From Octopus vulgaris (taxonomy: Eukaryota), in the NCBI GenBank assembly GCA_951406725.2, contig OX597818.1:33232001-33296000 (forward strand): a stretch of 64,000 nt of DNA, given 5' to 3'. A program made the position numbers and the translations under genes. The notes beneath the pieces were generated by a model that worked only from the letters and a program-made list of their open reading frames with translations, ran no database searches and had not been told where the DNA came from. Below are positions 1-64,000 of this stretch, piece after piece. Positions within the stretch are counted from its first letter, which is position 1; every line of letters begins with the position of its first letter.

Positions 1-31
<31 letters not shown>

Positions 32-254
32 GCGAGAAGTTGAGGTTATAAGAGATAATGGCGTCATAGACCCAAAGGTGTCAGGTAATGCTGAATGAGT
101 GATATAGACACACCATAGTTAAGTTCCAGATTCAGTAATATTGCGAATAAAGGGATCATTGGTTCTATGTCAGTGTGTGTATATAAGAACTTTTTCCGTA
201 ATAAGATAAAAAAGACCAAGGCTGTGTAGATATTAGAGCCTTTATAGATAGAAG

Positions 255-305
255 ATCTTACAGCTGTTTCTAGGATATTTATTAATTATACCCTTCATCG
301 GAGAC
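255..305 (-). ncRNA. Type I hammerhead ribozyme variant (CCGAUGA core)
   Basis: Minus strand: GUCU-CCGAUGA-AGGGUAU-AAUUAAUAA-AUAUCCU-A-GAAA-CAGCUG-UA-AGAU. 7-bp stem II, palindromic ACAGCUGU stem III, GUA triplet, U4C core variant. Confidence 0.7.
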
Positions 306-616
306 GGTGAGAGAGGATAGTTAAATCATAGTTAGTTTAGATGTAATACAAAATGGAGTGTGAGGTGGATGAAAGAAAATAGAAGCAAGATATGTATGGG
401 TATCGAAGTTGTAAATCCATTTTTTAGGCATAATGGTATATACAATATTCCAATATCCTTTGAGTAAAATCCAAAGTCCAACGGAGTTTAAAATGAGTCC
501 ATCCAAAAATAGAGTTTATATGTAATGTAAGATATATATAAAATGTGACCGCGTGTGTACCGTTGGCGATTTTTTTCCCTCCGTCTACGCTTCTCTGGAC
601 CTTTCCTTTTCCCGTA

Positions 617-649
617 TTTCTGACGAAGAGCTCCGCTCGAAACGTTAGA
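617..649 (+). ncRNA. Minimal hammerhead ribozyme of the Penelope-associated type
   Basis: TTT-CTGACGA-A-GAGC-TCC-GCTC-GAAA-CG-TT-AGA. Canonical core, 4-bp stem II, palindromic AACGTT, weak stem I. Confidence 0.7.
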
Positions 650-735
650 CCCTCCTTCTTCCTTCCTTCCTGAGCGTCCAATAATACTATATTTGTTCCA
701 CGTTCTCGCGTTGTTGTGTTTTCATGTTTGGATTA

Positions 736-739
<4 letters not shown>

Positions 740-782
<43 letters not shown>

Positions 783-944
783 ATATATATATGTATATAT
801 GTATATATATATATGTATATATGTATATATATATGTATATATATGTATACATATATGTATATATATATATGTATATATATATGTATATATATATATGTAT
901 ATATGTATATATAAATGTATATATATATATATATATGTATTATA

Positions 945-1005
<61 letters not shown>

Positions 1006-1142
1006 ATATATAGATGTATATATATATGTATGTATATATATATATACATGTATGTATATATATATATACATATATATTTACACATACACATATATATTTA
1101 CACACACACACACACACATATATATATACATGTGTGTATATA
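740..1142. repeat. Compound (TA)n/(TATG)n/(CA)n microsatellite
   Basis: Read directly. Representative of many similar tracts, e.g. 2270-2452, 5115-5252, 14356-14670, 18852-18947, 39780-40110, 52445-52552, 59378-59548, 63890-63973. Confidence 0.95.
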
Positions 1143-1962
1143 GATAGGCAGACAAACAGACAGACAAACAGGCAGACAGGCGGACAGATAAATAAGCCCA
1201 AATAACTGAACATACGTACACGCCCGCCCATCGACACAGTCATACACACATGCAGTAATTTCTATCCATTTTGAACCCTTCTTCGTGTTTAATTATGAAT
1301 AACATGTCACCATTGTCTTGTAATAATTTTTAGTATAATCATTAATTTGGAGAAATGTATTAAAAATATAACATTATGTTATATTGCCATATAATAACCT
1401 GTCCAAAACATTTCATGTAATAGAAAACTACTTGAGATGTTAATTTAAGTATAAACACTTTAATACGTTAGGGTCCTAGACAGATTGATAGGGAAATCGT
1501 TAAATATTCGTCAACACAAACATAATTCTATATTTTAAGATGCTGACCTAGGTCACGCTACATCAGTACTATGATCGGCGTGGAGGATAGGTGTCAAAGT
1601 CGTTGGCACCTATTAGATGATGTTTTGGGACATTTGACACGAGATGTAAAGAACTGTGATTCCACTAGTGTGTTTTTGTTGTATTGTGACAGCCAAGGAT
1701 TTCTCCTTCGTCTTTCTTTCTTCCAAGCTTTGCGTCACAACCTTCCACTTCCAACTATTTTGTCTTAAATTGGCTGAGCGTGACAAAAATGTCAGAATTT
1801 TCTCTTTCAGAATTGACATTAGTTTTGGTAAAGAAATATTTTGATAAACTTTTCTCTATAGATATCACAGGAAAAAAGAGGAGGAAAAAATAACGTTGCC
1901 AAAAGATTTCCTGTTTTATTTTTCTCATAGACTTTGGAACTAAGATTGCGCACACATTCATA

Positions 1963-2048
<86 letters not shown>

Positions 2049-2376
2049 TAGAACGGTACCTGCGTGTATTGTTTGTGTTTGTGTAAGTGTATATAATCCT
2101 GTGTGTGAGTGTGTGTGTTTGCTTTTGTGTGAAGGAAGGGATAAAGCGAAAGAACTCAAAGAAATATTTACAGTAGTACAAACGTAAACTAAAGTACACA
2201 CACACGCACGTACAGGAACACATAAACACACATCAATGCACACAGACATATATGCATACGCACACACATATATGTGTGTATATATATATATATATACATG
2301 CATATATATATATATATATATATATACTCGTATATATATATATATGTATATATATGCATATATATATATGTACACG

Positions 2377-2453
<77 letters not shown>

Positions 2454-2752
2454 ATCGTATCACTCTCTGTATATATACACGTAAAATTGCTGATTTTAAA
2501 CCTTAAACTGCAAGCACACACACAGGAATAAACACAAATTTGGTATGAACATATATATAGGAGGTAAGTGAGTACGTATGTATTCATGCATGTATGTATG
2601 TATGTATGTATGTATGTATGTATATATGCATGCATGTTTGCATATAAGTGTTGGTGCTCACACATTTATAATCAATAATTTGTATATCTTGTAGGTTGTA
2701 TTAAATTTCCCTCGCTCTTACATACACAGTTTCACATCTCTTATATAAATAT

Positions 2753-2833
<81 letters not shown>

Positions 2834-3103
2834 CATATATACATATATATATGCATATGTAAAGTATATAAATGTATATATTTACACACATATATATATA
2901 TATAAATACATAACCACACGCGTATATATTTATGTATGTATACACACACACACGTGCGCACACGCGTGTATTATAGATTTATCGTTATAACTCTCCTGCG
3001 CCCTCTTTCCTGTTTATTTATTCACCTACCGTTCACACAGATTTGAAATATTTCCAGACTTTAAAATCACTTTTTTCTTTTCCTTGTTTCTTTAAGATTT
3101 AAG

Positions 3104-3920
3104 TATTGCTCAATCTTTTACAAGTCTAGGCCTTGAGTTCATATCAGACATGAGGTACTTCAATATCTTAAACACCATATATATTGTATTTATATATAAT
3201 CGATATTTGGTACTCTATAATTAAGCTATAGATTCTACCAAAGAAGTGAGTATGGTATAAACTCCATCAAATATATATGTCTGTGTGTGTGTTTGCGCGC
3301 GTGTGTGTGTCTGTGTGTGAGTATGCGTCTTCGTAAATACCTTTTCCAAATTAAATATATTAACAAATCATAACGATATCGAGGATAACTTGCACGAAAG
3401 CAAATAAATAAAAATCTCAATAAACCTACAATCAATGATATAGACACCCCAATAGAAATCCTTAAAAATCCACACCCCAAAAATAACACCCCACACAAAA
3501 ACCTTATAAACAAAATATTTCTATACTCTGCCATAAATAATAAAGCAAAACTTACTTGCGCGTGTATATGTGTTTTTGTATGATTGTATGTATATATGTA
3601 TGGAGATAGAAAGATAGATAGATAAATAAATTGACAAACAGACAGACAGATAGACAGACAGCATTACGTACAAAATGATTAGATGTAATCCATGCAGTAG
3701 TTCATTACTTCTATTTTCGATTTTTTAATTTTTTTTTTTTACAGAACTCTTAAATATTGCTCGATCTTTTACATGTCTAGGCCTTGAGTTCATATCAGAC
3801 ATGAAGTACTACAATATCTTAAACACCTTTTATTTTATTTATATATAATCGATATTTGGTACGCTATAATTAAGCTATAGATTCTACCAAAGAAGTGAGT
3901 ATGGTATAAACTCCTTCAAA
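3104..3920 (+). repeat. Local direct duplication of ~165 bp (3104-3271 and 3755-3920)
   Basis: TATTGCTC..GTCTAGGCCTTGAGTTCATATCAGACATGA..CTACCAAAGAAGTGAGTATGGTATAAACTCC in both copies, with few mismatches. Confidence 0.85.
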
Positions 3921-5132
3921 GTCACTTTTCAGCTAGGTGGTTTCGGTTCAATTTTACCACGTGTCGCCCTGTGAAACTGTTAAAACATAGGTTTCAGCTG
4001 AGTGTGCAGATGAAAATTTGCTATATGGAATCAGTGTAGACGCTCTTTGCTGGGACAGTTTGTGATATTGTGCGTTTATGTTGAAAGATTAACCCATCAC
4101 TCGGTTTAAGACCATCCTCTAGTCCCTTGGTTATTTTAGCGGAATCCAACCAGTTGTAAGAATCTGGGTTAGATGTGCGATTTAAGGACAACTAGAACGT
4201 ACACGCGCCTGATTCGTAGATTTTTCAGAAGTGTATAAGGACATTGTATAATACTTCCAGAGTGTAATTTGATATATATTCCATGATGTATAGCAAATAA
4301 CAGTGATCTATGTGTTGAAATCAATACGAATACTTTCTCAAGCAGTGCTGGTCTGTTACCTAACAGTGCGTGGGATACATTAGTAACCAAAGTTTACCCA
4401 AACAGATGAGTATTCTCAGAGAATGCTTCATTAGAGTCGTATAAACTTTCCTTCAGGCGCATGCACACATACACACAGTCACACACACTCGCACATACAA
4501 ACACACACACACATGCACGCACACAAATACTCATATCTACAAGCTTATATAAATACGCATACAGAGACACAAAATAGCGTTTGGTGAATGACGCCACTAT
4601 CTAAAACATTGTGTTTATTCACGTGATAATAGGGATCTAATTAGATATTGTGTAACAGAGACGATAGGTGAGCATCTTCAAGCTGTCAGTTAGAGACTTG
4701 TAGATAGTTATAGCTATTTATAAGCAGTGGCGGCTCATGTATAAGCACTACTGAACTGCAGCACCAGCAATTCCATTCGATATTATGGATAACATTCAAT
4801 ATGAGTCCTTTTTTCTTTAATTTCTTCTTTATACTTGTACATTACATAATCCTTAAGCTTAAAGTAGCCATCCCTCAGTTTATGAAAAAGATATAAAAAT
4901 CTCTGTAAAGAACTTTGTTCCCGTTCCATTTTTCGCACTAAAGTTCTTCACGTTTTTTCCACGTTTCTTCTAATTTTTTTACTACCCAGCGTCGTTGTTT
5001 TTAGAATATATATAACGCATAAACAAAACGTGAAAGATTAATTCAATATACGTAGCGTATTTTATAAATATACCTGCTGAAGTCAAGAACCGGATCATCT
5101 TCGCAATTTCGGCTATACACATATATATATAT

Positions 5133-5217
<85 letters not shown>

Positions 5218-5384
5218 CACATATATATATACATATATATATATATATACACATGTAAGTGTTTTTACCGAAAATCATGCACAAGTGGAAATAATGTTTT
5301 AACTCACATAGGTCATTCACATGCTGCTAGAGTGGCTCTTCTTACCTCTGACAATTTTCCTGCTATTCTTCTTTGGAGGCAAAT

Positions 5385-6710
5385 AATGGGTTCCAAACAG
5401 AAGCAGTGCGCTATCATTGAATTCTTCTCGAAGGCTGTCCGACAAACATGAAAAAGCTACTTTTTTAAATGAGTATAACAGCTATGACAAACGTATGCAT
5501 TTAAATGGTTTGAGTCGCTTAAAGAAGTGGGTAAACGGGATTGAAGACAAATCGCGCAGCGGGAGATGATTAACTGCGACCACTCACAGGAATCGTAAGA
5601 AGTGAACAAATTGATTCGAGCCAAGAGATAAGTGACGGGTTGCATGCTTACTGTATAACTCACTGGACTATTACTAAATATAGTGGAAGAATTTGGGGAC
5701 TGGAAAATATGGATAAAGTGGAAGCTTTATCTGATATTGGATTTGAAGGAAAGAATGGTGGAAAACTATGTGAAGCTTTTGAAGCTAATAAAAACCCGAT
5801 TATTCCGATCTGGCGACAGAGGATGGAATGTCTTAGTACCCTCATTATTATAATCGAATTATGATCGGTGGAATAGCCTCACAATTCTTTTCCAAAGACT
5901 AAGAAATTCAAGAGTCTCGATACTTTGGGGAATGATAAGACATCATCCTAATTATTCATTACTTCCGTCTTAGCGAAGGCGGAGGTATTGTTTTCAGTCG
6001 TGGTTGTTTGTCTGTTTGACTGTTTGTCTGAGGACAAGATAGCTCAAGAGCCGCTGGATGGATTCGGATGAAACTTTCAGGGATGTTTGGCCTTGTGACT
6101 GGTACGAACGGATTAAATTTATGGATCGATCTACTACCAGACAAGGATTCTGGATTATTTTTCCTGTTTTTTTACTTCATTTTTGTAAGCGGTCGGGTTC
6201 ATTTTTAGTATTCTCGTTTGTGAGAGCAGTTGAGTTTATTTCAGATATTCTCATTTGAAAAATCATCTCTGACTAATCGCTGAGTGTTGCCTTGGCGGAG
6301 TTTTGCGCTCTCTGTGTGCTCATGTTTATTTTGAAGTGGCTACAATATTATACTCAAAACGCTTAGGGTCTCGAAGAGATGCACATTCAACTCGAAAATG
6401 TGCGACCCCACGTATTTTTGGTTATAAATCAGGCAATCAGCAAACTGAGTAGTAGGGCTAGACAGTGATTTACACAACCTCCATAAATCCCAGATTTACC
6501 TATGATATGGATTGAAGACCTCTGACCTTCTTACAAGTCATTTTGACTCCATCAAAACAAAACTTTATAAGTGCTAATAGTTCTTTACTAAAACTTTTAA
6601 AAAGCTAGTCTCAAGCGAAACTTTAAAGTCACTGGCATACATATTTTTAAAACTTTAAGAAGTGTAAGTGAGAAATTTATCAAATATATGAAGTGATGTC
6701 AATAAATAAA
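5385..6710 (+). pseudogene. Highly decayed mariner transposase relic, split by an insertion
   Basis: Fragments [37 protein letters not shown] and QPP*IPDL occur in mariner order across shifting frames. Confidence 0.7.
5958..6326 (+). mobile_element. Non-autonomous Helentron-associated (HINE/DINE-1-like) element nested in the mariner relic
   Basis: 5' hairpin CTTCCGTC..GGCGGAGG, internal (GTTT/GTCT) simple repeat, 3' CCTTGGCGGAG followed by hairpin GCGCTC-TCT-GTGTGC, T-rich flanks. Confidence 0.6.
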
Positions 6711-6884
6711 GAAAAGACAAAATATTGTATCTCTCTATATAGGTTGTTTAACACTTCTACTATATTTCGAGTAAACGTCAATTTATCAAATATAAGTTAA
6801 AAAGTATACCGAGGGTTCGGAAAAGTCATCTGCCCGTAATAATAAGCCGTTTGTCAGAAAATTTGGATTAATATTACCGTATAT

Positions 6885-7032
6885 ATTTCTTTACTATCCA
6901 CAAGGGGCTAAACATAGAGGGGACAAACAAAGACAGACAAAGGGATTAAGTCGATTACAACGACCCAGTACGAAACTGGTACTTTATTTATCGACCCCTA
7001 AAGGATGAAAGGCAAAGTCGACCTCGGCGGAT
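6885..7032 (-). mobile_element. SINE family A, 5'-truncated
   Basis: Tail ATTTCTTTACTATCCACAAGGGGCTAAAC and core AAGGATGAAAGGCAAAGTCGACCTCGGCGG. Confidence 0.8.
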
Positions 7033-8990
7033 TTTGGATTAATCTTACTATATATTTAATGAAAGCGTGTTTTTCCGAAATATAATAAAGAATTAAACAA
7101 TTTATTTAGGGGAATTAAATATCATATCTTTACACACACAGACACACAAACACACACACACACATTAAATATTTGAGCGCTCTTTTAACATTACTGTCCG
7201 CAAAAAAAATATTCTACTCTTTTATATGTATCAACTCCTTACGCATGTTTTATATAGTTTAACTATATTTACATGCTATAATCTTTTATCTTTTATATTG
7301 TTATACTATATGTGTGTGTATGAGGGTGTGAGTGGGTGTGTGTGTATCATTACATATGTAAAAGTATATATATATATGTGCGTGAGTGTGTGCGTGTTGA
7401 TTTTTTTGGGGGGTATTTTGTATGAATATGTATGGAGATAGAAAGATAGATATATAAATAGCTACAGAAACAAAAAGGCAAACAGACAGATAGTCAGACA
7501 ATGGTACATTCATACGTTCATTCATTCCTATATATATATATACATTCATACATTCACCACATACATACCTACATGTACATGCATGCTTACATACAAACAT
7601 ACATAACTACAGCGTGCAATAACTGGAATTCTTGACAAACGTTGCTTAAATAAACATCCTCAAGAAGCAATCACATATTTTTTATTTCCTCTTTGACAAA
7701 ACACTCTTTCGTGAGTAAATGTATATGTGTATACCAGTGTGTGTGTGTCTATGTGTGTACGTATATATATGTATATATATACATATGCATTCATACATAA
7801 ATACATACATACATGAATGCTGACACACATAGTCGAGTTATTTTCTCCTCACCTTTTCTTTCAGTCAAAACAATTGTTTGGGAATGAAGCAAGCTATGTA
7901 ATAACCGAGATTAGATCTAAGAACATATCTAAAGCGCTAAATGTTAAGTTCAAAGCAAGAACGGTAGTTTATCGTCACGGATAGAAAGTTGTGGGTTTTG
8001 AATTTCAATGCTATCATAGTTATTATTTATTATTTACTCTGGTTATTTTTGGTGTTGTTTTACACGACATCATTATTATTATTATTAGTTATATTGCCTG
8101 AAAGTGTAAAATGATTTATGTTAATTTGAATATTGTTAATTAACAAGCAGAGCTTCCTATTACTTTCGGCATTCTTTTCGTGCATAACTCTGGAGGGGGA
8201 ACAATTAGCAATGTTAAAAGATCATACGAACTACTGTAAAGATATGGTTGAAAAAAATCCTGGAAATAATTATCAGTGCACCCGGCTAAGGAGGATATCT
8301 ATTTTCTGTTGGGTGAGTGGGTCGATAGTGCCCTAAAAAAGACTAACAAACATACATGTACAAGCCCTGCTCGCTCACTCACAGGCACACGCTAACACAC
8401 GCACACACACCTCGCAAACACACACTATATGTATATATATAGTGACACAAGGAAATGCAATTATTTTGTAGTAATCTTAATACTTAATGAAAGAATACAT
8501 ACACAGCGCTCAAGCGTTTTATCCATCTCCTTCATTAGATATTCAGGAGAATTATTATATTTTCAAATGGAGAACTGTTGTATTTTCAATGCCTCTGCTA
8601 TTTGAAATAATTATGTATTAAAATATCAGATTTACACAATTTTGGGCTCAAAATTCATCTATATCTTCTCCCTGTGCATTCCATGTTAAGAACATTGAGA
8701 ACGAGCGAGAGGGTTTAAGTACGAGGAAACCATTTGAAAGACACCCAGTTCGTATACCGTAACTGGCAATGTGGAGTTGTTTTGCTTAAGTTACCTAGTT
8801 CTTTATGAGAGAATACATCTTTCCCTAAATAGGTACCGTCAAAAGCTGCTGTTGCTAGGTCTACCTCCAGCAGATATACATTCAAAGGCATTCCAGCCGT
8901 GACCAACTTGTCTTCCTGTTTTTGTATGTGATAATGCGTCATTTTTTCTGTTTTATAAGTATGTAGAGCGAGATTAGAAATACATACTAG

Positions 8991-9237
8991 CATGGGCCCC
9001 GGAACAGTGCACCCCCTAGAATTTTGTGGAGTGCAGAACCAAAATTTGCAGCCCTACTTATTTTCCCCGGGTTTAGAAAACGGTAAATAAAAAGTGATGC
9101 GTAAAAAGTAGCTTGAAGTTAGGTTCCTTCTCAAAGAAAAAAACTAAAAAATGGCAAAAAAAAAAAAAGATCTTGTTTGTAAATAATTTTGGACCTGGGT
9201 TTACCACCCCTAGGCAAATTTCATTCCCGAGTCAGTG
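8991..9237. mobile_element. hAT-type MITE
   Basis: Perfect 8-bp flanking duplication CATACTAG (8983-8990 and 9238-9245); CA...TG termini with degenerate ~14-bp TIRs. Confidence 0.6.
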
Positions 9238-9440
9238 CATACTAGGTATTCAAGTAGCCTTCGGATATCTAGCAACAAAGCTGCAACAACATTGAAGTTG
9301 ATACTTCAACGTTGAAGGCGCGTTTGTGTGTGTGTGTGCGCGCGCGTATGTGTACGCGTTATGGTGTATGCGTTTGTGCATGTATGTATATGTTATTTAA
9401 TATATGTATATATATATATTTATTCATACACATACGTTAT

Positions 9441-9825
9441 AGGAGCAGGGGTCGCTTTGTGGTAAGTAGTTTGCTTACCAACCACCCGAGTTCAGTCCCA
9501 TTGCGTGGCACCTTGCGCATATGTCTTCTTCTGTATCCTCGGGCCAACCTAAGCCTTGTGATTGGATTTGGTAGACGGAAACTGAAAGAAGCCTGTTGTT
9601 TATATGTATATATGTGTGCATGTGTCTGTATATGTTTGTTCCCCCAACATCACTTGACAACCAATTCTGGTGTGTTTATGTCCCCGTAACTTAGCGATTC
9701 AGCAAAAGAGACCGATAGAATAAGTACTAGGTTTACCAAGAATAAGTTCTGGAGTCGATTTGCTCGACTAAAAATGGTGCCCCAACGTGGCCGCAGTCAA
9801 ACGACTGAAATAGGAAGAGAGAAAG
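9441..9825 (+). mobile_element. SINE family B (tRNA-like head, internal TA/TG microsatellite)
   Basis: A/B-box-like head, TGCGTGGCACCTTG, GGTAGACGGAAACTGAAAGAAGCC, internal microsatellite, GGCCGCAGTCAAA..ACTGAAA tail. Confidence 0.8.
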
Positions 9826-9921
9826 TAATGGCCAGATAACCGAAGAGATGGTGGTGTGTATTTCCACCTCGGCATCCGAAACTCAGAGTTTTATCTTGGC
9901 TACCGAATAATTGTCACATAT

Positions 9922-9996
<75 letters not shown>

Positions 9997-10173
9997 GCTT
10001 AGTAAAATAAATTACTTTGCCACATACTGAACTCATTAGAAATAGTAGCTAAAAAAACTTTTTTAAAACTATTTCTAATACTTAAAGAAAATCTATCTCA
10101 TATAGTGTTTGCTCAATTCAACTCACGAAAGTATGGGGGCAAAGACATTAAAAAATCAAATGCAAAGGTTATT

Positions 10174-10225
10174 TGAGAACGTACGTTTCAAGATTAGTCA
10201 ACTCGACATTTCTATCATCAGCTCA
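10174..10225 (-). ncRNA. Type I hammerhead ribozyme (minimal, palindromic stem III)
   Basis: Minus strand: UGAG-CUGAUGA-UAGAAAUGUCGAGUUGACUAAUCUU-GAAA-CGUACG-UU-CUCA. Stem I UGAG/CUCA; stem II AGA/UCU plus GUCG/UGAC; palindrome AACGUACGUU; GUU triplet. Confidence 0.8.
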
Positions 10226-11230
10226 GAACTCCTTGATTTGATTTGAAAACACTGAAAGTGGGAGCATACCCTTTCGGCTTCTTATCGCTTCTGAAGATCT
10301 GCTCGAAACTAACAGTGCCAGCAAACCCAAAATATGCAAGCGAAGAATTTCTACTCTCCCCTTTCCACCAGCGTGGGTTAAAATCAACAAACACTATGCT
10401 TTTTCGGTAAAATCCGAAGCATTAAATAGAGAGAGATGAATTATAATTTCAACAATTGAGGGTAAAATTAATTAATTATTAATCAATTTCACCAAGTATT
10501 CAGCATGTAAAGGGACCATTTAAGGCGAATTCAAATTATTACATTATATAAAAGGGCTTAGTAAAATAAATTACTTTGCCACATACTGAACTCATTAGAA
10601 ATAGTAGCTAAAAAAACTTTTTAAAACTATTTCTAATACTTAAAGAAAATCTCTCTCATATAGTGTTTGCTCAATTCAACTCACGAAAGTATGGGGGTAA
10701 AGACATTAAAAAATCAAATGCAAAGGTTATTTGAGAACGTACGTTTCAAGATTAGTCCCCCATACTTTCGTGAGTTGAATTAAGCAAACACTATATGAGA
10801 GAGATTTTCTTTAAGTATTAGAAATAGTTTTAAAAAAGTTTTTTTAGCTACTATTTCTAATGAGTTCAGTATGTGGCAAAGTAATTTATTTTACTAAGCC
10901 CTTTTATATAATGTAATAATTTGAATTCGCCTTAAATGGTCCCTTTACATACTGAATACTTGGTGAAATTGATTAATAATTAATTAATTTTACCCTCAAT
11001 TGTTGAAATTATAATTCATCTCTCTCTATTTAATGCTTCGGATTTTACCGAAAAAGCATAGTGTTTGTTGATTTTAACCCACGCTGGTGGAAAGGGGAGA
11101 GTAGAAATTCTTCGCTTGCATATTTTGGGTTTGCTGGCACTGTTAGTTTCGAGCAGATCTTCAGAAGCGATAAGAAGCCGAAAGGGTATGCTCCCACTTT
11201 CAGTGTTTTCAAATCCAAACCAAGGAGTTC

Positions 11231-11282
11231 TGAGCTGATGATAGAAATGTCGAGTTGACTAATCTTGAAACGTACGTTCTCA
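11231..11282 (+). ncRNA. Type I hammerhead ribozyme (inverted copy of 10174-10225)
   Basis: TGAG CTGATGA TAGAAATGTCGAGTTGACTAATCTT GAAA CGTACG TT CTCA read directly on the plus strand. Confidence 0.8.
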
Positions 11283-11577
11283 AATAACCTTTGCATTTGA
11301 TTTTTTAATGTCTTTACCCCCATACTTTCGTGAGTTGAATTGAGCAAACACTATATGAGAGAGATTTTCTTTAAGTATTAGAAATAGTTTTAAAAAAGTT
11401 TTTTTAGCTACTATTTCTAATGAGTTCAGTATGTGGCAAAGTAATTTATTTTACTAAGCCCTTTTATATAATGTAATAATTTGAATTCGCCTTAAATGGT
11501 CCCTTTACATACTGAATACTTGGTGAAATTGATTAATAATTAATTAATTTTACCCTCAATTGTTGAAATTATATATA

Positions 11578-11610
<33 letters not shown>

Positions 11611-12654
11611 ATTTGTTTATTTATTTAATTTCATGGGAATTAAAAACTTTCGAGTAAACATGGAATAATTCTTGTTGCCAAATTGTCTTCTGATCCCTAG
11701 CCTACAAATTTAAAAAGCGGAAAGTTACATTTAATGATGGGCATTGTTACATTTAATAATGGGTATGTGCTTGTCACATGCAAAGTCATGGAGTCAATAT
11801 GGTTACGGAGGTAATACTTTTGATCATACAACTGCTTGATCAAAGTTGACTTCGAGTAGAAAGCAACAAGGATAGCAGATATTACCTATTTAGAGAAAAG
11901 TGTAATCTGTCATAATGAAACTGATGTAACTCGGTTATTTATAATGCTCAGTGTAAGCAATAATATGCCAAAGGAGTACATATCTGCGATTTATCAACGT
12001 GAATGTATTAGAGACATTTTTACCGACCCGCTAACATCTGTGGTAGCTTTCTTTGGAATAATGATTAGCTTATATCAGCATGTATTTGATATTTTGATTA
12101 TAGTTTGCGATTACATATAATCTTGTATAACTATTTGTCAAAACAAAGCCGTTTATTGGATTGGTTTTAGTGTTTGAATAATATAATCTATTCGTTCAAC
12201 AGACGTATATACACATGTTTATTTAAGATAATGCTATATTTGTATAGTTTCTCAGCCGCAGTAAGAAGCTTTGAGATATTTGGTAGAAATTGAGAAGCAG
12301 ATATTATCTAATCCAGTAAATATTCATGTTACCGTTATCAATAAATAAGCTTTCGTGTTATCATTTCCATATTATTTTGAAATAAGCACATCATCGGAAG
12401 TATGTTACATGAAGAGTCTAAAGGACAGCAGTTGGTTTATATATCATGCTGGACGTATCCAATAAAACACAAAAGAACTAAGTTGTTAGTTGTGTAATGT
12501 AAGTTATTACTTACAGCAGTTACTTATGTATAAGTTTGAATTGAAATAAAAATCAAATTTAAAATGTGACCATTCATAAAAATATCCTAAATTAAAATAT
12601 GCCATATATATGAGTATTTCCACACTAACTTGCATCATGACAGACTCATTGCTG

Positions 12655-12833
12655 AGACCAGCAATAGTCAGTCATCATATTAGTGTTCCACCTTGATACC
12701 TAGTCTTCATGGTCTCGATGTCTTGGAATCTTTCTCCTTGATCATCGCTTATTGCATTATGATTTTCAAGAAAGTACTCCAGATGATTGAGCAGGAAATG
12801 TATCTATTCATCTTGCAGTCCAGTACTCGAAAA
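12655..12833 (-). pseudogene. Transposase C-terminal relic, Chapaev3/CMC-like
   Basis: Minus strand with frameshifts: FRVLDCKMN / IHFLLNHLEYFLENHNAISDDQGERFQDIETMKTRYQG / WNTNMMTDYCWS. Family assignment is from recall of the HFLHSHLD..GERFHQDI..RYQG..DYCW motif. Confidence 0.65.
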
Positions 12834-14355
12834 GCGGTTAACAAAGCAGCAGAGAGAAAGTTCAACAGGAATGTCTATCCTCGGATGTGTAATAACACAT
12901 TTATAAGTACTGTTCTTTGACATTTTTGAACCGAGCACAATAAAATTAGGTAGGATTAATTGTAAAATGCACGACAATTAAAAATGTTTCGGAAATGTTT
13001 CACTGTGTTGTCAATAAAACAATATAAGCAGCTGACTGTCCCAATTACTTATTGACAAACAATACAGAGGCGCTTTTTTTCAGAGAGTAAGCTGTAGAAA
13101 CGAAACTTGACGTGATAGAAGAAAACTGATTGTAGTTTTCAAATTAGCATGACAATTTTAGTCTAAATCAAGTGAAAAAGCAAACTGAACAGACACTATG
13201 TTCCAAATAGTTCTTCTGTGTAATCAGTTCATTATTTATAGTTGAAATCATGTACTTCGCTTGCGCTGCTTTTAATGCTTGGGCGAAGATGCAGAGTAAA
13301 ATGTTTCATACTGCATGAAAGAAACCTCTGTTTAAAATATGAAAGCTTAAATGAATATTCGACGTCAATAATGGTGAACGTTTAACTGTTGGACATATGC
13401 TCTTCATTTCTCTTTTAACACCAAATTTTCTACACACCGAAAACTGTCTACATAGAATCATTTCAAATGTTAATTTCACTCTGACCCTTTCCTGATGGAT
13501 GTCCATATACAGAATTATTGGATTTACGTACGAATCCCCTCCGACGCAAACGTTTCACTCTTCATTATTTCTTAATTTTCTTGTGTTTTATTCGGAAACG
13601 AAATATTACAAGATTTATCTCAAGAAATGAAAGAATACAAATCTTAACGGGAAATACATAAAGATGGTTTCATGAGATGCGTGGGTTTCTACAGGTCTGT
13701 TAAGAGAACTTGAAATCAGTAAATTTGGCAAGCGAGAAACTTTAATTATATGCTACCACAGCTTTCAGTTAAAGTATCAATTCACAACTGGAAGAGAATT
13801 GCATGAAATGAGTGTTATACACCAAGTGGAAGATACCATGTAAAACAAAGAGAAAACATCTGAATTGAAAGAGAATCTAAATTAAATAGTACTAAAAACA
13901 CTCATCTTCCTATGTGTGCATTTATTGGCACACTGCAGGGGAAATATAATTTCGGGTTTCCCGATTGATAATTCGGCTGAATTAATCTTTTCTAATTTAA
14001 GGAAAAACGCACACGCACTTCTTAATACAAAAGGGTTAGTTCCGAAACGTTAAATTCCTTTTCGACTCTAGCTTCCAAACTTACAGAACCCCAGAAACTG
14101 CATTTTATGTTTCTTTTACTAAGTCGGACCACCAAAGGATAATTGTGGCTGTTTTCAGCTGGCAAATATACTATTACTGACAATCAATCATATAGCTAGT
14201 AATATCAGTAGTAGTAGTAGTATTAGTAGTAGTAGTAGTAGTAGGAAACTTGAACAATTAAAGAAGAAGAAGAAATTGACAATAATAACAATTTAATTCA
14301 ATTCCTGTAGCAAACTATTGTATATCTAAATAACTTAGGCAATATACATTTTACC

Positions 14356-14442
<87 letters not shown>

Positions 14443-14470
14443 ATATATATATATATGTATATGTATATAT

Positions 14471-14546
<76 letters not shown>

Positions 14547-15263
14547 ATTTGTGGATATGGGTCCTTGTGCATGTGTGCATGTATATGTGTATGTACGTAT
14601 GTACGTGTGTATTATACTCACACACACACATACACACACACACATACATACATACATATATATATATATACATACGCATGTGTGTATGGATGTAAGTTAA
14701 AACGCAAAACATTAGAGTTGTTTTAGCTATTTTTTCATATCATTTGCATATATTTGAATATCTGTATTTTACTTTTGTACAAATATATATGTACAAATAT
14801 TTGACCATCCATATATCTTATTCTCCTATTTGAAATTCTCGTTGTTTACATACACATTTTCATTTTTTTGTTCTCTTACATATCTCATTCTTCTCACCAA
14901 CTGTTTGTTCTTTACCGTTTTCCCCATACGTTTTAAAAATATTTTGAATTTTTTTCGTTTTGTCCATTTTCTTTGTACCTCTTAAATTCATTTTATATCG
15001 TTTTTCTGTCATTATTTTAATCTTAACGGTTTTTTTTTTGTAGTGTTTTCCATTTTCCCCCTTTTTGCAAAATAATATGCGTGTTTGTGTTTGCGTGTGT
15101 GTTTGTGTGTGTGTGTGTGTGTGCGCGTGTGCGTATGTGTTCTTATTACCCTTGTTACATCATGTTTACACACATGTTTAAACCCATTAACAGGCTTAAA
15201 CAGATACAACAACAGGTACAGACATAAATCTGTATACTTCTATTTTAATATGTGTGTGTGTGT

Positions 15264-15512
15264 GGAGGGGCGTGGCTTAGTGGTTAGGGTGTCAGCATCA
15301 TGATTGTACGATTGTGGTTTCGATTCCTTGACCGGGCGACGCGTTGTGTTCTTGAGCAAAACACTTCATTTCACGTTGTTCCAGTCCACTCAGCTGGCAA
15401 AAATGAATAACGCTGAGATGGTCTGACGTCCCATCCAGCTGAGGAACACATACGCCATAGAAACCGGGAATGCGGGCCCATGAGCCTGGCTAGGCTTTAA
15501 AGGGCATATTTA
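15264..15512 (+). mobile_element. SINE family C (tRNA-like head)
   Basis: A box TGGCTTAGTGG, B-box-like GTTTCGATTCC, core TTGAGCAAAACACTT..CCAGTCCACTCAGCTG; near-identical inverted copy at 57786-58017. Confidence 0.85.
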
Positions 15513-15520
15513 TTATTTAT

Positions 15521-15589
<69 letters not shown>

Positions 15590-16857
15590 GACGTGTTAAG
15601 AAATAATTAAGATTCAGTTGAATTAGGTACTTAAGTTGAGGCACCAACTTATTTTCCGCACAGCCCGAAGAAGGTGAATGAAAGGCAAATAAGTAACAAG
15701 GATGTCCAGCATGTATGCATGTGTATGCATGTATGTATGTGTGTGTGTGTGCATGTACGTTTTTGTGTGTCTGTGTGTATGTCTCCTTGTATGTATGTAT
15801 GCATGTATGTATATACGTATACACCTGTAATTTGAAAGGGCTAGCTTTTTCACTCTCTGTGTCATGCTGAATCTCCTTGAGAACTACGTTAAGAGTGCAC
15901 GTGTCTGTGGAGTGCTCAGCCACTTTCACGTTAATCTCTCGAGCAGGCTTATCTGTTGATCGTATCAACTGGAACTATCGTCGTCGTAAGCGACGGAGAG
16001 CCAGTGATACTTAAGCATATTCACTTTCCCAGATTTTTTTTATTCCTAATGTATATTATATCATTTTCAGAATAATTATTTCCCAAATAATTTTGTAACT
16101 TTTACTTAAAATCTCTTTTCTATTTTGTTTGCCTTACAACATTCGCCTATAATTTTACTTATTTAGTATCGCCTATTATATACATTTGACTATTTTATTT
16201 TTCTATTGTTTAACTTATTTCAACATCCTCTCTCTCTCTTTCTCTCTCTCTCTTTCTCTCTCTCTCTCTCCCTTTCTCTCGCTCTCTTCATCATCAACGT
16301 TTACTTAGCTCATCCAACAGCAAAATATTCCATGTATTTAATTAACTCAACTAAATCATGAATTGCTCGTTCTGCCAATGTTTTTATGTGTCTGACCAGT
16401 GATTTATGAGAATAAAATTGATTCCACGTAATCTACTTATTTCTATTTTGTATGTCTTCTTTGTTTAAATAAATAAATATTTGACGAAAGAAATATGGTA
16501 CCAACTTGATTAGTCATGTTACACAATCACATTGACTACTGCAATTAAATATAACTAAAACTAATCAGGATTGTCGATGGATAGCATTGCTGCAGAGGAA
16601 ATGCTTTGGGGCATTTTGATACGACGTTTTACGTTGTGATTTCAAATCTTGGTCCTCTTAAGACTTTAACATTTGCTGGGTCAATAAAGAAATTACTGGT
16701 TCAATGATGGGTCGATCTGTATTTTCCTGCCTCAAAATGCGTGTTTTTGCAGCTATATTAGAAAACGTTCTTCAAACTTTGTAATTTGATAAGGTGTGGT
16801 ATCGCACTAGTATTAGAAATTGGTGGTAAACCTTATCAATGTATTTTGATATAGAAA

Positions 16858-17305
16858 AGCGGTGAGCTAGCAGAATCGATATCACGCCGGACAAAATGCC
16901 TAGCGGTATTTCTAAGGCGAGCTGGCAGAAACGTTAACACGCCGGGCGAGATGCTTAGCGGTATTTCGTCTGCCGTTACGTTCTGAGTTCAAATTCCGCC
17001 GAGGTCGACTTTGCCTTTCATCCTTTCGGGGTCGATTAAATAAATACCGGTTACGCACTGGCATCGATATAATCGACTTAATCTGTTTGTCTGTCCTTGT
17101 TTGTCCTCTCTGTGTTTAGCTCCTTGTGGGTAGTAAAGAAATAGGTATTTCTTCCGTCATTACGTTCAGAGTTCAAATTCGACTTCGGCTTTAATCCTTT
17201 CGGTGTCGATATAATAAATACTTGATGAGCACTAGGATTGATATAATCGACTTATCCCCCCCTCCCCCCAAAAAATTGCTGGCCTCGTGTCAAAATCTGA
17301 AGCCA
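16858..17305 (+). mobile_element. SINE family A nested inside an older family A copy
   Basis: Two heads (16860, 16915); GGTATTTCT flanks the inner copy (16905-16913 and 17143-17151). Confidence 0.8.
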
Positions 17306-17676
17306 TTATGTTTTGATATTTATATTCACAAGACTTCATATAAGTGTTAAAGGACAGCATTGATTAAAATAAACTCAAGTAAAAAACTGGGAGCACTGTA
17401 TTTTTTCAGTCCGAAAAGATTAAATGCAAAGCAAATTCTTTCATCTACTGTAGAGCATTAGATTATGTAATACCAACACGCTTATAGTGACTATATTTTT
17501 TGTACCTGACTGCATCCTAACCAATTGATTTCGGATTCCGCTTCAGTTGCACGGCTTGGAAGCCTGAGTAAGCGTTTCCTGTCATAGCTGAAGAACGACC
17601 GTGAGTGGATTTGATTTCGTAGATAAAAGTTGAAAGAAGCTCATCCAATATATGCTTACATACATACCTACATATA

Positions 17677-17714
<38 letters not shown>

Positions 17715-17717
17715 CTA

Positions 17718-17923
17718 TCTTTACTCTTTTACTAGTTTCAGTCACTTGACTGCGGCCATGCTGGAGCACCGCCTTTAGTCGAAGAAATCGACCCCAGGAC
17801 TTAGTCTTTGTAAGCCTAGTACTTATTCTATCGGTCTCTTTTGCCGAACCACTAATTGACGGGGGCGTAAACACACCAGCATCGGTTGTCAAGCGATGTT
17901 GGGGGAGAAACAACGACACACAA

Positions 17924-18002
<79 letters not shown>

Positions 18003-18173
18003 CGTATATACGACAGACTTCTTTCAGCTTCCATCTACCAAGTCCTCTCACAAGGCTTTGGTCGGCCCGGGGCTATAGTAGCAGACACTTGCCCAAGGTG
18101 CCACGCAGTGGGACTGAACCCGGAACCATGTGGTTGGTAAGCAAGTTACTTACCATACAGCCACTCCTGCGCC
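17718..18173 (-). mobile_element. SINE family B, full length
   Basis: Same organisation with an expanded internal (CA)n. Confidence 0.85.
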
Positions 18174-18182
18174 TATATACAT

Positions 18183-18560
18183 AACTGTGAGGTACTGACA
18201 GAATATTGCATATCAGGTATTGAAACCATCCTCATCAAAATGCAACTTAGATGGTCAGGTCATCCAAACGTATGAGTGATATCAGAATTACGAAGCACCT
18301 ACTCTTTGGCCAATTCCCAACACATAGGTCAGTTGGAAGCTCACTCTTGAGCTACAAAGACAAACTAAAAGACAATCTGAAGCGATGCAACATTCTCTTT
18401 TCTTCCTGGGAAAGCAAAGCGTTAGAACGCAGGACCTGGTGCTAGTCCTGCTTCGCCTCAGTTCAAAGATTTGAGTGAAATCGACTCCAGCATCGGAACT
18501 AACTTCATGGCGCTATGAAGGTACGCTGGCAAAACGCTTCTCTTCTAAATGGAAACCTTA
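18183..18560 (+). mobile_element. RTE-clade LINE 3' fragment
   Basis: EVLTEYCISGIETILIKMQLRWSGH / RMSDIRITKHLLFGQFPTHRSVGSSLLSYKDKLKDNLKRCNI..WESKALERRTW matches the RTE ORF C-terminal pattern (LRWxGH..RM..YKD.LK..WE..A..R..W). Confidence 0.8.
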
Positions 18561-18577
18561 CCTGTCACTGTATGTTT

Positions 18578-18624
<47 letters not shown>

Positions 18625-18848
18625 ACGCATATATATATATATACATACATACTTACATACTTACATATAAGAGAACAAGATGTACGTACGCTGCTATATA
18701 TATATATATATATAATATATAAATATATATAAAAATACAAAATGGGACAAGAACGCAAAACTCTCAAATAGACGATACAAAAAACACGGACGGGTCATTC
18801 AAAGCCTCTAATCTTCAGTCAAGAACCGGATCATCCTCACAATTTCGG

Positions 18849-18951
<103 letters not shown>

Positions 18952-21900
18952 TTCCTTTTTAAAGATGGCGGCAGATGATATGATACAGATTTATCTACCT
19001 ATTTCTAGCAATTAGTGCAACCACACACATGTCCCCTATAATGCCTTTTACACTCTGCTATGATATCCCGCAGTCATTCCCAACATTTGAATGAGAAAAT
19101 AACCAATAATATTCTGGAAAGTAAATCGATCAAAACAGTCCTCCCCTTTACGCCAGTGGCTTTACGAGCCAACATGTAAAATTCTACGCGATCGAATATA
19201 TCAACCGAATATAGCTCAGTTTAAAACTTAACTGCCTTAAATAAGAAAGGATATATTCCACATTATAGTCCCTGATAATGAACACGTATACATGGGAAAG
19301 AATGAAGTTCTTTTGTATTATATGTCTGTTTGATTAGAGTTGATCTGGAGCTAAACAAGTCTAACTATATTGGGACAGCTAGTACATGATATACAGTTCT
19401 ATTAAAAGGTGTGTCTCTCAGCCATGCCTTCCTCTTGTGTGTTGTTTGTTGTTCCTCTATTCGTGTTAATCTCTATCAATCTCGTAGCTTGAACTAAAAT
19501 GTTCCGTTGCTAAGTAGTAACGCCCAGAAGTCACCTGCTTTGCTTTGTATATATTTATATAGCACAAAATCGTTGTAATATGGAATACAATAGCGTGCTA
19601 AAATAATTACTTTCTACAATAGAAAGATACTAAATATCCACTCACAAGAACAACAAAATATAAAGAATCATACTGTCTCCTTGATAACTAATACGCCTTT
19701 ATGGCTTCCTGATAAGTCATAGTCTAAATAGGAAAAATTATGTAATGTAAACATTAAATGATAAAAGAAATTGTTTATGGTAATGTTTAATATATGTCAT
19801 TAAATATCATACATGAAATATAATAAGCGTAATAGCTGATTTTATTTTTTTTTAACCAGTATCATTTAGTCCTATACGTACGTTGATATATGTGACATTA
19901 TAAATCATATATCTAATATAAGAGACAAATTTCGCTTGACTTCTGATATCTTATGTATCATATATCTTCTATTTATACTACCAAGTTGATTACTAATGCC
20001 ATTTATCAGCCAATGGTAATTAGATAATTATAGAGATAAAAAACGAGATCCTGATAACTAACACCATGCATTAAGGATTAAAGAGCATCTACAATTATAC
20101 TGTTAAACATATCGCTTCTGTAACATTAAGAACCTAACAAGTTTTCAAGCCCTGAATACTGCTGAAATGAAATATTCGGTTGATCTAAGAGATTATAAAA
20201 CATTCGCTTTTTACATTTTTATCAGGTTGCATATCAATGGACGTCAAATATATTAAGGAACCTGATGTAGTAGCTCACTCGGTATTATATTTTGTTATTT
20301 CATTATTAAAATTTATATTTGACAGAGAGACATTTTCACTCACCAAGTTTTGTAATGTAATTGGCAATAATTTAGTATGTTGCTTACTTACCACAATTTA
20401 ACTGATACCACATAACTGGGAGGAGATAAATCTAAAATATCACTTAGCAAGTCAGTTGTTGTTTCCATGACTTAACTATATTATCCATGCCTTTCTTTGA
20501 CACGGGTTGTTTTACAGCTTCTGTTAAATATTAACTAAAGAATTAATTGATATTATGGCCAATGTTTACACCAAATTCATATTCCTTAACATGTTCCCTC
20601 GGCATTGTTCCACGCTGTTATACTTTATAAGACTTAACCTTCTCGAGAGTAACCTCCAGTTATTACAAATATGATAAATTATGCAATATAACAAATATGC
20701 AGAAAATGATGTCATTGTTTACCCACATTAACAATGTCCCCGAGAGCAAGAAATCTCTTTATTTGTTCTAAACATATCAAGCTCATAGCCTGGACAAAAA
20801 TGCTCCAATACAAAGCAGTAACTCTTATAGCATTATATTTTTCACCTTTTATTAAACCTAGCACCTCTACTACTTTATAAAAGTTCTTTGATAGTAAGAT
20901 ACAAGAAAAGATGTGTGCACTTCTAACCAGACGGTCTAATTTAATGTAGCATCGAATATAATTCTGTAATTCCTATTGTTAATTCGTGCATCCTGTACAC
21001 TGCTTGCAAAAGATCTGCGTTTGCTTAATGGTAATAGAAATATTACTCAGGTACTGATATGTTTAAAAATATTTTAACAATGAATCTATCTGGCAATATT
21101 TAGAACAAAAATGAGACATCCTCAAAGAATTGAACAAAACAATATACATGCTGGAGCTATTTCGCGAAATATAACCAATATATCATATTGTTATATATAA
21201 CCAATCAATATTATTGATTGTGTTTACCTTGCAACTAATAATCTAGTTAAAACGATCAACTCACTGCTGGCTGAGTCAAGTCTTGATTGGTAGAAATTCA
21301 TTTCTTATTGGTATATAATCCTAAGTAATAACATCAGAATCATTTTCTCTTCAGGTTAAACTCGGTTACTTTAAATATTGCTACAGTTAAGTAAAATACG
21401 TGCCTTAGATAATAACTTATCTTCAAGAAAGAAATGTTAGTCCTTGGAATTTATGCTTCTTCTAGAAAGTACGTTGAAGAATTATTAATAAATTTGTGAC
21501 ATAAATTCACTTTAAAACTTTCGATTAACTCGAAATTCTACTGCAAAAAAAAATTTAATAACCTAAAGTAACGAGGAAAGAGAAAGACAGTAGCAGAGAG
21601 AGCAGAAGAGAAAGTTAGAAAATGGTAAGTCAAAGAGACGGAAGAAAAAAGGGAGTTAGAAAATATTTTGTAATGGGAATGTCTATATTCGGTGGACGGA
21701 TACAGCGTAAATGCTAACCTCAAGTCAACATACAAAATACAGTCATTATTTGCATCATACATTGGCTTGGCTTCTCCTTGCTCTCAAGAAACCTTGATTG
21801 CAGATATATAATATATATCTTTAGTTTGCTTTTGATTTATTAAGCTACAATAGACTACTGGAACCATTCCACTTTGTGTTACATACCAACACAAAGCTGG

Positions 21901-22544
21901 GTAAAATCGAACTCGGACATGATACGATATTTATTATAGTGAGAATCATCCAACGACTTTTAAAACGTAAATCCGGTTGCTTAACAAATTAATTCATGTT
22001 CTTCTTATAGGCGCTCACTAATAAGATTGCGCTGAATTACTTCCTGGTTTCGAGCAGATTTTAAGTAAATCAAGCACATTATTCATTAAAATGGAAATTT
22101 ACGATAGTTTCCGTAAGGGCAACACAGCTATGTTGTTAAAATTGCATATTTGTTATAATTACTATGAGCCTGTAGCAAACATGACATAATATATGCGTTA
22201 TCCAGGAGGAAAATTTATTTATGAAGAATAGACAAATTAATGTACTTTTGGTACACTATATTCAAAATACATATGCATTGGGATGCATATCTATATAGGC
22301 ATAACAATAATGTAAATAGAATCTGAAAACAGAAAATATGTTGTATGATATCATCTGAAATGATAACACTTCTTTCAAAAATGACATTATAGTGGATTTA
22401 CATTTATTTTATAGAGACTTCTAGAAATCTAACTGGAGAGTTAAATAGGTGAGACATGAATGTGACAAAATCCACGTCCCTTCAATATTTGCTTTTGTGT
22501 ATCTGATATGTTGAAAATGATATTTTGGATATATTAATCTGATT

Positions 22545-22765
22545 CTTTAACTCTTTAACTCTTTAATCTTGTTTCAGTCATTTGACTGTGGCCATGCTGG
22601 AGCACCGACTTTAGTTGAGCATATCGATTTTAGGACTTATTCTTTGAATACTTACTTCTTATTCTATCAGTCTCTTTTGCTGAACCGCTAAGTTACGGGG
22701 TCGTAAACACACCAGCATCTCTTTTCAAGCGATATTGGGGATAAAGACAGACACACAAAGATATA

Positions 22766-22838
<73 letters not shown>

Positions 22839-22925
22839 GACGGGCTTCTTTCAGTTTCCGTCTACCAAATCCACTCACAAGGCTTTGGTTGGTCCGAAGC
22901 TAGAGTAGAAGGCACTTTCCCAAGT
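22545..22925 (-). mobile_element. SINE family B, 5'-truncated
   Basis: Tail, internal microsatellite and part of the core. Confidence 0.8.
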
Positions 22926-24011
22926 GGATGGATGATCGGATGGATGGATGAATGGATGGACAGATGGATGGATGGATGGATGGATGGATGTATGTATGTA
23001 TATTTGTATGTATGTATAACTACATCTATGTATTTGTGTACGCGCTCATGTGAGCATGTATTTGTATAAGTATATGAATTTAGTACGTAAAGGTGTGCGT
23101 ATTATATATCTATATGCAGACAAGCTACATATATACATGCGTATATCAATACACAATATATATACGTGTGTGTACGCGTGTATCTATCTAGCTAGCTAGC
23201 TCCATGCATACATACATTCATGTATGTTTGTTCTTATGTATCTATGATTATGAGTGTGTATGTGTGTGTGTGCCACTGAATTTTGAGAGAGGCCGTGAGA
23301 GATAGAGAGAGACAAGGAGAAAAAGAGAGAGAGAGAAATAGCACATAAACTATTACGTCCTGTAGCAGAGACTAATTATGAATATTCCAGAAAGTTCTTT
23401 CAGTGACATGTTGATATATTGGTATATTTGGTTAAACAGTGAAATCTCTAGGACAATATGGCACCTGCCACAAAGCATTTCTACACATAAACTATGTTTT
23501 CATTGCGTTGTTCTTTGTTATCTAGATGACTTTGACATCTAACCTAAACTCTGTTAATTACCGCTCAGCTTATATTCGTAAACACAGCAAAATGTTATTT
23601 TATGACAATAACAGAGCATAATCATATTATGTAAGTAGACATCCTAAAATTTATATATGATGTTATTGTTTAGTTAGAAGTCAGTCATGATCGAGTTGAG
23701 TTATCATAAGAAACATTTAAGCTGCGACAGTACTGTATCTTTTCCTAAGGAAGAGAAACCTAGGCCACCTTAGGCAAAAATGTCCTTGCTTAGTGTACAG
23801 TGATTTTTGGATTTGACTGTTACTTCGAGCAGTGCATGGGACCACGTTGCGTATATGTTTTCACGTCGGTTCTTTAAGATTGTATATCATAGCAAAGTAT
23901 GCATAGGCTATGTCTTAGCATGACCACAGTCAGAGACTGAAACCAATGAAGGGGTGTAGAAAGATCTTAATTGAGGTGGATAAATTATGAGATAAACTGT
24001 TAGTAGTATAC

Positions 24012-24228
24012 TCTTTAATCTCTTTTAATCTTTTACGTGTTTCAGTCATTTGACTGGCCATGCTGGAGCACCGTCTTTGGTCGAACAAATCGACCCAGGA
24101 CTGATTCTTTATAAGCCTAGTGCTTATTCTATCGGTCTCTTTTGCCGAGCCGCTTTGTTACAGGGACGTAAACACACCAGCATCGGTTGTCAAGTGATGT
24201 TGGGGGAAAAACACAGACACACAAACAT

Positions 24229-24259
<31 letters not shown>

Positions 24260-24430
24260 CATACATACGACGGGCTTCTTTCAGTTTCCGTCTGCCAAAT
24301 CCACTCACAAGGCTTTGGTCGACCCGAGGCTATAGTAGAAGACACTTACCCAAGGTGCCACGCAGTGGGACTGAACCCGGAATCATGCGGTTCGTAAGCA
24401 AGCTACTGACCACACAGCCACTCCTACGCC
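24012..24430 (-). mobile_element. SINE family B, full length
   Basis: Aligns with 17718-18173. Confidence 0.85.
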
Positions 24431-24464
24431 TATGTCCAAAAGTGTTTATAATCATTTCTTTTAA

Positions 24465-25110
24465 AAGCACAAGGCCTGACAATTTGGTGGAAGGAGCTAG
24501 TCGGTTCTCATCTGGGACTTATTTCATTGAGCTCGAAGTATAAATGACAAAGTCGACCTCGGCAGAATTTGAACTCAGAACGTAAGGACGGACGAAATGC
24601 CGCTAAGCATTTTGTCCGACACATTAACGATTCTGCCAGCACGCTACCTTAATCAAACTCGAAATAATGTAATTTAATACATATTAAGAATATGTGCACA
24701 GCACAAAATTTACCAAGAAGTATGGAAATGAAAGAAATATTTATTATTTATTATTTTAGCACGACTAAAACGGCGAGCTGGTAGAAACGTTAGCCCGCCG
24801 AGCGGAATGCTTAGCGGCATTTCGTCTGTCTTTACGTTCTGAGTTCAAATTCCGCCGAGGTCGAATTCTGCCTTTCATCCTTTCGAGGTTGATAAATTAA
24901 GTACCAGTTGCGTACTGGGGTCGATCTAATCGACTAGCTCCCTCCCCCAAAATTTCGGGCCTTGAGCCTAGAGTAGATAAGATTATTTTAGCACGACTTT
25001 AGTGTAAGGAACTTTCTACTAGTTGCGTACTGAAGTCGATCTAATCGACTAGCTCTCTCCCCCAAAATTTTGGGCCTTGTGCCTAAAGTAGAACAGATTA
25101 TTTTAGCACG
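24465..25110. mobile_element. Two divergently oriented family A-related SINEs; 3' part tandemly duplicated
   Basis: Minus copy 24465-24650 and plus copy 24770-24985; AGTTGCGTACTG..GATTATTTTAGCACGACTTTAGT repeated at 24906 and 25021. Confidence 0.75.
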
Positions 25111-27478
25111 ACTTTAGTATATGGAACTCACGCTGATTTTTTTCTTTTTTGTATTTATATAAATTTAAAGATGTATTCAGAAACGTAAGTATGAAGTTCA
25201 GAGCGTTTAAAATGATAGAAGATCTCAATGCATAGAATATATTAAAAAGATTATGCGCTTATAGTGGATTCTATACGTGCTGTCAAGAGATTCTATTGCT
25301 AAGCGATAGAAAATTTTACTACTTCGTAAGCAATAACGTGTCTTAGCTAGAATCTGTTTTTAAACCTACTATCTTCACAACACTTTCTTCCGTTGAAAAG
25401 TCTGAACTTGCAACACGAGCATTGTGCTGTGTGGGAGAATTAAATCCATATAAATTATTAGACTCGCAATTCTCATTGTATTTTACGCGTGTAAAGTTGT
25501 ATGTGTGATTAAACTCATTATTTTATCATTACATTACGCTATTGAGTTTACTATATAGATTACATAAAGATATAGTGAATCTATCAAACTTAAAGTTGTA
25601 GGTTCCACCTTTAGAAATTGAATATGAACACTTATAACTGCGAAATCTCCATCACATCACCATTTACCATACAAACTTAAATAAAGGTAAATGGACAAAG
25701 TAGTTTTAAATATATTGTGTATAAAACAAAAGGCTACACTCTTTTCGGTTAAAACCAAGGGCCGTATTAACAATAGTACAGATCTTCAGGAAAAGGAGTC
25801 ACTCCTAAACCATCCTAGCATATCTAATTAAAAATGCGTCCACTGTCAATCAACCATTGTGCCCATGATTTACTCTAGTTTTGCATAAGCCAGTAAATGA
25901 AGTTTGATCCGAAATTGTATCGAAAACAATACTGCGGGCTAAGGTATGGCTTTGCACTAGGCTGGCGCTAGAAACGGCTTAAAGAGTGTAATTTGTATAA
26001 TCATGAAGCCGTGGCTTTGATTCCAAATCCGTAATCGAAGTCCACGGTATTTATTATAAGTTATAACTATATCTTCATTCTTCAGTGTGAAGTTACTCAT
26101 TCTGTGTGATGTGCTACGATGCAGTCTGCCAACGAGACCAAATTGCTTAAAACTATTGACTTTGCCGAAATCTCCCAGTTTCTACACGTAATCATCACGT
26201 TACTGCACCTTTTATATTTAGTTATATTGATAAATACATAAAGAACTCTTAAGATTCGTGTTCCAACACGAACAGACATACGCAAACATGCACTCATACA
26301 TACCTATATATTTAACAACCTTCCTAACTACCAATCTACCAAACTACCAACCTACAGAGACATATAACACATGCATTTGAATGTCTATATACAAACAGAT
26401 TGGCATGTGTAGGATTTGGGGGTTGAGGTTCGTATGACTGCTAATATGTTTGATAGTGTATGCGTGAAAATGTAGTGCTTTACAGATATAGGGACGTAAA
26501 TTACTTTGTGTCTAAAAGTTAATCAAGGATGTGTCTATAATTTCACTTTAGTCCATTGCATATATCCCTGTAAGTGGATTTGTGTTCATCCGAAGAATAA
26601 TTAGTGAGATGGTACATAAATATGAATATGTAAATGTCAGCATTTAAGCGAGTAAATAGCTGTGGTTGTGCGTGTATGTGTTTCTACGTATTCATATACT
26701 TTTGTGTGTGCGTATTAAAGTACTGTCTGTATTTATTGCAAGTTCTCTTCTTCGGAGCTACATTTAATATCTATAGGTCAAATTGAGTTCGAAGTAGATA
26801 TTATCAGGGAAATAAAATGAAACTGAGAACTTAATGCACGCTTGTCAACTTGATACTGTTATATCTAGGATTATAACTAATAATATTCTACCCATGCTGT
26901 AAAAATCTGACAGTTATTTCAACTTCGAATCCTTATAGTTGGTTTCAATTACAGCTTCTTTGGATGCATTTCATTAGAGATGTAAATGATGAACCTTTAC
27001 TGCTTTTCGTTCTCATTTCGATTATTTAATATTTGCTTTCGTTCCATCAAAATGGAATGCTAATATATGCTGCTGTTTTCTTTTTCGTTTCTAAATTAAT
27101 AATACTTAATTCATTACAAAACATTCGAGACAGAATTTTACCTTCCCTCATACATAACTTTCTAATGTCTAGTTTCCTTCTGCGGGATATTTACCTATGA
27201 GTAATCTTGGCGCATTATAGTATTAAATTTCATCCCCGTGTAATCTCGTTACTAGTTAATACCTCTAGAAATTTCCATAAATAAACGATCAGCACCTGAG
27301 TACAATATTTAATACCAGTGAAGTAGTCTATCTACTCTGTACAAGACAACCAGAAAAAGATCATGTCAAATAACGTTGGCATCTGAGATGTTTTTGAAAA
27401 CTAACTGTGAACTTACAACACGAAATGAAAAGCAACAATCTTCCCTAGCATTATGATATATCCATTTTCTTTTACTTG

Positions 27479-27827
27479 AAAAAATATATAACATTTTCTA
27501 CTTAATAACATTTTTTTAAATACAGTGTTATTAGATTACATTTAATTTTATGTTGTTTCAATTATAAAAAAATATTTCCTCGCCTTCATGTTAGACCAAC
27601 AACCACTGAATGCAATGAATGGCTGCCTTTTCACTGCAGCCATCCTGGGGTATCATCTTGATGGGTTTGGTAGTTGAGATCCACCCAAAGCATTTAGCTT
27701 TTAACATCTTGTACTTAGTCTATTGTGTCTCTTTATCGAACCACTAATTTACAGGGACATAAACTAACCAATACTGATCGTAAAGCGGTGAAAGACAAAA
27801 AGGCAAATACACCCGCGCACGAACACA

Positions 27828-27896
<69 letters not shown>

Positions 27897-28963
27897 TCAC
27901 TCACACACACACATATATGTGTAATCGATACCGGTGCTGAAATTTGACGTAGAAGCATCAAAGAATAAACCCACGATAAATAAGAGCACAATAAATAGCA
28001 TGTCGTTAAACACCGACCCAATATTACTTTGCAATGAATCCAAGCGGGACCGAGCAGCAGGTTTAGCATAAAAGCCGAAAGGAATAAAATACTGATGTAG
28101 TTCAGACTGCAATCATATTCAACAGCTGTTTCATTAAGATAAGCACCACAAAAATATAAATTTATATAAGTGTAATACATAATGCAAGATCAATTTATTT
28201 CAGTAAACATTTTTTTTTTAAATGCTTGCACAAATCATCAGAAATGTTTCGTTATACGAATCAGAAAACAGTTACTGATTTATATAAATCCAGACAGATA
28301 CACGAAGAGCTTCAACACAGTTCCTCTATAAAAAATTAAAAACATTAATTGGTTCGGTGCAATGGTGGAAGGCACTCGCTAATGATACTACACAAAAATT
28401 TGCAGCCACAGAAATATCTTCTTAATCACCCAATACTTATGCTTGTTATCGTTTACCAACCGACTCAGAGTTGTCGTTTCAAAACACAATGCTATCTAAG
28501 AATCTATCACCCAATGTGACCATCCATTTTAAGACTTAGACCATAATTGAACGAAACTGCGAATATATCCCTAGCAACTTCAGCAATCACAAGAACCTTC
28601 TTTCAATCTCACTGGCGGTATTAATTATAACAACAAAACTGCAAAACCTTATGCAGTTTTACGGGCCTTTTTTCCCTCCCTTAAAATAACTAAGGATTTT
28701 CCGTTGAGAGAAATATTTGTATTCGATGTGCAGTACTATATTATGCATTAATTATAAATCATTAAAATCCTAGATGACATTTTTATTTATTCTTTAATTA
28801 TAATTACATTATTAGAACTATATAATTACATTTTTAGAAAAAATATATAACACGTTTCACTTAATGCTATTTTTTAAATACAATGTTATTAGATTACATT
28901 TAATTCTATGCGGTTTCAATTATAAAAATTTCCCGCCTTCATGTTAGACCAGCAACCACCGAA
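27479..28963 (+). repeat. Local direct duplication of ~130 bp (27479-27611 and 28840-28963)
   Basis: AAAAATATATAAC..TGTTATTAGATTACATTT..CGCCTTCATGTTAGACCA..AACCAC in both copies. Confidence 0.8.
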
Positions 28964-29160
28964 TATTTTCAACGACCCAAATACCATATCAATGTCATGT
29001 ATTAATTAATGAAGCAAATTAAACCATGAAAGCTTCATTTTAACTCTTCTAATTAATCAATATAGAAATTAAGACCTTATTTCAAACACCGAACTAATTG
29101 AAAAGCTCTGAGGGTTTAACCTAACGTATTAAACTGCATAACCTCAATAAGTACTGGTAG

Positions 29161-29199
<39 letters not shown>

Positions 29200-29548
29200 T
29201 GATTTCTGAATTATGAGACCATACTTTTGCATGTGCCACATTTTATGTAATCCCCTATATTAATTCCCTCCCAGATTTTCAATTAATTTTCAGTTTCAGG
29301 GGTAAATATTGGAATTATTTATACAGTTTAGACCGTGAATACAATTTCAGATTTTCTTGAATAGCTGTAGCAGTTGTATTCTTAATAACATTTGATTTCT
29401 ATGTAAAGTTTATGACTTTCAGCACCTACCTCATTCTCAAGCGCTAAATTCAAAATTAATAGTTATAGAATTAGATTATTCTTTTCACACTGAAAATATA
29501 TACATACATGCATGCATGCATATATAAGCACACACACACACTCACACA

Positions 29549-29602
<54 letters not shown>

Positions 29603-29631
29603 CGTACGTATGTATTATGTCTCTATGCAGG

Positions 29632-29900
29632 TGCAGGCGTGGCAGTGAGCTAAGAAGCTTGCTTCCCAACATGGTTCAGGGTTCAGACACACTGCGTGGT
29701 ACCCTCGGCAGGTGTGTTCTGCTAAAGCTTCTGAGTGGAAGACGAAAACTGAAAGAGGCCCGTCCTATGTGTGAATATATGTGTGTGTGCGCGTGCGAGC
29801 GTGTCCACACAGCTTGACAAACGGTCAACCGGAGCTGGCTTGTTTACGACCCCGTAACGTACCAGTTCGACAGAAGGATCTGAATGAATAAGTATTGCAT
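29632..29900 (+). mobile_element. SINE family B, decayed
   Basis: GCAGGCGTGGC..GTTCAG..CTGCGTGGTACC..AAACTGAAAGAGGCCCGTC. Confidence 0.7.
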
Positions 29901-30562
29901 TGATAAATTTCACTAAAGCTTCTTCAAGAAAAAGATTATATATATATATATAAATATATATATAATATAATGTTTATATATAACTTTTATATCTCTGCCA
30001 CCTGCGATGCTGTTGCGTACGACAAAGTTTATTAAATTACTACCTTTATCGCAAAACTACAATTAAGATGTAAAAAGAATAAATATTATTTCCAGAATTT
30101 AAACAGAATTAAAGTTCTGTGCATCAGTACTAATAAAAATACGCCTTGGGCCTTGAGTTTATCCAATTACAAATAATGAGAAAGTTGATGTATTGATATT
30201 TTACGTAAACAGAAGTTATTTAAAACGAATTAAAAAAACTTTCCAATATGGCGCAATATTTTGACTATTAAACGAAGTAAAACTTATGTATGCTTACATG
30301 CTTTTGGAGACTAATGCCAAAGCCTAGAGAAAGACTCAAGTGTTAAGAAAGCATGACGCTGTCCAACATATGAGTTACTGCGCTGCAAGATTCATTGCTT
30401 ATAACATTACCCTCTCACGAAAGTCCGTAGGTAAGACTTTCGTAGCTCTATGATGGTAGATTATTATGCTTTTAATATTTCGGGCTTCCAGACATCTTTT
30501 CTAGGCCATGTTTTCTTCCCTATTCCCCCTTCCTTTTGTTTTATTTTGGATGCTTTTGTTTT

Positions 30563-30675
30563 ACTCCGATGAAGCATCGTGCCCTGATTCAAATGTCCCA
30601 TGAAGATGAGGAATTTATTTTCGCAATTATTTGTAAACATTGATCGGAACTGGATGCGGAAACGGCCGTGAGAGT
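30563..30675 (+). ncRNA. Degenerate hammerhead motif
   Basis: CCGATGA-A-GCATC..GATGC-G-GAAA-CGGCCG-TG. Palindromic stem III, but a GUG triplet and a weak stem I. Confidence 0.5.
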
Positions 30676-30989
30676 TCTTATGTCACATAAATGTTATGCC
30701 ATGTTTTGTATTAAATAATAAGCTATAAAAATGGTCCTCTTGATGTGCTTGTTGATCTGAGGTTTTCTCAATTTTCTGATTACTTATATTTGTTTCCTGA
30801 TAAGCTTTTGTTTATTTTGTTGTTACTTGTACTCTACGAGCATAGTGTGCCAGCATACCCATGCCCTGAGATAACATGGGTAAGGGATACCGATAGTACG
30901 GGTATTTTATCCCGTAGTCGGTCATTATAACCGCTAACTCTGCTTCAATATATGTATATATATGATTGTCTACCAAATCCACAAGTTTT

Positions 30990-31147
30990 CTTTATTCCTT
31001 CTTTGTTTATTTCATCGTGTTCCTTTCTGGTGAAGAGTGTGGGCTCGAAACGTAAAAGACTCTCACATTCCCTAGCATCAAATTAATGCACCTGCTTATT
31101 GTATATACACCTGTCTTCGTCTTTTGTTTTTCTGTAAATTTCAACTA
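30990..31147 (+). mobile_element. Short repeat with decayed minimal HHR, ending in a TA/TG microsatellite
   Basis: CTTTCTGGTGAAGAGTGTGGGCTCGAAACGTAAAAGAC at 31023-31060; tail CACCTGTCTTCGTCTTTTGTTTT is shared with the 38105 and 59330 copies. Confidence 0.65.
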
Positions 31148-31176
31148 TATATGTGTGTGTGTGTGTATGAATCCAT

Positions 31177-31240
<64 letters not shown>

Positions 31241-31321
31241 ATATATTTATGTATATGTATATATACTCAATAATATTTTACATATAGAGAAATATATGTG
31301 TGTACTTGTGCGTGTGTATGC

Positions 31322-31355
<34 letters not shown>

Positions 31356-31360
<5 letters not shown>

Positions 31361-31582
31361 GGAGAGCTGGCAGAAATGTTAGCGCGCCGGGCGAAATGCT
31401 TAGCGGTATGTCGTCTGTCGTTACGTTCTGAATTCAAATTCAGCCGAGGTCGACTTTGCCTTTCATCCTTTCGGGGTCGATAAATAAAGTGCCAGTTTCG
31501 CACTGGGGTCAATGTAATCGACTTAATCCCTTTGTCTGTCTTTGTTTATCCCCTCTATGTTTAGCCCCTTGTGGGTAATAAT
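31356..31582 (+). mobile_element. SINE family A monomer
   Basis: Head, core and tail intact, between microsatellites. Confidence 0.85.
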
Positions 31583-31583
31583 A

Positions 31584-31630
<47 letters not shown>

Positions 31631-32344
31631 CGTGTATGTGTATACATATATGTATATGAGTATATACATGAGTGTTTGTCGACGCATATTCGTATAAATA
31701 TTTATGTGCGTATGTGTAACGATGTAAGCGTGAGTGTCTGGCGTGATACAGCAGAAGTATTCAAGTCACTTTCAATCTAAAGCAATAAGTTTATAATCTA
31801 CGGTTGTTTCAACTTTTTTTTTATGAATCTAATTAGTGATTTGTCGATTCAAATTGACATAAGGAATTTGGAAAAGGAAATTATAAAACAAAACTATCTC
31901 CAATAACAACAAATAATAATGATAAAAACCACTAATGATAATATATAACAATAACAATAATAAACAATAATAATAGTAATACTGATAATGTTTAGAATTT
32001 TAAAATAAGCAACATTTAATTCCTATATTTACTTCACGTTATTTTGTTTCATTATTATTATTTTTTTGAATTTTCCTTTTTATCTCCCGGTTTTTGTTTT
32101 AATGTTATCGTAAAGAGTTCAGATTGTGAGGATTGACTTCACCTGATGTTTCAAACAAAAGAAATGACACTTATAATTTGTAAAGTTAGCTTGAAATGTC
32201 ACAACCTATTACAGTTTATCTTTTCCTAGGAAAGGAGGCAATGCAAGTACAGCTTCGGAAGGCAGACAACGGAATTTAAGGTAGATAGGGGGAAAAAAAG
32301 AAAGAAAATGTACACAAAGACACATATGCACTTACTATGTATGC

Positions 32345-32396
<52 letters not shown>

Positions 32397-33966
32397 CCGT
32401 GTGTCCGTGTGTCCGTGTGTGTATGCATGTTTGTATATATATATATATATATATGTTTGTGTGTATGTGTGTGTGTTTGTTTGCGTGTGTATGTGTATGT
32501 ATAAGTGTGTATAAATATGTGTTTGTGTGTATGTGTATATGTATGGATGTTTGTATGTATGTATGTATGTAAATATATATATAGAATGATAATAAAATGT
32601 TTAAAACGTGATAAACAGAACTGGGAAATGAGATTGAAATGAACGAAAAAAATACTTATACGTGAAAAGAACACAAAAAAAAAACATAAATGTTAATTTG
32701 TGTTTTTTTTAATATTAGTTATATAAGAAGGAGTGGCAATTAAGAACATAGGAATTTAATAAAAGGAGAAGAAAAAGAAGTCGTGTTTATAAACTAACAA
32801 AAAAAAAAAAAAAGAAACGCGAAAACAAAAACGGAGAAAACAACGAGAATATATTTATAAGAAAGTCAGAGGTTTGGAGGGAATGAATCTGAATCGGAGG
32901 GAATGGGTAAAAACAAAGAATAAATATATGAAGAGTAGAATAAAATAAAGTTAGAAGTAGAATGGAATAACAAAGGAAAAGGACCCATGAAGAAAATAAG
33001 GAAAAACGATGATTAAATAATGAAAGACAATATTTAAATTTTGTGTTTAAACTGGGGTGGGGAAAATAAGTATAAATAAGAATAATAAAATTAGCAATAA
33101 ATGCAGTGGTAAATTCCTCATCATTTTGAAAGAAAATATATATGCCAATAATATGGTGAGTTATACCAAATTATCGGGTTCCTTGCAATGCAATCTATCT
33201 CTATTATCTTTTCAATTCTTCTTCGCATTTAGCCTCTCACCACACACAACCTTTACCTTTCTATCAGTCAATCATTCATATCTTTATCCTTCTCTTCCTT
33301 TTTCTTTCTGACCCCTTTCTCTCTCTCTTTCCCTCCCTCCCTCTCTCCCTCTCGCCCTCTTTCTCTCTCTTTCTCCTACATCAAATATTTTTATGCTGTA
33401 ACATCCTCCTTATCTCTTTCACTCCCTTATTTATTTATTGCTCGTCATAAAACTTAACTTTGTAATTTTCTCTGATTTTTCCATCAATTTTTCCCTTTCT
33501 CTATCTCTCACTCTCTCTATCCCTTCATTTCTCTCATCCACAACGATTCTTCCCCCAGCCCCCACTCCCACCCCCGCACTCCTTACGACAATGCCATTCT
33601 TGAAAATCATTATTGCACCATAAATCCTTACACATTCTTCTTTCTCTTCGTCTGATTCTGCTTTCTTCATGCCCTACCCCCTTTACTCTCTATTTCTGTT
33701 ACCTCTTTTCTGTCTTCCTTTCTGTCCTTTTTCTCGCAGCTTCGCCTTCTATTTCTCCCTCCCTTTCTCCCTTTCTATCTATCTATTTCTCTGTCTGTCC
33801 GTCACATTCTCTGCTCCTCTCTCGTTCCCTCTTTTCTTTATGCCACACGTTCATTTAAATTTTACCGATGAATTTTCCTGCCCATATTCATTCCACTTCT
33901 TAAATAATAACTATTTTTTCGGCGGTGCCCCAGCATGGCCACAGCTCGTGAGCTGAAACTAGATGA

Positions 33967-34017
<51 letters not shown>

Positions 34018-34205
34018 TAGATAGATACATACATACATACATACATACATACGTACATATAAATATATATATATATATATATATTAACAATTAAGGAACG
34101 GCCATAATAGGCCATTCACCCACTAGAAATAACAGCCAAAGCTTCTACCGCAAATAAAGATCAATTCCGTAAACAGGAGAAAATTAAAAAAACATTTACC
34201 CTGTA

Positions 34206-34312
34206 ATTTCTTGTACGGTATACCGTTTCATCTGCTGTTTAATGGTAAACTAACCTGATTAAATTAAATCAAGCCAATCTTCCATAAGCCCTCAGATTCT
34301 TCAGCAAGAAAT
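34206..34312 (-). ncRNA. Type I hammerhead ribozyme, copy 1
   Basis: Minus strand reads AUUUCUUG-CUGAAGA-AUCUG..(extended stem II)..CAGAU-GAAA-CGG-UAUA-CCG-UA-CAAGAAAU. Perfect 8-bp stem I, canonical core, GUA cleavage triplet; predicted cut between 34214 and 34213. Confidence 0.92.
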
Positions 34313-34690
34313 AGCTCAAGTCGGAACAGATATTTACACGAGGCATACCCAATCCTGCCAAGGCAATATTTGACCTAAAATTTTCAAATCGTCGCACTCG
34401 CGCCAAATTTATCGGCAGCAAATAAATCGTCGATTCCATTACGGAATTAACCAAAAAATTCATAATTAATCAATATAGGGTGGCAAGGAAAATTTTGTAG
34501 AATTTTTTTGCCACCAGCGGCCCAGTGGGAAAAAATTAAATAGTCATAGACCATTTTTAAGTTCAACATTAACAATTAAGGAACGGCCATAATAGGCCAT
34601 TCACCCACTAGAAATAACAGCCAAAGCTTCTACCGCAAATAAAGATCAATTCCGTAAACAGGAGAAAATTAAAAAAACATTTACCCTGTA

Positions 34691-34797
34691 ATTTCTTGTA
34701 CGGTATACCGTTTCATCTGCTGTTTAATGGTAAACTAACCTGATTAAATTAAATCAAGCCAATCTTCCATAAGCCCTCAGATTCTTCAGCAAGAAAT
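34691..34797 (-). ncRNA. Type I hammerhead ribozyme, copy 2
   Basis: Same sequence as 34206-34312, offset +485. Confidence 0.92.
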
Positions 34798-35175
34798 AGC
34801 TCAAGTCGGAACAGATATTTACACGAGGCATACCCAATCCTGCCAAGGCAATATTTGACCTAAAATTTTCAAATCGTCGCACTCGCGCCAAATTTATCGG
34901 CAGCAAATAAATCGTCGATTCCATTACGGAATTAACCAAAAAATTCATAATTAATCAATATAGGGTGGCAAGGAAAATTTTGTAGAATTTTTTTGCCACC
35001 AGCGGCCCAGTGGGAAAAAATTAAATAGTCATAGACCATTTTTAAGTTCAACATTAACAATTAAGGAACGGCCATAATAGGCCATTCACCCACTAGAAAT
35101 AACAGCCAAAGCTTCTACCGCAAATAAAGATCAATTCCGTAAACAGGAGAAAATTAAAAAAACATTTACCCTGTA

Positions 35176-35282
35176 ATTTCTTGTACGGTATACCGTTTCA
35201 TCTGCTGTTTAATGGTAAACTAACCTGATTAAATTAAATCAAGCCAATCTTCCATAAGCCCTCAGATTCTTCAGCAAGAAAT
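35176..35282 (-). ncRNA. Type I hammerhead ribozyme, copy 3
   Basis: Same sequence as 34206-34312, offset +970. Confidence 0.92.
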
Positions 35283-35660
35283 AGCTCAAGTCGGAACAGA
35301 TATTTACACGAGGCATACCCAATCCTGCCAAGGCAATATTTGACCTAAAATTTTCAAATCGTCGCACTCGCGCCAAATTTATCGGCAGCAAATAAATCGT
35401 CGATTCCATTACGGAATTAACCAAAAAATTCATAATTAATCAATATAGGGTGGCAAGGAAAATTTTGTAGAATTTTTTTGCCACCAGCGGCCCAGTGGGA
35501 AAAAATTAAATAGTCATAGACCATTTTTAAGTTCAACATTAACAATTAAGGAACGGCCATAATAGGCCATTCACCCACTAGAAATAACAGCCAAAGCTTC
35601 TACCGCAAATAAAGATCAATTCCGTAAACAGGAGAAAATTAAAAAAACATTTACCCTGTA

Positions 35661-35767
35661 ATTTCTTGTACGGTATACCGTTTCATCTGCTGTTTAATGG
35701 TAAACTAACCTGATTAAATTAAATCAAGCCAATCTTCCATAAGCCCTCAGATTCTTCAGCAAGAAAT
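35661..35767 (-). ncRNA. Type I hammerhead ribozyme, copy 4
   Basis: Same sequence as 34206-34312, offset +1455. Confidence 0.92.
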
Positions 35768-36145
35768 AGCTCAAGTCGGAACAGATATTTACACGAGGCA
35801 TACCCAATCCTGCCAAGGCAATATTTGACCTAAAATTTTCAAATCGTCGCACTCGCGCCAAATTTATCGGCAGCAAATAAATCGTCGATTCCATTACGGA
35901 ATTAACCAAAAAATTCATAATTAATCAATATAGGGTGGCAAGGAAAATTTTGTAGAATTTTTTTGCCACCAGCGGCCCAGTGGGAAAAAATTAAATAGTC
36001 ATAGACCATTTTTAAGTTCAACATTAACAATTAAGGAACGGCCATAATAGGCCATTCACCCACTAGAAATAACAGCCAAAGCTTCTACCGCAAATAAAGA
36101 TCAATTCCGTAAACAGGAGAAAATTAAAAAAACATTTACCCTGTA

Positions 36146-36252
36146 ATTTCTTGTACGGTATACCGTTTCATCTGCTGTTTAATGGTAAACTAACCTGATT
36201 AAATTAAATCAAGCCAATCTTCCATAAGCCCTCAGATTCTTCAGCAAGAAAT
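36146..36252 (-). ncRNA. Type I hammerhead ribozyme, copy 5
   Basis: Same sequence as 34206-34312, offset +1940. Confidence 0.92.
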
Positions 36253-36631
36253 AGCTCAAGTCGGAACAGATATTTACACGAGGCATACCCAATCCTGCCA
36301 AGGCAATATTTGACCTAAAATTTTCAAATCGTCGCACTCGCGCCAAATTTATCGGCAGCAAATAAATCGTCGATTCCATTACGGAATTAACCAAAAAATT
36401 CATAATTAATCAATATAGGGTGGCAAGGAAAATTTTGTAGAATTTTTTTGCCACCAGCGGCCCAGTGGGAAAAAATTAAATAGTCATAGACCATTTTTAA
36501 GTTCAACATTAACAATTAAGGAACGGCCATAATAGGCCATTCACCCACTAGAAATAACAGCCAAAGCTTCTACCGCAAATAAAGATCAATTCCGTAAACA
36601 GGAGAAAATTAAAAAAACATTTACCCTGTAA

Positions 36632-36689
<58 letters not shown>

Positions 36690-37777
36690 GCATGTATGTA
36701 TAGCTGTGTGTATGTGCGTACATGCATATATATATATATATATATTTGCGTGTGTGTATGTAGGTATGTGTATATATATGTGTATGTGTGGATTTATTTA
36801 TTTATTTATTTATTTCATATCCTTACAGTCTTCTGTTTCTCATTTTTCGCATCTCAGTCTATCTCTCTACCTCTTTTTATTTCATTCATTTCTTCTTTAC
36901 TCCCCACTGCTGTTTGTTTCGGTTTCATCTACAAAACAATTCTTTTATGTAGCAACTCCTCAGCAAACTTCGACCCACCACATCTACCCTACTGTTTCTT
37001 TGTTCGCCCCTTTTGTTTACACTGTCATGTCTATGTCACTCACTATAACACTTTTAATCATTGTTGCTGTATGTTAGGAGAAGTTTTCTTCACTTCGTTG
37101 TGCCACCCCCTTCCCGGAGCTTTAAGGTAAAAAGGGACGACAAAAGGAAAACGGAAGGAAAAGAAATGCGATGGATGTTTAAAGGATGCAAGACGTTGGC
37201 GATAAGGAAGCAAGGTCGATATAAACAGAAGGAACAACAAAACAAAACAAACCAAAACATCAAAGCATTAAACAATGTTATCAATGATTAAATTTGGAAG
37301 CACTTCTAATGATTCCTGTCATCAGTGTATCACACCAGCTCCAAACAACAACAGGAACAACAGCAACAACGATAGGTCGAAGCTACATCCCAAACAACAG
37401 CTCCGGAAACAACATCACCGCAAACAACACCACAGACAGTGGAAAATCATTACCAACCAACGCTACTACTAACACCACGACCAACTAACACCGCTGCCAA
37501 CGACACTACAAACTGAGGCAACTAATACACAACAAAAGGACAATTAAAACAGCAAATAACATGAAAACAGTGGCATTCAAATCCATCTGTTATCAATGTA
37601 TATACTATCGAAACTAAACTTAATATAACAAAGAAATCGGACATGTAATAGCGAATAAATAAATTACATAAAGTGTAAAATGGCTGAATTGTTTTCACAC
37701 GTATATGTATTAATGTATTATACAAGAGGAAAGACGTGCGCGTGTATGTGTGTGCGTTTGTGTGTGTGTGTGTGTGT

Positions 37778-37808
<31 letters not shown>

Positions 37809-38073
37809 CACTATGTTTTGCTTGTTTCAGTCATTGGAGTGCGGTCGTATTCTGGCACAGCCCTGAAGGCTTGAGACGAAAAAATCGAGCCCAATACGTA
37901 TTAAGTCAAGGACTTATTATATCGGTGCTGTTAACCGAACCACTAGATTACGTGGAATAAAATAAAGCATTGCTGGGTGTTAAGCGCTGGAAGGACAAAC
38001 AGAAACACGCATATATATATATATACATGCATATATATATATATATACATGCATGCATACATACATACATACA

Positions 38074-38104
<31 letters not shown>

Positions 38105-38290
38105 CGAGAATTTACAAAAAAATAAAAGACGAAGACAGGTTGTGTAGACAACAAACAGATGTATTAGTTTAACGCTCGGGAAGTGAAGTCTTTAACGTTT
38201 CGAGTCTACGCTCTTCCACAGAAAGGAACACAGAAAGAAACAAGGAGAGAAAATAAAGAATGTGTAGTTGCGAGCGATCTATCAGGGCGA
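38105..38290 (-). mobile_element. Short repeat with minimal-HHR-like motif (same family)
   Basis: Reverse complement of 38190-38225 is CTTTCTGTGGAAGAGCGTAGACTCGAAACGTTAAAG; the 3' end abuts (TATG)n. Confidence 0.65.
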
Positions 38291-39781
38291 ATGCCAGACA
38301 GAGGGGTCACACAGGAGAACTAGGAAGAAAGGGAGATAAGAAAGTAGTGGGGATCCCAAAACGAAGTTACGCACATACAAATACGATGACGCTTCATCCA
38401 GTTTCTCTCTACCAAATTCACTCGCAATGTCTTGGTCGCCCCGGGGCTTTAATGGATGACAACTCAGTTGCCGCGCAGCAGGTTCCGGTGGTCGAAGCGA
38501 CATGGTTGTAACCTGACCTTCCTAACTATACGCAAACGTCTGCACGAGCACACACACACACAGACACGCACATATATGTATATACATTTACATGTACGTA
38601 TGTGTACACATGTATACATATCGACATACAAATTTTTTTTGTATATACGCCTATGTGTGAGTGTTTGTATGTGTATGCGTGCATGTGTGTGTTTTGAGTT
38701 GGGTAAAATTTATGTATCACCACGTATTCCCCTGATTTGTTCTGAGAGAAGAACATGCTGCTAAATAAGAGATTCGTGTAAAAATTAAATATTTCAGCAT
38801 CTAAAAATATAGCAGTAACGAAAGGGAAAATGATTAGGGATAACATATGTCATTAAATAAAGACAAAATAGGATTGCTCGGAAATATGAATCAAACAAAA
38901 TATGAGGAAACCGGTAATAGCGGATATCTCATATTTTGTAGTCCCGGTGACTACACTGGATGTGATTTTTAGTCTGACAGCAAAGAATAGTGGAATGATT
39001 AATTTAGGAAGTCAGATAGGCATTGGAAGATATTCTTTGCAATGTAGTCTTTTATACCGCAATTTAAAATAAAAATACTGGAAATTTTCAACGGGCCAAT
39101 ATTTTTAATATTGTGAACTAAATATGTTTCGACAATATGATATATGTATACATATATGACTTATATAGTAAATACCACTATGACCGATATCCAAACTACA
39201 GTGGAGAAGGCTAGCCACTGGATTTGGTTAAAAAGAAACTATGAGCGATGGCTAGAAGAATACTGAGCGGGGCTTCATATAAGTGAAGGAACCGCTGCGC
39301 AATGATGCCGTTCAGAGGTAAACCCCGAAACGGTGCGCATTCTCTCTTGATGACCCCATTTATTTTCCGGCTTCAGGTATGCAAAGCTTTCAACTGGTAG
39401 CACTTGCATGTCCAAGTTGTTTGCAAAACATATAAATAGGGCTAATTTAGCTGTAACTCCGAAGAGTGAAAACATGATGAACAACCTTAATCGAATATTT
39501 ATTGGATTCTCACCAGTATCATCGACATCAATTAGACATATCCTATAAAAAACAAGCAATCAATCGGGTTTTATATGCCCAACGATTACAGTATCTAAAG
39601 GTAACTGGAGCTACTAGTTTGCATACCGTAAATGTTATTGAAGGGTCGTTCTTTATGTTACTTGTCCTATTTTCCATTTGTTTCGTTGTTTGCGTATTCA
39701 ACTCATGTATGTTTGAATTTCATGCCATTTACGATTTGTGACGTCCTGTGCCCATATATGCATATATATATACATTACATT

Positions 39782-39829
<48 letters not shown>

Positions 39830-39970
39830 TACACATATACACACACATATATATATATATACATATATATGTACAAGTATATGTATATATATATATACAT
39901 ATATATACATACACATATATATATACACATATACATATATGAGAGAGATAGATATATATGGATCTATCTG

Positions 39971-40039
<69 letters not shown>

Positions 40040-40062
40040 ATCTATGTATATTTATATATATA

Positions 40063-40110
<48 letters not shown>

Positions 40111-40111
<1 letters not shown>

Positions 40112-41382
40112 GAGGGAAGTTCAATAAGTAATGCCCCTGACCCACTTGCAATTGTTTGATCTAGCTGAGATTTTGCATGTGCAATCAGTTATATCTCTAT
40201 AGAGTAAGTGGCAAATTACAGCTCTGAATTAATTGTGGTGTCTGATTTACAAGTGTGAAATGGAGCCTGTTGAGTGTCGAGCAGTGATCCGGTTTTTGTA
40301 TTTGAAAGGACGCACACCACGGGAGACTTTTGATGAAATGAAAGTAACTTATGGTGATGATGCCCCATCATATGACCTTGTAAAACGCTGGCATCGTGAA
40401 TTCAAACATGGTCGGAACTCTGTGGAAACAGCTCCCAGATCTGGTCGCCCCTTCTGCCATTGATGAGGCATCTGTCCCTCAAGTTGAGGCTGCCATTTTG
40501 GAAGATCGACGCATAATTATTCGCCAAATAGCCCATGAGGTCAAGATTAGTACCGGGTCTGTGGAAACTATCATTCATGACCATTTGCATATGCAAAAGG
40601 TGTCTGCCAGATGGATTCCCAGGTTGCTCACGCCTTTCCAGAAGCAAGAACGCGTCGAGTGCTCGAGGGTGAATTTGGAGATGTGCCAAGAAGATGAGTC
40701 AAGATTTTTCAAAAGACTGATTACACAGGATGAAACCTGGGTTCATCACGATGATCCAGAGACCAAAGCCCAGTCAATGCAGTGGAAGCACCGTGACTCA
40801 CCCCCTCCAAAGAAGGCAAGGGTGCAGCCCTCCGCTGGCAAGGTCATGCTCACAGTCTTCTGGGACCAGGACGGAGTAGTGATGACAGATTTCCTGGCAA
40901 AGGGTACCACAATTGCAGGAGCCTATTATGCTTCACTTTTGAGGAAATTAAGAGAAGTTATCAAAATCAAGAGGCGGGGCAAGATCAGCAAAGGCATCCT
41001 CCTCCTGCAGGACAACGCTCCGGTCCACAACTCGCTTGTCGCCAGATCAGAAGCACAGTCGTATGGCTATGAACTCCTCCCCATCCCCCCTACTTTCCTG
41101 ACCTTGCACCCTCTGATTTTCACCTCTTCCCAATCATGAAGTTGTTTTTGAAAGGAAAGCGTTTCCCAGATGATGCAGCCTTGATTTCTGAAGTCACGTT
41201 GAGGCTGAAGGACCAAGCTGGGTTCTTCTACAAAAACGGTCTCCAGATCCGCATCAAGCGATGGGAGAAATGCGTAACTCTGGGTGGTTCCTATGTAGAA
41301 AATGACTAATAACTGTGCCAAGTTTCGTTGCTCTACTGCTATGGGAAGTGGGTCAGGAGCATTACTTATTGAACGCCCCTCG
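40111..41382 (+). mobile_element. Full-length mariner (Tc1/mariner DD34D) transposon, probably irritans-like subfamily
   Basis: 37-bp TIRs CGAGGG(AA/GC)GTTCAATAAGTAATGC(C/T)CCTGACCCACTT with 3 mismatches; TA on both sides (40109-40110, 41383-41384); 1272 bp long. Confidence 0.95.
40260..41309 (+). pseudogene. Mariner transposase with two frameshifts
   Basis: MEPVECRAVIRFL..RSGRP / ..WIPRLL..ITQDETW..QDNAPVH.. / HPPYFPDLAPSDFHLF..RWEKCVTLGGSYVEND*. 34 residues between the second and third catalytic Asp after correction. Frameshifts at ~40450 and ~41081, both in C runs. Confidence 0.93.
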
Positions 41383-41393
41383 TACATATATCA

Positions 41394-41424
<31 letters not shown>

Positions 41425-41434
41425 ATATATATTC

Positions 41435-41766
41435 AGGAGCATTCCGTCGGTTGCGACGACGTGGGTCCCAGCTGATACGATGAACAGAATAGCTAGCTTG
41501 TGAAATTCACGTGCAAGTGGCTGAGCATTCCACAGACACGTGTACCCTTAACGTAGTTCTCGGGGAGATTCAGCGTAACACAGAGTATGACAAGGCTGGC
41601 CCTTTGAAATACAGGTACTACTCTTTTTTGCCAGGTGAGTGGACTGGAGCAACATGAAATAAACTGTCTTGCTCAAGGACAAAACGCATCGCCGGGAATT
41701 GACCTCACGAACTTACGACCTTTCGATCGCGAGCCGAATGCCCTAACCACTAAGTCACGCGCCTTA
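41435..41766 (-). mobile_element. SINE family C-related, different tail
   Basis: Same head and core; tail shared with 15825-16000 and 44385-44612. Confidence 0.75.
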
Positions 41767-43035
41767 CACACACAACACGCTTCCATGCTTTCCATCCACC
41801 ATATTCACTCACAAATCATTAATCGGCTAAGGACTACAGCAGAAAACACCTGCCCAAGTTGCCACATAGTGAGACTGAAGCAGAAATCTTGCGGCTGCAA
41901 AGCAAGTTTCGTAACCACAAAGCCATGCCTGCTGGTCTTGTCACCGAAGTTTTAAAACTTCAAACTTTATGGCTTCCAATTTATAAACTCTTACTTTTAC
42001 ATAACGCCAACGGTTCATGCCATTTCTTATCCGTGACAAGATTGCAAAAGGTGGAGTTAAAAGTGCTGCAAGGTAGTTTTTATTTTGGTTTATTGTCTCT
42101 AGATTGTTTGCAGACTTCTTACCATTTGCATTTTGCGGATAAAAATTCAAGATTGATAATAAACTTTCAGTAGTTATAATGATAGTATTAATAGCAATCG
42201 TAGCAGTATAAGTTAGTGTCATTGATAATGTCATTGCTATTACAGTTGATAATTGTATCTGTTGTTTTTGTTTGTGTTAGTATTACAGATAACTATGCTG
42301 ATATCACTTACTAACGTCATCATCTTATCATGCACGTAATGGCTTCCGCTCTTGGTATCAATTCTACTATTTTGGGAATTTAAATATCGCATGCAGTAAC
42401 TATGCAGGGCTTTATTCACACTTCCAAATAGAAACACGTAGACTTATACCTAGGCACATTCAAACATTAACTTGCAGAAGAATATATCTCGTACACACGC
42501 GCGCACACACTGACACCCTCGCGCACGCACACACACGCCAACACACGCACATACAAACACATGCATACATATACACATGTACGCAAATACAGGCGCACAC
42601 ATGCATATACACACAAGCACATATATACATATGTGTTTGTGAGTGCGTATAATTACATATACTCACATATATGTTTATTTCACACAAACACACAAGCGCA
42701 TTCATATGCACATACACGCAGATACAGATGCACACATACATACACACACAAGCATATATACACATATGTTTGTTGGTGCGTATACTTACATATACTCACA
42801 TATAAAATTATCACACACACAATAGAAACATACATACACACACACACACTCTCAAACAAATACAAACGCATATATACGTAATGATTACATGCATGAATAT
42901 AACCAAGAAGGATCGAATTATTACATATAGGTATGTGTGTGTTTGAGCGTTTGTGTGTGTATGTGGAATAAATATGTACGTACATATGTAATTATACGCA
43001 CCCACAAACACAAAGACACGCACACACACATATAC

Positions 43036-43445
43036 TCTTTTACACTTTTACTCTTTTACTTGTTTCAGTCATTTGACTGCGGCCACGCTGGAGCGCCGCC
43101 TTTAGTCGAGCAAATCGACCCAAGACTTATTCTTTTGGAAGTCTAGTACTTTTTCTATCGGTGCCTTTTGCTGAACCTCTAAGTTACGGGGACGGTTGTC
43201 AAGCAATGTTGTCAAGCAATGTTGGGGGAACAAACACAGACACACAAACATATACACACATACATATTTATATACATATATACGACAGGCTTCTTTCAGT
43301 TTCCATCTACCAAATCGACTCACAAGTCTTTGGTCGGCCCGAGGCTATAGTAGAAGACACTTGCCTAAGGTGCCACGCAGTGGGAATGAACCCGGAACCA
43401 TGTGGTTGGTAAGCAAGCTACTTACCACACAGCCACTCGTGCGCC
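43036..43445 (-). mobile_element. SINE family B, full length
   Basis: Aligns with 17718-18173. Confidence 0.85.
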
Positions 43446-43721
43446 TATATGTAATTATGTATATAAGCATATGCATATATGTATATCTAAGAATCTGCAA
43501 TTCTGTGTAGGTATGTGTATATATTTATATATATTTAATATTTGGATACACATTCATGCATACACACATGAATACACACAGAAGCGCATGTGCTCTCATG
43601 CAGGCACGCTGACTCAGGCGCAATCTCACAAACACGCGCGCACACACAAGATTTGCACGCACACGCACACACACATCCACACATACAGAAAGATTCCAGA
43701 TTCTTAATAATCCTTTATGCT

Positions 43722-43932
43722 ACGAGCACAAAGCCTGAAATTTGAGGGAAGGGTAGTCGTTACATCGATCCCAGTGCTTAACTGGTACTTATTTTTATAG
43801 ACCTCGAAAGGATGAAAGACAAAGTCGACCTTAGCGGAATTTGAACTCAGAACGTAGCAACAGCCAAAATACTTCTAAGTATTTCGCTCAGCGTGCTAAC
43901 GATACTTATTTCTTTATTACCCACAAGGGGCT
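43722..43932 (-). mobile_element. SINE family A-related fragments
   Basis: Core GAAAGGATGAAAGACAAAGTCGACC..GAATTTGAACTCAG. Confidence 0.7.
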
Positions 43933-44021
43933 ACATCAATATTGTTATTATATATCTCCTACGCCTCTTGTTTGTATTAATGATTGATTGATTGATAGGT
44001 AGATAGATAGATAGACATATC

Positions 44022-44612
44022 GCATGGCTCAGTGGTTAGAGTGTCTGGCTTACAATTAGGAGGTAGTGAGTTTGAATGCCAGACTGGACTGTGTATTGTG
44101 TTCTTGAGCAAGACACTTTATTTCACGTTGCTCCACTTCACTCAGCTGTAGAAATGAGTTGTGATCGCACTGGTGCCAAGCTGTATCGGCCTTTGCCTTT
44201 CCCATGGAAAACATCAGTGGCGTGTGGAGGAGAGGCTGGTATGAGAAAGTGCTGGTCTTCCATAAACAATCTTGCCCAGTATTGTGCCTCAGAGGTTAAC
44301 TTTTTAGGTGTAATCCCATGGTCATTCACGACCAAAGGGGATCTTTATTAGATAGATAGACCGACATATATATATATATAAATGGCACTACGTCGATTAC
44401 GAGTACACTTAAAATAGTTTTCAAGGATATTCAGCGTGACACAAGGCTGGCCCTTTCAAATAGAGGTACTTCTCATTTTCGCCAGGTGAGTGGACTGGAG
44501 AAACGTAAAAAAAATATCTTGCTCAAAAACACAACGCGCCACAAGGAATCGACCTAACAACCTTAATATCCTGAACTGAATACCCTGCACTACCTACTTA
44601 GCCACACACCTT
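44022..44612. mobile_element. Two family C-related SINEs in opposite orientation
   Basis: Plus copy 44022-44345 and minus copy 44385-44612. Confidence 0.7.
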
Positions 44613-44637
44613 CGCACATACATATATATAGAAGTAA

Positions 44638-45234
44638 ATATTTCTTTACTACCCACAAGGGGCTAAACATAGAGGGGACAAACATAGACAGACACGGATT
44701 AAGTCGATTACATCGACCCCAGTGCATAGCTGATACTTAATTTATCGACCCCGAAAGGATGAAAAGCAAAGTCGACCTCGACGAAATTTGAACACAGAAT
44801 GTAACAGCAGACGAAATACGGCTACGTATTTCTTTAGGGCCTAAACACAGAGGGGACGAACAAAGACAGACAAATGGATTAAGTCGATTATATCGACCCC
44901 AGTGAGTAACTGGTACTTATTTAATCGACCCCGAATGGATTAAAGGCAAAGTCGACCTCGGCGGAATTTTAACTCAGAACGTAGCGGCAGACGAAATACC
45001 AATTTCTTTACTACCCACAAGGGGCTAAACACAGAGGGGACAAACAAGGACAGAGAAACGGATTAAGTCGATTATATCGACCCCAGTGCGTAACTGGTAC
45101 TTATTTAATCGACCCCCGAATGGATGAAAGGTAAAGTTGACCTCGGTGGAATTTGAACTCAGAACGTAGCGGCAGACTAAATACTACAAAGCATTTCTCC
45201 CGGCGCGCTAACGTTTCTGCCAGCTCGCCGTCTT
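44638..45234 (-). mobile_element. SINE family A, trimeric copy
   Basis: Three tandem bodies and one head at ~45190-45232. Confidence 0.85.
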
Positions 45235-45869
45235 ATATATATACATGTATATATACACACACTCATATATAAATCTGTGTGTTTGTGCACGCGCTTGAAT
45301 TTTAGCATTTTTCTGTTTATTTGCATTTATTTGCATATATTCATTAATTTTTAGGACCAATTATCTTATCTGTTTTTCTTACGTATTATTTGTGTTATTT
45401 GCATTTGATCGTCATTGACTTTTTACTTGCAATTATAATGTATTTATAATCAGATTGTCCGTAGTTGTTTGTTACGTAGTTTTCATATTTTAAATATTCA
45501 TCAGCATTTATCGCATTTTATTTTGCATTTATTCATTGAGTTAGTAATTAATAATCGTATTTCAATCACGTATGTGACGATACAAAGTGAATGCATCTGA
45601 TTATGCTTGTATCAAATTGTTTGTGTAAGCATGCGTACGTTAGAGTGTGGGTATCTGTAGATACAATCAATGACATACGTGCGTTTGTTATATATATATA
45701 CATCTTTGTTATATACGAGCGGCTATATACAACATCCGTATGTGTATTTTCAATACAAATGAGGTACCTTCACTGTGTCGCTCATAGACTGGTATATGAA
45801 TTTTCTGCTCTTACATGAGCATTAAACAAAGCCAAAACGAGTTTTGTATGTGTGAATGTATATACACAA

Positions 45870-45957
<88 letters not shown>

Positions 45958-46146
45958 CGTGAAATCGAAAGAACGAACAGTCGAAATAACAAACAAGAGG
46001 ACGTATACATAGAATGTATTAGTTTGAGGACGCTCTGGAAAAAAGAGAAAATGTTTGATGTTTCGAGGATAGCCCTTCGTGAGAAAGGAAAACGAAGTCT
46101 AGAACAGGAAAAATATTGCCAAAGCACGTGTATGTGTGTGTTTGTA

Positions 46147-46200
<54 letters not shown>

Positions 46201-46832
46201 CAGTTGTGTGGCTGCGTTCATGCTCGAGCACCACTGGGATTTCTTTTTTTTTACTTTTACATATCACGCCTGCTCATTTCATAAATTTACATCTCATTAC
46301 AACTTTTAGTACTTGGTTATATTTTAGGTACATCTCTTCCTAACGAAACTGCTGTTGCTATTCTGTCTTTTGCGCAAGATAAAATAAGTAACATTTTTAT
46401 CTTGAAATAATCGATTCTTTCCCGAGAACAACTTGATTTATCATTGATGCATTACAGTGATAGAAACACGTACATTAATGAAATAATGCAAACAATTTCA
46501 ACTGGTTAATCGGATGGCGACTTAAGAGGTTCCCACCATTCAGTTTGCTGGGTAAGTAGGGTATTTGGACATCCATTATGTCGAGTCGCTGATAAATTCG
46601 TTTGTCTTTTGTATTTATGTCACTCTTTCCCTGTGTTATTTGAATTGACACCAGAAGTATTTTATCGAAATATTTTATGGCATTTTCTAGCTCTATTTCT
46701 CTTCAGCAAATTTTATTTATCATTTTCAAAATTTGGATATGTTTTAACTCTTTGCAAACATATCATAATAGAGTGCCAAATAGTTAATAACGAACGGATT
46801 CATCTGACATTATCAATAATAAAATGTAATAC

Positions 46833-47035
46833 CTATTTCTTTACTACCCACAAGGGGCTAAACATAGAGGGGACAAACAAAGACAGGCAAACGGATTAAG
46901 TCGACTATATCGACCCCGAAAGGATGAATGGCAAAGTGGACCGCGGCGGAATTTGAACTCAGAACGTAGCGGCAGGCAAAATACTGCTAAGCGTTTCGCC
47001 CGGCGTGCTAACGTTGCTGCCAGCTCGCCGCCTTA
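46833..47035 (-). mobile_element. SINE family A monomer with internal deletion
   Basis: Head at 46990-47035, tail at 46833. Confidence 0.8.
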
Positions 47036-47694
47036 AGTATAATACCTATTAATAATAAAATATAATACCTATTAAAGTGTGAAACAGGGTGAAGAGCGGA
47101 CAATTAAGCATACGTGGGGAATGGAGTGTCCTATTAGGTTATCTATCTATTTGGAACACAACGTGATGACGCAGACGATATGAAATGCATAACGGGATCA
47201 TCAAAAACCAGAAGTTGACTGACGGGTGAGAAAGATAGCGGAAAGAGGTTAAGTCTCTTGCTGTGCACAAATGGCTTCTTTAGTCTGCGAAAAGTCGCCA
47301 TGTTAATCATGTAGCAACTTCTATGAATTCAGATATGTCAAATATGTTACATTTTTTCCCTTGTATTTTTGTATTTCCTTTTTGTCTGACAGTTTTCCGA
47401 TGAGAACTAATTTAATCTTATGAAATTGAACATTTCTATCTTTCGAATTACCTTACCGCGAAGAACTTTTCGAATCAAAGAAATAGTTTCTTGTGGATGT
47501 AGAAGCATAACATATCTACTAGTGGAACCTGGAGAAATTCCACGGAACGAAAAAGATTAAGAAAAGCTATCTAAGAAAGAAAGGATGATTTTCATTATTA
47601 TTTGTTTTGTTGTTTTTATTTTTCGTTTTTTTTTTTTTTTTTTTTTTTGCTAAATTCTTTCACTTCCAGTCACAGTAATATAGTATAGGATTTT

Positions 47695-48301
47695 AAGGCG
47701 GTGAGCTGGCAGAAACGTTAGCACGCCGGGCGAAATGCTTAGCGGTATTTCGTCTGCCGTTTCGTTCTGAGTTCAAATTCCGCCGAGATCGACTTTGCCT
47801 TTCACCCTTTCGGGGTCGATTAAATAAGTACCAGTTACGCACTGGGGTCGATATAATCGACTTAATCCGTTTGTCTGTCCTTGTTAATCCTCTCTGTGTT
47901 TAGCCCCCTTGTGGGTAGTAAAGAAATATGTATTTCGTCTGCCGTTAACGTTCTGAGTTCAAATTCCGCCGAGGTCGACTTTGCCATTCATCCTTTCGGG
48001 GTCGATAAATTAAGTACCAGCTACGCACTGGGGTCTATATAATCGACTTAATCCGTTTGTCTGTCCTTGTTAATCCTCTTTGTGTTTAGCCCCTTGTGGT
48101 TATTAAAGAAATAGGTATTTCGCCTGCCGCTACGTTCTGAGTTCAAATTCCGCCGAGGTCGACTTTGCCTTTCATCCTTTCGGGGTCGATTAAATAAGTA
48201 CCAGTTAATCACTGAGGTCTATGTAATCGACTTAATCCCTTTATCTGTCCTTGTTTGTCCCCTCTATGTTTAGCCCCTTGTGGGCAATACAGAAATTAAT
48301 A
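47695..48301 (+). mobile_element. SINE family A, trimeric copy with TSD
   Basis: One head GGCGGTGAGCTGGCAGAAACGTTAGC, then three ~185-bp bodies (GAGTTCAAATTCCGCCGAGGTCGACTTTGCCTTTCATCC...). 21-bp TSD AGTAATATA(G/T)TATAGGATTTT at 47674-47694 and 48302-48322. Confidence 0.85.
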
Positions 48302-48581
48302 AGTAATATATTATAGGATTTTAGAATTTCCCTCTGCTAAGCTCTTTATATTTCTCTCTTTCTTTTCTACCCCTTGAAAGAAAAAACCCCATTTCAACCA
48401 CGTAATTTCCCACTGCATGTCTTTAACATTTCTCTCCTTCTTTTCATCTTTCTCTCCCCACCCTACAGCATGCCATTAGCACTTCTCTCTCACACTTTTC
48501 TCTCGCCGTCTTTGACTTTCATTGCTCTTCAGATCTTAGTGTGTTACTTTGAATGGAATATTCTATTCATTGCCATCTCTG

Positions 48582-48625
<44 letters not shown>

Positions 48626-48721
48626 CCATTCTCTCACTCTCTCATATACACACGCACCTCTCCAACTAGGTAAGTTACAAAGGGCGAAACAAGCAAACAG
48701 ATTATTATATAGATTATCGGA

Positions 48722-49110
48722 AAGTGGCGAGTTGGCAGAATCGTTTGCACGCCGGGCGACATACTTAGTGGTATTTCATCTGCTTTTACGCACTGAGTTC
48801 AAATTTTGCCGAGGTCGACTTTGTTTCATCCTTCCGGGACTCGATAAATTAAGTACCAGTTACGTCGTACTCGGGACGATCTAATCGATCCCTCCCCTCC
48901 CTCAAAAATTCGGGCCTTGTGCTTAGAGTAGAAACGAATCGTTTGCACGCTGGACGAAATGCTTAGCGGTATCTCCCTGGTCGCTATGTTCTGAGTTCAA
49001 ATTGCCATTCATCCTTTCGGGGTCGATAAACTAAGTACCAGTGAAACACTGGGGTCGACTTAATCCTCTCCCCTCATATTTCAAACCTTGTGCCTATAGC
49101 AGCAAGGATT
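48722..49110 (+). mobile_element. SINE family A-related tandem pair
   Basis: GAATCGTTTGCACGC repeated at 48738 and 48936. Confidence 0.7.
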
Positions 49111-50176
49111 ATATAGACTATTTTTTACTCTTCTTCAGTCATCAGACTATGGCCATGTCGTAGCATTGCCTACAAGAATTTTTAGTTGAATGAATCGATC
49201 CCAGCAAATTTTTTTTTCAGAGACTAGCAATTATTCTATCGAACTCTTTATACCGAACTGCAATGTTACAGGAAGTAAACACACCAACATATATTCAGAT
49301 GTAATTTTTATATACTCACGCATATATATTTTTTTCAAAATAGTAGTGTACCATTTTGTACGGTACTGCTATGCAGTCCAGTACGCTAGTTAAAGCTTTT
49401 TATGCTGCCGTACATTTGTACTTTATATAGTTTATTTATTGTATTTATTTATATATTTGTGTGTCTGCTACTCCTAATTGAATATTTGAAAGTATAATGT
49501 ATTTCAGTTGATTAAGTCTATTTCAGGATTTTGGTATTTCAACTAATCCATGCCAACCATTAAAAGTTTTGTAAACTGGAAGTGCAAAAAAAGAGGGAGG
49601 AGAGCAGGAAAGAAAATCAAAGGAAATCTACACATTAATTCTCTTTAACAGCGTAGGAAGTAGTGAATAAACGAATACAAGAATAAGAAAAACCAAAATA
49701 ACAACTTTAATTACAAGTTTAGCGAATACCACATCTATTAATTTCGCAAAATATAAGACCTAAAATTCAAACAAACATATTAACAGTAGAGATGGCGATA
49801 ATAGCGAAAGTAAGAAAAACGAGGAAAAAATTATTGGCAGCGAACTTAATCAATAGTTATTTGGCTGAATTCCCGACAAACTTCGCTTCACCTTCAGGCG
49901 AAAGTCTAATCGTTCTCAGTTCAGCTGATATAAGACAGTACAATGCACTTGTTTTTCAGAAGTTCAAGCAATATTGCTTTGTCTTTCATTGCTTTTCAGA
50001 TTTTAGTGTGTTATTTTAAATGGAATCTTCTATTCTTTGAATAATTTACATCACCAAAGAGTCTTTGTTTTCGAAATATGTAGCGCATATACGCGCGGTT
50101 ATGTACTCATTTCACACATGTACAAATATATAAAATACAGAAATATATATGCATGTGCAGAAAGACACAGAAACAA

Positions 50177-50223
<47 letters not shown>

Positions 50224-50254
50224 TCTTCAATAACCACATATATTGCTTTCAAAT

Positions 50255-50865
50255 TTTGGTACAAGGCCATCAGGTTTTGAGGAGCGAGAAAGTCGATTCC
50301 ATCGATCCCAGTACTTGACTGGTACTTATTTCCTGAACACCCAAAGGATGAAAGACAAAGTTGACCGCGGCTGACTGGATTTGAACTCAGAATGTGAAGA
50401 CGAAGGAAATTACCCCAGACATTCCGCCGGCGTGCTAAAGATTCTTATTTCTTTATTGCCCACTAGGGACTAAACACAGAGGGGACAAACAAGGACAGAC
50501 ATACAGATTAAGTCGATTACATCGACTCCAGTATGTAACTGGTACTTAATTTATCGATCCCGAAAGGATGAAAGGCAAAGTCGACCTCAGTAGAATTTGA
50601 ACTCAGAACGTAACGACAGAAGAAATACCTATTTCTATTTCTTTACTACTCACAAGGGGTTAAACACACAGAGAGGACAAACAAGGACAGACAAACGTGT
50701 TAAGTCGATTATATCGACCCCAGTAACTTGTACTTATTTAATCGACCCCGAAAGGATGAAAGGCAAAGTCGACATCGGCGGAATTTGAACTCAGAACGTA
50801 ACGACAGAAGAAGTACCGTTGAGCATTCCGTCACCGTGCTAAAGATTCTGCCCGCTCGCTGCCTT
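50255..50865 (-). mobile_element. SINE family A cluster (dimer plus a decayed copy)
   Basis: Repeated GAAAGGATGAAAGGCAAAGTCGAC..GAATTTGAACTCAGAACG. Confidence 0.8.
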
Positions 50866-51367
50866 AACGATATATATTCAATATGATGCACACAAACAGA
50901 TATATATTCATTATTTTGCCTCACTCGGGGACGTACTTCGTTAGAGACTGATTGAAATGTATTCCCGTCGGTTAAGTAATATATTCGTATACTAGGGATA
51001 GGGAAAAATGTTATGTTTTAATCGTAAAAAAGACGTGGTAATTTGCACATTGTCAGGAAACTGGTAGGATAGAGAAATCTCAAAAGAACTAGCAACGGTG
51101 AAGATGATGGTTATTGAGAATTGGCTAGGTGTCATTAATACCGATAGGGAGTTCCCAAATGGAGTGAATGTGACTAACATGGGTGGCGACAAGTGCGGAG
51201 TGATGAAGACATAAGAATTGTTACAACGGAGAAGTGTGGCAAAGTAAGATTGGGAACAGAAACAAAGATACTTGAAGGGAGGCTTATACATGATCATACA
51301 CATGATCACACTCCTGTGAACATGGACATCTGATACATACTGAAAATTCATCGAGAAAAAGAACCTA

Positions 51368-51422
<55 letters not shown>

Positions 51423-52441
51423 ATCTATCTATCCCTTTTTTTATTTTATTTTTTTTTTTGTTCTTTTCTTCCCTTTTACGATCCCTCTTGATCGAAAACC
51501 TACGCCACCCCCCCTTTTTTGTTTCTTTTGTTTTTTGTTTTTTTCATCCCCCAAAAGAAAAGCTCTAAGCTCTACCTTGTAACTTGTCCCATCTGTGTGC
51601 AGCCCTGTGTGGCCAATAAAGAAACTTATCTATATCTATCTATCTATCTACATACACAAACGCATATATATGTTTATAATAAATAATTAAATAAATAAAT
51701 ATATATATACATACAAGGCAAGGCATAGACAATGGTCATTACGTGTTTCTTTATTGTAGTAAATTTGGCTTACAGCTGTTTCCAGTAGTCATCGTAGGTT
51801 CGTTACTGAGAGGTTTACTCAATTTAGCCCATTGATCGAGTGTGAAAAATTGAACATCCTCGGAAATTAATGCTACTTTCGTGAGAGTCATTTCTGGTTA
51901 TAGCCAAGCAGCACAACGAAAGAATGGTACAGGCATGGGGAGGGGAGTGAAGAGAAGCAATAAGTATCAGGTAAGTGAAAGAGAGATAATAAAGAAAGGG
52001 GAAGAGAAATGATGATTTGTAAAAGAACTAAAGGAAAGAAGGAAATAGAGGAAATAATAGAGGAGAGGAGGTATGCGACAGAAGACGGGACAGAGGGTGA
52101 CCGAAATTAAGGAGGAGACAGTCATAAAAACATTAGGGTTTGTAACTAGGTCAGCATACGCAAAAAACATTTGTATTGTCTTCAGGTCAATTACTATTCA
52201 GGTATTGTGTTGAAATTTGATATAGGTCACTTACTCTCATAGTGAACTTAAATCTTTAATATTTGGTCGTTCATACTATTTCACCCTGCGAATTGTGTAA
52301 GGAAAAAAAATGAATGAAAAATATTATATTATGGTGGGGAGTTACAGAAAGATTTGGTAAGAGTGGATATTAGATAGTGATAGAGGGGGAAAATATGAGG
52401 TTAAAAATGAAAATCGTATAAAATAACAGTTATTTTAAAAA

Positions 52442-52552
<111 letters not shown>

Positions 52553-52772
52553 CACATACATTATAAATACATACAATCAGAAAAAGGAGAAAACTTGATT
52601 AATCAAAAGTTTTCTCCATTTTCTTATTATTTAAATTCTATTTCTGATAAACTTTTGTTTATTCTGTTGTTACCTGTACCCTATTAGCATTGTGTGCCTG
52701 CATACTCGTGCCCAGGGATTGCATAGGTATTTGATACCGATAGTAAGAACGGATACTATTATCCCTTAGACG

Positions 52773-52925
52773 GATAGATCGCTAGCCACTACACACATTT
52801 TTTTCTCTCCTTTTTTTCCCTCGTTGTTTCTCTCCCTTGTTTCTTTCTGTGTTCCTTTCTGTGAAAAAGCGTAAGCTCGAAACGTTGAAGACTTTTTCAG
52901 TTCCCGAGCGTTATACTAATACATC
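52773..52925 (+). mobile_element. Short repeat with minimal-HHR-like motif (same family)
   Basis: GATAGATCGCTAGCCACTACACACATT...CTTTCTGTGAAAAAGCGTAAGCTCGAAACGTTGAAGAC...TTCCCGAGCGTTATACTAATACA. Confidence 0.65.
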
Positions 52926-53539
52926 AGTTTAGCAACCCCCAAAAAGATGTAAGGGAAATTTGACATCGATGGCATTTGAACTCATAGTACAAGTTCAGAA
53001 CAAATGCCACTTGGCTTTCTGCTTCCTCTTTAACATTCAAGTTAAACCAAGAATGAACGTTGTCAGATGAAACTATAAAGCATTATATTGCCCAGTACAT
53101 AGTAATACACACGCACGCGTGCACAAACACACACGTACACACATAATGAAAGTAAGCTTGTCACGTTTCGTCGATGCCAATACTAAGTTTCAATCAACTG
53201 AATTCACACCTCCATTGCTGAATTCCCGGGATTCTTGCATTCTGAATGCAATTGTCGTGCAGGATCAACTTGATGCACTACCATCCGGTGTTGCTACATT
53301 TTCATCTATCCCATTTTGCTCTGGAATCCATAATGATATTTTGCAGTTCAATATTATAAGTACCGTGAAAGTATTATTCATCTTTGTGCACGTTGTGTGA
53401 GGTAAAACAGGAAATAATTTGCTAAAAATGGTATAGGCTTCCAAATACTTAGTATAATTGATATTTTGGCTTTTGGTTTGTGTCAGGTTCGGTCTTATTC
53501 CTGGTAGGGATTCTGTGGATAGCGGTTTACAACTGATGA

Positions 53540-53788
53540 CCTTAGGTATCCACAGGGAAAAAGAACAAGAAAAGATTGAAAAATACGGACAACTAAAGCA
53601 TAAAATCGCAGGAGTATCGACTATAAGGAGAGTGTCTGTCGTTCCAGTATTTATAGGAGCACTCAGAGCACTAATAACGAAGTTCGAAAAATATGTCAGA
53701 GAAATCAGAATTGACATGAGAAGAGATTAAGCCCCCAAAACTGAGCTGCTGGGGACAGCTAGGATTTTGAGATTGGTAATTGGACGTT
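53540..53788 (+). mobile_element. R4/Dong-type (restriction-like endonuclease) non-LTR retrotransposon C-terminal fragment
   Basis: KEQEKIEKYGQLK..VSVVPVFIGALRA..KTELLGTARILRLV. Confidence 0.8.
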
Positions 53789-53799
53789 TTCAACAGTCT

Positions 53800-54480
53800 T
53801 TCAAGTGCTTAGGACCTTCCTGATAATTCTTACTGTCGCTAAGAGACAAACTTTCTGTAGGAGCTCTCCGAGGCATTCTATTTCTGTGTCCCTCAATCAT
53901 TTGTCAATATCGTGGTTCACTGTTCCCAACGCACCAATTATTATAGTTATGACCTCTACTGTTCACATGCTCCAAATTCTTCCTATTTCAAATTTTAAGG
54001 GATTGTATTTTCTTTGTTTTTCTCCCTATGTGTTTACGATCCTGAAATCAAATGCACATGATGGGTCGATAAGGAAATAACTTCGTTTTTCTTGTCTATG
54101 ATTGTAATATCTGGTCTATTATTTTCTAATTTCTTGTCCATTTGAAGAAGAAAGTCCCACAAAATCTTACATTTCTCCGACTCTAGTACTCTTTCGACTT
54201 AATGATTATACCATGTGTTTCCAGCTAAAATCCCCATTTCTGGCACAGTTTCCAGTGTAGAAATTTTACATCTTTGTCTTATCTCCATTTCTGTTATTGT
54301 TCCTGTGCCAACTCGGAGCATTCTTCCACAATGTGTGCCACTGTCTCATTCCAAGTTCCACACGCTCTACATTTTGCTATCACATTCCCTCCATATATAT
54401 TTTTCCCAGGTTGTTTGTTCCTATCAATTGATCTTGAGATATTACAATTAGGCTCTCTATTTCTCTTTTTAATTGTCCAT
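53800..54480 (-). mobile_element. R4/Dong-type retrotransposon 3' fragment, second family
   Basis: CCHC-like CRACGTWNETVAHIVEEC, ILWDF..NRPDI, IIIGALGTV, LQKVCLLATVRIIRKVL*. Confidence 0.8.
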
Positions 54481-54514
54481 TTTTTAACGAAGCCCAGGAT
54501 TTTGTTCCACATGT

Positions 54515-55430
54515 TATTGCTGTTGTTGTTTTTGTTTTACTTTTCAGAGTATTCGATTTTGTTTACTCTGCTAGATTCTGTGAGAGCGGACAGCATCCGG
54601 CTGTCAGAGGTCTCACAGGATCTCTTTCCGGACATTATAAGCTTTGATGCCTGGTTGTTAATTATCGTGGGAGGTATTCAACATCCAAGTACCAATCTTA
54701 AAATCCTAGCTGTCCCCAACAGCGCAATTTTGGTACTTGCTCTCCTCTTATTTCACTTCCGATTTCTCTGACATATTTCTCGAACTTCGTTCTTAGTGCT
54801 CTGAGTGCCCCTATAACTACTGGAATGACAGACACTCTCCCTATAGTCGATATTCTTGCGATTTCGTCCTTTAGTTTTCCGTATGTCTCAATCTTTTCTT
54901 GTTATTTGTCACTCATGCGTGCATCTCCAGGTATTGCAATATCTATAGTGCTAATTTCCTGTTTTCCTTTATCAACCACAACGATATCTATATCTGGTCT
55001 CCGAGCCTCGATTAGGGAGTCACTTTGGATTGGCTCTTTCTGATTCATGTTCGTGCCATTTCTGTGCTCTGTTCAGACTGTAATTTTAACATAGCCGCCA
55101 GTGTACGAACTTAGCCACTTTTTATCGTGCCTCCTTTTATAGTGTTTTGGGGCCAGGATGCGACACTCACTCACAATATGTAAGATTGTTTCGTTTCTGC
55201 TGCCACACAGCCTACAAAGGGACGATTCGCTACACTTATGTGTTTGGAACTTGATGTAATTAATTCTCAGAGCTTGTTCCTGGGTGCTGCATATCAATGC
55301 TTCAGTGCATCCTTTCTGATCACTTTTTCTTAGCCATCTCCAATGGTCGATATTTTCTTTACCTCGGTTTCTCGTAGTAATTGACCATGCAGTAGTTTCA
55401 TTTTCCAATTGTTTACTCTCTCTTGTTTTT
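54515..55430 (-). mobile_element. R4/Dong-type retrotransposon, 5'-truncated, with 3' UTR
   Basis: WKMKLLHGQ..WRWL..TEALICSTQEQALRINY..CRLCGSRNETILHIVSEC..YKRRHD..RRPDI..IDIAIPGD..VIPVVIGAL. The 3' UTR ends in an AAC-rich tail and the 5' end abuts (TAA)n. Confidence 0.85.
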
Positions 55431-55434
55431 TTAA

Positions 55435-55578
<144 letters not shown>

Positions 55579-57785
55579 TTGTAGGGATTGTGATATTTGC
55601 TTAAGTAACTTCTCAAGGCCAGCTGAAAAAATTCAGAACAATGATTTAGTCTCACACGCACATAAACAGGCAGACAGGCACGCACGCACGCACGCACTCA
55701 CACACATAAACATGCAGACAGGCACGCACGCACTCACACATACATGCACATGCACACGCGCACACAAACACGTACGAATGCATTCAGCGATATACATATG
55801 AGGAGACACATATGTTCACTTACGGACATATATATATATATATATATATGTATATACACACACACAGATATATATATATATATGTATGTATATATGTGTA
55901 TTTATGCACACACACATACCACACTCACACACAAAAATATGCATATATATATATATGTGTGTGTATTATGTGCGTACGTACGTATGCATTTATGTATGCA
56001 TACACACGTATTTATAAAAGTGGAGTTATAAGAGGGATGTTTTGTTTGGTTTCATATTGCAGTGTTCAATATATGAGATTTAGTTTCTCTATACTTAGTA
56101 TATTCAGAATAAAAATACCATAAAAATTTATCGTGGTGGCACATCTAGCAAACTATCACATATATAAAGCAGTATGAATGATTCGTTTTGACAGTTAACT
56201 TGGTCATAAAATCTGATGTTATCTTATTCACGAGGGAAATACTTAATGAGCTGTATTTTATCGGTTTGGTCACAAAATATATTTCTGCGTCGGCAATGAT
56301 AATTTTCTTTGAAGAATTTCGACAAACAGAAAGTAATTTTTACACATATTTATTGTTGGCGTGAATTTAAGGGAGAACATATTTTTCTTGTTCTTAACTA
56401 AATTCTTGGAATTATTCAAAAGGTCACCCACTTAACTTTCCGACGGAAGTAACGTCACAAACGATTACTTTAGAAGTTGTCTAAACATGTATATATTTAT
56501 GATAATTCGCATAGGTGGAGCTATGCCTAATGTTCTTGTTCTTGTTGTTGATGGTTAACATCAAAGAAGATCTGATTGAAAGACGTTTTTTTTTTATTAA
56601 AGGGGATCCAACCTTACACATCCTATCCTTTTTAGATATTGCAATTTATAACTACACACACTATTTTCTCCCATTACCTTTTAAAATGTGAAATAATTTC
56701 CTTTAATCTCTTAGAAATATAGAAATGATATGCAAATAATTAAAACGAATACTTGTTATTTGTAGCACTTTTATAAGTAGTTCTAAGCTGCGCCATTTCA
56801 GTGTCGGTTGAACACAAGTAAGCACCCTACTTAGACGAACAATAACCATTAAAATCTAGACAATTGTGAAAGATTTGATTCTTTGCTAATATAACATAAA
56901 TTATCATTGGGCTTGTGATAAGGTTTAAATTCATCTAATTGCAAATCTAAGTTGATATCTAAAAAAATCTAACGTTATTAAGGTTACTTTCTATTGTAAT
57001 CCGTAAGGCCATTTTTTAGAACTAAGTAATCAGATTCTTCTTAAGTTTATCTAACTCAGGGCCATTTAAATTAGTCTTCCCTCTATTATAAAATATATCT
57101 TTACGAAAGGTTTTGAAGGTCTACTGGCCGAATAGGATCTTGAATAGCCAACTACACAGTTAAGCTAACGTGAAACCAATTTTTGTCCATATGTTTATGT
57201 ATGTTTATTTATGTGTGTGTCTGCATGTGTATGAGTATATGTCTGTTCTATGTATGCATGCTATGCATGTGTTGTTACTCTCCATTTCATTTGAATAAAA
57301 ATGATATTCTCCAATAGTTTTCTTTCAATTAAATAAGCGTCCCACCATATTGAGCAAGTCGGGTTTCTCACCACTCACCACATAACATATAATTGCTTGA
57401 TCAATGTTTCTGGATGCAATGAATTGTAAAGGAAATGTCTTGTACTTACATTTTTAATTATTAAGTTGCGTTAGGGCTGAGAGAATCGGTAGCACGCCGG
57501 ACGAAATGCTGAGCGGTATCTCGCCTAGCTTTATATTATTCCGTTCAAATATCGTTGAAGCTGACTTTGCTTTCATTTTTTCGAAGTCGATAGCATAAAT
57601 GAGTTAATAACTGAGATCGATGTAATCTCTTAAAACTTGCTGTCCTTTGCCAAAATTAAAGGAAAAAATTAAGTTGCGTGAAATATATTATAATTACGGT
57701 TCAGCACTCATAGAGATTAGGAAAATGGATTACAATGTTATAAGCTATTACTGTAACACTATTAGTTATATAAAAATAAATGCAC

Positions 57786-58017
57786 CCTAGCTAGGCTCAT
57801 GGGCCCGGTTTCCCGGTTTCAATGGCGTATGTGTTCCCCAGCTGGAAGAGACGCCAGTCCGTTGCGGCGTTACTCATTTTTGCCAGCTGAGTGGACTGAA
57901 GCAACGTGAAATGAAGTGTTTTGCTCAAGAACACAACGCGTCGCCCGGTCAAGGAATCGAAACGACAATCTTACGATCATGATGCTGACGCCCTAACCAC
58001 TAAGCCACGCACCTTCA
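57786..58017 (-). mobile_element. SINE family C
   Basis: Reverse complement of 15264-15495. Confidence 0.85.
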
Positions 58018-58523
58018 CACACAATTAGTTATCTAAACTTAAGTATGAAGGAAAGACAGACAGAGACAGCCCGAGAAAGAGCAATACCTACATATAAATG
58101 CTGCGATACAAATATACCTTGCTTATCACTTATAACTATGCATTCGCATATTCACTTTCTGTCCTTCTTTATTTCTTTCTCTTTCGATACATCCCTCCAG
58201 AGATATCCTGGCAGCTTGATTAACGTGGATATTGCATTAATATATGTATGTAACTTTTTGTCTTTTTAATCGTCGCCTTAGAGTGCGGAACACCGCCTTG
58301 GTGAATTTTATTCGAAGGAATCGATCACTGTTTTGTTTAAGTTTGGGTACTTATTCTATAGACCTCATTTGAGGAACTGCTAGATAAGAGGAAAATAAAC
58401 TCAACGACATCAATTGTCAAGCGGTCATAACGGACAAACACAAATAGCGGCACCCTATAAACAAACACGCCCTCACACAGACACACATAAACGTTTATAT
58501 GCATGTGTGTGCTTGTTTCACTC

Positions 58524-58554
<31 letters not shown>

Positions 58555-58931
58555 GTGAAGTTATAGTTTGCAAGTACATTCTAAGCTATCAAGTAAAATA
58601 AACTGTGTTGTTTCGATCTTATTTAAAGACGGAACCGCACATATATTTACATTGTTCATAATCTGTGAAATGTCTACACTTTTACAACTTGTCAAAATGA
58701 AATACTCTTGTGATATTGACTGTAGTATGAACTAAAATTATAATACACATACATACATATAAAGACATACATGCACGCAGATACAGAGTGATATTTCGAA
58801 TTTTTATTTCACTTACAACACTCTTCATGTAAAGTTTCTGTCTTCAAAAAGATTTTGAATTTTTGAACGTGGCGTCCCATAATAGTAATAAATAAATAAA
58901 TATATATATATATATAAATGATAGTCGCCAT

Positions 58932-59365
58932 GATAGATCGGTAGCCACTACATACATTTTTTTCTCTCCTTGTTTCTTTCTGTGCTCCTTTTTGTGGAAA
59001 GCGTAGGCTCGAAACGTAAAAGACTTCTTCAATTCCCGAGCATTATACTTATTTCTTTACTACCAACAAGGGACTAAACACAAAGGGGACAAACAAGGAT
59101 AGACAAACGGATTAAGTCGATTATATCGACCCCAGTGCGTAACTGCTACTTAATTTATCGACCCCGAAAGGATGAAAGGCAAAGTCGACCTCGGCGGAAT
59201 TTGAACTCAGGACATAGCGGCAGACGAAATACGGCTACGCATTTCGCCCGGCGTGCTAACGTTTCTGCCAGCTCACCGCCTTAATTCCCGAGCGTTATAC
59301 TAATACAGCTGTTTGTTTTCTACACCACCTGTCTTCGTCTTTTGTTTTTTTCGTGAATTCTCCCT
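58932..59365 (+). mobile_element. Short HHR-like repeat interrupted by a SINE
   Basis: Same family motif at 58988-59022. SINE insertion at 59050-59282 duplicates AATTCCCGAGC(A/G)TTATACT (59031-59049 and 59283-59301). Confidence 0.7.
59050..59282 (-). mobile_element. SINE family A monomer with 19-bp TSD
   Basis: Full head, core and tail; TSD at 59031-59049 and 59283-59301. Confidence 0.85.
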
Positions 59366-62300
59366 ATATATATATAATGTATGTATGTATGTATGTATGT
59401 ATGTATGTATGTATGTATGTATGTATGTATGTGTGTGTATGTATGTGTGTATGTATGTGTGTAAGTGTGTGTATGTATGTATGTATGTATTGTATGTATG
59501 TATGTATGTATGTATGTATGTATGTATGTATGTATGTATGCATGCATGTATAGTATGTGATAGTCGCTATTCGTATATGATCGTGCTCTGTCTGCTATTT
59601 CTAGCAAATCAAGTGTTCGTACGGAGGGATATTTTCGTCCTCTGTAATTAACGTGTTGTCTAGCAACAGGCAGTATTTCACTCCTCCATCGCTGTTTTTC
59701 TTCTAGTTGTCATTAATCTGTTGAAACCTCTTTCTTTAACTGCTGCTCTTGTTCCACGTATTAACGCTTTTGTACTAAAGCTATTAAGCTCAGGGCGATA
59801 TAATGGTAGTCTTGAAGGTTTAAACCAATCTTGCGCCAACATTATTTACAACAAAATAATGTTCTGTTACGTTGCTTCCATTACTGGTTGTTTTACTTCA
59901 ACGATTGCCCTGTTATTTCTTAACTGTTGTCTGCACTGACAGGGAATTTACCTTGAGTTATTACGTAGAAATTATCAGAATTTGTGTCTCACTGAAATGA
60001 AGAATGCAACATTGAATACTTTCTTTCCAGTACTTGTCTTACTGGAGCGAGTAAATAAGAACAAAATCCTTTTTCCGAAACTGAATTTTCTCGTAATACC
60101 AAAAAAAAATTATAGACCTGAATTTAATGAACTGCATAATCAACTCTGGAAGCTTCGATTAACAAGCTAACGTTGTATATATAACAGATATTAATTTTTA
60201 CTTTGGACAAACGGTTATATTTTCTGAAAGATGGTGTGCCCTAGAATCACATGTATTCGTTTGTACTCGTTTATAACATTCTATCGTTGAAAATCGTTGT
60301 TGCTGCTATTTTTGTTATTGTTGTTGTTGTCGTTGCTGCTGCTGCTGCTGCTGTTTAACACTGGTCAGTCCTGAATAGTTAGACCTAGTCGCAGTGATGT
60401 TCAAACCTTGATCATGCAATCTTTATGTTAAAGATGTGATATGATCGTGCTTTGTCTGCTATTTCTAGCAAATCAAGTGTCCATATATGTACTTACTACG
60501 TTGGGTATTTTTTTTTCATGTTGATGATAACGATGTTGCTGTGTAACCAAGTACAGGCATCTCAGAGAAAGTAATTCCATAATAGTTCAGGGAAGTCTGA
60601 TAAGAGTGATATAACTTTCTACAACGTTAAAGTTGACTAAAAACTATGGGTTTCTACAGTGGTCTTCACATTTGTACACGTACAATGAATATAGTCAATG
60701 GCAGCAATCTCAGTATATGTCTTCTAATCTAATCGGTTAGATGGAGACTATTCGGAGGAAGAAAATTATCCACAAGCCGGAGGCTATGTCCGAATGTTTC
60801 AAATAAAGTGATCTCCGCAAAAAGCACGTAAGGGAACAGGCGGTTCTGGTGACATATCATGTCTACCAACTCAGCAGACCATCGCGGGTTTTGGAGAGAG
60901 AACGCAAAGATCCAGAAAGTGAAGCACATGGCATGCAGTTTCATTTACTTTCTGTCTCACTAGTCCTTCGGCCTGCATTGGTACTATTTTATTGACATCG
61001 AAAAGATGAAAGGCGAATTTGACCTCGGTAGCATTTTGCTCATAGTACAAGTTCAAAACAAATATCGCTTGGCTTTCTACTTTCTAGCTAACATTTAAAT
61101 GACTCCCAACATGAATGTTGACAGATGAAAATAAGAACCATTTAGAGAAGAAATGCAGCGATAGAGCCACAAATTTCCAGTTCGTAAAATAATAATGGTT
61201 TTCTCAGCTGGCACGAAAGCTTTGTATCTTATCGATCAGAAAGATTGGCAGCAGTGATATTCCTACATTTATAAAAGCATTATTGATAAGATTGAAATGA
61301 AGACTTACGCTCTAACTGAGGCTCAGAACGCTTTTAGCGTGATAAATTACATTTGCCTTTGAACGGTCGCCATTGGAATTTCAAAACGACTTTGGAAATT
61401 TTATGTCATTAAAAAATGTTGTGAATTGAATGACGTGAGTAATACTTATAGAGATGAGAAAGTGAATAATGCATATGGTAAATGCTTTATAATACGCTTA
61501 TATCGTTACTGCACAACTTAATCTAGGGGTACCTTGCTATATATTAGCTCTGACTCAATGAGGGATCATCTACATGATTGCCTGAATCAACTTAGTGAAA
61601 ATGACACAACGTTTCATTCAAATTACACCTCCTTCTTGAAAAGAAAAGGACACACTAAATAGTGTAATCTTAAATGCGTTTAAAATGACATGACCATCAC
61701 AGCTGGAATGTCATTGATTGTATACATACTTAACCAGAACTAACAAAAGGATAAACAACAATACTAACATCCTCATAGTATCTGGTTTGTTCTTAGAATT
61801 GCTATAAATAATCTATATTTCAATGAAAGAAAGTAAATTGTAATGTTAATGAGGATTCATCCTCTATCTTAACGACGCTGCCTGTGAAATTGAAATGAAA
61901 TTGGTTCTAGACAATGCAACAATGTATTAGTTTCTTGTAGTGAAACAAAACACCTGCAGTATTAAAGTAACACTTTATTTAAATGTTGTGTCTCAACTAA
62001 ACCTCCAAATGAGTTCTTGTTAAATTTTATTCTAAGTCACTGCTATAACTAAATGCTTTTTATTATTTATTATCATTTTTAAGCAGACCAGCTTGTAGAA
62101 TCGTGAGTACGCCGGACCAAATGCTTCGCGATATTTTGGCTGTCTTTACGTTCTTGGTTCAGATTGCACCGAGGCCGACTTTGTCTTTCGCCCTTTCGGT
62201 GTTGATAAAATAAGCTAGTAGTTGAGCGAAACTTCCGGTCTTGTATCAAAAATTAAAGCCATTATTTATTATCATTGTTTGAACAACTAACACTCTGTAT

Positions 62301-63885
62301 TTTACGTGTCGCGATAGACAGAGCGTATTGTGAAATTCATGTAACTTGTAATGGTTTTAACAGCACATGAAAACGGAATGAAATCGGACGAGAAATTTAA
62401 TTATTAGTTCTATCTTTTAAATTAATTTTCTTTAATGACATTGATGGTGAAAAAATGCCTATAACATTTCTCAGGGTTTCGAAAGCAAAGCAGGAAACGT
62501 GATTCTCAGAGGGAAGAATGGCTCCAATGCTTACAACCCAAGTGATTAATTTTATCAGATAGAGAAGTACTGAGTAAATCTGATTAACGGATTAATTCGA
62601 CTCCTCAAAATCAGTCTGATCGAGTTGCTTTTTGAGAAGCTGTGTCCACTCGCGAAAAATTCGTGTTCCAAAGATTATCTAAATCTATGCTATTCACAAT
62701 GCACTTTTCATTTTTATGAGGGTAGAGAGTGAACGTAAAGGAAGATTTGGTTCAAAGCATTTGGATGATCATAGAAGCTTACAGCTTGGTTTTTAATAAT
62801 CTCAACTAAGTGCATATGGAAATAAACAATCAAAATCAAAATATTTCATTAACATGAATATATGAATGAATGATTCTATACATCTTTTCCTTGTATTTCA
62901 TGGTGAGCTGGATTTATGGTTTTTGTTTCAATGAAATCCCATTTATAAACTTGCTTGGCTTCAGTTTGAAGGTCTGCAACACTAGTACTCAGTAAAAAGT
63001 GGGAAAAGCACATATGATATTCACCTACCATGGGAGGAAAATAAGAATTGCAGTCGAGTGTACACTGTACTTAGTATTATAAGAGTAACTGAAAATAGTC
63101 CACAGCTTTTTCCGCTGATGTTTCCAGATAACGTTGATATTGTTTAGCCGATCGAACGGCCATACGATCAAAGGAATTCCAGCATTTCATTCCGTCATTC
63201 ATTTCATCCTTTCAACTATTTAGTGTAGACTCTTCAGGATACACTATCCTGTATATCCTTTATTCACATTAAAAACTCTAGAGTGTAATTTGTGGGAGAT
63301 TTGGCTGTTATTACTAGCAGGACAAAGTTGAGATCCTTTCCTTTGATTTTACTATACAACGTTAACGTTACTCGTGTCTGTTATTTTGCAGCTTAATTCA
63401 GTAAGCCACATGCAATTCAATAATCATTGAATTACGGAAATGAGAACTAGTAAAACGTGTAACACTTCGTATTTATTGCAATAAACTCTATATAACATAT
63501 GCAGGTATCATAATATTTAAGAAATCCTGAGAATATTTTTGCTATTGTTACTATTTTCAGTCTTGAAAATATTGTTCTTCTCTTCAGCTATATGTATGTA
63601 TATATGTATGTATCTATGTGTGTGGGGTGTGTGTATGTTTGTATATATGTATGTATGCTATATATATATATATATATACATAGAAGATATATATAAATAG
63701 ATGAGTGTATTTTTCCTTTGTTAACAATTAATCGATAAATAGTAACCAGGGTAGCAAAAAATCACACTAGTAAAGATGTTGTAACTCCTTGTTTTTAAAG
63801 GTAGAAACTTCGGGTTTACGTGGAACTTTTTGTATAATATATTAATAAATAAATGGAGTTTAACGCAGGTATAATTTCAAACTCC

Positions 63886-63974
<89 letters not shown>

Positions 63975-64000
63975 CCTCTCTATTTGTTTTTCTATCAACA

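Follow-up and report, generated by a model that had tools for sequence, protein, structure and literature searches.

Tandem retrozymes of Octopus vulgaris whose insertions show the anatomy of Penelope-like elements

Background

The non-LTR retrozymes of animals, as described from coral, mussel and axolotl, are non-coding, low-GC tandem repeats with units of 170-400 nt, each with one type I hammerhead ribozyme; a palindromic stem III loop, dispersal and coexistence with Penelope-like elements (PLEs) are further traits given in the available text of PMC7229834. In vertebrates, units range from 51 to 972 bp, and a link to PLEs has been drawn from co-occurrence and pLTR similarity, local amplification being suggested; no mollusc figures among the species sampled in the available text of that study (10.64898/2026.07.22.740005).

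PLE copies themselves lie as partial tandems with an inverted copy and often a tail at one end, and Hydra-1_Obim is listed for Octopus (available text of PMC8557442). In vitro, the tail of the anole Poseidon PLE lies between two internal start sites of reverse transcription, and both DNA strands are cut and extended; according to the available text, cleavage was dispensable and no reads ended at the cut, a point against the mechanism proposed below (PMC11167929). To judge from what is available of these four sources (PMC7229834, PMC8557442, PMC11167929, 10.64898/2026.07.22.740005), the movement of animal retrozymes, the role of the PLE hammerhead in vivo, and the origin of PLE tails and inverted arms are open questions.

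A literature search on octopus retrozymes and hammerheads, with most subscription papers and repeat databases outside its scope, returned no account of the family reported below; within the same limits, a search on the insertion mechanism of retrozymes returned no two-start, inverted anatomy in a retrozyme. The octopus repeat annotation PMC13282606 names neither ribozymes nor retrozymes in its main text, and neither retrozymes nor hammerheads in its supplement. The family may already stand unnamed in repeat databases or supplements. Here, I describe its insertion anatomy, which is genomic evidence for a PLE route of retrozyme mobilisation that has so far mostly been inferred.

Results and discussion

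The array and its surroundings

The window is a stretch of 64,000 nucleotides of the O. vulgaris genome (assembly GCA_951406725.2, contig OX597818.1, positions 33,232,001 to 33,296,000 of the forward strand); all positions given here count from its first letter. In the assembled sequence, TRF finds an array (34083-36631) with a period of 485, 5.3 copies and 100% matches. Units 1-5 differ at 0 positions and are followed by a sixth, partial unit of 124 nt, the array being 485 bp x 5.26 long and having (TA)n on both flanks (Table 1). Its longest stop-free frames are 66 aa on the minus and 41 aa on the plus strand, and no ORF with RT and GIY-YIG, as an autonomous PLE would have, is found in it. 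The monomer is well structured in folding predictions (z -5.9). The flank of the array has no cover in any public run, DNA runs included, and is uninformative on an empty site or on read-through; an empty site did not come to light elsewhere.

A preliminary description of the locus, made from the letters alone, had seen five identical units, no credible ORF and a very recent insertion of a non-LTR retrozyme. The first two claims hold as worded; the retrozyme identity is borne out by covariation and by dispersed near-identical copies (see below), which also support the recent date. That the unit is unusually long is true against the 170-400 nt of PMC7229834, the 68-nt stem II of the ribozyme being a further difference, but not against the 51-972 bp of vertebrate units (10.64898/2026.07.22.740005), each range as given in the available text. 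The evidence supports the array being one very recent insertion of a dispersed, non-autonomous non-LTR retrozyme family. In its tandem units, the complete type I hammerhead of each full unit, its lack of coding capacity and its dispersed copies, the family agrees with non-LTR retrozymes, a known class, and is thus not categorically new.

Elsewhere in the window, a 251-aa stop-free frame (40384-41139) resembles part of a mariner/Tc1 transposase, and short tandem arrays of 115-188-bp SINE-like units (44640-45184, 47744-48296, 50446-50817 and 24902-25128) resemble octopus SINEs.

Table 1 Features of the retrozyme insertion, in positions of the window
Feature	Position	Strand	Remark
Whole insertion, 5 x 485-bp units + 124 bp, single-armed copy	34083..36631	-	RNA sense is the minus strand
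Start site A, unit position ~1, joined to (TA)n	34083..34090	+	cDNA start of the window insertion
Start site B (unit ~380-385) and ~106-nt PLE-type tail between B and A	34462..34567	+	
Partial sixth unit, pLTR-like terminal repeat	36508..36631	-	Without ribozyme
Type I hammerhead, unit 1	34206..34312	-	Predicted cut 34214|34213; fold and covariation
Hammerhead, unit 2	34691..34797	-	Identical to unit 1
Hammerhead, unit 3	35176..35282	-	Identical to unit 1
Hammerhead, unit 4	35661..35767	-	Identical to unit 1
Hammerhead, unit 5	36146..36252	-	Identical to unit 1
Array-private allele, unit 288, T (C elsewhere)	34370	+	Recurs at 34855, 35340, 35825, 36310
Left (TA)n-rich microsatellite target	33971..34082	n/a	
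Right (TA)n microsatellite target	36632..36686	n/a	

A hammerhead with a long stem II

Core and three stems of a minus-strand type I hammerhead are complete in 5/5 full units, as the preliminary description had it. In unit 1, an 8-bp stem I (34312-34305 paired with 34213-34206), the core strands CUGAAGA (34304-34298) and GAAA (34229-34226), a palindromic 4-bp stem III and the GUA triplet agree with the coordinates proposed there, as does the predicted cut between 34214 and 34213. Two of its statements need narrowing: the ribozyme is present in the five full units but not in the partial sixth, and the epithet canonical suits core and stems but not size, stem II being an extended hairpin of 68 nt. 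No CUGAnGA core lies on the plus strand of the array. The long hairpin is probably also the reason why the Rfam scan suggested in the preliminary description came back empty, with no hammerhead at the gathering threshold in the window, nor at E<=10 in 34083-35100. The family reveals a hammerhead type overlooked by Rfam scans. A plant-type LTR retrozyme, with type III hammerheads in its LTRs, was considered and rejected: stem I is the open stem here, and the repeat is a tandem with no LTR.

For the isolated 119-nt domain, the MFE structure is the hammerhead (z -5.0; 0/200 shuffles). Across 18 distinct genomic variants, 99.4% of the cells are paired, a count that 0/500 shuffles reach, and slid controls bring the paired cells down to 28-43%. 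Both partners have changed in five pairs: stem II has three of them, stem I one, and the fifth, scored as intermolecular, belongs to the palindromic loop of stem III. This pair count is reached by 27/500 shuffles; kinship among variants inflates tests of such kind. Core variation is confined to position 7 (A, U, G or C), position 17 (A or C only) and one more single change; positions 7 and 17 are known to tolerate change. The covariation supports the predicted hammerhead fold, conservation of which is a direct observation across the variants, and the ribozyme of the family appears to be under selection.

In folding models of the full-length context, stem I is mostly unformed (predicted P ~0.03), although no more than 1.6 kcal/mol separate a competent circle fold from the minimum. 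As stem I would thus rarely form, cleavage may be partial or may need assistance.

Dispersal and insertion anatomy

The genome-wide search for dispersed arrays, likewise suggested in the preliminary description, was rewarded with at least 253 matches to the 485-bp unit on many contigs, and 226 exact matches to the youngest ribozyme core. Insertions were mapped at 92 loci, 96 in number; 70 consist of two inverted arms, and the other 26 were scored as single-armed, with a short, unmapped inverted stub in a few of them. One insertion occurs twice together with its flanks (L060 and L061, contig C30, in a region rich in copies of an old PLE), L061 being left out of the map as a duplicate of L060.

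Every arm, read as cDNA, begins at a TA tract and typically at one of two places in the unit, ~1 (site A) or ~380 (site B). Among the two-armed insertions, 65/70 combine one A with one B, none has A+A or B+B, and 5/70 have one odd end; TA-rich flanks are found on both sides in 66/70. The one-A-one-B rule, again a direct observation, also holds in subsets picked by one end only, namely in 17/18 loci picked by A and 16/16 picked by B. Arms contain 0-14 full units. On the RNA, site A sits 131 nt downstream of the cut; site B, where the second arm of two-armed copies starts, is 106 nt away from A, this distance being the PLE tail. In the window copy, the cDNA starts at A and, after 5.26 rounds, stops at a TA microhomology 7 nt before reaching the ribozyme cut.

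The junctions allow the family to be counted: exact TA-to-site-A junctions of the youngest type number 47, and the TA-to-site-B pattern is matched 607 times in reverse and, with overlaps, 1,445 times in forward orientation, which corresponds to roughly 1,200 ends. All loci sampled from the latter pattern (20/20) belong to the family of the window, their pieces being 72-97% identical to the window unit. Half or more of the sampled unit words occur in 19 public runs, and the family is present in public runs under three organism labels.

This anatomy is that of Hydra-clade and Poseidon PLEs, which share with the octopus insertions partial tandems, an inverted arm, a tail at one end, two internal starts, a (TA)n target and a hammerhead upstream of the start sites (PMC8557442 and PMC11167929, in their available text). 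Unlike PLEs, the retrozyme has no ORF and its arms hold up to 14 full units; its tail is ~106 nt as against the 30-40 bp usual for PLEs in the literature at hand, autonomous PLEs of the same genome having ~152 and ~67 nt. The likeness to animal retrozymes extends to all the traits listed above for PMC7229834 other than unit length, the available text of which describes neither (TA)n targeting nor two inverted arms nor two fixed starts; cleavage and circles, predicted for the octopus family, have been demonstrated for the retrozymes of that study. Like the vertebrate retrozymes, it has a unit within the range of 51-972 bp and a PLE link (10.64898/2026.07.22.740005, available text). No pLTR homology to the PLEs compared was found here, in contrast to the vertebrate families, and the insertion signature that is present favours multimers being made at insertion.

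It is well supported that the two-start, inverted, (TA)n anatomy is the PLE tail signature and that a PLE pastes the family into TA repeats: two-armed A+B copies, (TA)n targets and PLEs of the same genome with the same anatomy all point to PLE mobilisation, which the preliminary description had proposed. The family moves in the manner of a PLE insertion, yet it is neither an autonomous PLE nor a demonstrated pLTR derivative.

A proposed mechanism and its template

Taken together, the insertions are quite probably the work of a non-autonomous retrozyme whose ribozyme-cut monomers are copied repeatedly from A and B by a Hydra-type PLE acting in trans. Minus-strand RNA would be cut by the hammerhead into 485-nt monomers, and these may be ligated into circles, as in other retrozymes. 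The (TA)n DNA would then be cut by a Penelope-like RT/GIY-YIG protein, most likely of Hydra type, and each broken end would prime reverse transcription inside the RNA, one presumably at site A and its counterpart 106 nt further 3', at site B. The enzyme could copy the monomer repeatedly, either by circling a closed RNA or by switching back to the 3' end on reaching the 5' end, and leave 0-14 full units per arm; the two cDNAs would join at their 3' ends into two inverted arms, while a lone surviving arm would join the TA target, as in the window.

Haplotypes bear on the template. In 12/15 divergent loci, no arm of another locus is as close to a given arm as its partner, a sharing seen directly in the copies; a case in point concerns L074, whose arms differ at 0/399 positions, against a median of 27 to other arms. 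Of the differences that set loci with at least 3 full units apart from their nearest locus, 21 are found in every unit and 5 in only some. Alleles fixed across units and both inverted arms occur in L056 (89C in 8 pieces), L050 and L082, variants in only some units in L065, L082 and L074. The allele 288T has 5 matches genome-wide, all within the window array. In the mapped arrays, no unit-specific variant is repeated in matching units of both arms. Haplotype sharing and the window-only allele would fit with repeated copying of one monomer, although unsampled source arrays or later homogenisation may be an alternative source of fixed alleles.

A second line of evidence comes from where arms stop. 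Unit positions 95-132, just before the cut, hold 36/138 arm ends against an expected share of 0.086, a direct 3.0-fold enrichment, and 20/81 ends of arms longer than 300 nt (3.5-fold); the excess is reached by 0/5000 scan simulations, and none is seen at 133-170. Single arm ends fall at 129, 130, 131 and 132. Excluded from this test were 9 loci that were complex or contained N, 2 lone pieces, 7 arms with their end at 481-485 and all arms starting at neither A nor B. The same interval contains A-rich sequence and TA microhomology; A-rich parts of the unit elsewhere show no comparable excess, and microhomology may contribute to it. From this enrichment, some templates seem to be 5'-ended at the cut, while most passes read through.

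More tentatively, a single circular 485-nt RNA might serve both broken DNA ends, a PLE dimer priming at two sites and rolling round until cleavage ends the arm. If so, a single reaction in which the hammerhead sets the insert length would yield retrozyme tandems, inverted arms and PLE tail alike. The copies would then directly record, for the first time in the genome of an animal, rolling-circle target-primed reverse transcription, and this in a genome that has at least four families of the kind. The sequence of a circle junction equals the tandem junction of the 485-nt unit.

A rather unlikely alternative is that the PLE copies a linear, multimeric read-through transcript of homogeneous arrays, partly cleaved, with neither circle nor recopying of monomers. 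The arm-end excess just before the cut does need linear 5' ends, the near-identical units within arrays would make such a multimer look alike, and uncleaved RNA was the main in vitro substrate of the anole PLE (PMC11167929, available text). This reading would, however, require a one-monomer bottleneck, or source arrays absent from the assembly, for the alleles fixed over units and both arms as well as for 288T, and it is at odds with the lack of any unit-specific variant recurring in matching units of the two arms.

Candidate helpers in the same genome

For the preferred mechanism, a helper in trans, candidates are at hand. The genome has several young PLE families with intact frames, near-identical Hydra-type copies being abundant; frames of 717, 727, 778, 838, 842, 899, ~980 and ~1,090 aa were noted (among other places at L110-L127 and L162-L185), and some young Hydra-type PLEs have a CCGAAGA variant of the hammerhead core and tails of ~67 to ~152 nt. 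Two families were compared with the retrozyme, at loci chosen partly for visible inverted pairs. PLE-A (unit 3,624 bp, frame 899 aa) is two-armed at 15/17 loci, of which 13 have clean starts at ~736 and ~888, with the same start used twice in 0; PLE-C (2,590 bp, 717 aa) has one of each start at 9/12 loci, 3 being ambiguous. Both are inserted in (TA)n and have their hammerheads upstream of the start sites, and four PLE-A arms end within 11 nt of the PLE-A cut.

The structure model of the PLE-C protein (pLDDT 90.7) has telomerase RT (TERT-like) as its top fold match. The motifs RWK, DKT, CxCx5C (in the linker), CxxC and CxH are the Hydra-defining set and all occur in PLE-C, which further has a C-terminal GIY-YIG, a hammerhead (with the CCGAAGA core variant), (TA)n targets and a length below 3 kb. 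Pfam gave no family for PLE-A or PLE-C and PDB sequence searches with the PLE proteins nothing significant, so that the helper assignment is based on motifs and fold.

A sequence link between retrozyme and helper was sought without success in the families compared. The best BLAST E values of the unit against PLE DNA are 3.0 (PLE-A) and 0.62 (PLE-C), with local alignments at shuffle level, other PLE families (frames of about 718-1,090 aa) lying outside this search; pLTR similarity of the unit is absent in PLE-A, PLE-C and the PLEs of 12 further loci. No PLE arm forms part of any mapped insertion, PLE matches being separate neighbours. A short motif common to the tails of PLE-A/B and older retrozyme variants, and absent from the window subfamily and PLE-C, is a lead only.

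This missing link, together with the preference of octopus Naiads for (TA)n (PMC8557442, available text), could be taken to mean that a Naiad or another TA-targeting retroelement is the helper instead. I regard this as improbable: cephalopod Naiads are long-inactive remnants without canonical hammerheads, as far as the available text of the same survey goes, whereas intact, near-identical Hydra-type copies abound in this genome, and the two-start inverted pattern has been described for PLEs (PMC8557442, PMC11167929, available text). Judged by anatomy and motifs, the helper is likely a Hydra-type PLE.

About a thousand young insertions whose ends can be mapped, a compact substrate of 485 nt and intact candidate helpers are found together in one genome, which makes retrozyme and PLE questions testable in a defined in vitro system.

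Local amplification and artefact

The satellite-birth model suggested for vertebrates (10.64898/2026.07.22.740005, available text), in which unequal crossover or slippage multiplies a monomer on the spot after its insertion, would account for the five identical units and the private allele of the window locus. The insertion record is unusually direct evidence on retrozyme mobilisation and speaks against purely local amplification, which leaves unexplained the multi-unit arrays on both inverted arms, the fixed starts, the shared private alleles and the concentration of arm ends at the cut; as a general account it is very improbable, even if the mosaic variants of L065 suggest some exchange within arrays. 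In one arm of this 16-unit locus, two variants form a mosaic over the units, which hints at haplotype mixing or at exchange inside the array.

That the array arose as an artefact of assembly, or is an inert satellite whose ribozyme-like motif is due to chance, as its 100% identical units and the lack of an Rfam match might suggest, is hardly credible given its private allele, the covarying motif, the at least 253 matches on many contigs and the presence of the family in 19 independent public runs.

RNA-like evidence

Three runs guessed to be RNA (contigs only, without matched DNA) cover the whole unit. T>C changes (A>G as read on the ribozyme strand) are in excess in two of them, X1 having 11 such places and X9 having 7, with a single A>G in either run; many of the X1 sites stem from a single contig. 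Five T>C sites of X1/X9 have no C in 62 genomic loci, and at all examined T>C sites (12/12), the 5' neighbour on the minus strand is U or A (background 0.69, p 0.012). This suggests A-to-I editing of ribozyme-strand RNA.

Two further ideas were dropped. Editing as a source of new genomic alleles would call for a clear T>C excess, which is not seen (T>C 29, C>T 22, A>G 21), the private alleles being mixed; for transcription by Pol III, no B-box-like motif was found, and the RNA strand has 6 U-runs.

Other hammerhead-bearing and TA-associated repeats

Besides the family of the window, a second hammerhead-bearing tandem family lies in TA at L139:1568-3020, with near-identical copies of a 536-bp unit. 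It ends at a site matching A, and its distant homology to the family of the window, with a score of 55 vs a shuffle maximum of 39, spans both start sites. A third tandem family (L054:1-1162, 479-bp unit) has a compact hammerhead with a 12-nt stem II and ends in TA. A fourth, older TA-inserted family (L181:5139-5760, L116:1315-1560, L031 and L174) has a weak similarity near site A (2/200 shuffles as good) and 3,169 first-look candidates; at L181, its copy abuts an inverted PLE-C-like terminal piece, possibly a chimeric insertion or a nested copy.

Solitary hammerhead-like motifs with a long stem II were noted at L159:1445, L142 and L183. A 16-nt motif recurs in 21/92 loci (e.g. L046, L056 and L154), often directly beside TA tracts, and is probably the end of another TA-associated repeat.
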